Part shown: positions 1-54,717 of the stretch, in pieces | Numbering within the stretch: the first letter of the stretch is position 1 | How the letters are laid out: each line of letters starts with the position of its first letter | IMG/VR virus record: IMGVR_UViG_3300045988_073391 | Span: 1-54,717 of that record | Origin: a virus | Strand: one strand, 5' to 3' | DNA length: 54,717 nt | Notes under the pieces: generated by a model | What the model was told of the DNA's origin: nothing | Database searches by the model: none | The model's input: only the letters and a program-made list of their open reading frames with translations | Made by a program: the position numbers and the translations under genes

Positions 1-55
1 GTGGATAACCATTACATTATAGAAGAAAAGTCAACGCAGAAGGGATAATCATATA
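1..55. repeat. Terminal overlap copy 1 (identical to 54663-54717)
   Basis: Exact 55-nt identity read directly (gtggataaccattacatt...ataatcatata). Most simply an assembler overlap of a circular or permuted molecule. Confidence 0.95.
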
Positions 56-143
56 TGGAGCGAGAGTCCCGTCTAATAGAGCCAGCTCTTCTTTAGCAGT
101 AAGAACATTTTCATCAGTAGCAAGAAGATTCTACAAACAGAAG

Positions 144-506
144 ATGGAAGAATTCCTTAATGTCAAAGTAAGGAAAGCAGTGAATGGGAATATCGTATCT
201 GTTGGTTTTACAAGAGATGGGAACAAACATCTATATGCAGATACTTTTATGCGAGGCCGTGCAATAGATAAGGCGGACTTGCTGAAAATGCCAGAGCTGC
301 TTGAAGGGTCTGAATATGTGAAGAGTTCTCCGAACGAAGGGAATAGGGCGCATATGGGTAACAGAAACATTACAATGTTTCATTATTTCAAAACAAGATT
401 GCATGGAAATGAAGTATACCTGAATGTTGCGGAAACATCTGTTGTAATAAATGAGACAACAACTAAAAGACGTTTCTTGTATTCTGTTACCAAGCACATA
501 AGATAA
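144..506 (+). CDS. Hypothetical protein (distal part of a long frame interrupted by one TAA at the junction)
   Basis: 120-aa ORF of ordinary composition. The same frame stays open upstream through the junction back to 54452 except for TAA at 6-8 (=54668-54670). No family recognised by eye. Confidence 0.45.
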   Translation: MEEFLNVKVRKAVNGNIVSVGFTRDGNKHLYADTFMRGRAIDKADLLKMPELLEGSEYVKSSPNEGNRAHMGNRNITMFHYFKTRLHGNEVYLNVAETSVVINETTTKRRFLYSVTKHIR

Positions 507-574
507 AGAGTTGGTAAGCGACCAACAAATAGACTCGATACGTCAGGCGAGGTTCAATTCTTACCAACTCTTTT
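507..574 (+). terminator. Hairpin plus T-run with alternative pairing
   Basis: AGAGTTGGTAAG (507-518) pairs perfectly with CTTACCAACTCT (560-571), followed by TTT. The 5' arm can instead pair with ACCAAC (521-526). Confidence 0.5.
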
Positions 575-589
575 AGTACTGCAAATATA
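572..589 (-). promoter_or_regulatory. TAnnTTTG-type box inside an 18-mer shared with 5062-5079
   Basis: TTTAGTACTGCAAATATA. The reverse strand reads TATATTTG. 17 of 18 nt are identical to the word at 5062-5079. Confidence 0.4.
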
Positions 590-622
590 CGACATTCTTT
601 TCACCCAAACAAGAAATCGCAT

Positions 623-1441
623 ATGGAATTATCAAAATATATCAAAAGCACATCTGTTGAACTACAACGTTCTCAGATACACTTCGCATCTTACAACCCA
701 CGCAGGATTTCCGATGAGAGCAAGAAAACGCTTAAAAAAGGCATAAAGAAATTTGGTCTCGCAGGAGGAATTATAGTCAATAAGCGCACAAACTACACCA
801 TCGTTAGCGGTCACCAGCGCATATCAGTGCTTGACGATTTGCAGAAATACGATGAAGAAACTAAGGAAAACGACTACAAAATCCGCGTAGACCTTGTAGA
901 CATTGACGAGAAGAGCGAGAAAGAACTGAATATCCTCACCAACAACCCAAACGCAATGGGTGAATGGGACTTGGAAAGCCTTGCGGCCCTTATCCCTGAT
1001 ATAGACTACAAAGACGCAGGACTGACAGAGGCAGACCTGTCCATGATTGGCTGTGATTATCTTTTCAAGACAGAAGAGGAAAACGACCTAAATAATGCGC
1101 TTGACGACCTTATGCAAGACTCTCTTGAATTGCATGACAAAGAAGTGCAAGCGCGTAAAGAGGAAAGGCAGTCACAACAACGCGAGCAAATTCAGAAAGC
1201 ACAAGAAATTGCAAAAAGCGAGCAGGCGGATTATGATGCAAGAGTGCAGCACATGAAGGACGTAAAGGCACAAGTGCGAGAGAAAGCATCAGAAAAGGCG
1301 GCAGATATGGACGCATACGTTATGCTCTCTTTTGACACATTCAAGGCAAAAGCGGCATTCATGCAGCGTTTCGGTTACAATGAGTATGATAAATTCATCA
1401 AAGGAGAAGTATTCTCCGACCAAGTAGAAAGGATAGACTGA
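623..1441 (+). CDS. ParB/Srx-fold nuclease-domain protein (IbrB-like)
   Basis: N-terminal motifs FASYNPRRIS and YTIVSGHQRISVL. The C-terminal half is acidic and coiled-coil-like. Lies immediately upstream of the terminase genes. Confidence 0.75.
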   Translation: MELSKYIKSTSVELQRSQIHFASYNPRRISDESKKTLKKGIKKFGLAGGIIVNKRTNYTIVSGHQRISVLDDLQKYDEETKENDYKIRVDLVDIDEKSEKELNILTNNPNAMGEWDLESLAALIPDIDYKDAGLTEADLSMIGCDYLFKTEEENDLNNALDDLMQDSLELHDKEVQARKEERQSQQREQIQKAQEIAKSEQADYDARVQHMKDVKAQVREKASEKAADMDAYVMLSFDTFKAKAAFMQRFGYNEYDKFIKGEVFSDQVERID

Positions 1442-2013
1442 TGGCAAAACCAAAGCATGATTATGACAGCGAGAAATTCAGACAGGACATCGCTATCGCA
1501 GCATCAAGCGGCATGACGGACGAGGAAATCGCTGACACCCTCAATCTTAGCCCAGAAGCATTCTCCCGAATGAAAAACGGGAAAATGGACATTTGGAGCG
1601 AAGAAGAGAATGAAAGAAGAGGTGCGAGTATTCGTCAAGTGTTAGCGCGAGCAAGAAGAAAAACCAACGCTATTGTAAGGGGCAGATACCTAAAAGCAGC
1701 ATTGGGAGGTATTAGGGTGAAGAGCAAAACGAAGAGAGCAATTCAGGGTAAATGCCCTGTTTGCGGAGGCACTGACCCCGAATGCACAGAATGCGGCGGT
1801 ACTGGCCAAGTCCTGCTGACGGACAAATCAGTATTGCAAGAAACGGAGAGTGAGACCCCACCCAATATGCAAGCCCTCGCCACATGGCTCTACCACCATG
1901 ACCCGGAATGGAGGAAGATAGAGCGAAACCTTGACGAAGAAGCAGACGATGTGGCCACTGACATCAATCATGGTGTTGACATAGAAAAGTGGATAACGAG
2001 CATGACCAAATGA
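1441..2013 (+). CDS. Putative small terminase subunit with HTH and double CxxCxGxG zinc knuckle
   Basis: 1-nt and 4-nt overlaps with flanking genes. HTH-like segment MTDEEIADTLNLSPEAFSRM and zinc-knuckle segment CPVCGGTDPECTECGGTGQV. Position directly before terL. Confidence 0.55.
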   Translation: MAKPKHDYDSEKFRQDIAIAASSGMTDEEIADTLNLSPEAFSRMKNGKMDIWSEEENERRGASIRQVLARARRKTNAIVRGRYLKAALGGIRVKSKTKRAIQGKCPVCGGTDPECTECGGTGQVLLTDKSVLQETESETPPNMQALATWLYHHDPEWRKIERNLDEEADDVATDINHGVDIEKWITSMTK

Positions 2014-3284
2014 TACAGACGCAACCGATATACAATCCCCTGTATTTAGACAAAGAGCATTTCATAATTCTGATTACAGGAGGGCGAGGAAGCGGTAAGA
2101 GTTTCAATGCCGCAGCCTTCATAGAAAGGCTGACATTTGAACTTACTCCAGAAGAACGTCTTGTGCATAACATACTTTACACTCGCTATACAATGATTTC
2201 TGCTGCAATATCCGTTATCCCCGAAATGCAGGAGAAAATAGAACTTGATGGTACTTCCAAATACTTTTCTGTAAAGTCGGCAGACATCGTGAACAAGATG
2301 ACTGGCAGCCATATCATGTTCCGCGGCATCAAGACAAGCAGCGGCAATCAGACTGCAAAGCTTAAATCAATACACGGCATAACGACATTTGTCTGTGATG
2401 AGGCAGAAGAGTGGACAAGTGAGGAGGACTTCGACAAGATTATGTTGTCAATCCGTCAAAAGGGTATTCAGAACCGTATAATTATCATAATGAACCCAAC
2501 GGACAGTAATCATTTTATCTATCGGAAGTACATTGAGAAGACTCACAAATTGGTTGAATATGACGGTGTGCCCGTGCAGATAAGTACACACCCGAATGTA
2601 CTGCACATACATACGACATATCTTGACAACAAGGAGCATCTAAGCGAGCAGTTTGTAAAAGAAGTGCGTGACATGAAGGAGAATGCTCCCGAAAAGTATG
2701 CACATATAGTAATGGGGCGTTGGGCTGATGTGGCAGAAGGCGCGGTATTCAAAAAATGGGGTATTGTTGACGAGTTTCCAGAAGAAGCCAAGAAGCAGGC
2801 AATCGGCCTTGACTTCGGATATGCGCAAGACCCGTCAGCGGCTATCAGATGCGGCATAGTGGACAATCGTCTATACCTTGATGAGATATTCTATCGCAAA
2901 GGAATGCTTGCGCGTGATTTGGTTGAAGAGTTGAGACCTTACAATCTTCACGTCATCGCAGATAGCGCAGACCCGCGTCTGATACAAGAAATATCCCTTG
3001 GAGGTATCATAATCTACCCCGTGCAGAAAGGGCCTGGTTCTATACTTGCAGGTATTGACAAAATGCAGTCGCTGGAAATATACGTTACACGCAGGTCTTA
3101 CAATCTGCAAGGTGAGATGCGAAACTACATTTGGGCAAAGGATAAGGACGGGAGATATATAAACGAGCCAGAGGACCATGACAATCACGGAATAGATGCT
3201 GGCAGATATTATGTGTTGGGGCAGTTGCTTGGCCGTGTCATGAGACCGAAAGCAGTATCAAAAGAAGACTTGGGAATATTTTAG
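2010..3284 (+). CDS. terL: Terminase large subunit (PBSX/Terminase_3-like)
   Basis: Walker A ILITGGRGSGKSF and Walker B FVCDEAEE. ATG 2010 overlaps the upstream TGA; the track's GTG at 1989 is the alternative start. Confidence 0.9.
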   Translation: MIQTQPIYNPLYLDKEHFIILITGGRGSGKSFNAAAFIERLTFELTPEERLVHNILYTRYTMISAAISVIPEMQEKIELDGTSKYFSVKSADIVNKMTGSHIMFRGIKTSSGNQTAKLKSIHGITTFVCDEAEEWTSEEDFDKIMLSIRQKGIQNRIIIIMNPTDSNHFIYRKYIEKTHKLVEYDGVPVQISTHPNVLHIHTTYLDNKEHLSEQFVKEVRDMKENAPEKYAHIVMGRWADVAEGAVFKKWGIVDEFPEEAKKQAIGLDFGYAQDPSAAIRCGIVDNRLYLDEIFYRKGMLARDLVEELRPYNLHVIADSADPRLIQEISLGGIIIYPVQKGPGSILAGIDKMQSLEIYVTRRSYNLQGEMRNYIWAKDKDGRYINEPEDHDNHGIDAGRYYVLGQLLGRVMRPKAVSKEDLGIF

Positions 3285-3287
3285 CTT

Positions 3288-4727
3288 ATGAACTTAATCG
3301 AACAAATTATAACCTTGTTCAAGAGCAAGGTGCTTGATTCTGGAGGCGCAGAAAAAAGCGTGTATGAGTACTTGCAAGAGGGCAAAGTGCTCAAGGCTGT
3401 AAGTATGATGCAGGACAGAGATGACGAGGTGGACAATGCTTTGAGGGAATATAACCCCGAATTGCACGAGGTGATGAGGCGTCCTAACAAGTTCAGAAAA
3501 AAAATGTCGCCTTACATCTCTGAAAAGCTACCTCGGAACAGACAAGATTACATCAATGAAGTAGAATTGTTTTTCTTGCTTGGCAACCCTATCATCTGGA
3601 AGAAAATAAGCGGAGATGATGAAGCATATAAGCTCTTTACGGACTTCCTTGATGAACAATTCTATCATGACAACTTGTGCCAGGCAAAACGCCTTGCCGG
3701 GGCAGAAACGGAAAGTGCAAAACTTTACCACATCACGCGCAAGAACGGGAAGATAAACGTGAAGACTGTTATACTGTCTCGTTCAAACGGGTACAAGTTG
3801 CGCCCTTTGATTGACCAATATGGGAATATGCAGGCTTTTGCATACGGATATGTCTTGAAGGAAGGCGGCCGTAATGTGCAGCATTGGGATTTTGAAACGT
3901 CCGATTTTCTCTTCTTCTGCAAGAGCGGCATAGGGGGCTGGGAGGTAACGACATATCCCAATCCTACTGGTAAGATAAATGTGATTTACTATCAGCAGAG
4001 AAAGGCATGGCATGGTGTTGAACAGCGTCTGAAACGGGACGAGATGCTTGACAGCAAAACGGCAGACACGAACAACTATTTTGCCGACCCTCTCGCTAAG
4101 GCTTCCGCAGATGTAATACAGAGCATGACAAGCCCGGAAACAATAGGAGGACTTATACAGACAACAGGAGAAAATTCCGTTTTTGAGTACATAAATCCAC
4201 CGCAATCAAGCGAGAGCAGAGAGTCGGAAAAAAGAAGCCTCAACACGTCAATTTTGTTTGACACTTACACGCCTGACCTTTCTTATGATAATTTGAAAGG
4301 AATGGGAAGCCTCAGCGGTGTCGCAATAAAGAACTCCATGACCATAGGTTATATCAAGAGAAACCGCAACATCGGAGTCTATAAGCAGCTTGTGCGTAGG
4401 GATTTGCATTTAATGCTTGAAATCCTTGTGTTGCTGCACCCAGAAAAGGCCGATGACATTCGAGGGCTAAAGATTGACTTTGAATTTGCAGAGCCTTTTG
4501 ACAGTGATAACGGAGAAAACCAAAGCAGAATTGCTGACCTTTATCAGAAGGGTGTTGTATCATTAGAGGAAGCTGTAAGGCAACTTGCAATTTGCGATGA
4601 TGTAAATTCAGAAATCAAACGACTAAAGGACGCTGAAAAGAATAACACGGAAGCATCTAAATCCGAAGAAACGAACAATAACAATAATACGAAACCCGTC
4701 GAAATACCTATAAAAGAGAAAAACTAA
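3288..4727 (+). CDS. Portal protein
   Basis: 479 aa, directly after terL, with an acidic/Asn-rich C-terminus. Called from size and synteny. Confidence 0.8.
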   Translation: MNLIEQIITLFKSKVLDSGGAEKSVYEYLQEGKVLKAVSMMQDRDDEVDNALREYNPELHEVMRRPNKFRKKMSPYISEKLPRNRQDYINEVELFFLLGNPIIWKKISGDDEAYKLFTDFLDEQFYHDNLCQAKRLAGAETESAKLYHITRKNGKINVKTVILSRSNGYKLRPLIDQYGNMQAFAYGYVLKEGGRNVQHWDFETSDFLFFCKSGIGGWEVTTYPNPTGKINVIYYQQRKAWHGVEQRLKRDEMLDSKTADTNNYFADPLAKASADVIQSMTSPETIGGLIQTTGENSVFEYINPPQSSESRESEKRSLNTSILFDTYTPDLSYDNLKGMGSLSGVAIKNSMTIGYIKRNRNIGVYKQLVRRDLHLMLEILVLLHPEKADDIRGLKIDFEFAEPFDSDNGENQSRIADLYQKGVVSLEEAVRQLAICDDVNSEIKRLKDAEKNNTEASKSEETNNNNNTKPVEIPIKEKN

Positions 4728-4759
4728 AGAAAAATCGAACAATGTTTTGATAATTCAGG

Positions 4760-4791
4760 GAGCCGCATCGTCTGTGAAGATAGTGCGGCTC
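4760..4791. terminator. Bidirectional hairpin between convergent portal and HTH genes
   Basis: GAGCCGCA (4760-4767) pairs with TGCGGCTC (4784-4791). Confidence 0.6.
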
Positions 4792-4802
4792 TCTGGATTT
4801 TT

Positions 4803-5048
4803 CTATTCAAGTTTAATTTTAACGGGCTTCCCACAATGTGGGCAAATAGCAGTTGTCATATTTTCTCCGTCCTCGTCTGCAAAAAACTCTGACATAGAGC
4901 AGCCTATAACATTTGCTATTTCCCTAAGCCTGGAAGTTGTAGGGTTAGAAGATATAGATTGGCTCAATGCACTTTGGGAGCATTCAAGGCTTTCTGCAAC
5001 TTGTGATATTGTGAAGCCATGTTTTTTGATTACTTGTTTTATATTCAT
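4803..5048 (-). CDS. XRE-type HTH regulator with C-terminal CxxC tail
   Basis: HTH segment FTISQVAESLECSQSALSQSISS and tail AICPHCGKPVKIKLE. It is a lone minus-strand gene inside the head module, divergent from the amidoligase gene. Confidence 0.75.
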   Translation of the reverse strand: MNIKQVIKKHGFTISQVAESLECSQSALSQSISSNPTTSRLREIANVIGCSMSEFFADEDGENMTTAICPHCGKPVKIKLE

Positions 5049-5061
5049 TTTATCTAATAAA

Positions 5062-5084
5062 TTTAGTACTGCAAAGATAGTACT
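5062..5084 (-). promoter_or_regulatory. Promoter/operator of the HTH gene
   Basis: The reverse strand reads TATCTTTG (plus-strand 5072-5079), about 24 nt before the ATG at 5048. It is flanked by two AGTACT palindromes (5065-5070, 5079-5084). Confidence 0.55.
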
Positions 5085-5210
5085 TATTTTATTATTATAT
5101 AAGAGTAAGCCAATAAAGAAAGAGCAAAAATAAGGTTTAATGTATATTTGGTTTTGTGTTAAATCTTAGTTAATCCTAATAATTTATTTGGATTTAGAAG
5201 AAAAACCTAA

Positions 5211-5218
5211 TACCTTTG
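5211..5218 (+). promoter_or_regulatory. TAnnTTTG box upstream of the amidoligase gene
   Basis: TACCTTTG, 65 nt upstream of ATG 5283. Confidence 0.5.
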
Positions 5219-5282
5219 CATCGTAATCAAAAAACAAAACCTTAGAACTCAAGGCAAGAGCATAAATACCGCCACCTATACA

Positions 5283-6152
5283 ATGAAGACTCTTTCAGAA
5301 ATGGTAAACGAAATCAAAGGTGCTAACATGAGCAAGGCAGACAAGAAGAAGGCAATCTTGTCACTGGGCTTCACTGAATATGAAGCAACATTGCTGACAG
5401 GCGAGAGCGCAAAGGTCGTACGTGGCAAGGCCGCAACATACACCTTTGGTGTAGAGATAGAAATGCTTGTGCCATCTGGTGCAATCAGAGAGAGAGCCAC
5501 AGCGAATAACTTGCCAATTCGTTATGAGGGCTATAATCATACAGACAACAAGCGATACTTTAAGTTTGTTTCTGATGCGTCTATACAAGGTGCGAACCCT
5601 ATTGAATGTGTATCGCCCATTCTTTCTTCTCGCGGTGGCATGAAGATGTTAGAGAATGCGTGCAAGACGATAAATGAAGCAGGCGCACAGGTAAATCGTT
5701 CTACAGGCTTGCACGTGCATATCGGTGCGGCTGGCCTTACAGATGAGCAGTATTGTAATGTATTTCAAAATTACAAGATGCTTGAAAGCGTTATTGACTC
5801 ATTCATGGCAAATTCAAGACGTGCAAACAATTCAAGATGGTGCAGAACTTTGCAAGACCATACGTTTTACAATGAACTGACAAAAGAGAACCTTTTGATT
5901 GAGATGGGGTGCGATAGATACCACAAGGTGAACCCTTGCAGCTATCAGAGACATCAGACGATAGAATTTCGCCAGCATCAAGGTAGCACAGATTTCACGA
6001 AGATTTCTAATTGGGTAAAGTTCTGCGCTAAGTTAGTTGAATGGTCAAAGACAAACAGACTTGAAAGCCCTGTTTCGTCAATCGACGAAATAGAATTTTT
6101 GAGCAAGACAGAAAAGTCTTTCTTCAAGAATAGAGCATCTCAATTAGCATAA
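5283..6152 (+). CDS. Amidoligase_2-type (glutamine-synthetase-like) COOH-NH2 ligase
   Basis: Motifs TFGVEIEM, IECVSPIL, TGLHVHIG and TIEFRQHQGS match the putative amidoligase family signature as I recall it. Confidence 0.8.
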   Translation: MKTLSEMVNEIKGANMSKADKKKAILSLGFTEYEATLLTGESAKVVRGKAATYTFGVEIEMLVPSGAIRERATANNLPIRYEGYNHTDNKRYFKFVSDASIQGANPIECVSPILSSRGGMKMLENACKTINEAGAQVNRSTGLHVHIGAAGLTDEQYCNVFQNYKMLESVIDSFMANSRRANNSRWCRTLQDHTFYNELTKENLLIEMGCDRYHKVNPCSYQRHQTIEFRQHQGSTDFTKISNWVKFCAKLVEWSKTNRLESPVSSIDEIEFLSKTEKSFFKNRASQLA

Positions 6153-6161
6153 CAATAACCA

Positions 6162-6187
6162 GAGCGTGCAAGGCATCTTGCACGCTC
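6162..6187 (+). terminator. 11-bp hairpin after the amidoligase gene (no T-run)
   Basis: GAGCGTGCAAG, loop gcat, CTTGCACGCTC. Confidence 0.4.
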
Positions 6188-6203
6188 ACAAATCAAGATA
6201 ACA

Positions 6204-6377
6204 ATGATTAAGCAGCATACGAAAGACGAGTATTTTGTAAAGAGAATAAGAGGTAAATACTATGCAGTAGTAAACAAGTATAACATGAATGTGTGTTACC
6301 TCGCATTTTCTAAGAGTGAAGCAAATGTAGAATGCTCTCATATAAACAAGCTAAATAACGACTATTATAATCTATAA
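6204..6377 (+). CDS. 57-aa ORF between amidoligase and amidotransferase (not in the ORF track)
   Basis: ATG 6204 to TAA 6375-6377 (MIKQHTKDEYFVKRIRGKYYAVVNKYN...). Fills the gap between the two enzymes. Confidence 0.3.
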   Translation: MIKQHTKDEYFVKRIRGKYYAVVNKYNMNVCYLAFSKSEANVECSHINKLNNDYYNL

Positions 6378-6382
6378 CAAAT

Positions 6383-6895
6383 ATGTGTGTACTCATATAT
6401 AAACCAGCAGGCGTAACGATGCCTGCGAAGAGAATATTAAAGGCTTGCTTTGACGCAAACCCTCATGGTGCAGGATTTGCAACACCTGATTGCGTGCATC
6501 ATTCAATGAGATTTGAGAGCATCTATAAAGGGCTGAAAAGTGTGCCTAAAGAGATGCCTTGTATCATTCATTTCAGGCTTGCTACGCATGGGTCTATAAG
6601 GCTGCGTAATTGTCACCCTTTTAAGATTGAGCAAACATATTTTGCCCATAATGGTGTTTTGTCATTGCCAACAAAGAATGATATGACAGACAGCGAGACA
6701 GCATTCAGAATGCTTTATCCAGCTATTAAGAGAGGTGGTTTATATAGTCAAGAATTAGACCGCAATGTGCGCCAAATAATTGGCACATCAAAATTCGCAT
6801 TCATGTGCGGCAAAGATGTGCGGCTATTTGGTGATTTCAAAAAGATTGATGGTGTGTATTACTCAAACCTAAGATGGCGTAATTACTTATTATAA
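6383..6895 (+). CDS. Class II (Ntn, Cys1) glutamine amidotransferase-like thiol amidohydrolase
   Basis: Starts MCVLIYKPAG (Cys at position 2 would be the N-terminal nucleophile). Also HFRLATHGS, NCHPF and FAHNGVL. Confidence 0.8.
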   Translation: MCVLIYKPAGVTMPAKRILKACFDANPHGAGFATPDCVHHSMRFESIYKGLKSVPKEMPCIIHFRLATHGSIRLRNCHPFKIEQTYFAHNGVLSLPTKNDMTDSETAFRMLYPAIKRGGLYSQELDRNVRQIIGTSKFAFMCGKDVRLFGDFKKIDGVYYSNLRWRNYLL

Positions 6896-6917
6896 TATGC
6901 TTGATTTCTAAGGTTTT

Positions 6918-6950
6918 GCCCCTAAATGCTTAGGCGTTTAGGGGCTTTTT
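6918..6950 (+). terminator. Rho-independent terminator
   Basis: GCCCCTAAA (6918-6926) pairs with TTTAGGGGC (6937-6945), followed by TTTTT. Confidence 0.75.
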
Positions 6951-7014
6951 GTTTACAATCGCACAAGTAAAAGGGTTGGCAGATAAATGTGTCCTGTATT
7001 GGTTCTTAGATGCT

Positions 7015-7022
7015 TATCTTTG
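7015..7022 (+). promoter_or_regulatory. TAnnTTTG box upstream of the scaffold gene
   Basis: TATCTTTG, 28 nt before ATG 7050. Confidence 0.5.
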
Positions 7023-7049
7023 TGTATCTCTGAAATATGATATACGTAT

Positions 7050-7775
7050 ATGGTAGAAAAGATTTTTAATGCACTAAAACAAGAGTTTTCGTACCTTGGG
7101 TTAGGTGATTCGGTTCTGAGACCTTATGCAGAGTCTCTTGGTGCTTGTGGCTTTGTGACTGATGACAATCTTAATGATGTTGTATCAAAGCAAAAAAGCA
7201 GCCTTGAAGCAATCCAAAAGGCAAATGACAAAAGGGCTGCCGATGCGATGAAAACAGCAGAAGAAAAGGCTGAAGCCAAGCGCAAGGCAGCAGAAGAAGC
7301 CGAAGCAAAGAAAGCAGAAGAAGCCGCAAAGAAGGCCGAAGAAGAAAAGGCCAAAAAAGCAGCAGAAGAAAAAGCCGTTGAAAATAAGGAAGATACTCCT
7401 GAATGGTTCAAGGCTTATCAAACCGCGCAAGAGGAAAAATTCAAGGAAGCTCTTGAAAAGAACAAGGCTCTTGAAGACTCTCTGAAAAGTCTCCAAGACG
7501 AAAACGCCAAATTCAAGACAGAACAAGATGCGGCCAAACGTAATTCCTTTATCGCGTCAGAAGCCAAGAGGTTGGGCGTACCGGAATGGCGTTCCAAGGA
7601 GGGCTTTAGCATCTCAACGGATATGGATGAAAAAGCAATCACGGAATACCTCTCTCAAGTTGCGAACAATGTGAAGGCGAATATGCTCCCCGAAGAAAAA
7701 ATGGGGTTCCCTAAATTTGACGGCAAGGCAACAAAGGAAGAAGTTGATAAAATTGCCGATAACCTATTAAAGTAA
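7050..7775 (+). CDS. Scaffolding protein (putative)
   Basis: Ala/Glu/Lys-rich coiled-coil sequence (AEEKAEAKRKAAEEAEAKKAEEAAKK). Lies just upstream of the capsid genes. Confidence 0.65.
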   Translation: MVEKIFNALKQEFSYLGLGDSVLRPYAESLGACGFVTDDNLNDVVSKQKSSLEAIQKANDKRAADAMKTAEEKAEAKRKAAEEAEAKKAEEAAKKAEEEKAKKAAEEKAVENKEDTPEWFKAYQTAQEEKFKEALEKNKALEDSLKSLQDENAKFKTEQDAAKRNSFIASEAKRLGVPEWRSKEGFSISTDMDEKAITEYLSQVANNVKANMLPEEKMGFPKFDGKATKEEVDKIADNLLK

Positions 7776-7782
7776 AAAACAA

Positions 7783-8187
7783 ATGGCACTTACAGATTTG
7801 ACAAATCCTCGTTCAGTTGTTGATTTTGGAAATGACGCAGTCGTTTGCCCTCAGTTTATATCGGGCATTGATGGAGGCCGTTCGCTTGATGTGACCGGGT
7901 ACACAGATGCTGTCATCAAGGCTGGACACGTAATAATCAAAGACACTAAGAAGGGAGACTATAAGCCGATGCCAGTAGCAAGCGGTAACTATGGAACACT
8001 GCCAGAAAACCACGAATACGTCGGTGTACTTTATAAAAGCATTCCGACGAATGCTCCGATGGCGTCTATCATGACCAATGGCAAGGTAAATTCGGTGGCA
8101 GCTCCTTATAAGATGGACACTATATTGGAAGCATTCAGCAATGCAGTACCCTTTATTGCTTTTGTTAGTGCAGAAGATGAAGTTTGA
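7783..8187 (+). CDS. Head decoration-like protein (putative)
   Basis: 134 aa immediately before the gpE-like capsid gene, mirroring the lambda D-E order. Confidence 0.4.
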   Translation: MALTDLTNPRSVVDFGNDAVVCPQFISGIDGGRSLDVTGYTDAVIKAGHVIIKDTKKGDYKPMPVASGNYGTLPENHEYVGVLYKSIPTNAPMASIMTNGKVNSVAAPYKMDTILEAFSNAVPFIAFVSAEDEV

Positions 8188-8204
8188 TTAAACAGATATA
8201 AAAC

Positions 8205-9296
8205 ATGGAACAATCACTATATTTTGAACTGGTAAAAAAGTATTTTCCGCAGCTTGTTCTCTCTGTCGTAGAGAAAGTTAATAGTAAGAGCGGAAATGCC
8301 GCATTAACCTATCTCTATAAAGACTATCTCACCCCGAAGTATGCGGCAGATGGCCGTTGGGCGAGCATCATGGCGGACTATAACCGTGTGGCTGCTGATG
8401 TGGTGGCTCTGTCTTCTCCCCTCCCCGTAAAAAGTCGTGAAGCCTTGGAGACTGTTTCAGGCAAATTGCCGAAACTCGGTTTGAAGCTGATGCTTGGCGA
8501 ACAGGAGATGAAGAACATTGACAATCTTCTTCGCCAACCAAACGCGAATATCAACCTCATAGTCGAGAAGGTCTTTAATGATACTCCAAGAGTAATTACT
8601 GCGATTTATGAGCGACTGGAAGATATGTTCCTTTCTGGTCTTTCAACTGGTATTGCTCTTGCTCCACGCAATGAGGGTACTGGCATTCGCATCAATTACG
8701 GCTACAAGGACACGAATAAATTCGGTGTGAAAATCCTGTGGGACGGAAATGCTGACACTGCACTTATTCTTGACGACATTCAGCGTGTTGTTGACAAGGC
8801 AGAACTTGAAGATGGCAACAAACTTCGTCACATCTTTGTTGATGATGTATGGCTTCGTGATTTCTATAAGAACAAGCAAGTGCGCGAGCAGTATGCCTTC
8901 AACATGGACTTTGTAGGCACAAATATCCCAGTATTGGATTTTGAGAAGGCTGCATCGGTTGTCAAGAAGCGTTGGGACGTGGAACTTCACCGCGTCAGCC
9001 GTTCAATCAAGACGGAAATAAATGGCGTGCGCAAGGTTCATACTCCGTGGCAGAAGGGCGTGGCTGTATTCGCCTGTGATGACAAGTTAGGCTCTATTGT
9101 ATGGACCGATGTTGCAGAGCAGAGCCGCAGGGTGAATGGTGTTACGTATGAAAACGCAGACGACTATATCCTTGTATCAAAGTACTCTAAGAACGACCCT
9201 CTCGAAGAGATTACGGCTTCGCAGGCCATGGTCGCTCCGATTGTGGATAATGTTGACCGCATATACACACTTGATTCAAAGAAGCAGCAGGCATGA
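8205..9296 (+). CDS. Major capsid protein (lambda gpE-like family)
   Basis: 363 aa. Called from position and the N-terminal region WASIMADYNRVAADVVALSSPLPVKSRE, typical of capsid protein E family members. Confidence 0.8.
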   Translation: MEQSLYFELVKKYFPQLVLSVVEKVNSKSGNAALTYLYKDYLTPKYAADGRWASIMADYNRVAADVVALSSPLPVKSREALETVSGKLPKLGLKLMLGEQEMKNIDNLLRQPNANINLIVEKVFNDTPRVITAIYERLEDMFLSGLSTGIALAPRNEGTGIRINYGYKDTNKFGVKILWDGNADTALILDDIQRVVDKAELEDGNKLRHIFVDDVWLRDFYKNKQVREQYAFNMDFVGTNIPVLDFEKAASVVKKRWDVELHRVSRSIKTEINGVRKVHTPWQKGVAVFACDDKLGSIVWTDVAEQSRRVNGVTYENADDYILVSKYSKNDPLEEITASQAMVAPIVDNVDRIYTLDSKKQQA

Positions 9297-9520
9297 AACT
9301 GACAATAATCAAAGAATTTCACGACATCGAAGATTTCTCACACGTGTTCCAAGTCGGAGATGTCGTGGAATTTAAGGACGACCGTGCTAAGGAAATCATC
9401 AGCTTAGGGCTTGGCGAGGAACTTCACCAAGAAGGCGAGGAACTTCACCAAGAAGAGCGTAAGAGCAGTATAAAGGTTTCCGGCAAGGGCGGTAAGAGAT
9501 TAACGAACATAGAAGATTAG
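9293..9520 (+). CDS. Hypothetical protein with in-frame 7-aa duplication
   Basis: ATGA overlap with the capsid gene. Contains GEELHQE twice. Confidence 0.5.
   Translation: MKLTIIKEFHDIEDFSHVFQVGDVVEFKDDRAKEIISLGLGEELHQEGEELHQEERKSSIKVSGKGGKRLTNIED
9413..9454 (+). repeat. Perfect 21-bp tandem duplication
   Basis: ggcgaggaacttcaccaagaa occurs twice (9413-9433, 9434-9454). Confidence 0.95.
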
Positions 9521-9524
9521 TAAT

Positions 9525-9860
9525 ATGACAATAAGGGAGTACATTCAAGGAAAGCTGTCAGCCTGGGGTAATTTATCCGAGTCAGACCTCGCGGCCTGGA
9601 ATGGTACTTCCCTTGATGCTGAATATTCTTCTGAAAATGCGAAAGAGGTAGGCGCGGCCCTATGTGAAATGATAGGAGAGCGCATACTTTCTCCGCGCGT
9701 TTCCAATGTGAGCGAAAGCGGATTCTCCATATCGTGGAACTTTGACAATATTGGCAAGTATTATTTGTGGCTCTGCAAGAAATACGGAGTAACTCCTGAT
9801 ACAGATATAGTCACCATGTCTGGAATGAGTACAATCACCAATAAATCTGATATGTGGTAG
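9525..9860 (+). CDS. Head-tail connector/adaptor (putative)
   Basis: Called from synteny only. Confidence 0.4.
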   Translation: MTIREYIQGKLSAWGNLSESDLAAWNGTSLDAEYSSENAKEVGAALCEMIGERILSPRVSNVSESGFSISWNFDNIGKYYLWLCKKYGVTPDTDIVTMSGMSTITNKSDMW

Positions 9861-9861
9861 T

Positions 9862-10167
9862 ATGTATTACGCCAAGCACAAACTTTACAAGAAAATATCA
9901 TCTATAGTGAGGGACTCAGACGGGTTCTTTGTAGAGACGTCAAACGAAGAATGGGAGTATCTTGGCCCTTGCAGGTGCGATGATGATAATACGACAGAAG
10001 TCGCTGACGAACGAGGTAATGTCCTTAGGGCTTCCTACCATATAGTCGCAGACAAGTGTAACGTCGACAGAGGTGATATTGTAAAGGTGGAAGGCAAGGG
10101 TTGTATCGGACAAGTCAAGGTAAAGAAAGAAGCGAATTTCTATAATTATGTAGAGCTATGGATTTAG
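9862..10167 (+). CDS. Head-closure protein (putative)
   Basis: Called from synteny only. Confidence 0.35.
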   Translation: MYYAKHKLYKKISSIVRDSDGFFVETSNEEWEYLGPCRCDDDNTTEVADERGNVLRASYHIVADKCNVDRGDIVKVEGKGCIGQVKVKKEANFYNYVELWI

Positions 10168-10436
10168 AGGAGACTATTGAACGAAGTGTTGCAGATTTCA
10201 AGATGCAGGTCGCTTCTGAATTGGCTCGTGTCGGTGATGAGGCGGTGCAAATAGCCAAAGCCTCAACCGCATATCATGATGTTACAGGGAGATTGAGGCA
10301 GTCAAATCACTATAAGGCGGACGAAAACGGACTGACGATATACAATGATGCACCTTACGCTTCACAAGTTGAGGCTCGGTGCGGCAATGTTATAGCAGAT
10401 GCTGTAATCTACGCCAAGAACGAGTTATCCAAATGA
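10158..10436 (+). CDS. HK97 gp10-like head-tail joining protein
   Basis: DVTGRLRQSNHYKADENGLTIYNDAPYASQVE resembles the gp10-family core. Confidence 0.6.
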   Translation: MDLEETIERSVADFKMQVASELARVGDEAVQIAKASTAYHDVTGRLRQSNHYKADENGLTIYNDAPYASQVEARCGNVIADAVIYAKNELSK

Positions 10437-10834
10437 GCATTACTACTGCGGACATACGTAGGATTATGTATGGTATTCTTTCCCCATTGGGGCTTCCAGT
10501 CCATTATAAGGAAGACATTCCAAAGGGAGAAATAACAGATGAAAGAATTATCATTGTAACAAGCGGCGAGGGGTATGGCAAAATATGGGCGACGTGTATT
10601 GTAACTATAAGCATCTGCGTTCCAGACCCTACGCCTAATGTAGCTAATCTCACAAGGCTTTCTTATTACGAGAACGAGGCCCTTAAAATGTTCAAGGATG
10701 GCATAGTCGGAGATTATAAAGGAGATAACTACGTGATTTCATTGCAAAAGAACGGGATAGAAGAAGATAGGCAGATGAGATGTCATTATGTTAATTTGAA
10801 ATTGTCTTTTGAAGTACTAAACGTTAAACAATAA
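10433..10834 (+). CDS. Tail completion/terminator protein (putative)
   Basis: The internal ATG at 10433 overlaps the upstream TGA (ATGA). Otherwise called from synteny. Confidence 0.4.
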   Translation: MSITTADIRRIMYGILSPLGLPVHYKEDIPKGEITDERIIIVTSGEGYGKIWATCIVTISICVPDPTPNVANLTRLSYYENEALKMFKDGIVGDYKGDNYVISLQKNGIEEDRQMRCHYVNLKLSFEVLNVKQ

Positions 10835-10839
10835 AAGAA

Positions 10840-11460
10840 ATGGCAAAACCGTATATTGGAATAAAGAACATTTGGTATGGGCCTGTAATAGCAGAGGTTC
10901 CAACCAAGGCTAAGCTGACGGCTATGATTGGCCCAAGCGGCTCTTTTACGCGCGTAAAAAATTCCCATGATGGAACGTGGGGCTATGAACAAGATGACCC
11001 TGAAACTACAGACTATAAAAATGAGCTGACTGGTCTAACTTACTTCACGGATAAGACATCCGATGGTAATCATATCATCAACTTTACAATGGGCGTTTAT
11101 GATTATGCCCAGAAGGCAGACCTGCAAGGAGGTCTGGAAGTCAAGAGTGGTGAAAGTACTACTAAAACGATGGACTTTGATGGCTGGCGGTCGGCATCTG
11201 CGAATGACCTCGTAAACAAAGGTGTAATTGCGCAAACAAAGACGGGGCATCTCATTGTGTTCACGAATGCGCTAATCATCGCGAAGGTAGACACTCAGGA
11301 GAAGAACCTTGGTCTCGGTGTCAAGGCAACAGCTCAAGAAAATGGAACACCAGGTGTTGCAGCAGAATATTGGGTTGATGCAGATTCTGCAAAAGATATT
11401 TTGACTGGCATCACGCCTTTGAATGCTCCCGATGAATCAGAGCAGAAATCCGTGAAGTAA
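10840..11460 (+). CDS. Major tail protein
   Basis: 206 aa, followed by a strong terminator and then the chaperone genes and tape measure. Confidence 0.6.
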   Translation: MAKPYIGIKNIWYGPVIAEVPTKAKLTAMIGPSGSFTRVKNSHDGTWGYEQDDPETTDYKNELTGLTYFTDKTSDGNHIINFTMGVYDYAQKADLQGGLEVKSGESTTKTMDFDGWRSASANDLVNKGVIAQTKTGHLIVFTNALIIAKVDTQEKNLGLGVKATAQENGTPGVAAEYWVDADSAKDILTGITPLNAPDESEQKSVK

Positions 11461-11485
11461 CATCGTTATAATAATATCAAACAAA

Positions 11486-11515
11486 GGCTCGTAGTTCAAG
11501 GTTGCGAGCCTTTTT
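11486..11515 (+). terminator. Rho-independent terminator after the major tail gene
   Basis: GGCTCG (11486-11491) pairs with CGAGCC (11505-11510), followed by TTTTT. Confidence 0.7.
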
Positions 11516-11525
11516 ATATTTCTAT

Positions 11526-11942
11526 ATGGACAACAAAGCCGCAATATTAGTTGCCAATTTGGTATCAGGGAAGAGGTTCAAGACCTTTGTTATCGGTGGA
11601 AAGGCTTATACGATGAGAAGCCCGACGATTAAAATAATGTGCAGGGCTATAAGTGAGTTCGCGATGACCGATATAGACTTTGAAAAAGGATTTACTGAAC
11701 AATTTCTAAGCATACCGCGCAACATGGAGCATATAGCAAAAGGCTTGGCTTATCTGTTTGTTGGCGACAAGGAAGATTACGAAGCGAAAGCGTATGATGT
11801 TGCTTCTATGCTTGAGAATGGTTCTATCGAGGAGTTATCCGCTGCATTATATGCTTTCTTTGAAATGACCAGTATGCAAGAGGTTTTTCAAGTTGCCGCC
11901 TCAGCAAAGAAATACGCGGAGGTGGCAGCAAGAACGAAATGA
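11526..11942 (+). CDS. Tail assembly chaperone (gpG-like)
   Basis: Position before the tape measure. The ATG at 11526 lies just after the terminator; the track start at 11502 lies inside the hairpin. Confidence 0.55.
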   Translation: MDNKAAILVANLVSGKRFKTFVIGGKAYTMRSPTIKIMCRAISEFAMTDIDFEKGFTEQFLSIPRNMEHIAKGLAYLFVGDKEDYEAKAYDVASMLENGSIEELSAALYAFFEMTSMQEVFQVAASAKKYAEVAARTK

Positions 11943-12163
11943 TACCATCATATACAATAGCCGGGCAAATAGCCTCATTCATATACAAGGGCGAAGGAGG
12001 ACTTGGACTCTCTTACAATGAGGCTGTTAATGAAATCCCTTACGAGCTGATTCTACTAATGCAGAAAGATAAGGCGCATTGGGCAGGTGATGATGCAAAA
12101 GTCGAAGTGGAAGACGAGGACGATTACATCTCAAGAATGGATATAAATCTGATAAAGGAATAA
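11939..12163 (+). CDS. Tail assembly chaperone, -1-frame extension or separate ORF (gpT-like)
   Basis: Lies in the -1 frame relative to 11526-11942, with an ATGA overlap. The -1 frame is open from 11864. Confidence 0.45.
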   Translation: MIPSYTIAGQIASFIYKGEGGLGLSYNEAVNEIPYELILLMQKDKAHWAGDDAKVEVEDEDDYISRMDINLIKE

Positions 12164-12172
12164 AGATTATTT

Positions 12173-15100
12173 ATGGAACTTTCATTTGAAATATTAGCAA
12201 ATTACGACCAGCTTGTCAAAATGCAGGGCAAGCTGGAGCAGTTCAAAAATGAGTACGACAGTGTTTGCAAGAAGCTGGCTACAGAAAATGTAGCTCCGTT
12301 ATTGATGCAGTCTATACAGAAAGATATAGACAACGTCAGCAATGGGATTAGTTCGTTGTCTGCCAAAATCATAGACGCTACAAAATCTATAAATGCCTCA
12401 TCATCGTCAGATTTACAATCGCTTAGTGGAAATGCGTCTGATGCGATTAGAGCAATAGGCTTGGCGGCAGACGAGCAAAAGACAAAGTTGAGCGATTTTT
12501 GGGGGTCTGTTGATGTGGTAAGGAATCAGATAGAAGGACTGAACGACAGTGCGTCAAGAATGTCTGGGGCTATTAACTCCATCAGTAATTTTTCAAGCAA
12601 GATGGAGGGCATAGGGCAACAAATAAGTTCGACAACTGACCCGCAGAAACTTGCATCTTACAATAATGAACTTAACAAATACTCCGAAGGCATCGCAGAA
12701 TGCGGCAGCAGATTGTCGGATTGGAATATAGTCGAAATAAACCATGCTAATATATCGGAGGAGGTAGCCCAAAAGCAGGCACAATTATCTTCAGTGATTG
12801 CAGACCAAACTGCTTATGTTGAAAATCTGAAACAGCAGGTTGCCATGCTCAATCAGCAATGGCTGGCAGCAAGTGGAACGGAGAAATTGAAGTTGTGGGA
12901 CGAAAAGACAGGGCGTGAAGATGTCTTGACAAAAGAAATCGCCAAACTTGACATGATGAAAGTCAAGGCAAACGAACTTTCTATTGCATTCAGTGCTGCT
13001 GATAGCACTGTAAGTAATGTTTCACAGAAGATGGGCGATGCCATTTCCACAATAGGGAACACTAAAATGGGAGATGGCATCAGACAAGGTTTTGAAGAGA
13101 TACATTCAAAGTGTGTTGTCGCGAGAGATTCCTTGAAGCAATATAATGAGGAGTTCGCTAATATTTCAAATCAGAGCGCAAGGATACTGCAACTGCGTGA
13201 TGCCATATCAAGTCTTGATGCTGAGGCCCAGTCTGGTGCGGTGGCCAAATTGGAGGCAGAGATGCGCTCATGCTCGCAATCAATAGACCAATCGTATGCG
13301 TCATTGGCAAAGATGCAGATAAACACGAAAGCGTTTGACAATGCAAGTGCAGCTGCTTCAAAGACCATATCAGACCTTGGGGAGAGCATTAAGACTCAAA
13401 CAGATGTTGTGGAGAGCCATCGTGCGGAGGTGCAGAGATTGCAACAAGCATATAGCGAAGCAACAGATAGCAACAAGGCATCTATACAATCGCAGTTGGA
13501 AACAGCGCAGCAGTCTCTCAAAGGCGAAGAAACTGCACTCACCACTATGCAGAACACACTGCATAGCGTCCGTGCTGATTATGAGCAAATGATGCAAGTC
13601 CGCAAAGCGGTAAACGATGGAATTGTGGCATCAGACCAAAAAGCTGCACAATCTCAGCAGGAGGTGCGGAAACAGACACAGCTATCATCAGAAGAAGCAA
13701 AGAAACAAAAAAAGGCAGTCCAAGACCTTGCCGGGACATGGAAGCAATTCCTTGGAACGATTGGCGTCGCTGCTGGTCTAAAGGCATTCATAACGCAGAT
13801 GATAGAAGTTAATGCGCGCATGGAGCAGATGAAGACATCTTTATATGGCATCATGCAAAGCAAATCGGCTGCCGACCAGTTATTTTCAAGCATAAAGGAC
13901 GTTTCTTCTCACTCGGCAATAGGGCTTGGCAGCCTTACTGGGGTGGCGCAGCAATTCGTGGCGTTTGGAGAAAGCGCATCGCGCATACCTAAGCTTTTGG
14001 AAGCTATGAATGAAGTTTCCATGGGCAGCGAGCAGAAATTCAACAGACTCGCGAGTTCATTGCAGATGATGGCCGCAATGGGTCAAGTGAATACACGCAC
14101 AATTCGCTCCATGATAACGGCAGGGTTCAATCCTCTCATATCCATATCAAGGAAAACGGGAGAAAGTATGTCAGACCTTATGAAAAAGGTCAAGAAAGGC
14201 ACTATCCCTGTAAGTGAAATCACAAACTCATTTATCTCAGCGACAGAAAAGGGCGGAATGTTCTATAAGATGAATGACAAGATGAGCGGTACATTGTCAT
14301 ATCAATTCGCTGTGATGAAGAAAAACGTGGCTGGCTTTTTCCTGGAGTTAGGCAAGGCCAACGATGGGACAATTCACAATGTCACGAATTTGATAGTCAC
14401 GTTGACAAAGCATCTAAAGGATTTTGCGGAGGCCGCGAAGATTGTCGTGACTTTTGCTGGCATCAAGACAGGCGCATATTTGGCAGGACAAGCCATAACT
14501 GCCATGTCCACAGCAATGAAAGTTGCAACGGGAGCCACAATCGGACTTAATACCGCAATGAAAGCAAGCGGTTGGGGTACTATAATATCTATTGCAGCAG
14601 CCGTAGGTGTCGCTATGTATGACTTTTATACAAGCACAAATGATGCTAACAGTGCGTTGTCTAATTACAATAAGACAGTTATTGATGCTACTGGCGATGC
14701 GGAAAGACTTTTTACAACCCTTGAAAACACAGATAAGACCACAAAGGTGCATCAAGACACGCTGAAGGAACTTGTTGATAAATATGAGGAATATGGCATA
14801 CATATAGACACGAGCAAGGGGCTATTGAACGATGAGGCAAATATAACACAACAGCTCATTGAGAAGAAGGGCATACTAATAGGGCTTATTCGGGAAGAGG
14901 CGTCTGAAAGAGCAAAGGCAGAACAATACAAGAAATTCCAAGATGAAAGAGATGAAACATATAAATCAGCGCAAGAAGACATTACAAGTAAGCTAAAATA
15001 CAAAGTCGCCACAATAGGAAAGAATGCTGGAAAGCAAATTTCTGAGGGTATGGCCCAAGGTCTTTCTATATCTATTCTTGAAGAAGTTAAGAGTGCTGTG

Positions 15101-18100
15101 CCTAAAATAAAAAATGCGTCAACAAAAGAAGAAAGAAAAAGAATAAAAGAAGAATATGCAGGTCTGTTCAATAAAATGGGTGTTAGAACTGGCGCATATG
15201 ATTCAGCTGAATTTAGTTTAGGTAATCAAAGTTGGAAATATACGCAGCAGAACATTGAGCGTCTAAAGGTCCTATATGAAGTATCGAAAAAAACAGGCAT
15301 CGCGGCGAAAGACTTAGGAAGTAATTTCGTTAATTCATTGAGAGACACGGAAGATAGTTTGATTTCCACAGAAACCAAAGAGCAGGATTTCAATAAGGCT
15401 GTTGGCAATACGAGTGAAGACCTTGACTTCAACTCCCTCAAGCTCCGCTACAACAAAATGTCTGTAGAGCAATTAGGTTCAACGATACGAGACTTCTTGC
15501 AAAATTACCAAGAAAATGACATAAACTTTCATATCAATGTTGATGATGCGCAAGTGCCTAAGTGGATGAAAAACTTGGGACTTTCATCAGACAGTTATAA
15601 GAGTAATGCCGCTTATTATGCTGCACTGTTGAAAGAAATGCAAGGAGCAAGAAAAAAGACAGGGAAGGTGCAGTATCGGAGGGTTGGTAAAGAATGGATG
15701 TCAGAAGAAAAAGTTGCCACGAGAATGGCTCAATATCAAAAGTCGGCAGAAAACAAGAAGGCGGAAGAGGATAAAGCGGCAGCTGAAAAAGAAGAGAAAG
15801 AGAAAGAGGAAGCCAAGGCGGAGAGAAAGAGGCAAGCCGCGCAGAGGAAAAGAGAGGCCGCACAACGAAAAATAGAAGAAAGAAATAGAAGAATTAAGGA
15901 AGCGACAGATAATTATAACTCATCAATAAAAGATGCTGTATCAGATTTGACAGCAGGCAACGAGCAGCAGAATAACGACCTGGCAGATGATGGCGTGGAG
16001 AAGTCAATGCGTGACGCAGAATTAAAGTACGACAAGGCCGTGAAAGACGCGGACAGCAAAATTGAGAATGTGGCCAAGAGCCTGCACGCATTGAACAAGG
16101 CTAAAGGAAGTGTTGCGAAAAGCGTTGAACAACTGAAGAAAGAGATATTAGCATCTGGTGAGAGTAGCAGCGAATATGGTGCTTTAATAAAGGCATATAA
16201 CGGTGCATTGGCTTTAGCAGGCAAGACATTGCAGAAGTCACAAAAAGAGATAGTAGACGGGCTTAGAGAAACATACGATAAGGACAATAAAGACCGCAGC
16301 GAAAAGGTAAAGAAGCTGCGTGCTGATATTGCCGCATTGGAGAAGCTTGCATCTAAGGCGACATCACAAGCAGAGAAAGAAGAGCTTAATAAGTTGCACG
16401 ACAACGCCCAAGCCCAACTTGACTGGGTGTCCCAATCAAAAGACGCATGGAATGACTATTACGAGAAGTACGGAACATTCTTGGAGAAACGCAAGGCGTT
16501 GGAGGAGAAGTTCTTGTATGAAACGACAGGTCTTGACCAAGACTCAGCGCAATACAAATTAAAGGTTAAAGATTTTGATGCGGCTAATAAGGCCCTTGAA
16601 TTTGAGGAGGTAAAGAAGCAGCTGAATTGGGAGGACGTCTTTGGCGACATTAGCAGCCTGAGCAAATCTGCCTTGGCAGAGCTACAAAGTCAGCTTGAAA
16701 CACTAATCAAGAACGATAAAAATCTCTCAATAGAAAGCATTAAGGCCATCAACGAAGCAATAAATAAAGTCCGCGATGAACAGACAAAGAAAGGCTCACT
16801 TATAGGCGGATTATTTACTTCGGTACGCAATCTAAAAGAAAAATCACAAGCGGCAAAGACTGCACAAGCACAAGTCCAACGTGTTGGCGGTGGAAGTCTT
16901 TGGACGAGATACCAAAATGCTTCGTCAGCAGAAGAAAAGGCAGAAATACGCGCGGAGAAAGTATACGACCCTGTAACTGGCGAGCTGAAAACATTTGGTG
17001 ATATGCTTGATAAAGCTGCAAAATCAACGAAAGACTTATCAGATGCGCAGAAGACAGCGCAATCCTCATTTAAGTCAGTCGGCAGCGGCTTTACTGCAAT
17101 GGCGAATATGGGCAAGGACGTATCTAATATGCTCGAGAAGTTCGGTGTGACAATGCCCGAAGGTTTAGGAACCATGTTCGATGGGATTGGAGAGATAGGC
17201 TCTGCGTTAGATGGGTTCGACTTGACGAAAATTGGGTCTTTCCTTGATATCGGGAATTACGTACACGCTATCACTGGCGTATTCAGTGGAATCGCAGACG
17301 TATTTACGGGAATGTTTAAGATGATATTCGGTAAAAGCGACTCACTTAAAGCCTATGAGAATGAAAGGGAACATTACGAGAAGCTGTCGGGTATATGGAG
17401 TGACCTTATAGAAAAAAAGAAACAATACATAGAAATGAGCTTCGGAGATGGTGCAGAGAAAGCCATCAAAGAAGTAGAAGCATTATACAAGGCCGAAGAA
17501 AAGTCGCTACAAACACTTGCGACAAAGTATCTGCAAGTACGTAACATAGGTGCTCATAGCTACGGTTACCGAATAGACCGAGACCTTGGAACAAATGGCT
17601 TGCAAGCAATGAGCCAAGCGGCAGGCGTGCAGATTAACAGCGTGTCTGACCTAACGAACCTCAGCTACGACCAACTTGTAGCAGCCAAAGGCGCAGACAA
17701 TGGCGAATACTGGGCGAAGCTTCCAGTAGAGATGCAAGACTACTTGGACAAGTTAATTGAATGCAAGAAGGCTACGCAAGACTTCCAAGAGGACATGAAA
17801 GAGAAGTTTACAGGCATCAAGTTCGATGATATGTACTCAAACTTCATGTCAGTTCTTGAAGATATGAACAGCGGTGCAGACGATTTCGCTAATTCTGTAA
17901 AGGACAAGATGCGCAAAGCCCTCATAGACAACACTATGGGTAAAGCAGTCGAAGCGTGGACAAAGGATTATACAGAACGCTATCAGAAGCAAGTCGAGGC
18001 CGATGGAGGAACGCTGACTGAAGAGCATGCACGCCAGCTCAAGCAAGAGTTGGAAGAGGCTGCAAACAACTTTACAAATCAGCGAAACGACACGCTGAAC

Positions 18101-18418
18101 AATGTCGGGCTTGGTGGTGAAGCGAGTGACGGGTCACAGACAAAAGGCTTTGCTGCCGCGTCAGAGAGCAGCATCGAGGAGCTTAGCGGTCGCGCATTGG
18201 CACAGACAGAAGCATTGTATCAGATACGTGATATTCAAAATGTCATACAATCCAGCGTGAAGAATATTGAGTATTCCATTGGCACTGTGCGTGATATTCA
18301 AGAAAACTCATATTTGGAGTTGGTTGAAATACGAAAGAATACTGGAGTGTCAAGCAAGGCTATATCGGGGGTCATGAATGAAGTCAGTAGAATACGCAAG
18401 AAAATAGAAAACCTATGA
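12173..18418 (+). CDS. Tape measure protein
   Basis: 2,081 aa and mostly coiled coil. Has a TP901-type core (SLYGIMQSKSAADQLFSSIKD...GFNPLISISRKTGESMSDLMKKVKKGTIPV) and hydrophobic segments around aa 740-820. Confidence 0.9.
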   Translation: MELSFEILANYDQLVKMQGKLEQFKNEYDSVCKKLATENVAPLLMQSIQKDIDNVSNGISSLSAKIIDATKSINASSSSDLQSLSGNASDAIRAIGLAADEQKTKLSDFWGSVDVVRNQIEGLNDSASRMSGAINSISNFSSKMEGIGQQISSTTDPQKLASYNNELNKYSEGIAECGSRLSDWNIVEINHANISEEVAQKQAQLSSVIADQTAYVENLKQQVAMLNQQWLAASGTEKLKLWDEKTGREDVLTKEIAKLDMMKVKANELSIAFSAADSTVSNVSQKMGDAISTIGNTKMGDGIRQGFEEIHSKCVVARDSLKQYNEEFANISNQSARILQLRDAISSLDAEAQSGAVAKLEAEMRSCSQSIDQSYASLAKMQINTKAFDNASAAASKTISDLGESIKTQTDVVESHRAEVQRLQQAYSEATDSNKASIQSQLETAQQSLKGEETALTTMQNTLHSVRADYEQMMQVRKAVNDGIVASDQKAAQSQQEVRKQTQLSSEEAKKQKKAVQDLAGTWKQFLGTIGVAAGLKAFITQMIEVNARMEQMKTSLYGIMQSKSAADQLFSSIKDVSSHSAIGLGSLTGVAQQFVAFGESASRIPKLLEAMNEVSMGSEQKFNRLASSLQMMAAMGQVNTRTIRSMITAGFNPLISISRKTGESMSDLMKKVKKGTIPVSEITNSFISATEKGGMFYKMNDKMSGTLSYQFAVMKKNVAGFFLELGKANDGTIHNVTNLIVTLTKHLKDFAEAAKIVVTFAGIKTGAYLAGQAITAMSTAMKVATGATIGLNTAMKASGWGTIISIAAAVGVAMYDFYTSTNDANSALSNYNKTVIDATGDAERLFTTLENTDKTTKVHQDTLKELVDKYEEYGIHIDTSKGLLNDEANITQQLIEKKGILIGLIREEASERAKAEQYKKFQDERDETYKSAQEDITSKLKYKVATIGKNAGKQISEGMAQGLSISILEEVKSAVPKIKNASTKEERKRIKEEYAGLFNKMGVRTGAYDSAEFSLGNQSWKYTQQNIERLKVLYEVSKKTGIAAKDLGSNFVNSLRDTEDSLISTETKEQDFNKAVGNTSEDLDFNSLKLRYNKMSVEQLGSTIRDFLQNYQENDINFHINVDDAQVPKWMKNLGLSSDSYKSNAAYYAALLKEMQGARKKTGKVQYRRVGKEWMSEEKVATRMAQYQKSAENKKAEEDKAAAEKEEKEKEEAKAERKRQAAQRKREAAQRKIEERNRRIKEATDNYNSSIKDAVSDLTAGNEQQNNDLADDGVEKSMRDAELKYDKAVKDADSKIENVAKSLHALNKAKGSVAKSVEQLKKEILASGESSSEYGALIKAYNGALALAGKTLQKSQKEIVDGLRETYDKDNKDRSEKVKKLRADIAALEKLASKATSQAEKEELNKLHDNAQAQLDWVSQSKDAWNDYYEKYGTFLEKRKALEEKFLYETTGLDQDSAQYKLKVKDFDAANKALEFEEVKKQLNWEDVFGDISSLSKSALAELQSQLETLIKNDKNLSIESIKAINEAINKVRDEQTKKGSLIGGLFTSVRNLKEKSQAAKTAQAQVQRVGGGSLWTRYQNASSAEEKAEIRAEKVYDPVTGELKTFGDMLDKAAKSTKDLSDAQKTAQSSFKSVGSGFTAMANMGKDVSNMLEKFGVTMPEGLGTMFDGIGEIGSALDGFDLTKIGSFLDIGNYVHAITGVFSGIADVFTGMFKMIFGKSDSLKAYENEREHYEKLSGIWSDLIEKKKQYIEMSFGDGAEKAIKEVEALYKAEEKSLQTLATKYLQVRNIGAHSYGYRIDRDLGTNGLQAMSQAAGVQINSVSDLTNLSYDQLVAAKGADNGEYWAKLPVEMQDYLDKLIECKKATQDFQEDMKEKFTGIKFDDMYSNFMSVLEDMNSGADDFANSVKDKMRKALIDNTMGKAVEAWTKDYTERYQKQVEADGGTLTEEHARQLKQELEEAANNFTNQRNDTLNNVGLGGEASDGSQTKGFAAASESSIEELSGRALAQTEALYQIRDIQNVIQSSVKNIEYSIGTVRDIQENSYLELVEIRKNTGVSSKAISGVMNEVSRIRKKIENL

Positions 18419-18420
18419 TA

Positions 18421-18459
18421 ACAGGGAAGCGGCACTTTGCCTCTGTGTCGCTTTCCTGT
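18421..18459 (+). terminator. 11-bp hairpin after the tape measure gene (no T-run)
   Basis: ACAGGGAAGCG pairs with CGCTTTCCTGT, including one G-T pair. Confidence 0.35.
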
Positions 18460-18532
18460 AACAACTGCATAAGTAATAAATTAAAATTGGAATACAATAT
18501 CATATCAGCATATAAATACGAAATTTGCCAAT

Positions 18533-18940
18533 ATGACCGAACTGCTTATAAACAATAAAGACGCATTTGAAAGTTATCGCGTCAAAATGGGTAATGGGTT
18601 TGTTGACGCGATAGATGCGCCTGCCGACTATAAGGATTATGTGTCTAATGAGTCAAGGTTGGAAAATGGCAAGCGGTGCATAATCAAGGATAGGAAAATA
18701 AAGGAACGTGAGGTTACATTGCCATTCGTTATAATAGCAAGCACAAGGGCTGAAACGAATGAACGCAAGAATGAACTTCTAAATGATATCCGTGACGGTT
18801 GTACAATTTCGATACCTATTGTGAATAATTATACTTACAAATTGGTGCCTGTCAGCTATTCTTCCTATCACGTGAACATGAAAGGTAATTTGTGTTCCCT
18901 TAAAATCAAGTTCCTTGAACCGAACCCGACAGACCGATAA
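18533..18940 (+). CDS. Distal tail protein (putative)
   Basis: First gene after the tape measure. Confidence 0.45.
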   Translation: MTELLINNKDAFESYRVKMGNGFVDAIDAPADYKDYVSNESRLENGKRCIIKDRKIKEREVTLPFVIIASTRAETNERKNELLNDIRDGCTISIPIVNNYTYKLVPVSYSSYHVNMKGNLCSLKIKFLEPNPTDR

Positions 18941-18953
18941 AACTGCACTCTGA

Positions 18954-21734
18954 ATGACATTACCAATATACAGCCCAAAGGGAGAGCTAATATACGAGAT
19001 GCCCAATATCTTCGTTGGGTGTATCGAACGCAAAGAGCTGATGAAGGAAGATTACGTGGAACTGCACTTCAACCTCGCAGAACCCGTATTCTTCCCCATT
19101 GGCTCATATTGTACGTGGAATGACAAGGTGTATCAAGTCACAGAGATACAATCACCGACATACGACAGCAACACGGGTGGTTATAAGTATGAGCTGAAAC
19201 TCGAAGCATACTACTTCGCGTGGAAGAACCGAATGTACAAGTACAAATCGGAGTACAACAACACGCTGGAGGCGTCATTCAACCTCACGGCCAACCTCGA
19301 AGAACAAGTCAAAACCCTTGTGCGCTGCCTTAACAAAGTGGAGGGCATGCGCTATAATGGTACGGACGAATACGATTTTAACGTGCCTAAGGATGACTAT
19401 GATTTGAAAAAGGTCAAAACGCAATCTTACTCGTCAGTAAACTACATTGATGCGCTGGCACAGATAGCAGAGGCTTGGGACACTGAATGGTGGGTAATAG
19501 AAAACGTGATACACTTCGGCAAATGTCAGGACGCAGAGGGAACGAATGTGGACTTTATCCTTGGCAAGAACGTTGAAAGCATGGACGGGTCTAAGAGCGA
19601 AACAGACTACGCAACGCGTGTGTATGCCTTTGGCTCATCAAACAATCTGCCTGCAAACTGGGATAAAGGTGATGTAGAGCTTACCGTCACGGGGCTGAAA
19701 GGAACAACAGACAGTTGGTATTTCAGCTCCGAATACCCTTTCTACTCCGAGTATTTTGACAAAGTAACGGAGGTAAAGGTTGAGAAGCCATCTGTGAATG
19801 ATTTTGGCACAATATCAATCGATAAGAAAACATTTTATTATTCTGATAAATACTTGGTAGGTGCTGCCAGTGGTGCTAAAACGGAGTATATCAGTATTAC
19901 AGCGAAGAACGCTGTTAAGTTAAGAGAAGGGTCTCATGAAGAACAGAAATCTGGAATCGGGTTGCTTCTATCATGGAGTACAGTCGGACCAATAGATAGT
20001 CAATGGTATATAAGTGGGCGAATATACGCGATTGTTCGTTGCGTTGACAGTGGAAAGGGTAGTGCTGTTAAAATTGGCGGAAAAGAATATGAACGTGTCT
20101 TGGCGTATAAGGAGTATTCACTCAACTTGAACGAATATGGCTCAGGCTCAGGTCAGCAATACAACTCGTATCAGTTCTGTATCCCGTCTGTAAAATTAAC
20201 TGAAGAAACTTCTGTTACGATTGAATATCTTTTAGTTTTAAGTCTTTCAGCCCGTGGGGTAGAAGGGAAGTTGTCCATATCAGATGAAAAAGCGAGCCTT
20301 GGCTTTGCAACAACGGAAGACGATTCATACACGCAAGCGGAATGCAAAATAACATTCACTAAAACGAAAAAGGAGGCAAAGGCTATATGGTATAACACCA
20401 CACAATACATCGAACCAACGCTTGACGTACATACGAGTATGTTCAAGATTGCTAAGAGCGCAATTACGCTTAAAGGTGGAGAAAAATTCACGCTCAACAA
20501 CCTTGTAACAGCGAAGCTTCCGACACACTTCTTTCCTGCAAACAAGCAAGAAGCAGAGAAAATCAAGGCCCTCGCTGAAACGCGATTAACGCTGCCATCG
20601 CCTGGATATATAGACACACAAGAGGCCAAGGACGGAGAGATTGTTGAAAAAGTGCTTGTATTCGATGACATCTACCCTCGCACTAAATCAGAAATAACAG
20701 AAGTGCGCGACAAACTGCAAAATGTAGTGGACGAGAACAAGCAGCCCACAGGCGAGAAATACACCGAATATTACATCAAGACAAACGAGTTCGTCTTTGA
20801 TAGAGCATGGCAACTGCCAAATGGTGAGAATATGCAAGTTATCTTCCAATCTGGCCCACTCTCAGGACTGACCTTTGATGTGCAGTTCAACAGTTCCGAA
20901 ACGCCCACAGAACCAACCATTGACCATCAATTTTTTCGCATTCTGAGGAAACAGTTCGATGGCGGTCTTTATCTCCCTAACAAGTCAATGCACCCCGAAA
21001 AAGGCAACGAATTTATCCTAACTGGCTGGGACAGCTCGCGAATTGAGAACCTTGGACTTATAGGCGAAGCTCAAGAAGAACTTGCAACGGAAACGCAGAA
21101 GCAAATCAAGAAAATGATGATTGACCCGAATACCTACGAATGTACCTTGTTTTCGGATATAGCGTATGGTGTGAGGGAAAAAACAAACATTACCGATGAC
21201 AGCGGCAACACACTCGTTGACGATTATGGCAATGAGATAGTGCAAGATTACAGCGGCAGCGACCTTGACGCGAAAAACGCATGGGACTTTGACCTCGGCA
21301 GACGAGTGACAATGTATAACGCTGCACTATTCCGCAGCGGAAAGCGTGAAAGCCGCGTTATGGGCTATGAAAAGAAGATGGACATACCTTATGATAGCCC
21401 TACGTACATCATTGGAGAAAAGGCCACCTATTCCAAGTTTAAGGACTTGGAGAAGCAGATAAATAACGAAGTGAGCCTTAATATTGGCGGCAGCACACTC
21501 GTAAGCGAAGGCACATCGGGCGGAGCATCAGTCTATATCATCAAGACTAACGACACAACAAAAGAAACTGATGATAACGTGTATTCTGCTCTCCGTATGA
21601 AGAACACCTTTCTGCACAGCCGCGATGATGACAACGCGCAAGGGCTTATAACGTTTGAAGCTGGAGCAATGTTCGCAAGCGGTTACAGCGGAAATGACAC
21701 TGCCGCAGATGGTATAATAGAATATTTTGAATAA
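18954..21734 (+). CDS. Tail-tip/baseplate protein (Tal-like, minor structural protein N-terminal region)
   Basis: 926 aa, second gene after the tape measure. The N-terminus VELHFNLAEPVFFPIGSYCTWNDKVYQV is typical of prophage tail proteins. Confidence 0.65.
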   Translation: MTLPIYSPKGELIYEMPNIFVGCIERKELMKEDYVELHFNLAEPVFFPIGSYCTWNDKVYQVTEIQSPTYDSNTGGYKYELKLEAYYFAWKNRMYKYKSEYNNTLEASFNLTANLEEQVKTLVRCLNKVEGMRYNGTDEYDFNVPKDDYDLKKVKTQSYSSVNYIDALAQIAEAWDTEWWVIENVIHFGKCQDAEGTNVDFILGKNVESMDGSKSETDYATRVYAFGSSNNLPANWDKGDVELTVTGLKGTTDSWYFSSEYPFYSEYFDKVTEVKVEKPSVNDFGTISIDKKTFYYSDKYLVGAASGAKTEYISITAKNAVKLREGSHEEQKSGIGLLLSWSTVGPIDSQWYISGRIYAIVRCVDSGKGSAVKIGGKEYERVLAYKEYSLNLNEYGSGSGQQYNSYQFCIPSVKLTEETSVTIEYLLVLSLSARGVEGKLSISDEKASLGFATTEDDSYTQAECKITFTKTKKEAKAIWYNTTQYIEPTLDVHTSMFKIAKSAITLKGGEKFTLNNLVTAKLPTHFFPANKQEAEKIKALAETRLTLPSPGYIDTQEAKDGEIVEKVLVFDDIYPRTKSEITEVRDKLQNVVDENKQPTGEKYTEYYIKTNEFVFDRAWQLPNGENMQVIFQSGPLSGLTFDVQFNSSETPTEPTIDHQFFRILRKQFDGGLYLPNKSMHPEKGNEFILTGWDSSRIENLGLIGEAQEELATETQKQIKKMMIDPNTYECTLFSDIAYGVREKTNITDDSGNTLVDDYGNEIVQDYSGSDLDAKNAWDFDLGRRVTMYNAALFRSGKRESRVMGYEKKMDIPYDSPTYIIGEKATYSKFKDLEKQINNEVSLNIGGSTLVSEGTSGGASVYIIKTNDTTKETDDNVYSALRMKNTFLHSRDDDNAQGLITFEAGAMFASGYSGNDTAADGIIEYFE

Positions 21735-21739
21735 GAGAT

Positions 21740-24373
21740 ATGGCAAGATTACTTAGCACATGGTTCAACGGATTTGTAGGGAGCGCAAGAAGTACTGGAA
21801 ACAAGGTGCTTAACGCTTTCGGAAAGGTGGTGTGCGAGATGCAAGAATACTTTGCTTCGGACTTCATGGGCCATGGGTGGAAGATATTCAACAGCGGTTC
21901 GGAAGAAAGCCCAGAATATACGCTTGAAATAGACAATGTAAAGGTGCGCAAAGCCTTTATTGCGCATGAGCTGATAATAGACCAAGTGCGTGCGATATGC
22001 GGCTCACTCGGAATCAGCCAGGCGTGCGGCAAGGTGAAGGAAGTAAGTCTGCGTACCGATGAACACGGAAACCAATATTACCTTATTAAGCTTGAAGGCG
22101 AAGCCACTCACGGATATGGCGGCTTTGTGAAGAATGACCTTATACGCTGCCAGCGTGTGGAGGTAGGGTCTGATGGCGTAACCAAAGGCATAAAGGGCTA
22201 CTGGGTGAAGATTGAGAGCGCAAACATGAAGGAGGGTTGGTTTACCGTCATGGCCAGCGAGTTTGTGGGCGAAATCATGCAGGAAGAAGAATCGGAATTT
22301 GTGGAGAGCAACGATGTGCCGATGAACTTGCCTGCGGCTGGTGACGAGATTGTGCAGTATGGCAACATAACCGAACCGAGCCGACAGAATGCGATATACC
22401 TCCATGCTACCGAAAACGGCGTGCCGACCATTGACTTACTTAATGGCGTAAACTCCAAGTCTTTTTCTGGCAAGATAGTTGCAAGTTTAGGCCGTATACC
22501 TGATGGTGGTGGATTTGGTTTGTATCTGCAAAATGGTACAATAATATCACTTAACAGCAATAGCGGAAAATATAATTACCATTTTAAGGAGAACGGCAGC
22601 TTTAGCCTTGGGCAAGGTGCGATAGATTACAACCCTGCAACTGGTGTTGTGACGATAGGCAGCGATGTCGTGATAAAGTGGGGTGCGAACAGCAAGAGCA
22701 ATGTAACCTATCAGATAGGCAGCAGCGGAGTTAATGCGCCAACGGGGACATGGCTAAACAGCGTGCCGCCATCGGAAGTGGGCAAATATCTGTGGACGCG
22801 CACGAAATGGCCCGATGGCACGTATTCTTACAGCGTGAGCTATATGGCCAAAGACGGTGCGCCTGGTAAAGATGGCACGGACGGGCAGGATATGCGCCCA
22901 AACTTGCTTGACTATACAGAGTTCAAGCAAGAAACGTTTGACAATGTGCCGACCACAGACAAAACTTTTGAACTGAAAGGTACGAGGTCTGACGGTTTGA
23001 ACGGACATGGGGCGGTGCAGATTGAAACTGCATTCAAAATAAATGGAGATTTGCCGACTCCTGACTCGAATGTTGATTTTTTTCAGCAAAATGTCAAGAG
23101 CCAAATTGCTCCATCAACTTGGTACACGCTATCGTTTTATCTGAAGGGTCGTGGAGTTGCAAATCCAGTATATACCTATCTATGGACATGGGCCACCGAT
23201 GGCCTTACTATGGTTGACACCACAGAGAAGATGTTCGTGGACGGCAAGGAACAAGATACTCCAAAAGACGGTGCTGTTAAATTCCAGCCAACAGCAGGTT
23301 CATGGGTACGCCACATTGTCACATTCAAGACGGCAGCCAATTTGCCAGATACTTGCCTTTGCCTGTTCCGTGTCATCTCGAAGCAAATTCCGCAAAACCA
23401 TCCGTTTGTTCCGTGTGTTTACGTTACAGAGCCGAAACTTGAAGTTGGCAAGACTGCAAGTGCATGGACGAGGAGCGATAACGATATTGCAGATATTGCG
23501 ATAGACAAGGTATCATGGGTGCGTCAGTGGGACGGACAGACCACCGAACTTGGTGCGGATTATGTGGCCGCGAAGAATGCCGCGTTTGGTACAAAGGACG
23601 CAGACGGAAAGTTTACAGGTATCGCGATGAGTGGTGAGGGCTTCGACCTTGGCGGCAAAGACACGAATGTAGTTGGGTTGTATGGTGTATATAAAGACGA
23701 ATGCCGCGTGATAATTGACCCGAAGAATGATAAGTATTGGTTTCGTGGGAATATCCTCTGCGAGAGTGGGCAAGTGAACGGGCTGCTTGTAGGTTCATAT
23801 CTGAAAGGGCTAACACAAGTTACGAATGATACGGAATGGGAAAAGGCTTTTACTCTTAAAGGAAGCTATTACAGACCGAACTTTTTCGTTATCAACCCGA
23901 TAGTAATATTGTCATACGATATAGGCGACAAAAGGACACTTTTACTCCCTCCTTATGGTAATAATGCAAACGATTATGCAGAATCCATAGCGTTTCTTGA
24001 TTATAAGTTCTATATAATAAACAAGATGTCGCAAGTACTTAATCAGAATATAATAGACATAAAAGCTGGTGTCTCGGAAGCTGGTGTCTCGGGTGCGCTC
24101 TACAAGAAGGACTCGACTATGACATCTGGAAAGAGTTCAATATCCTATTACAGACTGAAGACTGGTAAGGCTGTTATATTAACTGGCTGTATTGAAGGAA
24201 ACGGGAGTTTCTATTGGCTCGTAGAAGAAGGCAGCACGAGCAGCGACCTTGGCAGCGGCAGTATAGAAAAGCCGTCATTCAACATTAAGGATAATACGAA
24301 CATAGGACAGATGACATGGACTAAAGTACCACTGACACCTGGCCCTTCTGATAATGGAACAATAAAACCTTAA
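21740..24373 (+). CDS. Tail fibre / receptor-binding protein
   Basis: 877 aa with a short collagen-like stretch (KDGAPGKDGTDGQD). Called from position. Confidence 0.55.
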   Translation: MARLLSTWFNGFVGSARSTGNKVLNAFGKVVCEMQEYFASDFMGHGWKIFNSGSEESPEYTLEIDNVKVRKAFIAHELIIDQVRAICGSLGISQACGKVKEVSLRTDEHGNQYYLIKLEGEATHGYGGFVKNDLIRCQRVEVGSDGVTKGIKGYWVKIESANMKEGWFTVMASEFVGEIMQEEESEFVESNDVPMNLPAAGDEIVQYGNITEPSRQNAIYLHATENGVPTIDLLNGVNSKSFSGKIVASLGRIPDGGGFGLYLQNGTIISLNSNSGKYNYHFKENGSFSLGQGAIDYNPATGVVTIGSDVVIKWGANSKSNVTYQIGSSGVNAPTGTWLNSVPPSEVGKYLWTRTKWPDGTYSYSVSYMAKDGAPGKDGTDGQDMRPNLLDYTEFKQETFDNVPTTDKTFELKGTRSDGLNGHGAVQIETAFKINGDLPTPDSNVDFFQQNVKSQIAPSTWYTLSFYLKGRGVANPVYTYLWTWATDGLTMVDTTEKMFVDGKEQDTPKDGAVKFQPTAGSWVRHIVTFKTAANLPDTCLCLFRVISKQIPQNHPFVPCVYVTEPKLEVGKTASAWTRSDNDIADIAIDKVSWVRQWDGQTTELGADYVAAKNAAFGTKDADGKFTGIAMSGEGFDLGGKDTNVVGLYGVYKDECRVIIDPKNDKYWFRGNILCESGQVNGLLVGSYLKGLTQVTNDTEWEKAFTLKGSYYRPNFFVINPIVILSYDIGDKRTLLLPPYGNNANDYAESIAFLDYKFYIINKMSQVLNQNIIDIKAGVSEAGVSGALYKKDSTMTSGKSSISYYRLKTGKAVILTGCIEGNGSFYWLVEEGSTSSDLGSGSIEKPSFNIKDNTNIGQMTWTKVPLTPGPSDNGTIKP
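24064..24093 (+). repeat. 15-bp tandem duplication (AGVSE/AGVSG)
   Basis: agctggtgtctcgga followed by agctggtgtctcggg. Confidence 0.9.
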
Positions 24374-24377
24374 CAAT

Positions 24378-25772
24378 ATGGCAACAGTAAAACTCAAAGA
24401 CGTACTAAAATCGCTACCGCAGGACACGAGTCTGACGGGCAGCGAGATGGTCGTGATAAACGATAACGGGGAGAATAAATACATACCCTATTCTACGATA
24501 AAAAGCGGACTTGTCAATGCCTCAGAGCGCAGAACTTTGGCCAATACCGCAGAATGGCTCATTGCGCATGATAATGTGACTACTATTGATGCGCTGAACA
24601 AAGAACTTGACGTATTTGGTGCGGAAACTGCACAAGGTTTGCACCGCATGAAGTGTTTTGGCATTCCATTATTTGTGACGTTCGCGAATCTGAATGTGGG
24701 TGACAGCGTGTTCATGCAGACGATACAAGGCAGCATTACGTTCAACACGGCAAAGACGAGCATTGCGTCAATAAACACAGTTGGCAACTTGACTATTGCA
24801 GTTCGTTACTATCAAGGCGGCAAGTGGGGCGCATGGAACACACCGATGGCACCAATCAAGCCACCAACTGTTCAGACTTCGGTTAATGGCACAACTAAGA
24901 ACTACATTTATTCTAATGGTACTGATGCTGATAAAAACTGTGTTGCGTCATGTAACTGGTGGATTTATTCAGAAAAAGGTAGAATATATGTTCGCTGGAA
25001 AAGATGGGGTGCTGATAATAATATTCATTATGACCATGATAATGAAGAACATCAAACATCACAGTATATGATACCATATATGGGTAGTGATGGCGGCGCA
25101 TGTTATCAAGACGGACTTTTACCATGGCAATGGGGACAACGAATGAAAGACTGTGGAGTAAACTTTAGATTCATTCGAGAGGAGCAAAGTACAGCAGAAT
25201 ATGTTAATTTACGCTATCTGAATTTTGCAAATGGTGGAGCGTATGATACACCAATTTCTAAAGCCACTTCTGCCAAAGCGGGGGTGATGACGGCTGCTGA
25301 CAAGACAAAGCTTGATAATTTAACTGCCTATGCACGTGACCTTGGAAACTTTGAATCAGAGGAAGCGGCTCTTGATGCGCTTAAAGCCATTGAAATATCA
25401 AGCAACTCTAATATTGTACACGTGCTTTGCACGTATGCTAACGGAGCAATGAGTATTACAATGATGCAGAGCATTGAGAATGATTATACAAGGCAAATTA
25501 TTTTCAATAAATCAAAGGTTTTTCAACGTGCTATCTATTTTACGAATGGCACTCGACAAGAAATAAGTCATGTAGAAGATTGGGGTTGTCTTTTCGGTGA
25601 TAGATTACATTGGGACAGCGGAGAGAATAAATATGTATTAAGCCAATTTGGTTTACCTTTCAATAAGGAACATACAGACCCTATACCTACTGCAACAACG
25701 ACAAATGATGGCTTAATGTCTGCTACTGACAAGCAACTTATAGAACAAATTAAAACGAAACTTGGCTTATGA
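24378..25772 (+). CDS. Tail fibre protein
   Basis: 464 aa. Carries the motif G(V/L)M(T/S)A(A/T)DK internally (AGVMTAADKTKLDNL) and at the C-terminus (DGLMSATDKQLIEQIKTKLGL). Confidence 0.5.
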   Translation: MATVKLKDVLKSLPQDTSLTGSEMVVINDNGENKYIPYSTIKSGLVNASERRTLANTAEWLIAHDNVTTIDALNKELDVFGAETAQGLHRMKCFGIPLFVTFANLNVGDSVFMQTIQGSITFNTAKTSIASINTVGNLTIAVRYYQGGKWGAWNTPMAPIKPPTVQTSVNGTTKNYIYSNGTDADKNCVASCNWWIYSEKGRIYVRWKRWGADNNIHYDHDNEEHQTSQYMIPYMGSDGGACYQDGLLPWQWGQRMKDCGVNFRFIREEQSTAEYVNLRYLNFANGGAYDTPISKATSAKAGVMTAADKTKLDNLTAYARDLGNFESEEAALDALKAIEISSNSNIVHVLCTYANGAMSITMMQSIENDYTRQIIFNKSKVFQRAIYFTNGTRQEISHVEDWGCLFGDRLHWDSGENKYVLSQFGLPFNKEHTDPIPTATTTNDGLMSATDKQLIEQIKTKLGL

Positions 25773-25891
25773 CTAACCACATCAGCACGAAAGAATTAAG
25801 CATTTCGGCTGCGACAACCGCAAAGGCTGGGGTAATGACGGCAGCGGACAAAGAACTATTGAATAAGATAAAAGCAAAACTCGGATTATAA
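25769..25891 (+). CDS. 40-aa ORF duplicating the fibre C-terminal module
   Basis: ATGA overlap with the fibre stop. Sequence MTNHISTKELSISAATTAKAGVMTAADKELLNKIKAKLGL. Confidence 0.35.
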   Translation: MTNHISTKELSISAATTAKAGVMTAADKELLNKIKAKLGL

Positions 25892-26025
25892 TGAACAGAC
25901 TACAAGAAATAAGGATTGAGTGCGTTAAGATAGCGGCATCTCGCGGCGACATAAAGTCAGATGAGATAGTTGAAGTGGCAAGAGAGATAGAAGCCTATGT
26001 AAGAAGAAAGGAGGGCGAATTTTGA
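25891..26025 (+). CDS. 44-aa ORF
   Basis: TAATG overlap with the preceding ORF. Sequence MNRLQEIRIECVKIAASRGDIKSDEIVEVAREIEAYVRRKEGEF. Confidence 0.3.
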   Translation: MNRLQEIRIECVKIAASRGDIKSDEIVEVAREIEAYVRRKEGEF

Positions 26026-26411
26026 CTGACCTAATACAAACTATCAGTTCTATCGTTACAGGCGTAGCTATACCAGTGCTTGGCATATTTCTTTTTTATG
26101 ATGCGAAGAAACGTGAAGCTTCTGCAAAGGCAGGTAAGGCCGAGGCAGACAACATTACGCAATATGCTGCCCAATGGCAGAAGTTGTATGATGAGAAAGT
26201 GAAGCACGAAGAGGAACTGAATGGAAAGATTGATGCGCTATATGTGCAGTTGAATGAGCAACGCGATGAACTTGCACGACTAAAAAAGGAAATGGCAGAA
26301 CTGGTTGTGAAGCAGCAGTATGCGGAGAGCCAAAAGTGTACGGTGTTTGGTTGCCCAAACCGTCAGCCTCCACAACTTTTGTGTGCAAGTAGTAATCACC
26401 CTGAACAATAG
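26022..26411 (+). CDS. N-terminal TM plus coiled-coil protein (lysis-associated; i-spanin- or antiholin-like)
   Basis: Only a TTG start is available. TM segment IQTISSIVTGVAIPVLGIFLFY is followed by a coiled coil. Confidence 0.4.
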   Translation: MTDLIQTISSIVTGVAIPVLGIFLFYDAKKREASAKAGKAEADNITQYAAQWQKLYDEKVKHEEELNGKIDALYVQLNEQRDELARLKKEMAELVVKQQYAESQKCTVFGCPNRQPPQLLCASSNHPEQ

Positions 26412-26415
26412 GTCT

Positions 26416-26682
26416 ATGAGATTAACGAGATATATCACGGAACTGATACGTGTGAACAGTGGGCACAGCAGCAAGGCGTTCTTCCTTGTGGCTGTTACCC
26501 TGATAGGGTGTGTATTGTTGCTCTGTGTAGCATTTGTTCTGATATGGGAAGTTATGAACAGTAACACAATACACACTGACCTTATGGGGCTTAGTGCTTT
26601 CGTAGGCAGCGTGGCAAGTTTGTTTGTTACAGCTGGTATTACTAAGGTGTATGGCGAAAAACGCGAGAACAAAACTGAATAA
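26416..26682 (+). CDS. Holin (two TM segments, charged C-terminus)
   Basis: Internal ATG at 26416. TM1 is AFFLVAVTLIGCVLLLCVAFVLIW, TM2 is LMGLSAFVGSVASLFVTAGI, and the tail is KVYGEKRENKTE. Confidence 0.55.
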   Translation: MRLTRYITELIRVNSGHSSKAFFLVAVTLIGCVLLLCVAFVLIWEVMNSNTIHTDLMGLSAFVGSVASLFVTAGITKVYGEKRENKTE

Positions 26683-26779
26683 AAATTGGCGCGTTTCACA
26701 ACGCACCAACCCCTCAACATAACCATGTCAAAACAAAAATATTAACACCCACAAAGATAAGAAAAATAAGTTTAGACGT

Positions 26780-27295
26780 ATGGAAAATTGGAAAGAATTA
26801 GCGGCATTTGTGCTGGAGCGCGAGGGCGGCTATTGCAACAGAAAGGCTGACAAGGGAGGGCCGACTAACAAGGGTGTGACATTGGCCACTTACCGCAGTG
26901 TGTATGGGCAGAGCAAGACGATTGAGGACTTGAAGCGCATTACTGATGCGGAGTGGGAGTACATTTTTAAGAAATACTATTGGGACAAGTGCAAGGCTGA
27001 CTACATACAAGACAAGAGTGTTGCCTTTATCCTCGTGGATTGGGCCTATAACAGCGGAGTCAAGACGGCCGTGACGCACTTGCAGCGGATAGTTAAAACG
27101 GCTACTGATGGCATCATGGGCAAGCAGACCTTGCAGGCGGTAAATACGCGTAGTCCGCTGCCATTGTTCGGGGCGTTGAAGCAGGACAGGATAGCTTTTT
27201 ATAAGGCTATTGTTGCCAAGAATCCGAGCCAAAAGGTGAATTTGAATGGCTGGCTAAATCGGGTGAACCACTTTGCCTATGGAAAGTTTTTGTAA
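26780..27295 (+). CDS. Endolysin, GH108 lysozyme-like domain plus PG_binding_3
   Basis: LEREGGYCNRKADKGGPTNKGVT (EGGY...D.GG.T..G) and TDGIMGKQTLQAV. Confidence 0.85.
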   Translation: MENWKELAAFVLEREGGYCNRKADKGGPTNKGVTLATYRSVYGQSKTIEDLKRITDAEWEYIFKKYYWDKCKADYIQDKSVAFILVDWAYNSGVKTAVTHLQRIVKTATDGIMGKQTLQAVNTRSPLPLFGALKQDRIAFYKAIVAKNPSQKVNLNGWLNRVNHFAYGKFL

Positions 27296-27300
27296 AAAAA

Positions 27301-27331
27301 CTGCCACACGGAAAAACTCGTGCGGCAGTTT
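27301..27331 (+). terminator. Hairpin after the endolysin gene
   Basis: CTGCCACACG pairs with CGTGCGGCAG with one mismatch, followed by TTT. Confidence 0.4.
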
Positions 27332-27403
27332 AGGGCAACTTTAGGATGTGCCTCTTTTATATGGGAATTAAACACTGCAAAGGTAACAAATATAATCAAG
27401 AAT

Positions 27404-27880
27404 ATGCGTAGAATTAGTGGTTTTTTAATCGTAATTATCTGTGCAGTTGTCTTGCACAGCAGTTGCGCGCGCAAGGTTGCGCAGAGCATTGAGCGCACGC
27501 ACGACACGCTGATAGTGTATAAGACCGACAGCGTGATGATGCGCGATACGATTGTGACAGTTTCCAATTTGGAAACAGTGGACAGCGTGGCCGACCGCAT
27601 GACCACCTATGTAGTTGTGGACACAGCTGGCAAGGTGCTGACGAAGTATGTGTATCGCGACCGCAGCGTGTATCACAACAAGGACGCTCTTAGTGCGAGC
27701 AGTCATGTGTCATGCCGAGCACACCGCACAAACAGCACAAGCCACAAGGCTACGGTGCGTGATGCGGTGACAAAGGTGGAGAAGCCTCCTGCAAAGTGGA
27801 GGATTCGGGCCGTTGGCGGTCTGTTTATCATAGTAATAGGCGTGTTGCTCTATTACCATATATATAGTAAGTATAAGTGA
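27404..27880 (+). CDS. Unimolecular-spanin-like protein (N-terminal lipoprotein signal, C-terminal TM)
   Basis: Internal ATG at 27404. N-terminus MRRISGFLIVIICAVVLHSSC resembles a lipobox. C-terminal TM is AVGGLFIIVIGVLLYYHIY. Last gene of the lysis cassette. Confidence 0.45.
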   Translation: MRRISGFLIVIICAVVLHSSCARKVAQSIERTHDTLIVYKTDSVMMRDTIVTVSNLETVDSVADRMTTYVVVDTAGKVLTKYVYRDRSVYHNKDALSASSHVSCRAHRTNSTSHKATVRDAVTKVEKPPAKWRIRAVGGLFIIVIGVLLYYHIYSKYK

Positions 27881-27897
27881 TTTTGTTGGGTTGTTGT

Positions 27898-27940
27898 GGC
27901 AAGCATGGGCGCATGGTGATGTGTCCCGTGCTTGCCTTTG
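27898..27940 (+). terminator. Terminator closing the late operon
   Basis: GGCAAGCA (27898-27905) pairs with TGCTTGCC (27929-27936), followed by TTTG. Confidence 0.6.
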
Positions 27941-27977
27941 TGCTTAATTTTCTTACGAACAAAATCGCTTATGAACA

Positions 27978-28286
27978 ATGGAACAATTACAACAGATTTT
28001 TGATTTTGCAGTTGAAGCCGTGATGCAAGCCAGCGGCCTTGACTTTGATGCGCTTGCCAACTGTCGCTCGGAGCGGTGTGTGGTTGCGCGTGTGGTGCTT
28101 GTGGACGTGCTGATGGAACTTGGTATGAGCGAGGGTGATATTGCATTCCTTAGCGGCATGAGTCAGCAGAGGGCTAATTCGCTTAAGAATAGTGCGAGGT
28201 ACAGGCTAAAGGGGCTGGCTGCACGGGTGATGAGGGAGGAGGTGAGGAAATCCGTTTCCTTGCCAATAGCGGAAAATAATCGGTGA
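27978..28286 (+). CDS. Small HTH-like protein (DnaA domain IV-like?)
   Basis: RCVVARVVLVDVLMELGMSEGDIAFLSGMSQQRANSL. The similarity is weak and judged by eye only. Confidence 0.35.
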   Translation: MEQLQQIFDFAVEAVMQASGLDFDALANCRSERCVVARVVLVDVLMELGMSEGDIAFLSGMSQQRANSLKNSARYRLKGLAARVMREEVRKSVSLPIAENNR

Positions 28287-28314
28287 AAATATTGCTATAT
28301 CGCATGGATATTTG

Positions 28315-28322
28315 TATTTTTG
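28315..28322 (+). promoter_or_regulatory. TAnnTTTG box
   Basis: TATTTTTG, 17 nt before ATG 28339. Confidence 0.45.
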
Positions 28323-28338
28323 CAGAAAATAATAGGCT

Positions 28339-29529
28339 ATGAGCGATTTATACAAAGAGTATATGAAGGGGGTGTTTGTGCCACCTGTTGAAGCAACAGA
28401 TGACATATCCTGCCTGTCAATAGAGGAGTTGTTCCTTCGTAAGCAAGAAAGGGTTGGGCTAAGCAAAACCAAAATAGCGAAGATGCTTGACATGGACGTT
28501 GCGACCCTTGATAAAATAATAAAGGGCAATTATACTGGTGCAAGCGTTCTGAATACATTGAAGGTTGCTATATTTATCGGCGTTTCGATGAACGATTTCC
28601 TTAACGCAAATGCTGATACGCTTCAGTCAAAAGATGTTAGTGAAATTTGCCATGTACGTGATACGGCAGTCCTTTGCGAATATTTCAGCATAGACACACT
28701 TAATAAGATAGGGTTCTTTACTGATAATAATTATGTGCAAAGGATAAACGATTTCTTTGGCTTCAAGCAAATCAAGGAATATGCAGATATCGTTTCAGTT
28801 CTGACGAAAGCATACAGTATGACAAGAAGGAGTTACGACCAAAAGATGCGTGACTTCTGGACGATTTCTGCTTACGCTCAATTTAAGAATATTGACAACC
28901 CTAATATGTACGACAGGGATAGGCTTATGGATATAATGCCGAAGATTCGTCCTTGTTCGCAAGACGTAGAAACAGGGCTGTATCACGTGGCTCGTGCCCT
29001 TTATTCTGTTGGTGTGACGATGATTTACCAACCATCATTACCCAAAATGCAAGTACGTGGCGCAACAATGGAGTATAATGGAAAGCCATGTATTGTTATA
29101 TCAGACTTGAACAAACGCTATCCGACCTTATGGTTTTCTCTATTCCATGAGCTATACCATGTTTTGTTTGATTATGATGACATTGTGCTCAACAAAGTGC
29201 ATTTGAGTTCTGACGAAGGTGATTTATTTCTGACAGATGAAAATGCGGCAGATAAATTTGCTCGCGACTTTATTCTGTCGCCAACAAAATTGCAATTTAT
29301 AAAGCCTTATGTTCACGCACCTCTGATGATAAAAAAGTATGCTCAGAAATGGGGCGTCCATTCCTCGCTAATTTATGCGCTTATTGCTTATGATACAAAC
29401 AACTGGGCAGAATACAGTGCTCTAATACCGAGGTCGGAAAAAGCTACGGAAAGAGTAAATACAAATCCGTTCGAGGTTGAAACGATAAGAGAAGTGGCTG
29501 AAACGTATAAACAAAAATTGAATATATGA
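28339..29529 (+). CDS. XRE-HTH fused to an ImmA/IrrE (COG2856) zinc metallopeptidase domain
   Basis: N-terminal HTH VGLSKTKIAKMLDMDVATLDKIIKGN. HExxH motif in FSLFHELYHVLFDYDD. Confidence 0.8.
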   Translation: MSDLYKEYMKGVFVPPVEATDDISCLSIEELFLRKQERVGLSKTKIAKMLDMDVATLDKIIKGNYTGASVLNTLKVAIFIGVSMNDFLNANADTLQSKDVSEICHVRDTAVLCEYFSIDTLNKIGFFTDNNYVQRINDFFGFKQIKEYADIVSVLTKAYSMTRRSYDQKMRDFWTISAYAQFKNIDNPNMYDRDRLMDIMPKIRPCSQDVETGLYHVARALYSVGVTMIYQPSLPKMQVRGATMEYNGKPCIVISDLNKRYPTLWFSLFHELYHVLFDYDDIVLNKVHLSSDEGDLFLTDENAADKFARDFILSPTKLQFIKPYVHAPLMIKKYAQKWGVHSSLIYALIAYDTNNWAEYSALIPRSEKATERVNTNPFEVETIREVAETYKQKLNI

Positions 29530-30011
29530 CAAATAAGACCAAAGTTCTATCAGAAGAAAAAAAATCAAGAGAAGTTGAGGAGCTGTTGTTTAATGCCGAC
29601 AAGGCAAAGACTGACGGTTTGTTCATTGATAAGGATAACGATAATGTTGTCCTTAAAGATGAATTACAGAAACTGATTGAGTTGCCGACTGACAATCCAA
29701 ATGAGAAATATGAATTATATTATAAAGTCATAGAGAAAACACTCCGCGAGAAGTTGCCAAAAGGTGATGAATACAAGGAAGGAAATACTATGTTACGCGA
29801 AGAGAAAAATACATTTCTTACAGGACACAGGAAAGGGCGTGACGGCATACGTGGTGCTGACAGTAGGCAAGCATTTTTACCTGCAATGCAGGAATTTATC
29901 CAAATTTTGCATGATTGGCTTAAACGCGATGGTAGTACGTTTGACCTTTACCAAACATTACTCGAAGAGAATATCAAGAGAGGATATAAAGGACCAGAAG
30001 ATGTAAAATGA
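29526..30011 (+). CDS. Hypothetical hydrophilic protein translationally coupled to the HTH-ImmA gene
   Basis: ATGA overlap at 29526-29529. 161 aa, with no motif recognised. Confidence 0.55.
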   Translation: MTNKTKVLSEEKKSREVEELLFNADKAKTDGLFIDKDNDNVVLKDELQKLIELPTDNPNEKYELYYKVIEKTLREKLPKGDEYKEGNTMLREEKNTFLTGHRKGRDGIRGADSRQAFLPAMQEFIQILHDWLKRDGSTFDLYQTLLEENIKRGYKGPEDVK

Positions 30012-30023
30012 TTATGAATGAAC

Positions 30024-30050
30024 AAAGGCCACCTGGATTGGGTGGCCTTT
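30024..30050. terminator. Bidirectional terminator between convergent genes
   Basis: AAAGGCCACC, loop tggatt, GGGTGGCCTTT. Confidence 0.75.
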
Positions 30051-30068
30051 TTCTTGTAATTGGTTTTG

Positions 30069-31163
30069 TTACCTAATAGGTAAAGCTTTTGTTCCCTTAA
30101 GATTGTAGCAACCAGTGTCATGCTTATATCTCCATATTACCACATCTTCTGACAGGGACTTTTCTTTCGCCATCTTTTTAAGATGCGGAACGATGGAAGC
30201 AAAACCTTGTGGCATTTCGCTCCTGCTGATTTCTTTCCATATATGAGGTGGTATCAAAGCATCAGCAGCGAATTTATTAGCTTCGCTCTCTAAGTCCGTA
30301 TTCTTATTGCAATCAGAAGAGATAAACCCTGAATGCTCTCCTTTCCTTAAATGTAAAGATATGTGCCCAAGTTCGTGCAATACATTAAAGACAAGGCGGC
30401 TCATATCATTGTATCTGTTCGTTGTCACGATAGATGGGTATTCGTTCTTCCAGAAAGAGAAAGCATCAACAGGAACACGTTCTATTTTTCTGACAACAGA
30501 ATATGAGATGCCCAAGTCGCTAAGGATAGACTTCATCTTTGTTTGGGTTAATGTGCCTTTATTCATCTCAGATGAGATATAACCAGCTGCTTTATCTGCA
30601 TTTCCTTCTTCATAAGGTTTTTGAGGGGCATTATTGTTAGCTGATACGTATGAGAGTAACAACCACGTGTTTAAGTTCTTTTCGTCTGTCGTTAGCTTTT
30701 CGCTTTTCTTAAAAGCACCATTAGGAATAAGAGCAGGAATCTGTATTGGTTCTACGTGAAAGGCACTCCTAAGCATATCTAATTTGTCTTGCACAAAAAT
30801 AGACGCACGAATGCTTAGTTGCGAATACAGATAAGGAAGATTTAATACGTTATGCAGGCTTGTTTCAACTGTTATTGCAGACCGTTCTTCTTCCTCTCTT
30901 TGTGCTATTGCAGCGCAATCTTTGTCATATTGCAGTTGCAGGCTTATCCAATAATCTGCTGGAATACCAAGAGCTTGTTCAAGTTTTCTTGCTATGTCAA
31001 CAGATATGGACGTGCCACCTCTAAGCAATCTGCTAAGATTAGCCTGCTGAATGTTCATGCGTGTGGCGAGTTCCTTTTTACTCATTCCACGCGCTTTTAA
31101 CTCATCCTTTACTAATTCAACTGGATGTGTTGCTTCAAACGGAGTAATGTTATTTGTCGCCAT
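30069..31163 (-). CDS. HigA-type HTH antitoxin domain fused to an ImmA/IrrE metallopeptidase domain
   Basis: N-terminus FEATHPVELVKDELKARGMSKKELATRMNIQQANLSRLLRG...ADYWISLQLQYD. HExxH motif in NVLHELGHISLH. Confidence 0.8.
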   Translation of the reverse strand: MATNNITPFEATHPVELVKDELKARGMSKKELATRMNIQQANLSRLLRGGTSISVDIARKLEQALGIPADYWISLQLQYDKDCAAIAQREEEERSAITVETSLHNVLNLPYLYSQLSIRASIFVQDKLDMLRSAFHVEPIQIPALIPNGAFKKSEKLTTDEKNLNTWLLLSYVSANNNAPQKPYEEGNADKAAGYISSEMNKGTLTQTKMKSILSDLGISYSVVRKIERVPVDAFSFWKNEYPSIVTTNRYNDMSRLVFNVLHELGHISLHLRKGEHSGFISSDCNKNTDLESEANKFAADALIPPHIWKEISRSEMPQGFASIVPHLKKMAKEKSLSEDVVIWRYKHDTGCYNLKGTKALPIR

Positions 31164-31470
31164 AATGTTCGCTTATTTCGATTAGTTCTATTGTTATACC
31201 TAACTCGTTTTCTGTAAAGATTAGTCTGTATTTGCTATTGTAACCAATTCTTACACTACTAAAACCAGATTTGTCGTATTTCATTTTCTCGTAACGTAGT
31301 GTTTGAATACTTTTCAAGGTTTCAGTGTCTTTAGCCGCTCTTAAAGCATTAAAGACCTTCTGCAAATCTTTCTTTAATTTTCCAGCACTCTTATACTTTT
31401 TATATTTCCCATGAAAGTTGGAATATAGTACAGCATCTTCTATTTCCTCATCGGTAAATAATATCTCCAT
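31150..31470 (-). CDS. higB: HigB/RelE-family toxin
   Basis: Internal ATG at 31470. FSSVRIGYNSKYRLIFTENELGITIELIEISEHYGDK is the typical C-terminal signature. Overlaps the antitoxin gene by 14 nt. Confidence 0.7.
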   Translation of the reverse strand: MEILFTDEEIEDAVLYSNFHGKYKKYKSAGKLKKDLQKVFNALRAAKDTETLKSIQTLRYEKMKYDKSGFSSVRIGYNSKYRLIFTENELGITIELIEISEHYGDK

Positions 31471-31488
31471 GTTGTATGTTTTATGGTG

Positions 31489-31496
31489 CAAAGATA
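31489..31496 (-). promoter_or_regulatory. TAnnTTTG box of the higB operon
   Basis: The reverse strand reads TATCTTTG, 18 nt before the ATG at 31470. Confidence 0.55.
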
Positions 31497-31561
31497 CAAA
31501 GAATTTATCAAATATGATAATAATTGCCGAAATAAAGCAGCGAAAGAATGTATTAAAAGCA

Positions 31562-31613
31562 ACAAGCAACTAACAAACAACTAACAAAACCCACAAGCAA
31601 CTCACAAGCAACT
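31562..31613 (+). repeat. Three direct copies of ACAAGCAACT in a divergent intergenic region
   Basis: Copies at 31562-31571, 31593-31602 and 31604-31613, with related aacaactaaca words between them. Confidence 0.85.
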
Positions 31614-31632
31614 TGTCACCACCTTTGCGCTA

Positions 31633-31650
31633 TCGGGGGATATTCCCCGA
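31633..31650 (+). promoter_or_regulatory. Leader hairpin or palindrome
   Basis: TCGGGG, loop gatatt, CCCCGA, directly after a CACCTTTG box-like word. Confidence 0.35.
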
Positions 31651-31672
31651 CCGACTTAATACATTCATAATC

Positions 31673-32509
31673 ATGGACAATGTAGAGAAAGTAATCTGTT
31701 GCGACAGAGGTAATGATGCGCTTGCTTACGCGGCAATGGCTAACAACAAGGGCAATGACCCCATGGCCTTGGCAGCTATGATGAACGGTGGCCTTGGAGG
31801 TGCAAACCAGTGGCTGAACAATCCGTTTCTGTATCTTATTTTCCTTGCCATGTTCGGTGGCAATGGCTTCGGGTTTGGCAACAACCGCAATGGTCTGCAA
31901 GATGCTGAGATACAGGGTCAAATCCAATCTTTGCGCTCGCAGATGGCTGACAACCACAACTCCGACCTGCTGATGCAGGCCATCAAGGGCAATAACGATG
32001 CCTTGACCACACTGGGTGCAAACCTTAATTGCGACTTCAACCAGTTGCAGCAAGGCGTGTGCGCTGTTCGCTCCGCTATTGACAACGTAAGCGGCAAGGT
32101 AGGCTTCTCGGCAGAGCGCGTAATCAACGCAGCGGAGAGAGGTGATGCGGCAGTTATCCAGGCAATTCAGAATTGTTGCTGCAACACGCAGAATAGCATC
32201 ACCAAGATGGGCTATGAGAACCAGCTCGCAATACAAGGACAGACCAACTCCTTGCAGCAGAGCCTCAATTTTGTAAACTCGTCTGTGGAGCGCGGATTCA
32301 GCTCTGTTGGCTATCAGATGTCGCAAGACAAGTGCGATGTAATTCGTGCAGGACAGGACAACACGCAGCGCATAATTGATGCGCTGAACAATCATTGGTA
32401 TGCTGACATTGACCGCAAGTATCAAGACGCGAGATTGGAGTTGTCGCAGCAGAGCCAGACTGCCGCACTGATTGCAGCTTTGGGCAAGACTACAACTGCA
32501 ACGACATGA
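31673..32509 (+). CDS. Orphan Gln/Asn-rich protein with one TM-like segment and a CCC cluster
   Basis: ATG at 31673 (MDNVEKVICC). Hydrophobic segment NPFLYLIFLAMFGGNGFGFG, long Q/N-rich helical region, QNCCCNTQ. The 337-aa antisense ORF looks like a shadow. Confidence 0.6.
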   Translation: MDNVEKVICCDRGNDALAYAAMANNKGNDPMALAAMMNGGLGGANQWLNNPFLYLIFLAMFGGNGFGFGNNRNGLQDAEIQGQIQSLRSQMADNHNSDLLMQAIKGNNDALTTLGANLNCDFNQLQQGVCAVRSAIDNVSGKVGFSAERVINAAERGDAAVIQAIQNCCCNTQNSITKMGYENQLAIQGQTNSLQQSLNFVNSSVERGFSSVGYQMSQDKCDVIRAGQDNTQRIIDALNNHWYADIDRKYQDARLELSQQSQTAALIAALGKTTTATT

Positions 32510-32628
32510 GGAGGTGTTTCCAAAACGGAAATAACCACTGATGACCATTCTATTGACGCCAACGAAAAGGTTGACAACAATAGCTTTTTCGCGAGGTCGC
32601 GGAAAAGGTCGAAAGAGAAGTAATAACA

Positions 32629-32659
32629 AGCACGTGGGGAGGTGATTGCCCCACGTGCT
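32629..32659 (+). terminator. Perfect 11-bp hairpin (no T-run)
   Basis: AGCACGTGGGG (32629-32639) pairs with CCCCACGTGCT (32649-32659). Confidence 0.45.
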
Positions 32660-32676
32660 ACTAACACGTTGAAATT

Positions 32677-33159
32677 ATGCTATTCAAAGATGTGAAAATA
32701 GGCTACCCGATTTACTTTCTTGACAAGGAGGGGTCAAGATATTACCAAGGCAAAGCCGTGAGTGTTGCAGTTCCGCGCTACGACAATAGCCAAGCTAAGG
32801 CTTTTGGCGCGCAGCCGACTGGTCTTGTGGTAGACATAACCATAGAGGCAGATGGTGCGACCAAGACCTACACAATTCCAGAGACTGCAACAATAACGTA
32901 CGCAGGGCATCTTGTATTGTCAACAGACAAGGAAGGAATACTAAGAGAGGTCGAAGCACTTAAGGCTGCAAGCGAGGAGGCATTGTCACAGGTTGAGCGA
33001 CACAAGCAGATGGTTACAAATTGTAGTCAACTGATGGAGGAGATAAATCCAGCATTTGCAGAAAAGCGCGCGCAAGACAAGCGGATTGAGGGCATTGAGA
33101 ACGAGGTGAAGAGCCTTGGGGCTGTCCTTCGTGATTTTATAAACGAGTTCAAAAAATGA
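32677..33159 (+). CDS. Hypothetical protein with C-terminal coiled coil
   Basis: 160-aa ORF of ordinary composition. Confidence 0.55.
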   Translation: MLFKDVKIGYPIYFLDKEGSRYYQGKAVSVAVPRYDNSQAKAFGAQPTGLVVDITIEADGATKTYTIPETATITYAGHLVLSTDKEGILREVEALKAASEEALSQVERHKQMVTNCSQLMEEINPAFAEKRAQDKRIEGIENEVKSLGAVLRDFINEFKK

Positions 33160-33336
33160 TGATTATGGGAAGATTATATATGGTATTTTGCAAGGGTGGT
33201 GGCAAGTGCAAGCACTTCGACAAGGAAAGTGCAGAGAAAGCTGTCAGCCGCATATACTACACTACTAAAGACGGCGCGGAGCATCATGGGCCGCACTGGT
33301 CCACATAGTATGCTGATTTTCAGCGACTTATGATTT

Positions 33337-33356
33337 ATGCGTGCTAAAATGCGTGC
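33337..33356. repeat. Two ATGCGTGC words 12 bp apart, downstream of int (candidate arm-type sites)
   Basis: Copies at 33337-33344 and 33349-33356. Confidence 0.3.
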
Positions 33357-33373
33357 GAAATAAGCGGTTATGG

Positions 33374-34588
33374 TTACTTGTTGAACAAGTCCATAGCCGT
33401 TTTTTTTGCTTTGTCTGCTATATCGATGTAGGGCTTCATGCTCTTGTAATCGGAGTGTCCAGTCCACTTCATCACAACGTTTGGGGCAATTCCAAGCATC
33501 AGCGCATTACAGATAAATGTACGCCTTCCGCTGTGCGTTCCGACCATCTGCCATTTTTCTTTCGTTCCCTCTATTTTTTTTCCACCTATATAATATATAT
33601 CCGTTAGCTTCTCGTTGATACCGCATTGGCGGCACGCCTCCTTGATATATACGTTCATTTTCTGATTTGAGATGACTGGTAGAGCCTTGTCTGTATCGTT
33701 GTCCGCATAACGCTGTAAGATTGTGCGAGAGTAGTTGTTAAGCTCTATTGTAATCTTGTCATTAGTCTTTTGCGTGGTTATGTGTATCGCGTCATCGTAT
33801 ATGTCTGTTTTTTTGAGCGCAGCGGCATCGGAATAGCGCAATGACGTGAAGCAGCAGAAACAGAATATATCGCGTGTGCGTGACAGGTAGGGCTGGTCGA
33901 ACTTGTGGTTATACACTTTCATCAGTTCCTCCCATGTAAGAAATACCACATTGCGGTTGGCACGCTTTAGGTGTGTTCTCTGTGCAGTAAAGGAGATGTC
34001 AGTTAATAAGCCCTTGGCCACAAGCCAGCGAAAAAACCACTTGGACATTGACAGTTTCTTTTTTGTCGTTTCATTCTGGTGGCCGAGGTCCGACTGGAAA
34101 GCTGCAAACTTGTCAAGAGTTTCTGGCTTTATTTTGTCTATACTCATCTCTGCATCGAACATTTTCCATTCTTGCAGTAGCTTCCTGTGCTTATAGACTA
34201 CACTCTTGCCCCAATGACATAATTTGCTCTGCTCGTTAATATATTCTTCGTAGAGGTCAAAGAAACCCTCCTTTTGTGCAGTTTTATTTTCACGCTTAAA
34301 CTCCTTGTCAAGCTCCGCCTTGAAGTCCTCTATTGCAGGCGACTCCTTGAATGAGTTGGCAACGGATTGTATTGTCTCCTCATACCTCTGTATCTCTGCA
34401 TTTATCTTAATTGCAGGAGTAAAGCTCTTTCCGTGAGTTGTGTTGCGCTTGCACCGCTGCATAGTCATGTCCCATTTGCTCTTGTCCACGCTAAACCCGA
34501 GCGAATAAGAGAATTTACGCTTGTTGTAAGTAATGAACACGCGGAGAGAGCCGCGCGCATCAACTGCAAAGGTGTATACGTATTTCAT
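33374..34588 (-). CDS. int: Tyrosine site-specific integrase (Bacteroidota phage/CTn type)
   Basis: 404 aa. C-terminal catalytic region THSGRRTFICNALMLGIAPNVVMKWTGHSDYKSMKPYIDI (R...HxxR...Y). Confidence 0.9.
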   Translation of the reverse strand: MKYVYTFAVDARGSLRVFITYNKRKFSYSLGFSVDKSKWDMTMQRCKRNTTHGKSFTPAIKINAEIQRYEETIQSVANSFKESPAIEDFKAELDKEFKRENKTAQKEGFFDLYEEYINEQSKLCHWGKSVVYKHRKLLQEWKMFDAEMSIDKIKPETLDKFAAFQSDLGHQNETTKKKLSMSKWFFRWLVAKGLLTDISFTAQRTHLKRANRNVVFLTWEELMKVYNHKFDQPYLSRTRDIFCFCCFTSLRYSDAAALKKTDIYDDAIHITTQKTNDKITIELNNYSRTILQRYADNDTDKALPVISNQKMNVYIKEACRQCGINEKLTDIYYIGGKKIEGTKEKWQMVGTHSGRRTFICNALMLGIAPNVVMKWTGHSDYKSMKPYIDIADKAKKTAMDLFNK

Positions 34589-34589
34589 T
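34556..34589. repeat. 34-bp direct repeat, copy 1 (covers the int start codon)
   Basis: cgcatcaactgcaaaggtgtatacgtatttcatt is identical to 35499-35532. Confidence 0.95.
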
Positions 34590-35460
34590 TGTTCTCCTCT
34601 TTGTCATTTTTCAATATTGCATTCTGTTCAAGCATTCTGAAATCTTCCTCCGTGTTAGTATCCTTCAATACTTTAAGCTGCTCTTTTGCCATCTTGTGTA
34701 AGATTTGCATTCTCGTTTCTCGTTGCAGTTCCTGCTTTAATAATTCGGAGTTCATACTTTCAATATTTGATAACACAACCAGCTGATTTATTGTGGCTGT
34801 ATCACGTAGATTAAGCCCTTTCTTTGCCAATTCCGGATTTGCGGTGCGCCAATCTTCTGCTGTACACCCAAACAATATAATATTGAGCATATCGGCCTCG
34901 GACGCATATATCAAACGTTCTTTGTATTTTGAGATGTTGTACTTCGGTATAAGCGACTTGATTGCATTTGTATGAATAGAATAGTTCGTTTTTGCAAGCA
35001 ATCGTTTAACGTTCCATTTTTCAAGCAACGGATTGCTTTCTTTCTCTCGAAGTCTCTGGTATTCTTGTACAATATATAATTGGAAAATAGGACTTATCCA
35101 CATTCCAAAATTAAACGCAATGTCCTTATGTGCGTATGTACCTCCGTATCTTCCAGCTTTAGCAAAAATGCCAATAGCGTTAGTCCTATTGCACAATTCT
35201 TTTACACTTATTTTGAAATTGTTTAATCCAGCCTTTGATTTAATTATGGCGAATTCGCCATAATTAAAATTGGGGTTGTGTAGTTGCTCCCATGCTCCTA
35301 TATATTCAAGTGTGTTTCTATTGCGAAGCCAATCAGTAACAAAGAAATCTCCTTCTTTTGACCTTATCATATCTGTAATACAAATGTAGTCATTATCACG
35401 TTCCTGTAACATCACAGAGATTTCATTCCCTTGTACTACTATTTTTCTTGTTTTAGTCAT
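34585..35460 (-). CDS. KilA-N domain protein
   Basis: KIVVQGNEISVMLQERDNDYICITDMIRSKEGDFFVTDWLRNRNTLEYIGAWEQLHNPNF. The stop overlaps the int ATG (ATGA). Confidence 0.8.
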   Translation of the reverse strand: MTKTRKIVVQGNEISVMLQERDNDYICITDMIRSKEGDFFVTDWLRNRNTLEYIGAWEQLHNPNFNYGEFAIIKSKAGLNNFKISVKELCNRTNAIGIFAKAGRYGGTYAHKDIAFNFGMWISPIFQLYIVQEYQRLREKESNPLLEKWNVKRLLAKTNYSIHTNAIKSLIPKYNISKYKERLIYASEADMLNIILFGCTAEDWRTANPELAKKGLNLRDTATINQLVVLSNIESMNSELLKQELQRETRMQILHKMAKEQLKVLKDTNTEEDFRMLEQNAILKNDKEENK

Positions 35461-35483
35461 AATCGTTTTTTTGTTTATGTAAT

Positions 35484-35531
35484 TTACAATGTACCTCTCG
35501 CATCAACTGCAAAGGTGTATACGTATTTCAT
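35484..35531 (-). pseudogene. Relic integrase 5' end (15 codons then stop)
   Basis: Encodes MKYVYTFAVDARGTL*, versus MKYVYTFAVDARGSL for int. Codons 12-13 (Arg, Gly) differ only synonymously (aga ggt vs cgc ggc). Confidence 0.6.
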
Positions 35532-35532
35532 T
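35499..35532. repeat. 34-bp direct repeat, copy 2
   Basis: Identical to 34556-34589. Confidence 0.95.
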
Positions 35533-35545
35533 CTTTTCTTAACTT

Positions 35546-35573
35546 AAAAAGCCCCACGGAAATCCATGAGGCT
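35546..35573 (-). terminator. Strand-specific rho-independent terminator
   Basis: On the minus-strand RNA, AGCCUCAUGG, loop AUUU, CCGUGGGGCU (two G-U pairs), then UUUU. The plus strand would have A-C mismatches. Confidence 0.7.
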
Positions 35574-35579
35574 TATTTT

Positions 35580-35840
35580 TTACTTGTTTCTAATATCGTC
35601 TATCGCCATTCCTATCAGGCTGATTAGCAGGCTTTGAACGCACCCAACAAGAGCCGCAATATAGAATACATTATCCAGGCCTTCCTCGATAATGTTTACC
35701 ACGATAAAGAAAATTCCAACAGCATTTGCGAGAGCTACGAAAATGCAGACAATTTTTAGACCGCTCATCAAGTTGTTGTTTTCATTTAGAGTCCTTGGAG
35801 CGTTCCCCTTAGGGATTGGATTGTTGTTTATTGTTTCCAT
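35580..35840 (-). CDS. Small two-TM membrane protein
   Basis: TM segments LKIVCIFVALANAVGIFFIVVNII and FYIAALVGCVQSLLISLIGMAI. Expressed from the lysogeny side. Confidence 0.5.
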   Translation of the reverse strand: METINNNPIPKGNAPRTLNENNNLMSGLKIVCIFVALANAVGIFFIVVNIIEEGLDNVFYIAALVGCVQSLLISLIGMAIDDIRNK

Positions 35841-35986
35841 ATTGTTTTGTTATTTAACCGCCATGAGAATTTGCACCCGGTATATTCCGTGAATGTACTT
35901 AAAATCCACCTCAAACTTTTGATAGTCTGGACTGACTGAAACGCACACAACTTTTTTGGGCCATTCCGACGGCATGAGTTTTATTC

Positions 35987-36715
35987 TTAATCTCCCAGCC
36001 TTATAGAGTAAACTATTCTATACAGGCGGATAACCCTCGTCTTGGCTATATTCTGCGTTTCAAAGGAGCTATTTTCATTGATTATCCTGCATTCGTAGTA
36101 ATCTCCCCTATCATATATTCTTCGCAGAAGAAAGCCAAAGTCGTTGGTGTCTATTATCATGGAAGCACCTTGTATGATGTCAGAGCCGCGCTCCGTATGG
36201 GCAAGTGCGAGTACGTCGCCCTCCTTATATAGCGGCTTCATTGCGTCTTGCCTTACCATATAATAGAAATCAAAATTATTATAAGGAGGAATGGCGGTCA
36301 TGCTGTCAAGCTGCATTGTATGGCCGTCAGTATTTAGAATCTTGTATACGTCAGTGTTAGGCTGCGAGGTCAGGTATTTAGGAACTATTGGTTTAGAGTG
36401 ACTGTCTGTGCTTTTTTGCGCTTGTGTGTCCGCTATAATTGTATTGTTTCCCGTGTTGTTGTTGCCTACAATATTGTTGTTGCCAGTAATGTTATGTGAT
36501 GGCGCATGGCGAAACATCTCGCCCTCGCCTGTCAGAACCCATGACATATTTAGGTCGGGAAAGGCGGATTGAATTTGCAACTGGCGAGCCTTAGTTATAG
36601 ATAACGATTTACCAACAAACCCATTAGGGAGGTCTGCTTCTATCTCAAACTGTCTTATAGACTTAAATCCTTTCTTTTTAGCAAATAGCGAAAGTCTTTC
36701 ACCTATTGGTTTTAT
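35987..36715 (-). CDS. CI-like repressor (XRE HTH plus S24/LexA-like C-terminal domain) with a non-canonical start
   Basis: The frame is open to 36724. The HTH IGERLSLFAKKKGFKSIRQFEIEADLPNGFVGK lies upstream of the first canonical start (TTG 36578-36580). The only plausible initiator before it is ATA at 36713-36715. Confidence 0.6.
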   Translation of the reverse strand: MKPIGERLSLFAKKKGFKSIRQFEIEADLPNGFVGKSLSITKARQLQIQSAFPDLNMSWVLTGEGEMFRHAPSHNITGNNNIVGNNNTGNNTIIADTQAQKSTDSHSKPIVPKYLTSQPNTDVYKILNTDGHTMQLDSMTAIPPYNNFDFYYMVRQDAMKPLYKEGDVLALAHTERGSDIIQGASMIIDTNDFGFLLRRIYDRGDYYECRIINENSSFETQNIAKTRVIRLYRIVYSIRLGD

Positions 36716-36832
36716 AGTTGTATGTTATATTTATGTAATGCGTTGTTTACAAATACGTACATTACAGGTTAATAAATATTATTTTGGCGCATTTTCTTTA
36801 GCATATAGCTTTGTTTATGTAGCTATATGTTA

Positions 36833-36840
36833 TATCTTTG
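36833..36840 (+). promoter_or_regulatory. TAnnTTTG box of the early rightward operon
   Basis: TATCTTTG in the divergent region between the repressor and early genes. Confidence 0.5.
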
Positions 36841-36959
36841 CACTCGTAACGAAACAAGTAACGACAAATGTTTGCCACAAAGGTACAAACAAACTTGTTA
36901 TGTTGCAAGTGGTATTTGACTTATTGAACAAACAAAGAGAAGAGAACTCTATAAAACGA

Positions 36960-37030
36960 TGGCACATTAGGTAATGGCCGCAAGGTCAGGGCTTTGCAAT
37001 AGTGCTGGGGTTCGATGCCCCGTGTGCCAC
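36960..37030 (+). ncRNA. 71-nt degenerate tRNA-like element
   Basis: Acceptor TGGCACA pairs with TGTGCCA (7 bp). T arm is TGGGG/TTCGATG/CCCCG. The D and anticodon arms are not canonical. Confidence 0.4.
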
Positions 37031-37059
37031 TAATATTAACTAATAAAACCTTTAAGAAC

Positions 37060-37344
37060 ATGACAGACTTAGAAAATTACATTGTAGAGTGCATTATCAA
37101 AAGTGACGGTTATAATGACTGCTGCGACGGCTCTGTGTGGGTCGAATACGGCAGACTGACAATAGATTGCGACTACTCTATTGTTAGCGAGGGCTACTAC
37201 GATAATGATTACTACAACGGCACAGGCGCATTTGAAGAAACCTACTACAACTTCAGCATAGATGACTTAAAAGTCTATGACGAAGATGGCAAAGATGTAG
37301 TAGTGAATGTTGAAGCCATAGAGAAAGAACTAAACCAAAGATAA
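37060..37344 (+). CDS. Hypothetical acidic protein
   Basis: ATG at 37060 (MTDLENYIVE). The track start at 37015 lies inside the tRNA-like T arm. Confidence 0.5.
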   Translation: MTDLENYIVECIIKSDGYNDCCDGSVWVEYGRLTIDCDYSIVSEGYYDNDYYNGTGAFEETYYNFSIDDLKVYDEDGKDVVVNVEAIEKELNQR

Positions 37345-37347
37345 CCA

Positions 37348-37365
37348 GAGGGGCGAAAGCCCCTC
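37348..37365 (+). terminator. GAAA-tetraloop hairpin
   Basis: GAGGGGC, loop GAAA, GCCCCTC. No T-run. Confidence 0.35.
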
Positions 37366-37381
37366 ACAACACACTAAAAAC

Positions 37382-37690
37382 ATGAAAGAGACATTGAGAA
37401 AGATAATGAAGCTTGCTTGGCAGTTCGTCAAGAGAAATGGTTTTACATTGAGCGAAGCCCTAAAAGAAGCTTGGGCCAACATCAAGTTAGTAAACGCGAT
37501 GCACAATGGTATCGTTAAGTTCTACTTTACTAAGGTTGATGGCAGTAAACGCGAGGCATACGGCACACTGAGCAGCGAGGTGATTCCTCCTGTTGGTGGC
37601 GAGCGCAAGAATAATGACACCTGTCAAGTATACTTCGACACCGAGAAGCAGGCTTGGCGATGCTTCAAAAAAGCGAATTTGGCAATATAA
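37382..37690 (+). CDS. Hypothetical protein (possibly DUF2693/SH3-like)
   Basis: IVKFYFTKVDGSKREAYGTLS pattern. Assigned from memory only. Confidence 0.45.
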   Translation: MKETLRKIMKLAWQFVKRNGFTLSEALKEAWANIKLVNAMHNGIVKFYFTKVDGSKREAYGTLSSEVIPPVGGERKNNDTCQVYFDTEKQAWRCFKKANLAI

Positions 37691-37699
37691 ACAACATTA

Positions 37700-37724
37700 C
37701 CGGGCTATGTGAGAGGTAGCCCGG
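37700..37724 (+). terminator. 8-bp hairpin
   Basis: CCGGGCTA pairs with TAGCCCGG. Confidence 0.35.
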
Positions 37725-37740
37725 CTAAAACAACAAAAAT

Positions 37741-37965
37741 ATGAAATGGTTATGTTTTGCACTCATTGTCTTGCTTGATTTCCTTGCTTGCACAATGATG
37801 TGCGTGTCTACTGGGCACACCTGTTTTACGGTGTACGACATGATACCCCTGTGCGGCATCTCGCTATTTATTGCGACTGCAATCATTGCGGTGTGCGTAT
37901 ACAAGGCAAATATGTTTCCACAAAAGATACAGAAACTTATTAAATTTTCGATTGAAGATTGCTGA
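37741..37965 (+). CDS. Small Cys-rich two-TM protein
   Basis: 74-aa ORF; the stop is adjacent to the next ATG. Confidence 0.4.
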   Translation: MKWLCFALIVLLDFLACTMMCVSTGHTCFTVYDMIPLCGISLFIATAIIAVCVYKANMFPQKIQKLIKFSIEDC

Positions 37966-37966
37966 C

Positions 37967-38176
37967 ATGGACAAGAAACAAACAGACAAAGCAAAAAAAA
38001 TAATGCGCAAGGCTTACGAAGTCTACAATGAGATAGACGCTCTCGTAGGCCAGCTGCAAAGAGAAAAGGTAGACTATGAAGAAATAGAAGAGTTGATAAC
38101 TGCGCGCAACACATCATGCAATGTAGTTGACTCCCTCCAATACATAATAGAAACATTTGATGACAATGATAGGTAA
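37967..38176 (+). CDS. Hypothetical helical protein
   Basis: Internal ATG at 37967 (MDKKQTDKAKKIMRKAYEVYNEIDAL). Confidence 0.45.
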   Translation: MDKKQTDKAKKIMRKAYEVYNEIDALVGQLQREKVDYEEIEELITARNTSCNVVDSLQYIIETFDDNDR

Positions 38177-38251
38177 CATATACTGAGTTCTTTAAGGTTA
38201 TGGGCAATTACCCCAGTCGCGAGATTGCACGCCCTTTGTTTTTAGTGTGAC

Positions 38252-38271
38252 AGGCCGCTACTATGCGGCCT
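38252..38271 (+). other. 7-bp hairpin preceding the tRNA-like RNA
   Basis: AGGCCGC, loop tactat, GCGGCCT. Confidence 0.4.
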
Positions 38272-38276
38272 CACAA

Positions 38277-38423
38277 GCAGGTGATAGGCCGTTAATCGGA
38301 TAGACGGCAGAAGATAGTACATTGAACTCGCTACCATTATGATGCTGGATACCCCTTGGTAGCGCGTTCTTTTTTTGCGAAACGTTAGGGCATTAGCTGG
38401 TTCGACTCCAGCCACCTGCGCCA
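38277..38423 (+). ncRNA. 147-nt tRNA-like RNA with encoded CCA
   Basis: Acceptor GCAGGTG pairs with CACCTGC. T arm is GCTGG/TTCGACT/CCAGC, then G discriminator and CCA. A D-like arm GCCG/CGGC is present. About 85 nt replaces the anticodon arm. Confidence 0.5.
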
Positions 38424-38459
38424 AATAAAAGAAAGAGAAACAAAATAGAAAAATAAATC

Positions 38460-39050
38460 ATGGAAAAGAAAGAGGCAAAACCAATGACCTTTATTGAAAA
38501 GGTCGTATCTGTGCAACGAGATTTGAAAGCCCCCAAGGGACAATATAACAAGTTCGGCAAATACCGATACCGTTCTGCCGAGGATATTCTGAATTCTGTA
38601 AAACCTCTCCTTGCGAGCGTGGGCCTTGTGCTGACGCTCGAAGATGAAGTCTGCCTGATTGGCGCGCGATATTATATAAAGGCAACCGCAGTGCTGACAG
38701 ACGGCACACAAAACCTGGTAAAGAGTGCCTATGCGCGCGAGGACGAACAGCACAAGGGCAGCGATGGCGCGCAAATCACAGGCGCGGCAAGCTCATACGC
38801 ACGAAAGTACGCCCTTAACGGCCTGTTCTGCATAGACGATGCAAAGGACGCAGATGCAACAAATGACGGCACTGCACAAGCCAACAACAACCAACATGAG
38901 GAGCGCGTGCAGCTGGCAATACAAGAGGTTGACAATGCAAAGAGTAGAAAGTCACTCACGGACATTTGGAACAATTATTCTGACTTGCAGTCTGACGCAC
39001 GCTTCTCACAAGCAGTTGCAAATGCAAGTAAAAACTACCCCAAGCTATGA
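38460..39050 (+). CDS. erf: ERF-family single-strand annealing protein
   Basis: KFGKYRYRSAEDILNSVKPLLASVGLVL and QITGAASSYARKYALNGLFCIDD. Confidence 0.85.
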   Translation: MEKKEAKPMTFIEKVVSVQRDLKAPKGQYNKFGKYRYRSAEDILNSVKPLLASVGLVLTLEDEVCLIGARYYIKATAVLTDGTQNLVKSAYAREDEQHKGSDGAQITGAASSYARKYALNGLFCIDDAKDADATNDGTAQANNNQHEERVQLAIQEVDNAKSRKSLTDIWNNYSDLQSDARFSQAVANASKNYPKL

Positions 39051-39925
39051 TACTGAAATATTCAAGAGTTGACTACGACCCCGTTAGCCACACCTACACA
39101 CTGGACGGGAAACAATTAAGCGGCATTACTGGCGTAATCAAGGACAAGTTGTTCCCGTCCTATTACAAGGACGTTCCAGAGGACGTGTTGAACAAAGCCG
39201 CAGAACGCGGGCACCGCATACACACTGCAATAGAGCTATTTGACACGTGCGACATTCCAACCGAAGATTGCGATGAACTAAAAGGCTACATTGAAGAAAT
39301 CTTCTCACACGACTTTATTGGCCGACACATGGCAAGCGAATATGTGGTGAGCGATAATGAAAAGTATGCCAGTGCCATTGACAAGGTTTATGCCGACGGC
39401 ATGGGCGGCGTGATATTGGCAGACATCAAGACAACTTACAAACTTGACACGGATTATGTGTCGTGGCAGCTGTCTGTGTATGCCTATTTCTTCAGTATGC
39501 TCAACCCTGCCATTCCTGTAAGCGGTGCTTATGCCATCTGGCTAAGACGTGACAAACATAAGGTCGTGGAAGTTCCGCTGCGCCCTGTGGAAGATGTGCT
39601 CAAATTGTTATATGGCGACGAAGCACCAAAAAACGATTGTGGCTTCGGTGAGCTGTCTTTTACAGAGGATTACTTGCTTCAGTTAAAGAACGAAGCAGAA
39701 GAAGCCACAGCAAAGTACGAGCAAGCAAAGCAAGAGGCTCTTGCACTGCTCACGAAGAAAGGAATGAAGAATATACGCGGCTCGCACCTGATGATAACAC
39801 GAAGGGCTGACAGCGAGCGCAAAACATTCGACATCAAGAAGTTTAACACAGACCACCCAGAGCTATATGCGGAATATCTTAAAACCGCCATAACAAAAGG
39901 TGGCATAACAGTCAAGGCTATATGA
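39047..39925 (+). CDS. PD-(D/E)XK (Cas4/RecB-like) exonuclease
   Basis: RGHRIHTAIE, AIDKVY...ILADIKTT, WQLSVYAYFF. ATGA-coupled to erf. Confidence 0.7.
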   Translation: MILKYSRVDYDPVSHTYTLDGKQLSGITGVIKDKLFPSYYKDVPEDVLNKAAERGHRIHTAIELFDTCDIPTEDCDELKGYIEEIFSHDFIGRHMASEYVVSDNEKYASAIDKVYADGMGGVILADIKTTYKLDTDYVSWQLSVYAYFFSMLNPAIPVSGAYAIWLRRDKHKVVEVPLRPVEDVLKLLYGDEAPKNDCGFGELSFTEDYLLQLKNEAEEATAKYEQAKQEALALLTKKGMKNIRGSHLMITRRADSERKTFDIKKFNTDHPELYAEYLKTAITKGGITVKAI

Positions 39926-40176
39926 CACAGACATTTGTAAGCATTCCACTGGAGGATTGGCAACGCATGGTGTCAATACTTGAAAGAGTGGAAGAACGTC
40001 TGAAACCAGAAGACAAGTGGATAGGCACGAAAGAGGCTTGTGATATGCTTGGCATCACACCAAACACATGGATAAACTACCGAAAGAAATTCAAAGTGAA
40101 GTGTTCGCAGGTAGGGCGCAATGTGTTGGTGTTGAAGTCTGACGTTGAGCGACTGCTAAGGAAAAGAGAGCTATGA
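39922..40176 (+). CDS. Excisionase/MerR-type HTH protein
   Basis: WIGTKEACDMLGITPNTWINYRKK. Confidence 0.6.
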   Translation: MTQTFVSIPLEDWQRMVSILERVEERLKPEDKWIGTKEACDMLGITPNTWINYRKKFKVKCSQVGRNVLVLKSDVERLLRKREL

Positions 40177-40270
40177 ACGTATAAAAAACAGCACCTCGCC
40201 CAATCCCATAAGATTTTAGTTTGGCGACAATTTCTTTCGGGTGGGGTGCTTTCTTAATAAACCTACAATT

Positions 40271-40666
40271 ATGAACCAATGCTTTTTTATCGGCAACCTC
40301 GTTGCCAACGCCGCGCAGAAGAATGCTAACGGCAACAACTTTATAACATTCACCATCGCAGTAAACAGAAAGTATAAGGACAAGGAAACCGTACTGTTCG
40401 TGGAGTGCATTAAAAATGGTGATAACGCAAATCTCCTCCCATACTTGCAGAAGGGCAAAAAGGTGGCCGTCTGCGGCCGCGTGTCGTGCCATGCCTACAC
40501 CGACAACCAGGGCCAGCCGCGCGCATCTCTTGACTTATCTGTTTTCGAGCTTGAACTTGTAAGCAGTTCAAACACAACACAAGCACCGCAGCAAATGGCA
40601 GTCCAGGCACAAACGCCAAGCAATCCGTTCCCTACGAGCCAGCAAAGTGACGGACTCCCATTCTGA
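40271..40666 (+). CDS. ssb: Single-stranded DNA-binding protein
   Basis: MNQCFFIGNLVANA...VAVCGRVSCHAYTDNQG OB-fold pattern and acidic C-terminal tip DGLPF. Confidence 0.85.
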   Translation: MNQCFFIGNLVANAAQKNANGNNFITFTIAVNRKYKDKETVLFVECIKNGDNANLLPYLQKGKKVAVCGRVSCHAYTDNQGQPRASLDLSVFELELVSSSNTTQAPQQMAVQAQTPSNPFPTSQQSDGLPF

Positions 40667-41106
40667 TGAAGTACGATGTAAGCAACCCATTGCATAGGGA
40701 ACAGGCGAGGGAGCGACTTGAAGCATTGCTCGGCAAGGGGCATGGCATCATAGAATTGTCGGAGGTAAAACCGCAGCGCAGTATCAAGCAAAACAAGTAC
40801 CTGCACTTGCTGTTAGGATTTTTCGCTTCCGAATATGGTGAAACAATAGACTACGTAAAAGAGCAATACTTCAAGCTCGCTGCCAACCGTTCAATATTCG
40901 TGAGAGAACGAGATGACAAGTTGGCTGGCCGTGTTTCCTACCTGCGCTCCACACGCGACCTCGACAAAGGGGAAATGCAGATGGCAATAGAACGGTTTCG
41001 CAACTGGTCAAGCATTAACGCAGGCATTTACCTCCCATCGGCAGACGAGCACCGACTGCTTGAACTTGCAGAAATAGAAATAAGCAGAAACAAGAATTTC
41101 CTATGA
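40666..41106 (+). CDS. NinB-like recombination protein
   Basis: RSIKQNKYLHLLLG matches the RSxxQN motif of lambda NinB. Also RSTRDLDKGEMQMAIERF. Confidence 0.55.
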   Translation: MKYDVSNPLHREQARERLEALLGKGHGIIELSEVKPQRSIKQNKYLHLLLGFFASEYGETIDYVKEQYFKLAANRSIFVRERDDKLAGRVSYLRSTRDLDKGEMQMAIERFRNWSSINAGIYLPSADEHRLLELAEIEISRNKNFL

Positions 41107-41933
41107 ACGAGATACAAATTTTCAACAGCCCACAATTTGGCGAGATACGCACCGCAACTGACGACAACAACGAGCCTTTATTCTGTGCAGCTGATGTGTG
41201 CAAGGCCCTCGGATATGCAAAACCACAAAACGCTGTATCACAACACGTTGATGCACCCGATGCCCTGAAACGGGGCACCCCTACACAAGGTGGCATTCAG
41301 CAAATGACTTTCGTCAACGAGAGCGGACTTTATTCCCTCATCTTCGGCAGTAAGTTGGAGAGCGCGAAACAGTTCAAACGCTGGGTTACAAGCGAAGTCC
41401 TACCAGAAATCCGCAAAAACGGAGGATACATCAGAGGTAATGTGGACGAGACACCAGAAGAACTTATGGCACGAGCCTTGGCTGTTGCGAAGCAGACACT
41501 TGAAAGAGTGGAGCGCGAACGTCAACAACTCGCCAGCACCAACGAAAACCAACGCATACAATTAGGCATTCAGGACGCAGAGATTAGAAAAGCTGCTCCA
41601 AAGGTGGAATATTACGACAAGGTGATGCAGTCCAACTGCACCATGACAACCACTCAAATTGCCAACGGACTCGGAATGCCATGCCACAGACTGAACAAGT
41701 TGTTGCGAGATGCTGGCATTCAGTACAAGCAAAGCGGACAATGGTTGTTGCGCTCGCCATACACCGACTTCGGGCTGCACGCAGTACGCACACAAACCTA
41801 CACTCATGCCGATGGCTCAATAGGCACAAGCCAGTACACCGTATGGAACGAACGGGGTAAACGCTTCATTTCGGCACTTGTTGACAACAACTGGAACGTA
41901 AAACAAGCAATCAAAGTATTAAGCGATTTTTAG
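41103..41933 (+). CDS. Bro-N / KilAC-domain antirepressor
   Basis: IQIFNSPQFGEIRTATDDNNEPLFCAADVCKALGY...FKRWVTSEVLPEIRKNGGY, and the C-terminal KVEYYDKVMQSNCTMTTTQIA. Confidence 0.85.
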   Translation: MNEIQIFNSPQFGEIRTATDDNNEPLFCAADVCKALGYAKPQNAVSQHVDAPDALKRGTPTQGGIQQMTFVNESGLYSLIFGSKLESAKQFKRWVTSEVLPEIRKNGGYIRGNVDETPEELMARALAVAKQTLERVERERQQLASTNENQRIQLGIQDAEIRKAAPKVEYYDKVMQSNCTMTTTQIANGLGMPCHRLNKLLRDAGIQYKQSGQWLLRSPYTDFGLHAVRTQTYTHADGSIGTSQYTVWNERGKRFISALVDNNWNVKQAIKVLSDF

Positions 41934-41934
41934 T

Positions 41935-42174
41935 ATGAAATATATTGACAAAATATTTATTCTGTTCCGAGAGCGGAGAGCGCAAAGCAAGGCCAAGCAG
42001 TCCGAAATGCTGTGCGGCCAACTGTCAGAGCGCATTCAGGTAAAGGAGTTCCAAGGCCGTATGTACATAGCGGTCGATGGAGTGCCAATGATAGACACGG
42101 AGGACCTGCGGACTGGAGTTGTAGACGAACTTGCCGAAATACGCAACACCATCATAAAATACAAAATGCGTTGA
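41935..42174 (+). CDS. Hypothetical protein
   Basis: 79-aa ORF, tightly packed in the operon. Confidence 0.45.
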   Translation: MKYIDKIFILFRERRAQSKAKQSEMLCGQLSERIQVKEFQGRMYIAVDGVPMIDTEDLRTGVVDELAEIRNTIIKYKMR

Positions 42175-42175
42175 T

Positions 42176-42622
42176 ATGCCATACTACATCAAGAAAGAAA
42201 GTGCGAAAAAGAAACCACGCAAGAGCGGAACACGCACACTCATCAACAAACTTGACAAGATTTTCAGCCTCTACATAAGGTTGAGGGATAGCAAGCCATT
42301 TGGCTACAAGGCTTTCAAGTGCATATCATGCGGACGAATAAAGCCTTTCGCCAAGGCAGACTGCGGCCACTACTACTCACGCTCCAAAATGTCCACAAGG
42401 TACGACGAGGATAATTGTCATAGCGAATGCAATTTTTGCAACAGATTCAAATCAGACCATCTGGACGGTTACAGAGAGAACTTGATACGCAAGATAGGCC
42501 AAAGCAGATTCGACTTGTTGCGGTCACACTCCAACCAAGTTAAGAAGTGGTCAGAGTTCGAGTTGCAGCAACTAATCAAGTACTACTCGGCACTTGTTGA
42601 CAAAATGTTAGAAGAAAAATGA
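42176..42622 (+). CDS. NinG-like recombination/endonuclease protein
   Basis: LDKIFSLYIRLRD, KCISCGR, DCGHYYSRS, NCHSECNFCN. Confidence 0.65.
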   Translation: MPYYIKKESAKKKPRKSGTRTLINKLDKIFSLYIRLRDSKPFGYKAFKCISCGRIKPFAKADCGHYYSRSKMSTRYDEDNCHSECNFCNRFKSDHLDGYRENLIRKIGQSRFDLLRSHSNQVKKWSEFELQQLIKYYSALVDKMLEEK

Positions 42623-42828
42623 AACTATACCAGACACCGACAGAAAAGAAACGACAAAGGGAACATTCCAAGATATTCAGATTGTACTGCAAGCTGCAAG
42701 ACAGCACAGATTTGTCGAACAATCAGATATACAGCCACATTGCGTTTAAGCTTGGCTATTCGGTCAGCGGTGTGCGCAAAGTGGTCACACGCATCAAAAC
42801 CGAAAGACAATGTGCAATGGATGGATAA
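42619..42828 (+). CDS. Hypothetical protein
   Basis: ATGA coupling; 69 aa. Confidence 0.4.
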   Translation: MKLYQTPTEKKRQREHSKIFRLYCKLQDSTDLSNNQIYSHIAFKLGYSVSGVRKVVTRIKTERQCAMDG

Positions 42829-43655
42829 AGCTACACCGAAAAATTGTTGATTGGGAATGGTTCACTTGTTCTGCCACATTTCACCTGTTTATCTACCTGT
42901 TGTTAAAGGCAAGCAGAGAAGATAAACGGTGGAAAGGAATGGTTATAAAAAAGGGGCAGTTAGTCATATCAAGAGCTACGGCGTGCAAAGAAACTGGTCT
43001 AACAGCGCAACAATACCGCACCTCAATGGAAAGACTAAAATCAACCAACGAAATAACCAGCCAAACAACCAACAGATTTACACTCATAACTATCTGTAAA
43101 TACGAGAGTTACCAACTTACGGAAGATATAGAGCAACCAGCAAAACAACCAACGAAACAACCAGCAAACAACCAACGAGCAACCAACAAACAACCACATC
43201 TAAAGAATATAAGAAATAAAGAAAATAAGAATAACAAAGAATCTATACTCACTAACGTTCGTATAGATGAGAAAGCTACGGACGCTCCTGTCGTCGCTAC
43301 AACCACAACAGACGATATGGAACTTCGGAAAGAAAAATTTTATCAGTCTTTAGTGCCTTACGTCGCAAAGTATGGCAAGGACATGGTTCGGGCTTTCTAC
43401 GACTATTGGACGGAAAAAACGTATGGAGGACGAAAAATGCGGTTCGAGAAGCAACAAGCATTTGAAATCTCAAAACGTCTTGCCACATGGCAGAAACATG
43501 ATTTAAGCTATGCAAACAGAGATAACACAAGAATTGGTCAGTCGGGCAGCACTCGCGCAGAGCGAGATGCAGAGTTCCTTGCCCATGTCAGAGAAAAAAT
43601 GTCGCGCACTGACGAAGACGCAAGCGACATACCTTTTGCGCTACGCGACTGCTGA
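42810..43655 (+). CDS. Replication initiator / replisome organiser (winged-helix N-terminus)
   Basis: WIKLHRKIVDWEWF...GQLVISRATACKETGLTAQQYRTSMERLKS, with a low-complexity QPAKQPTKQPANNQ linker. Confidence 0.55.
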   Translation: MCNGWIKLHRKIVDWEWFTCSATFHLFIYLLLKASREDKRWKGMVIKKGQLVISRATACKETGLTAQQYRTSMERLKSTNEITSQTTNRFTLITICKYESYQLTEDIEQPAKQPTKQPANNQRATNKQPHLKNIRNKENKNNKESILTNVRIDEKATDAPVVATTTTDDMELRKEKFYQSLVPYVAKYGKDMVRAFYDYWTEKTYGGRKMRFEKQQAFEISKRLATWQKHDLSYANRDNTRIGQSGSTRAERDAEFLAHVREKMSRTDEDASDIPFALRDC

Positions 43656-44178
43656 AAACGTGATAGCATCATTTTCGCCAGACAAGCAAGTGAATTTTGC
43701 ACGCTATCCGCAGAAATGCCTCGTCGGGAACTGCCCCACACTGGTTGATGTCCGCTGCATCTGGGGTGGACGGTTCGCAGAGTTGTGGCTGGAGTGCCAG
43801 CTGAAAGACCTCTCAGAGTATGCAGGGGCAAAAGAGAAACCCGACACGCTGCAAATCGAGGAAACCGCAAGGGTCATAGCAGGCGAGTTCTACTACCTCA
43901 AACTTTCAGAGTTCATGTTGTTCTTCGCCCACTTCAAGGCTGGGCGGTATGGCAAGTTCTACGGCAGCGTCGACCCCCTCGTGATAACAGAAGCCTTGCA
44001 AAAGTTCAAACTATGGCGGTTCGATGCCCTGAACAGAGTGCATGAGGCGGCAGAACGGGAAAAGCGGAACGCGAAACCAGCAAACGACCCAGATTGCTGC
44101 ACATGGGCAGAATGGCAAGAACTGCGGTGGTTGTTCAACATGGGCTACGAACGCGGAAAGGACGGGAAAATCAAATGA
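43585..44178 (+). CDS. Hypothetical protein (start uncertain)
   Basis: ATG at 43585 overlaps the upstream gene by 71 nt. The composition looks conserved. Confidence 0.45.
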   Translation: MSEKKCRALTKTQATYLLRYATAENVIASFSPDKQVNFARYPQKCLVGNCPTLVDVRCIWGGRFAELWLECQLKDLSEYAGAKEKPDTLQIEETARVIAGEFYYLKLSEFMLFFAHFKAGRYGKFYGSVDPLVITEALQKFKLWRFDALNRVHEAAEREKRNAKPANDPDCCTWAEWQELRWLFNMGYERGKDGKIK

Positions 44179-44360
44179 GGAAAGTCTTGGTCTATTGGAC
44201 TTGCAACCGCATTGCAAAACGCAAAATCCAAAAACGTTTCAAACTCATTGAGCATACTTCTGTCAACGGAGAAACAGAATGCACGGTACATGACGCAGAT
44301 TGGGAGCTACTCAAAGAGACATCAAAACGCGGATTTTTCAAAATTCGGCACAAAACATAG
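44175..44360 (+). CDS. Hypothetical small protein
   Basis: ATGA coupling at 44175. Confidence 0.4.
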   Translation: MRKVLVYWTCNRIAKRKIQKRFKLIEHTSVNGETECTVHDADWELLKETSKRGFFKIRHKT

Positions 44361-44493
44361 AAGATGACATCGTTCCATACGTCAAAACAACCACGGAATG
44401 GTGGCTTATCTTCGTTCTGACGGCATTTTATACGTAAATCGTATAAGTTATCACACAAAGACAAAATAAAGCCTTAAACGCAAATTTTAGAAA

Positions 44494-45297
44494 ATGACAA
44501 AACAACCAATAAACCCCATCACATCACAATTCTCCAATCCATTCTTCGGCAAAAGCCTGAAAAGACGCATTGGCTCACCTCTCTACACCACCTACAAGAA
44601 TGGCATTAACGAGCTGGAGGAGCGCGACAGGCGATGCAGAGAAGAACCGACAAGCAAGGAGAGCCGCATATTTGGCGATGTGTTCTACTTGAACATGATG
44701 CGCAAAGAACTTGCTAACGAGAAGCTGCGCAGTGCGCTGTGTACTATCAGCCAGAGCAAGTACTACCGACACGACATTAAGAAGGGCGTGAAAGAACTTC
44801 AGATTAAGATAGCAAGGTGGGACAGTGATATAGCTCGCTGCATAGCTACCGACAGCTTGATTGACATGTATGACGGTCTCGCAGAATGGACGAGCGAACA
44901 CTTTGAACATCTGTGGCAACCGTTTTACTACTCGGTGATGCAGGTGCTTACACGGAATGGCGTTAAGGACGCTCCCGTGATGGCGGCTCTTGAATGTGCG
45001 CTGCCGCTGTATGAGTATGCCAACGGCCGCTTGCTGATGGACATTGCACAGACAGCAATGGACTGCCCTGCCACAAAGCTGCTTGGCGTGATGGTGGAGG
45101 AGGATATTTACCGCATGGCCGACAGACTACGCACAAGACTGGCTGGCATTGTGACTGGCAAGGACGAGGAGATTGACCTTAATGCCGACAACAACGTCAA
45201 CACAGCTGGCGTCAATCTGCTTAACGCATTGAGCAACACGGAGCAGATGAAGGGCTGGTTGCAAGATTACTTTGAATATCGCGATAGTGCGAAATAA
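44494..45297 (+). CDS. Hypothetical protein
   Basis: 267-aa ORF. Confidence 0.55.
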   Translation: MTKQPINPITSQFSNPFFGKSLKRRIGSPLYTTYKNGINELEERDRRCREEPTSKESRIFGDVFYLNMMRKELANEKLRSALCTISQSKYYRHDIKKGVKELQIKIARWDSDIARCIATDSLIDMYDGLAEWTSEHFEHLWQPFYYSVMQVLTRNGVKDAPVMAALECALPLYEYANGRLLMDIAQTAMDCPATKLLGVMVEEDIYRMADRLRTRLAGIVTGKDEEIDLNADNNVNTAGVNLLNALSNTEQMKGWLQDYFEYRDSAK

Positions 45298-45310
45298 ATT
45301 TACAAACAAC

Positions 45311-45475
45311 ATGACGATAGAAGAAAGAGTTTTACACTACACACGAAGGAATTCCTACGGAAGATTGATATTTCCTCATTGCGTGAGAGCGCACATTGAC
45401 GAGATAATGCTTTATGCGCCTTGGGCGTTGAGCGCAACAGAAGTGGATAACATTAAGAGAGGTATTATGCGATGA
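45311..45475 (+). CDS. Hypothetical small protein
   Basis: ATG at 45311 (MTIEERVLHY). Confidence 0.35.
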   Translation: MTIEERVLHYTRRNSYGRLIFPHCVRAHIDEIMLYAPWALSATEVDNIKRGIMR

Positions 45476-45656
45476 ATAAGCCTGCAGATACCTGACCGTT
45501 GCAAAAAATGCAATAGTCGAGGCCATAACACAATGTACGAAACAAGAAGTTTGCATCAGTTGCAATGCAACACACTGATGCACTTTTCTGAGAATAAATA
45601 AACAATAATCACAGTTGCCAGAATAAGTGGCGACAACAACAAAAACAAATAAAGAA

Positions 45657-45953
45657 ATGGAAACAAACATCGGGAAGAAAGTCATTATCCGCGGCGACCG
45701 CAGCGGAGTAGAGTTTGGAACATTGATAGCGCAAAACGGTCAAGAGGTTACACTGCACAATGCTCGTAGAATATGGTACTGGGAAGGAGCAGCATCTATT
45801 TCACAGCTCGCCGTAGATGGCACGTCTAGCCCAAGAGAATGCAAGTTTACTGTCACGGTAGAGAGTATTACCATTCTTGACGCAATAGAGATAATTCGAT
45901 GCACAGACAAAGCGATAGAATCAATAGAAGGTGTACCAGAATGGAAAAATTAG
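45657..45953 (+). CDS. Hypothetical conserved phage protein
   Basis: ATG at 45657. Contains VIIRGDRSGVEFGTLIAQNGQEVTLHNARRIWYWEGAASISQLA. Confidence 0.5.
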   Translation: METNIGKKVIIRGDRSGVEFGTLIAQNGQEVTLHNARRIWYWEGAASISQLAVDGTSSPRECKFTVTVESITILDAIEIIRCTDKAIESIEGVPEWKN

Positions 45954-46705
45954 AAACGCGCATAAAAGAATTTTTGAGCACAACCAGTGGCGATGGTTCT
46001 GGCCTTGGCTCTGGCTGTGGCTTTTTCGATAGCAGTGGCTGTGGTTATGGCGATGGCTCTGGTTATGGCTCTTTTTATGCCTCTGGCGATGGCTCTGGCC
46101 TTGGCGATGGCAAAGGCTATATACGTGGCGATGGCGATGGCTCTGGCAACGGCAAGGGCTTTGGTTCTGATGATGGCTGTGGCTATGGCTCTGGCAATGG
46201 CTTTGAGTCTCGCAGAGGCGTAAAGGAACTGAATGGAGAAAATGTCCATCTCGTAGATGGTCTTCAAACCATTATAAAATCAGTTCACGGCAACATTGCA
46301 CAATGTTTTGTCCTAAACAGCGACCTTACTTTGCAGCCTTGCTACATTGTCAAAGAACAAAATAAATTCGCTCATGGCAATACCTTGCACGATGCTTTCA
46401 CATCTCTGCAAGAGAAACTCGAGAGACTCTATGACGAGAGCACCGAGGAGGAGCGAATAGAGGCGTTTGTTGAGAAATTTCCAAACTACGACACGCCTTA
46501 TTCCAACCGCGACCTTTTCGATTATCACCACGTCCTCACTGGCTCATGTCGCATGGGTAGAGAGAGCTTTTGCAAGGATAAGGGCATAAACCTTGATGGC
46601 AGCACCACAGTCCGCGATTTCGTTTCTCTGACAAAGGATAGCTATGGGTCAGAAACTATTCGTATGCTACCGCAGGCTTATGGAGTGGACGAGATAGATG
46701 AATAG
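45941..46705 (+). CDS. Gly-rich (GDGSG/GYG) repeat protein with a globular C-terminal domain
   Basis: ATG at 45941. About 75 aa of G-x-G repeats, then VHLVDGLQTIIKSVHGNIAQCFVL...FAHGNTLHDA. Confidence 0.6.
   Translation: MEKLETRIKEFLSTTSGDGSGLGSGCGFFDSSGCGYGDGSGYGSFYASGDGSGLGDGKGYIRGDGDGSGNGKGFGSDDGCGYGSGNGFESRRGVKELNGENVHLVDGLQTIIKSVHGNIAQCFVLNSDLTLQPCYIVKEQNKFAHGNTLHDAFTSLQEKLERLYDESTEEERIEAFVEKFPNYDTPYSNRDLFDYHHVLTGSCRMGRESFCKDKGINLDGSTTVRDFVSLTKDSYGSETIRMLPQAYGVDEIDE
45987..46205 (+). repeat. Degenerate GGC-GAT-GGC-TCT-GG DNA repeats encoding the Gly-rich region
   Basis: ggcgatggctctgg occurs at 46049, 46085 and 46133, with many variants. The repeats create spurious ORFs on both strands. 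Confidence 0.8.
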
Positions 46706-46710
46706 TAATT

Positions 46711-46911
46711 ATGGCATGGTTGGCAGTAGATAAAAATGGTACAGAATGTATATGTAGCACCAAGCCTTATCGGGATTGGGTGGATTTTATGTGGTGTATT
46801 GAAAATATTTCCAACTCCTGTGCTATAAGACTACCAAAAGGTACTATTGAAAAGTTTATTGGAAGAAAATTAACTTGGAACGATAAGCCCGTAGAACTTA
46901 AAGATAAATAG
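46711..46911 (+). CDS. Hypothetical small protein
   Basis: 66-aa ORF. Confidence 0.4.
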   Translation: MAWLAVDKNGTECICSTKPYRDWVDFMWCIENISNSCAIRLPKGTIEKFIGRKLTWNDKPVELKDK

Positions 46912-46966
46912 CGTATGTATTAAAAATTATAACATTTATCAAAACAATATGGATTAGAAACAACGA

Positions 46967-47524
46967 ATGTTTTATTTCGGAACACATGGTTGTGTTGGGC
47001 ATTATGCTATGCCTATCAATTCTAATTTGCCTAAAGTAAAAAGAGACCGTTGGGCGGATTACGATGGTGCTATGCTTGTCTGGATAAGAAAATATGGCAC
47101 TTATAGCCAAGCAAAATTATTCGGTTCTGAGTGGTCTGTGTATGCAGTTCCTTGGTCGGTTGATGATGCACGCGGTGGTTGTCACACTGATTTCCTTTGG
47201 GAAGGCGAGCACACTAAAGAAGAAATGGAAGCATATATTAAGCAAGACGCTTTTCTTCGTAGGCAGTTCCGTTTTAAGCTTGAAGCCAACATGGTGCGTA
47301 AAGGTGACATTGTTCATGCGTCAGACGACACGCTCATCAAAATCCATCACATTGGCGCAGAAGGAGAAGTTTATTATGAAGCCTATGCAGACAATGCTCG
47401 TGGACGAATACAACATGAACCGTACACTTGTCATTACGGATTTATCACAAGTTGCTATCCTGCTACCGAAAAGCAAAAGCGGTGGTTTATGAATCGAATG
47501 AGCAAAACGAATGACAGAATATGA
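46967..47524 (+). CDS. Hypothetical protein
   Basis: 185-aa ORF. Confidence 0.5.
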   Translation: MFYFGTHGCVGHYAMPINSNLPKVKRDRWADYDGAMLVWIRKYGTYSQAKLFGSEWSVYAVPWSVDDARGGCHTDFLWEGEHTKEEMEAYIKQDAFLRRQFRFKLEANMVRKGDIVHASDDTLIKIHHIGAEGEVYYEAYADNARGRIQHEPYTCHYGFITSCYPATEKQKRWFMNRMSKTNDRI

Positions 47525-47712
47525 CGGAAAAAGAAAAGATTAGAATGCTGCTCAAAATGCGCAACCAGATTGCGAGCATGGGCATGGACTACAAGTGCAG
47601 CTGCACATTCGTTGAAAACAGACTGACAGACCCGAATGTCGCAAAGACGTTTGATGCGCTGAGGGAGGCACTGGAAAATCAAATACGTAAACAATTCAAA
47701 TTTAACATTTAG
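47521..47712 (+). CDS. Hypothetical small protein
   Basis: ATGA coupling. Confidence 0.4.
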   Translation: MTEKEKIRMLLKMRNQIASMGMDYKCSCTFVENRLTDPNVAKTFDALREALENQIRKQFKFNI

Positions 47713-47716
47713 AGCT

Positions 47717-48031
47717 ATGACAACAACATTATACAATTACACACCCCACTCGATAACGCTTAACAGCGGAGAGAAGTATGACAGTGTCGGGGTGGCACGA
47801 GTTCAGAACACTTTCAGCGAGGTTGATGATAACGGCATTTGCTCGGTTGAATATGGCGACATAACGGGGCTTCCAGAACCTAAAGATGGCTGCACGTATA
47901 TCGTAAGCGCATTGGTACTTGCGGCAGCTAAGGCGGCTGGCAGAACGGATTGCGTTGCGCCTGCAACGGGCCACCCTGATTGTCTGCGCAAGGACGGGTT
48001 TATCGTTTCTGTTCCTTGCTTTGTGAGATAA
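47717..48031 (+). CDS. Hypothetical protein
   Basis: 104-aa ORF. Confidence 0.45.
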   Translation: MTTTLYNYTPHSITLNSGEKYDSVGVARVQNTFSEVDDNGICSVEYGDITGLPEPKDGCTYIVSALVLAAAKAAGRTDCVAPATGHPDCLRKDGFIVSVPCFVR

Positions 48032-48058
48032 CATTACTAACAACAAAAACCAAACAAT

Positions 48059-48742
48059 ATGCAAGTAGAAATAAGTGCAATGATTGAGGATTACGATATT
48101 CTCGCTTACGTGCCGACGCATAAACAGGCTAAAGTAATTGACAACATCTTCTATGAGTGTGCCGAAGAGAGTAGAAGAGAATTTATTCACGGTCTTGATG
48201 ATTCTTACCTCATAGAAGAATTAGAAGAAAGAGGTTTTACAATAACTAAAAAACGAACAACAATGGATAACAAAGTATTTGACTATCACGAAATCAAAAC
48301 CTTTGCAGATGCTTGTGAGAAGTTGGGCATGAAAGAACACCTACTTACTGGCAGTATGGGTGGAGATAGAGAAGCGCAAGGACAAGCGCAAGCACTTTAC
48401 AAGTTGCTGATTATCCAAAAGGCTATCAACAATGGCAAGTGGCGTGATGAAGAAGGCTGGAGCTTTTACCCTTACTGGGTGCTCTACTCTAAGGAAGAAA
48501 TGGAGCGCATGAGTGAGGAGGAGAAGCAGAGAAAGGGTATTAGACAGCTCCTCTCCTGTGCTGATGCGGATAGTACGGGGAGTGCGGGTGTCCGCTGTGC
48601 GTATGCGAGTAATCGTGGTGCGCATACGGTTACGAGTTTTGGTTTCCCCTTGTGCTTTAACAGCGAGGAAGCCGCCCTCTACGCCGCCCATCAGTTTGAA
48701 GATTTGTTCTTTCAGTACTACGGAATTAAAGTAAAAGCGTAA
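48059..48742 (+). CDS. Hypothetical protein
   Basis: 227-aa ORF. Confidence 0.5.
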   Translation: MQVEISAMIEDYDILAYVPTHKQAKVIDNIFYECAEESRREFIHGLDDSYLIEELEERGFTITKKRTTMDNKVFDYHEIKTFADACEKLGMKEHLLTGSMGGDREAQGQAQALYKLLIIQKAINNGKWRDEEGWSFYPYWVLYSKEEMERMSEEEKQRKGIRQLLSCADADSTGSAGVRCAYASNRGAHTVTSFGFPLCFNSEEAALYAAHQFEDLFFQYYGIKVKA

Positions 48743-48758
48743 CATAACTAAAAACAAT

Positions 48759-48995
48759 ATGGGAAAGAAGCAATACAACGAATGGATAAGCGTTAAGGAC
48801 GAGCTTCCAGAATATGAGGAGGTCGTGCTTGTGTGCAACGAAAAAGACCCTTGTGATGTTTGGTTTGCATCTCGTAGCAGCCTGCATGCACGTACCGATA
48901 TCAATGGCTTCGGTAAAAGTATTGAAGATGATGTAACTCATTGGACAAGAGTTAAACCATTAAACAAGAGACAATATGACACGAACAAAATTTAA
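48759..48995 (+). CDS. DUF551-like protein
   Basis: WISVKDELPEYEEVVLVC...THWTRVKPL. Confidence 0.55.
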   Translation: MGKKQYNEWISVKDELPEYEEVVLVCNEKDPCDVWFASRSSLHARTDINGFGKSIEDDVTHWTRVKPLNKRQYDTNKI

Positions 48996-49506
48996 GAAAA
49001 TTCCGTTTAACCTTGAACTTGCGAAGAAAATAATGAACAAGGAGGTAAAAGGAAGGATAGTATCAGAAGATGGTCGTAAGGTTCGCATTATTTACATCGA
49101 CAACGAGTCCTTTACTGAAACAACATTCCTCGCACTGTATAAGGATAAAGATTTTAATATAGAGAGAGACTACCGATTGAATAAAGATGGAAGATATTTC
49201 CGAGGAGAAAGAAGTGACCTTGACCTCCATATTGAAGTCCCAAAATACCGCGACTACTCCAACTTTGTTCCTCAAAGATGGCAGACTTGTTTGGTGAGAG
49301 ATTATTCTTTAGATATATGGAGAGTAGCAGTATGTAGCGGAAAAGATGCTTATGGTAGACCACTCTTTTACTCGGAAAGGAATACTCATGGCTGTTGCGG
49401 TTGGTATCATTATCTCCCACTTTCTAAGGTAACCGAGCGTCTGATTGGTATAAGCAAGAGCTACGAGCAGTTGATTAAAGAGCTTGACGGAAATGGGCAA
49501 GATTAA
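48976..49506 (+). CDS. Hypothetical protein
   Basis: 176-aa ORF. Confidence 0.5.
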   Translation: MTRTKFKKIPFNLELAKKIMNKEVKGRIVSEDGRKVRIIYIDNESFTETTFLALYKDKDFNIERDYRLNKDGRYFRGERSDLDLHIEVPKYRDYSNFVPQRWQTCLVRDYSLDIWRVAVCSGKDAYGRPLFYSERNTHGCCGWYHYLPLSKVTERLIGISKSYEQLIKELDGNGQD

Positions 49507-49663
49507 AGCATGTGACGGGCAAGGCTGCAAGGAGCGCAAGGCTTGCCTGCGATTTGCTCTGTCGCATACAGAGAGTGACAGACACAACATTCACAAGGCT
49601 TGCTATTTCGCAAGTCCGAACGGGCGAGACTGCCCGATAATGATTAAACAAAGAACAATATGA
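49493..49663 (+). CDS. 56-aa Cys-rich ORF (not in the ORF track)
   Basis: MGKIKACDGQGCKERKACLRFALSH...RDCPIMIKQRTI. Overlaps the upstream gene by 14 nt and is ATGA-coupled to the next gene. Confidence 0.4.
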   Translation: MGKIKACDGQGCKERKACLRFALSHTESDRHNIHKACYFASPNGRDCPIMIKQRTI

Positions 49664-49968
49664 AAGAGGACATGACTGCACTTGTGCTAAGACACATACC
49701 AGAACGTGTTCCGCGCACCAAAGCGGAGCTTGCCGACATCTATCTGACCGAGTCGAATAAAATTGAAACAGACCGCATGAAGTCGCGTGAGAGAAAACGT
49801 GACGATGACGAGGTGGTCAAGAGCCGCTACGACTCGCTGATTGCCGACAAGGAGGCACTACTCACCGAACTGCAAAACGAGATAGAGAAACTTAGACATG
49901 AGATGTCTGGGAAACTCTTATATGCCAGTTTGGAAGAGGAGCTCAGGAACCTGGAACTTGCCGACTGA
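49660..49968 (+). CDS. Hypothetical coiled-coil protein
   Basis: 102-aa ORF. Confidence 0.5.
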   Translation: MKEDMTALVLRHIPERVPRTKAELADIYLTESNKIETDRMKSRERKRDDDEVVKSRYDSLIADKEALLTELQNEIEKLRHEMSGKLLYASLEEELRNLELAD

Positions 49969-50059
49969 CGGAAGGTGCTTGATATGTGGTTTGAGACAAT
50001 GCGAAACAGAATAGAAAAAGAACAAGGAAACAGCAAATAACAAAAAAAACGAATAAATT

Positions 50060-50353
50060 ATGACGAAACTTTTTGTAGAAGAATTGAAGGATATGTATGC
50101 AGTGTTAGAAGATGCCATACAGAACTCTGACCACACGGATTTTGACCAGTGTTATTGGGCACTTGAAGAGTTGTGCAAGCACGCCCTGCACGGCTCAGAC
50201 AGATATGAGGGAGTGGCTTCTATTCGTGATTTTAGAAATATGGAAAAAAGAGACATGAATTATGTGCAGGGACTCATGAGCAAGGAGCAGGAGAAAGCTT
50301 ACCTTGATGATGAGTGGGAACGCCTAACTGGTAAAGAGGAGGGTAAGGAATGA
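50060..50353 (+). CDS. Hypothetical protein
   Basis: 97-aa ORF. Confidence 0.5.
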   Translation: MTKLFVEELKDMYAVLEDAIQNSDHTDFDQCYWALEELCKHALHGSDRYEGVASIRDFRNMEKRDMNYVQGLMSKEQEKAYLDDEWERLTGKEEGKE

Positions 50354-50541
50354 TAGCGATGATTTTTGCCGCTGTGGCGTTTATCTGTGGTATGTTCGTT
50401 GCTTACCTTGCAGGCAAGGATATTGGCAGAGAGAACGGATATTATGAGGGCCGCAGCGAGGCTCGCAGAGACCTTGAACACATTGTTGAACACTACAAAA
50501 AAATGGCTTATGCAAAGGACACTCCAACAGAGGGCGCGTGA
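50350..50541 (+). CDS. Small N-terminal-TM protein
   Basis: ATGA coupling. Starts MIAMIFAAVAFICGMFVAYLAG. Confidence 0.45.
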   Translation: MIAMIFAAVAFICGMFVAYLAGKDIGRENGYYEGRSEARRDLEHIVEHYKKMAYAKDTPTEGA

Positions 50542-50662
50542 GGCTGCCGACCGCATTCGCTGTGACGAGTGTGGCGAGCAAAGCACTTGTACGCCACTTA
50601 TGGCGAAAGCCTGTCTTAAAGGTTTTATTCGCGGTTATGTTGCCGCTAATTCTAAAAATTGA
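50510..50662 (+). CDS. 50-aa Cys-containing ORF (tentative)
   Basis: ATG at 50510 in the frame of track ORF 50366-50662. The tail AADRIRCDECGEQSTCTPLMAKACLKGFIRGY looks protein-like. Confidence 0.3.
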   Translation: MQRTLQQRAREAADRIRCDECGEQSTCTPLMAKACLKGFIRGYVAANSKN

Positions 50663-50667
50663 CAAAA

Positions 50668-50763
50668 ATGAAACTACTGATAGTAATAGCACTAATGTTG
50701 TTCGTTTACTGGCTCTGGAAGGACATCAACCGTCATGACGGACCACCGATTGCGAGCAACTAA
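50668..50763 (+). CDS. 31-aa hydrophobic ORF (tentative)
   Basis: MKLLIVIALMLFVYWLWKDINRHDGPPIASN. Confidence 0.3.
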   Translation: MKLLIVIALMLFVYWLWKDINRHDGPPIASN

Positions 50764-50773
50764 TTAGCAACAT

Positions 50774-50891
50774 ACCCCACTTACCAACCTCATATTTTAT
50801 TTACTTCATAAATATAAATGGTTTTGTTTAGTTGGATTGTTTTTAATTGCCCGAGGTCTGGTAACACTCGGTCCGTGTCCGAGGTGGGGTA
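50774..50891 (+). ncRNA. Structured tRNA-like element, unit A
   Basis: Acceptor-like ACCCCAC (50774-50780) pairs with GTGGGGT (50884-50890). Bipartite helix ACCA-CCTC (50783-50791) pairs with GAGG-TGGT (50853-50862). T-arm-like CTCGG/TCCGTGT/CCGAG (50867-50883). Confidence 0.5.
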
Positions 50892-50897
50892 CTTATA

Positions 50898-51001
50898 AGC
50901 CCTCTCTGCAACGCCACAATTTTATTTACTTAATACTAAAGGATTGATTTTTAATGGTGCAGTGGTGTCGGCAGCACGTGGTTCGTGGCCACGGAGGGCG
51001 C
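50898..51001 (+). ncRNA. Structured tRNA-like element, unit B
   Basis: GCCCTC (50899-50904) pairs with GAGGGC (50994-50999). CTGC-CGCCAC (50906-50917) pairs with GTGGTG-GCAG (50962-50974). CGTGG/TTCGTGG/CCACG (50977-50993). The AT-rich interior is shared with unit A. Confidence 0.5.
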
Positions 51002-51020
51002 AATTTTAATGAGAAATAAT

Positions 51021-51185
51021 ATGACTACAAAACAAGTTATTCACGCCCTGCACCTGCACCAGAAATGGCGCAGAGGGGCAATTAGCGAGATGCCTCTGAC
51101 GGCAAAGGAATATGGTGAAACCTTGGACGAGGCAATAAGACTATTACGGCAATATGACAAACAGCAAGACGGGGCAGTGCGGTGA
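51021..51185 (+). CDS. Hypothetical small protein
   Basis: ATG at 51021 (MTTKQVIHALHLHQKWRRG). Confidence 0.4.
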   Translation: MTTKQVIHALHLHQKWRRGAISEMPLTAKEYGETLDEAIRLLRQYDKQQDGAVR

Positions 51186-51306
51186 GTGCCTGAGGTTCGC
51201 CAAGGGCAGATGCCCGAAATTCTTTTCCAACTCTGTGCGGACAGCGTGTAATGGCTTCACACAGAGCAAATCAGTAACTAAAAATACACACTTCGATAAA
51301 GTATAA
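51154..51306 (+). CDS. 50-aa Cys-rich ORF (not in the ORF track)
   Basis: MTNSKTGQCGECLRFAKGRCPKFFSNSVRTACNGF... Shares the CLRFA core with ORF 49493-49663. Confidence 0.35.
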   Translation: MTNSKTGQCGECLRFAKGRCPKFFSNSVRTACNGFTQSKSVTKNTHFDKV

Positions 51307-51311
51307 ACATT

Positions 51312-51671
51312 ATGACATTCGACGAATACCAAGAACTTGCAATGACTTTCTGCACAAAGGAGAGTAACAATTTACCATACATGATACTCGGCCTTAACGA
51401 GGAAGTAGGAGAACTGACAGGAAAGCTTGCAAAAGCAGTGCGCAAGGGACTGCTAAAACCTGACCTTACCTTTGACGAGGACAACGTGAGTGAAGAACAT
51501 TTTGAACTCATGGACAACATTACAAAGGAATGTGGCGATGTACTATGGATGCTCGCTGGGGTACACTCCGTTCTTAACAAACGGCTCGAAACTACTGCGC
51601 ATCTGAATATACACAAACTTACAAGCCGCAAAAAACGAGGCGTTATCGTCGGGGATGGCGACAACAGATGA
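51312..51671 (+). CDS. mazG: MazG-like nucleotide pyrophosphohydrolase
   Basis: LGLNEEVGELTGKLAK and ECGDVLWMLAGV. Confidence 0.8.
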   Translation: MTFDEYQELAMTFCTKESNNLPYMILGLNEEVGELTGKLAKAVRKGLLKPDLTFDEDNVSEEHFELMDNITKECGDVLWMLAGVHSVLNKRLETTAHLNIHKLTSRKKRGVIVGDGDNR

Positions 51672-52285
51672 GCAAAGATTGGAATGGAGGATTTAATTCC
51701 GTTTTCAAATGTCTCGGCGCAAGCTCGCACACTGAAAAAGAACGCGAGCCTAACGACTACTATGCCACAAGCCCTGAAGCAATAGACCTGTTGTTTGAAA
51801 GCAACAACTTCGTTCGGCCAAAATATGTTTGGGAGTGCGCATGCGGTGAGGGGCATCTCGCAAAACGACTTGCCGATTTTGGCTGCAAAGTATATTCGTC
51901 AGACCTCATTTATAGGGGGTTCGGCACAGGTGGCGTTGACTTCCTTGAACAGGTTGAAATGCCATTCCGTAACGTTGGAAGATGTATTATCACTAATCCT
52001 CCGTATAAATACGCTATGGAGTTTATACTTCATGCGCTTGCCTTGCTTGAAAATGGTGAACGCGCGGTGTTCTTCCTAAAGACAAGTGCGCTTGAAGGCA
52101 AGAAAAGATACGAAAGGTTATTCAAGCCTTTCCCTCCTAAAATGATTTACCAATTCAAAGGGAGAGTCATCTGCGCAAAAAATGGCGATTTTGGAAACAT
52201 GAAGAAGGTCGGCAGTGCGGTTAGCTATGCCTGGTTTGAATGGGTCAAAGGCTATAACGGTGTAACTAATATTTGTTGGATATGA
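51668..52285 (+). CDS. N6-adenine DNA methyltransferase (orphan)
   Basis: SAM motif VWECACGEGHL and catalytic motif CIITNPPYKY. Confidence 0.8.
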   Translation: MSKDWNGGFNSVFKCLGASSHTEKEREPNDYYATSPEAIDLLFESNNFVRPKYVWECACGEGHLAKRLADFGCKVYSSDLIYRGFGTGGVDFLEQVEMPFRNVGRCIITNPPYKYAMEFILHALALLENGERAVFFLKTSALEGKKRYERLFKPFPPKMIYQFKGRVICAKNGDFGNMKKVGSAVSYAWFEWVKGYNGVTNICWI

Positions 52286-52719
52286 TAGATGTAGAAAAAT
52301 TGTCAGTCTTGGAAAAGCTTGTCAAGGAGCAAAGAGCATTACGTAAGAGAATTGAAACCGCTTTCCCCAAAAGGCAGATAGATAAAAATTCCATAGCTTG
52401 TTTCTTTGGTGCAATGACAGCCTTGGGAATAGAGAAAGACGCAAAGCTTTTTGTTATGCTTTACCTTTGTTCCCCCCATACACTTTCTGGGTGCAAGATG
52501 AAGCGAGGCTTACGCGACTTTTTGGCATCATTGTTCAAGTATACATCTCCAAGTTCTGTGTCAATGAAAAGTAGAGGTCTACTTTTCCGGTATAAGCATT
52601 ACAAGACTATGCAGAATGACGTAGACCGGGCTTTGAATGCCATAAGAAAGAGTTTTGACAGCGGAGTTCTAAACATTTGCGAAGCTCCTAATAATCAACA
52701 ACTTACGAACGAAAAATAA
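52282..52719 (+). CDS. Hypothetical protein
   Basis: ATG at 52282 overlaps the methyltransferase TGA. Confidence 0.45.
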   Translation: MIDVEKLSVLEKLVKEQRALRKRIETAFPKRQIDKNSIACFFGAMTALGIEKDAKLFVMLYLCSPHTLSGCKMKRGLRDFLASLFKYTSPSSVSMKSRGLLFRYKHYKTMQNDVDRALNAIRKSFDSGVLNICEAPNNQQLTNEK

Positions 52720-52753
52720 CCCAAAAATATTTGCACATATAATACTTATTGCA

Positions 52754-52761
52754 TACCTTTG
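52754..52761 (+). promoter_or_regulatory. TAnnTTTG box upstream of the tRNA
   Basis: TACCTTTG, 95 nt before the tRNA 5' end. Confidence 0.45.
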
Positions 52762-52855
52762 CAAACGGTTGAAAACCTTACAAACCTATTAGTAACAATA
52801 AGGTGAAGAATCAATTTGTTGATGAATTGCGAATGTTCTATTTTTGTGTCTATAT

Positions 52856-52927
52856 CGCAGGGTAGAGCAGTGGTAGCTCGTCAGTCTGACTTACTGAAAG
52901 TCGCAAGTTCGATTCTTGCCCCTGCAA
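52856..52927 (+). tRNA. tRNA, anticodon GAC by manual fold (Val), with an initiator-like acceptor end
   Basis: Manual fold: CGCAGGG-TA-GAGC-AGTGGTA-GCTC-G-TCAGT-CTGACTT-ACTGA-AAGTC-GCAAG-TTCGATT-CTTGC-CCCTGCA-A. All four arms are canonical. C1 lies opposite A72, T is at position 37, and CCA is not encoded. Confidence 0.75.
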
Positions 52928-52939
52928 CAACTTACAACA

Positions 52940-53395
52940 ATGAAAGTACTTACGCTATCAATCAAGAGAGAATGGTTTGACAAAATTCTCGCTGGCGAAA
53001 AAGACCATGAGTATCGCGAAGTAACCCCAAAAAGTGGTGGCAAATACATCAATTACATACTAAATGGGCAAATCGTCCCATTCAATTATGATGGCGAAAT
53101 CAAAGATGAAGACACCATAGGCATTGAATGCAGACAATATGACGCTATTAAATTTCTAACTGGTGCGTATAGTGGCAAACGCCCTTGGGCATTAGTAGAA
53201 GTGAAAAGTGTTGAGCACCAATTTCTGTTTGACGAAGATGGTAAAGATGTTTTCGTTAACTCAGCTGTAGAGTATACAGGTAATGGTGCTCAAGTTAGAT
53301 ATGTTCTAAGTGATGAGGAAGATGATTATTGGCTTGTGCAGCGAATGGACTATACCTTGGGCAAAGTACTTGATAAGAATCTAAATCCCGAATAA
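52940..53395 (+). CDS. ASCH-domain protein
   Basis: ATG at 52940. MKVLTLSIKREWFDKILAGEKDHEYRE is the typical ASCH N-terminus. Confidence 0.65.
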   Translation: MKVLTLSIKREWFDKILAGEKDHEYREVTPKSGGKYINYILNGQIVPFNYDGEIKDEDTIGIECRQYDAIKFLTGAYSGKRPWALVEVKSVEHQFLFDEDGKDVFVNSAVEYTGNGAQVRYVLSDEEDDYWLVQRMDYTLGKVLDKNLNPE

Positions 53396-53426
53396 GCCGA
53401 GTTAGAAGAATAACTTGAAAATATAA

Positions 53427-53482
53427 GCGCATTATAGTATCGCATGAATAATATCGTGTGGTGCTATGATGCGCTTTGTTTG
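53427..53482 (+). terminator. 11-bp stem plus T-rich tail
   Basis: GCGCATTATAG (53427-53437) pairs with CTATGATGCGC (53464-53474), followed by TTTGTTTG. Confidence 0.5.
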
Positions 53483-53513
53483 TATTCACATGTATAATTA
53501 AATATCATACAAA

Positions 53514-53765
53514 ATGGCACAAACTGATATTCAGAAGAGAATCAATAAAATGGTTGGTTTTAGAGGTTCTCAAAAAGGAGATGGAAACACTCCTGTTGTG
53601 GCAAGAAAGAACGCACGTTCTGCTTATGATGCAAGAGGAAAAGCTAAGCCAAGAAGTTCTGGTCTTGATGGTAGACGCGACAAGACTGGCACTCGCGGTG
53701 CTTTTGGTAATCGTAAAGACAAGTATCGTGACATTCGTTCCGCATTTGGCCTAAGCACAGGTTAG
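53514..53765 (+). CDS. Highly basic, probably disordered small protein
   Basis: 83 aa rich in R/K/G. The competing frame 53476-53754 looks less protein-like. Confidence 0.4.
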   Translation: MAQTDIQKRINKMVGFRGSQKGDGNTPVVARKNARSAYDARGKAKPRSSGLDGRRDKTGTRGAFGNRKDKYRDIRSAFGLSTG

Positions 53766-53769
53766 TATT

Positions 53770-54447
53770 ATGACCATAATGCAATCATCGCAAAATAGCA
53801 TTCAGAAAGTCCGTGAACAAACGGATAGTGTAATGCTATTTTGCTCATTAGGCAAAGACAGCCTTGTGTTGCTTGACTTGATTTATCCACACTTCAACAA
53901 GATTGTCTGTGTGTTCATGTACTTTGTAAAGGGTCTTGAGCATGTGGAGCGGTGGGTAGATTGGGTTAAGGCCAAATACCCCAAGATTGAATTTGTGCAG
54001 GTGCCTCATTGGAACTTGACATACGTTCTCAGAAGTGGTATGTACTGTGTGGCAAACCCGAAGACAAGGCTTCTCAAGCTCCGCAATGTTGTTGACGCGA
54101 TGAGGCTTAAATATGGCATTCATTATTGCTTTCTCGGCATGAAAAAGGCTGACGGAATGAACCGAAACCTTATGTTGAAAGGCTATGCGTCTAACAACTA
54201 TGAAAATGACGGACTTGTTTACCCATTGGCAGAGTGGACGCAGAAGAACATACTTGCATACATGAAGCAGCACAAACTACCGCAGCCCGTCAGATATGGC
54301 AAGAAGGCATCAAACGGAATAGGGTTTAACATTGACTGCTTCCTGTGGCTGAGGGAGAACTGCCCACAAGACTTATTGAAGATTTACAAAGTATTCCCAC
54401 TGTCACGAAGAATACTATGGGAGTATGACCAAAAGAATACAGACTAA
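53770..54447 (+). CDS. PAPS-reductase-family (PP-loop ATP pyrophosphatase) protein
   Basis: PP-loop variant VMLFCSLGKDSLVLLDLI. 225 aa. Confidence 0.75.
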   Translation: MTIMQSSQNSIQKVREQTDSVMLFCSLGKDSLVLLDLIYPHFNKIVCVFMYFVKGLEHVERWVDWVKAKYPKIEFVQVPHWNLTYVLRSGMYCVANPKTRLLKLRNVVDAMRLKYGIHYCFLGMKKADGMNRNLMLKGYASNNYENDGLVYPLAEWTQKNILAYMKQHKLPQPVRYGKKASNGIGFNIDCFLWLRENCPQDLLKIYKVFPLSRRILWEYDQKNTD

Positions 54448-54573
54448 TTAAAATAAAAGTAGAGTCAGAAGAAAAAGTTTATCACAAACAGAGTCACAAT
54501 TCGCAAGAGTAAAGAATGCACTTGCACAACGCACTCCAAATCCTTCAGTTGGCCTATCTTCCCTTTCTAATAT

Positions 54574-54581
54574 GGGGGGGG
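54574..54581 (+). repeat. G8 homopolymer
   Basis: tatggggggggcaaat; the run begins at the G of ATG 54572-54574. Confidence 0.95.
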
Positions 54582-54662
54582 CAAATGGTAGAATAGCAAA
54601 TTTATACGCAAGAGCGACATCTGCTTACATTAAAAGGAAACAAGCTGCATTAGGTGCGGTAA

Positions 54663-54717
54663 GTGGATAACCATTACATTATAGAAGAAAAGTCAACGCA
54701 GAAGGGATAATCATATA
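54663..54717. repeat. Terminal overlap copy 2 (identical to 1-55)
   Basis: Exact identity read directly. Confidence 0.95.

Follow-up and report, generated by a model that had tools for sequence, protein, structure and literature searches.

Small stable RNAs encoded by phages and matured by tRNA-processing enzymes include T4 species 1 and 2 (rnaC/rnaD) and the M3 RNA of phi80, which lie near tRNA genes; we know of no Rfam family for either. In C4 RNA, the loops are the functional part. Bacteroides lacks Hfq and rarely uses Shine-Dalgarno sequences, which is part of the reason why small-RNA biology is poorly charted there and in its phages. The C4 precursor, a phage regulatory RNA with paired ends, is a substrate of bacterial RNase P (PMC4919922). 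In plant mitochondria, the tRNA-shaped t-elements take part in forming the 5' and 3' ends of mRNAs (PMC1920247).

Here we analysed a locus in a 54,717-nt stretch of viral DNA (IMG/VR record IMGVR_UViG_3300045988_073391, hereafter the window). The gap between two small ORFs, at 50659-50763 and 51021-51185, was found to hold two adjoining elements, units A and B. A preliminary sequence-only reading had put this ORF-free gap at 280 bp; its actual length is 257 bp (50764-51020). The features of the locus are as follows.

50659-50763, plus strand: upstream neighbour, a small ORF with a seemingly membrane-spanning product (MKLLIVIALMLFVYWLWKDINRHDGPPIASN); its stop lies 10 nt before unit A.
50774-50890, plus strand: unit A, a complete three-way-junction element of 117 nt (minimum-free-energy (MFE) fold; covariance model, 150 bits; 52 related contigs).
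50774-50780, plus strand: 5' strand of unit A helix P1 (ACCCCAC), pairing with GTGGGGT at 50884-50890; two of its pairs covary with unit B.
50782-50791, plus strand: 5' strand of unit A helix P2 (T-ACCA-ACCTC), pairing with 50853-50863, where C50858 is bulged.
50792-50852, plus strand: AU-rich terminal loop of unit A, 61 nt, holding block 1 (50794-50810) and block 2 (50834-50849); repeat families D3 and D4.
50867-50883, plus strand: unit A hairpin P3 (CTCGG-TCCGTGT-CCGAG), directly adjoining the 3' strand of P1.
50891-50898, plus strand: spacer between A and B, in relatives the exact insertion point of a minus-strand accessory gene or its remnant.
50899-50999, plus strand: unit B, a paralogous three-way-junction element of 101 nt (found by the A-only model, the fold and pair counts).
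Helices of unit B: P1, 50899-50904 with 50994-50999; P2, 50906-50917 with 50962-50974; loop, 50918-50961; P3, 50977-50993.
51021-51185, plus strand: downstream neighbour, a 54-aa ORF whose start lies 21 nt after unit B.

In both units, a closing helix P1 (7 bp in A, 6 bp in B) is followed by 1-2 linker bases and by P2, a long helix carrying on top an AU-rich (U-rich) loop of 61 nt in A and 44 nt in B; after 2-4 further linker bases comes P3, a 5-bp stem with a 7-nt loop. All the helices listed in the sequence-only reading were recovered in place. Folded alone, each unit formed a three-way junction (MFE of -33.8 kcal/mol for A and -35.3 kcal/mol for B, with fold z-scores of -2.7 and -2.6, respectively), and the entire 257-nt gap separated into two independent modules in both the minimum-energy and the centroid structures. 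As P3 runs without a linker into the 3' strand of P1, the secondary structure indicates that stacking of the two helices would be possible. The long helix of unit A had to be redrawn in one detail: the pairing is present, and its form in the window is ACCAACCTC/GAGGT-c-TGGT. At this P2 site, the T of the window is a G in 49 of the 52 unit A copies (alignment A5), which gives most relatives an internal loop with A opposite CG, the same as in unit B.

We then compared the two units with each other. A covariance model built from A orthologues only detected unit B with 48 bits (E=1e-8) and had no other match in the 54.7 kb on both strands; likewise, a model built from A and B and run with filters off returned these two units as the sole matches in the window. 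In a structure-aware alignment (A4), 9 of the 21 pairs are altered on both sides between the A type and the B type with pairing intact. Standard pairs occupy 92.5% of cells, against 39-45% after sliding the partners by 1-3 columns, and the covariation score was 0.414 compared to 0.151 for shuffled data, with none of 500 shuffles attaining the observed value. Using the same alignment, RNAalifold arrived independently at the same three helices (covariation term, -4.57) and added one covarying pair at the base of P2, U-A in A and C-G in B.

The junction bases are common to A and B, as is the P2 internal loop, in which an A lies opposite CG between invariant C-G and A-U pairs. In P3 the first pair, the top two pairs and most of the loop (UYCGUGN) agree, and P1 has four C-G pairs in common; covariation is seen in the pairs surrounding these features. 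Two interior blocks also match between the units (50794-50810 with 50919-50935, and 50834-50849 with 50941-50956), with a block-to-block spacing that differs by 18 nt. The proposal that A and B are homologous structured elements with compensatory helix changes is thus borne out by the A-only model, the pair counts and RNAalifold. The stronger statement that all three helices differ was an overstatement, because about half of the pairs are identical between A and B, next to the nine that changed on both sides. A and B are diverged copies of one conserved three-helix fold.

The locus was recovered in 30 IMG/VR contigs, all from metagenome 3300045988, using flanking proteins and DNA patterns. A metagenome scan contributed 24 more contigs, mostly bearing the name of a human-gut metagenome assembly or a similar ENA label. 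The 54 contigs all derive from human-gut metagenomes, and across them the units are 88-99% identical. Beyond them, one contig (L190) carries a shortened unit A (12582-12671), in which a 28-nt deletion between direct CCGAGGT repeats has removed the 3' strand of P2 together with P3; an intact unit B lies beside it. A 1.4-kb query around the units found no match in GenBank phage DNA, and three IMG/VR scans with DNA patterns returned the same lineage only, plus one chance match (L130). One metagenome scan and one GTDB scan (one genome per GTDB species) were filtered with the A+B model: the matches outside the lineage all scored below 30 bits, mostly in G+C-rich DNA, and no matching record of the GTDB species-genome scan was named as Bacteroidota. 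Bacteroides phage BS-TP2, the isolate with the most similar large terminase (75% identity), lacks the units in its first 32 kb, a stretch that includes the equivalent early/accessory region. More distant relatives, reached through the PAPS-reductase gene, had no units in 78 loci (923 kb), and loci reached through the methyltransferase gene belonged to the same lineage only, except for one weak 38% match.

The absence of the units from the first 32 kb of BS-TP2, from the 78 distant loci and from records named as Bacteroidota in the GTDB scan indicates that the family is confined to one narrow phage lineage. Since there is one such lineage, every double compensatory change stems from the single comparison of A with B, and the structural case rests on that paralogue comparison together with population-level constraint. 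As for the host, no Shine-Dalgarno motif was seen before the starts read in the window, and canonical Bacteroidetes promoter motifs (TTTG ... TAnnTTTG) are present, for example ahead of a tRNA-Val gene. Judged from these sequence features, the host is very probably a gut Bacteroidota.

We next considered how the units vary among orthologues, with diversity figures calculated for the window and 30 contigs. Nucleotide diversity (pi) in the helices was 0.017 for A and 0.035 for B, compared to 0.11-0.18 at third codon positions of three flanking ORFs, making the helices about 5-10 times less variable than these positions. The AU-rich loops, with pi of 0.063-0.095, were the most variable part of the units, and the junction bases of unit A were invariant. 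Hence, helices and junction are under purifying selection and the interior is the loosest part. This reverses the earlier view of a conserved interior with helices free to change: two interior blocks do match between A and B, but among orthologues it is the interior that varies most and the helices that are held most tightly.

The AU-rich interior contains 1-3-nt indels within T runs among orthologues. The sequence-only reading had judged the region unlikely to be coding and had described the open frame in unit A as lacking a start codon. A 26-codon frame starting with ATG does in fact cross unit A (50818-50898), and 1-nt indels disrupt it in most relatives. Because such indels break every frame through the units, the element is not coding, in line with the original judgement. 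Homologous regions were also examined for preservation of the pairings, a check suggested at the outset. The helices are strongly constrained; no double compensatory changes were found within orthologues, as expected at about 95% identity, and nine rare variants disrupt a pair.

We give a probability of about one half to the reading that A and B are paralogous structured non-coding RNAs, made from the plus strand as part of a long rightward early/accessory transcript of a temperate Bacteroides-type siphophage. They plausibly form a new RNA family of narrow distribution.

The main rival is a role in cis, in processing or stability of the message. Here the units would be punctuation elements, acting as tRNA-like processing signals or exonuclease blocks that set the 3' terminus of the message before them and the 5' terminus of the message after them. 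We regard this as possible but unlikely. It can call on the same structural evidence (the A-only model, covariation and RNAalifold), on the position of the units, with A starting 10 nt past a stop codon and B ending 21 nt before a start codon, on the loose constraint on the loop sequence, and on the precedent of the plant mitochondrial t-elements (PMC1920247). The tandem copies, the conserved loop blocks and the junction core, however, exceed what an end-protecting hairpin needs, and the behaviour of the slot in relatives also speaks against it.

The small membrane-type ORF lies upstream of A in every relative carrying the locus. Homologues of the 54-aa ORF, which has no Pfam or PHROG match, also occur without units: in four contigs (L111 and L113-L115; 2199-2459), an 86-aa ORF sits exactly at the A/B slot, with a 54-aa ORF 68-73% identical to that of the window. 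Since homologues of both flanking ORFs are found with the 86-aa gene where the units would be, the flanking ORFs can do without A and B. A guess that the 86-aa ORF (L111) is DUF4406-like was left unconfirmed, with no Pfam match.

Measured between alignment ends, A and B are 7 nt apart in 24 of the 54 contigs; the distance rises to 108-114 nt in 10 others and to 388-428 nt in the remaining 20, so that 30 contigs have an insertion exactly in the spacer, with both units left intact. In 20 contigs (L005 and L087 included) the insert is a gene on the minus strand, about 44 aa long (MKSNRNQKENGVVRVFCKYITKNG...), that brings a TAnnTTTG motif of its own (TACTTTTG), a hairpin-rich leader and a terminator; its product has a weak, below-threshold Pfam similarity to Paratox. 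The 10 contigs with 108-114 nt retain a remnant consisting of the insert promoter and leader alone. On a larger scale, a module of ~655 bp (about 50541-51195) is missing from three close relatives (L012, L013 and L015). It runs from the 3' part of one small CxxC ORF to the 5' part of another, with the membrane-type ORF, both units and the 54-aa ORF lying in between, and its junction falls at a TGAGG shared by the paralogous CxxC ORFs 50510-50662 and 51154-51306. The location of this junction inside both ORFs indicates recombination between the paralogues. The slot of A and B behaves like an accessory-gene position. Considering slot exchange and the spacer insertions together, A and B behave as separate gene-like modules and not as a leader that the downstream ORF requires. 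No obvious RNA partner is suggested by the nearby genes (MazG-like, DNA methyltransferase, ASCH and PAPS reductase). The flanking genes are all on the plus strand.

The same comparisons bear on the improbable reading in which the element works as DNA, either as single-stranded hairpins or as a duplex protein site, and serves as a replication/priming signal or as a boundary for accessory-gene exchange. Watson-Crick compensation is strand-symmetric and would preserve DNA hairpins equally well; moreover, the A-B spacer has been used repeatedly for insertion, the ~655-bp module is present or absent between paralogous CxxC ORFs, and one contig has the 28-nt deletion between direct CCGAGGT repeats in unit A. 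The one-sided changes, however, lean towards one strand. Variants that pair as G-U only on the plus strand formed 11 classes in 33 sequences, some of them present in 6/57 and 11/57, and these would be A-C mismatches on the minus strand; the reverse case, G-U only on the minus strand, amounted to 5 classes in 7 sequences. By class count (11/16, one-sided binomial about 0.1) this bias is suggestive, and it agrees with the orientation of the flanking genes. Unit B also has a near-fixed G-U pair, present in 52 of the 57 rows assigned to B (two of these rows being unit A copies); two rare variants convert it to A-U or G-C. An enrichment of G-T-compatible changes on one strand argues against a DNA-level role, G-U pairs being a typical feature of RNA, and the conserved unpaired junction, internal loop and hairpin loop indicate a folded single strand and not duplex recognition. 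In addition, the units lie about 7 kb from the putative replication initiator (42810-43655, named from reading its sequence) and far from the terminase end, and Pfam and PHROG searches of the neighbours revealed no adjoining recombinase gene.

We also looked for transcription signals, taking TAnnTTTG (-7) with TTTG (-33) as the Bacteroidetes sigma-A promoter. The -7 motif is absent from both strands of 47704-51467, no sigma-70-type site was found at the units (50764-51020), and no terminator-like site follows them in 49.5-53.2 kb. Another reading is a cis-acting transcription-control RNA, such as a processive antiterminator like put of HK022, that would let RNA polymerase read through to downstream or late genes; we hold this reading to be quite improbable. 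A pair of copies that are equivalent in structure, have diverged helices and lie within a long operon would suit it, all the more as putL and putR are also two copies more alike in structure than in sequence; the units lie about 4 kb upstream of the window end, and the structural genes begin at the window start. Yet put consists of two adjacent stem-loops without a closing helix, an architecture unlike that of the units, which moreover are about 14 kb from the early promoter motifs (about 36.8 kb) instead of just past a promoter and have no terminator-like site after them. That three relatives (L012, L013 and L015) do without the module and others have a protein gene in the slot shows the units to be dispensable, again contrary to antitermination.

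Very unlikely, too, is that the AT-rich interiors are duplicated promoters or operators with incidental inverted repeats, the outcome named in advance as one that would undo the structural reading. Two AT-rich blocks are indeed common to A and B, and B lies just upstream of an ORF. On the other hand, neither TAnnTTTG nor a sigma-70-type site occurs on either strand of 50764-51020, no gene follows unit A, the blocks recur in the window at chance level, and their spacing differs by 18 nt between A and B. In addition, it is the helices that are constrained and covary, and the interior is the least constrained part.

The sequence-only reading had likened the ends of the units to the acceptor and T arms of tRNA or tmRNA. 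The geometry of that comparison stands: a closing helix of 6-7 bp runs into a 5-bp stem with a 7-nt loop. Set against a 7-bp acceptor and a 5-bp T stem joined without a linker (12-bp stack), unit A has 7+5 bp and unit B 6+5 bp, with a G-C closing pair of the G53-C61 type. What did not hold up is the remainder, since A58, the D and anticodon arms, G3-U70 and a tag frame are all lacking. The P3 loop is UCCGUGU in 47 of 52 A copies and UUCGUGG in 50 of 57 B copies, differing from the T-loop form UUCRANY (U54, A58); loop position 58 is U in all listed variants of both units, and it is at this position alone that the unit B loop departs from the UUCGANN consensus. With A58 missing, a true T-loop fold, and hence efficient RNase P recognition, is uncertain.

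A cmscan of 50600-51150 gave no match to tRNA (RF00005) even at E<=10, a family whose members have a cloverleaf with D and anticodon arms and score at least 29 bits. The only tRNA match at the gathering threshold in the window is a tRNA-Val at 52856. ARAGORN found no tRNA in the units by default or with introns allowed; with a lowered threshold its tRNA calls did not match the unit boundaries, and its tmRNA mode made no call even then. Similarly, the tmRNA model (RF00023) had no match, position 3 is C-G in both units and not G3-U70, and the 1-nt interior indels shift the frames, leaving no conserved tmRNA tag frame. The phage's own tRNA-Val also has no encoded CCA, so the absence of CCA from the units is uninformative. 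The reading of the units as tRNA or tmRNA genes, whether degenerate or unusual, is therefore the least credible: in its favour are an acceptor-like helix stacked on a G-C-closed 5-bp/7-nt stem and a B loop near UUCGANN, and against it stand the lack of any tRNA, tmRNA or tRNA-like Rfam match at E<=10, the negative default ARAGORN result, the missing D/anticodon arms, G3-U70 and conserved reading frame and, with regard to decaying tRNA pseudogenes, purifying selection and compensatory change.

Other tRNA-like and early-region features were seen in the window. The tRNA-Val(GAC) is canonical (52754-52928, plus strand, 59.5 bits), lies 1.9 kb downstream of the units and has its own Bacteroidetes-type promoter motif, TTTG ... 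TACCTTTG, at 52754-52761; in BS-TP2, too, a tRNA-Val precedes the ASCH gene, in the corresponding position. At 36960-37030 on the plus strand, ARAGORN made a 'tRNA-???' call with a four-base anticodon. On reading the sequence, this element combines a 7-bp acceptor helix with a canonical T arm (UGGGG-UUCGAUG-CCCCG) but lacks a proper D stem; it does not reach the Rfam tRNA threshold, its sole match at E<=10 being the weak one to the tRNA-like mascRNA model. It lies in the repressor/early region, about 120 nt past the TAnnTTTG motifs at 36806 and 36833, and overlaps the start of the ORF at 37015-37344. Just before it, in the early leader, 36911-36957 has a very weak match to the Rfam DUF2693 RNA motif (10.7 bits, E=8), which is probably due to chance; the first rightward early gene of BS-TP2 is annotated with a DUF2693 structural match.

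As for other known RNAs, no family in Rfam 15 matched the units at gathering thresholds and none of relevance did so at E<=10, in agreement with the initial impression that no named family could be recognised. The only Rfam match overlapping them, a below-threshold C. elegans sRNA on the minus strand, was taken as chance. The known self-cleaving ribozymes among the Rfam 15 models gave no match, nor did C4 antisense RNA (RF01695) at E<=10. The best sites complementary to the loop blocks within the window were no better than those of shuffled blocks, which speaks against the units being antisense regulators of a target within this phage. A conserved switch pairing was rejected on inspection, because the topology of the internal repeats differs between A and B, and integron attC core sites (RYYYAAC/GTTRRRY) were absent on reading of the sequence. 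Type III toxin-antitoxin loci have tandem repeats of 34-45 nt followed by a ToxN-type endoribonuclease gene of about 170 aa. A ToxI-like repeat array was discarded as well: the units are 101-117 nt long, and the downstream ORF encodes 54 aa, has no Pfam or PHROG match and occurs without units.

We return to the preferred reading of A and B as paralogous structured non-coding RNAs. Given the lack of a promoter motif in or just before the units, combined with their acceptor/T-type end stack, excision would be the most straightforward way of producing a separate RNA, and the units are probably cut out by tRNA maturation enzymes. By analogy with C4 RNA of P1/P7, the units would be excised from a polycistronic RNA by the tRNA maturation machinery, RNase P cutting the 5' end and RNase Z or exonucleases the 3' end. 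Once freed, the stable RNAs could use the U-rich loop and the conserved junction core to act in trans, a combination that suggests binding of a protein or of an A-rich host RNA; the action would consist of pairing with such an RNA or of binding or titrating the protein. Precise antisense pairing is disfavoured by the loop being the least constrained part among orthologues. The compensatory divergence of the A and B helices would keep adjacent co-transcribed copies from mispairing or recombining. Taken further, the units may represent an undescribed class of tRNA-shaped phage RNAs, excised by host enzymes, in which a U-rich loop on a junction scaffold captures a host factor and the pair is retained as two copies whose helices are not interchangeable; we put this forward tentatively, as a doubtful extension. 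The captured factor could be, for example, a protein that binds single-stranded RNA, a defence enzyme directed at tRNA or an A-rich mRNA leader.

A selected pair of RNAs in a common temperate phage lineage of the human gut would offer a new handle on host manipulation. The units are small and sharply delimited, and natural variants (the 28-nt deletion, the protein-filled slot and the insertions between units) should ease experiments.

Compared with known systems, the units share with tRNA (RF00005) the terminal helix running into a stem of 5 bp with a 7-nt loop, the linker of 1-2 nt after the 5' strand and the lack of an encoded CCA; where the D and anticodon arms would be, they instead carry a long helix with a 44-61-nt loop. 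The tRNA-like domain of tmRNA, including the reduced mitochondrial tmRNA, resembles them in that its ends are paired, it carries a T-arm-like hairpin and a long helix connects it to a large interior, but tmRNA is about 350 nt long, against 101-117 nt, and no pseudoknots are predicted in the units. The plant mitochondrial t-elements are likewise tRNA-shaped structures between genes; they belong to another domain of life, and an end-processing role would leave the conserved loop blocks of the units unexplained. T4 species 1 and 2 and phi80 M3 RNA differ from the units in host and architecture. C4 RNA of P1/P7 (RF01695) and the CI RNA of P4 are, like the proposed RNAs of the units, small phage RNAs with paired ends embedded in an operon transcript, whereas the loops of the units are far larger and U-rich and their location is an accessory slot and not the immunity region. 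If tRNA-like ends do direct processing by RNase P and RNase Z here, the C4-type mechanism would extend to phages of Bacteroidota.
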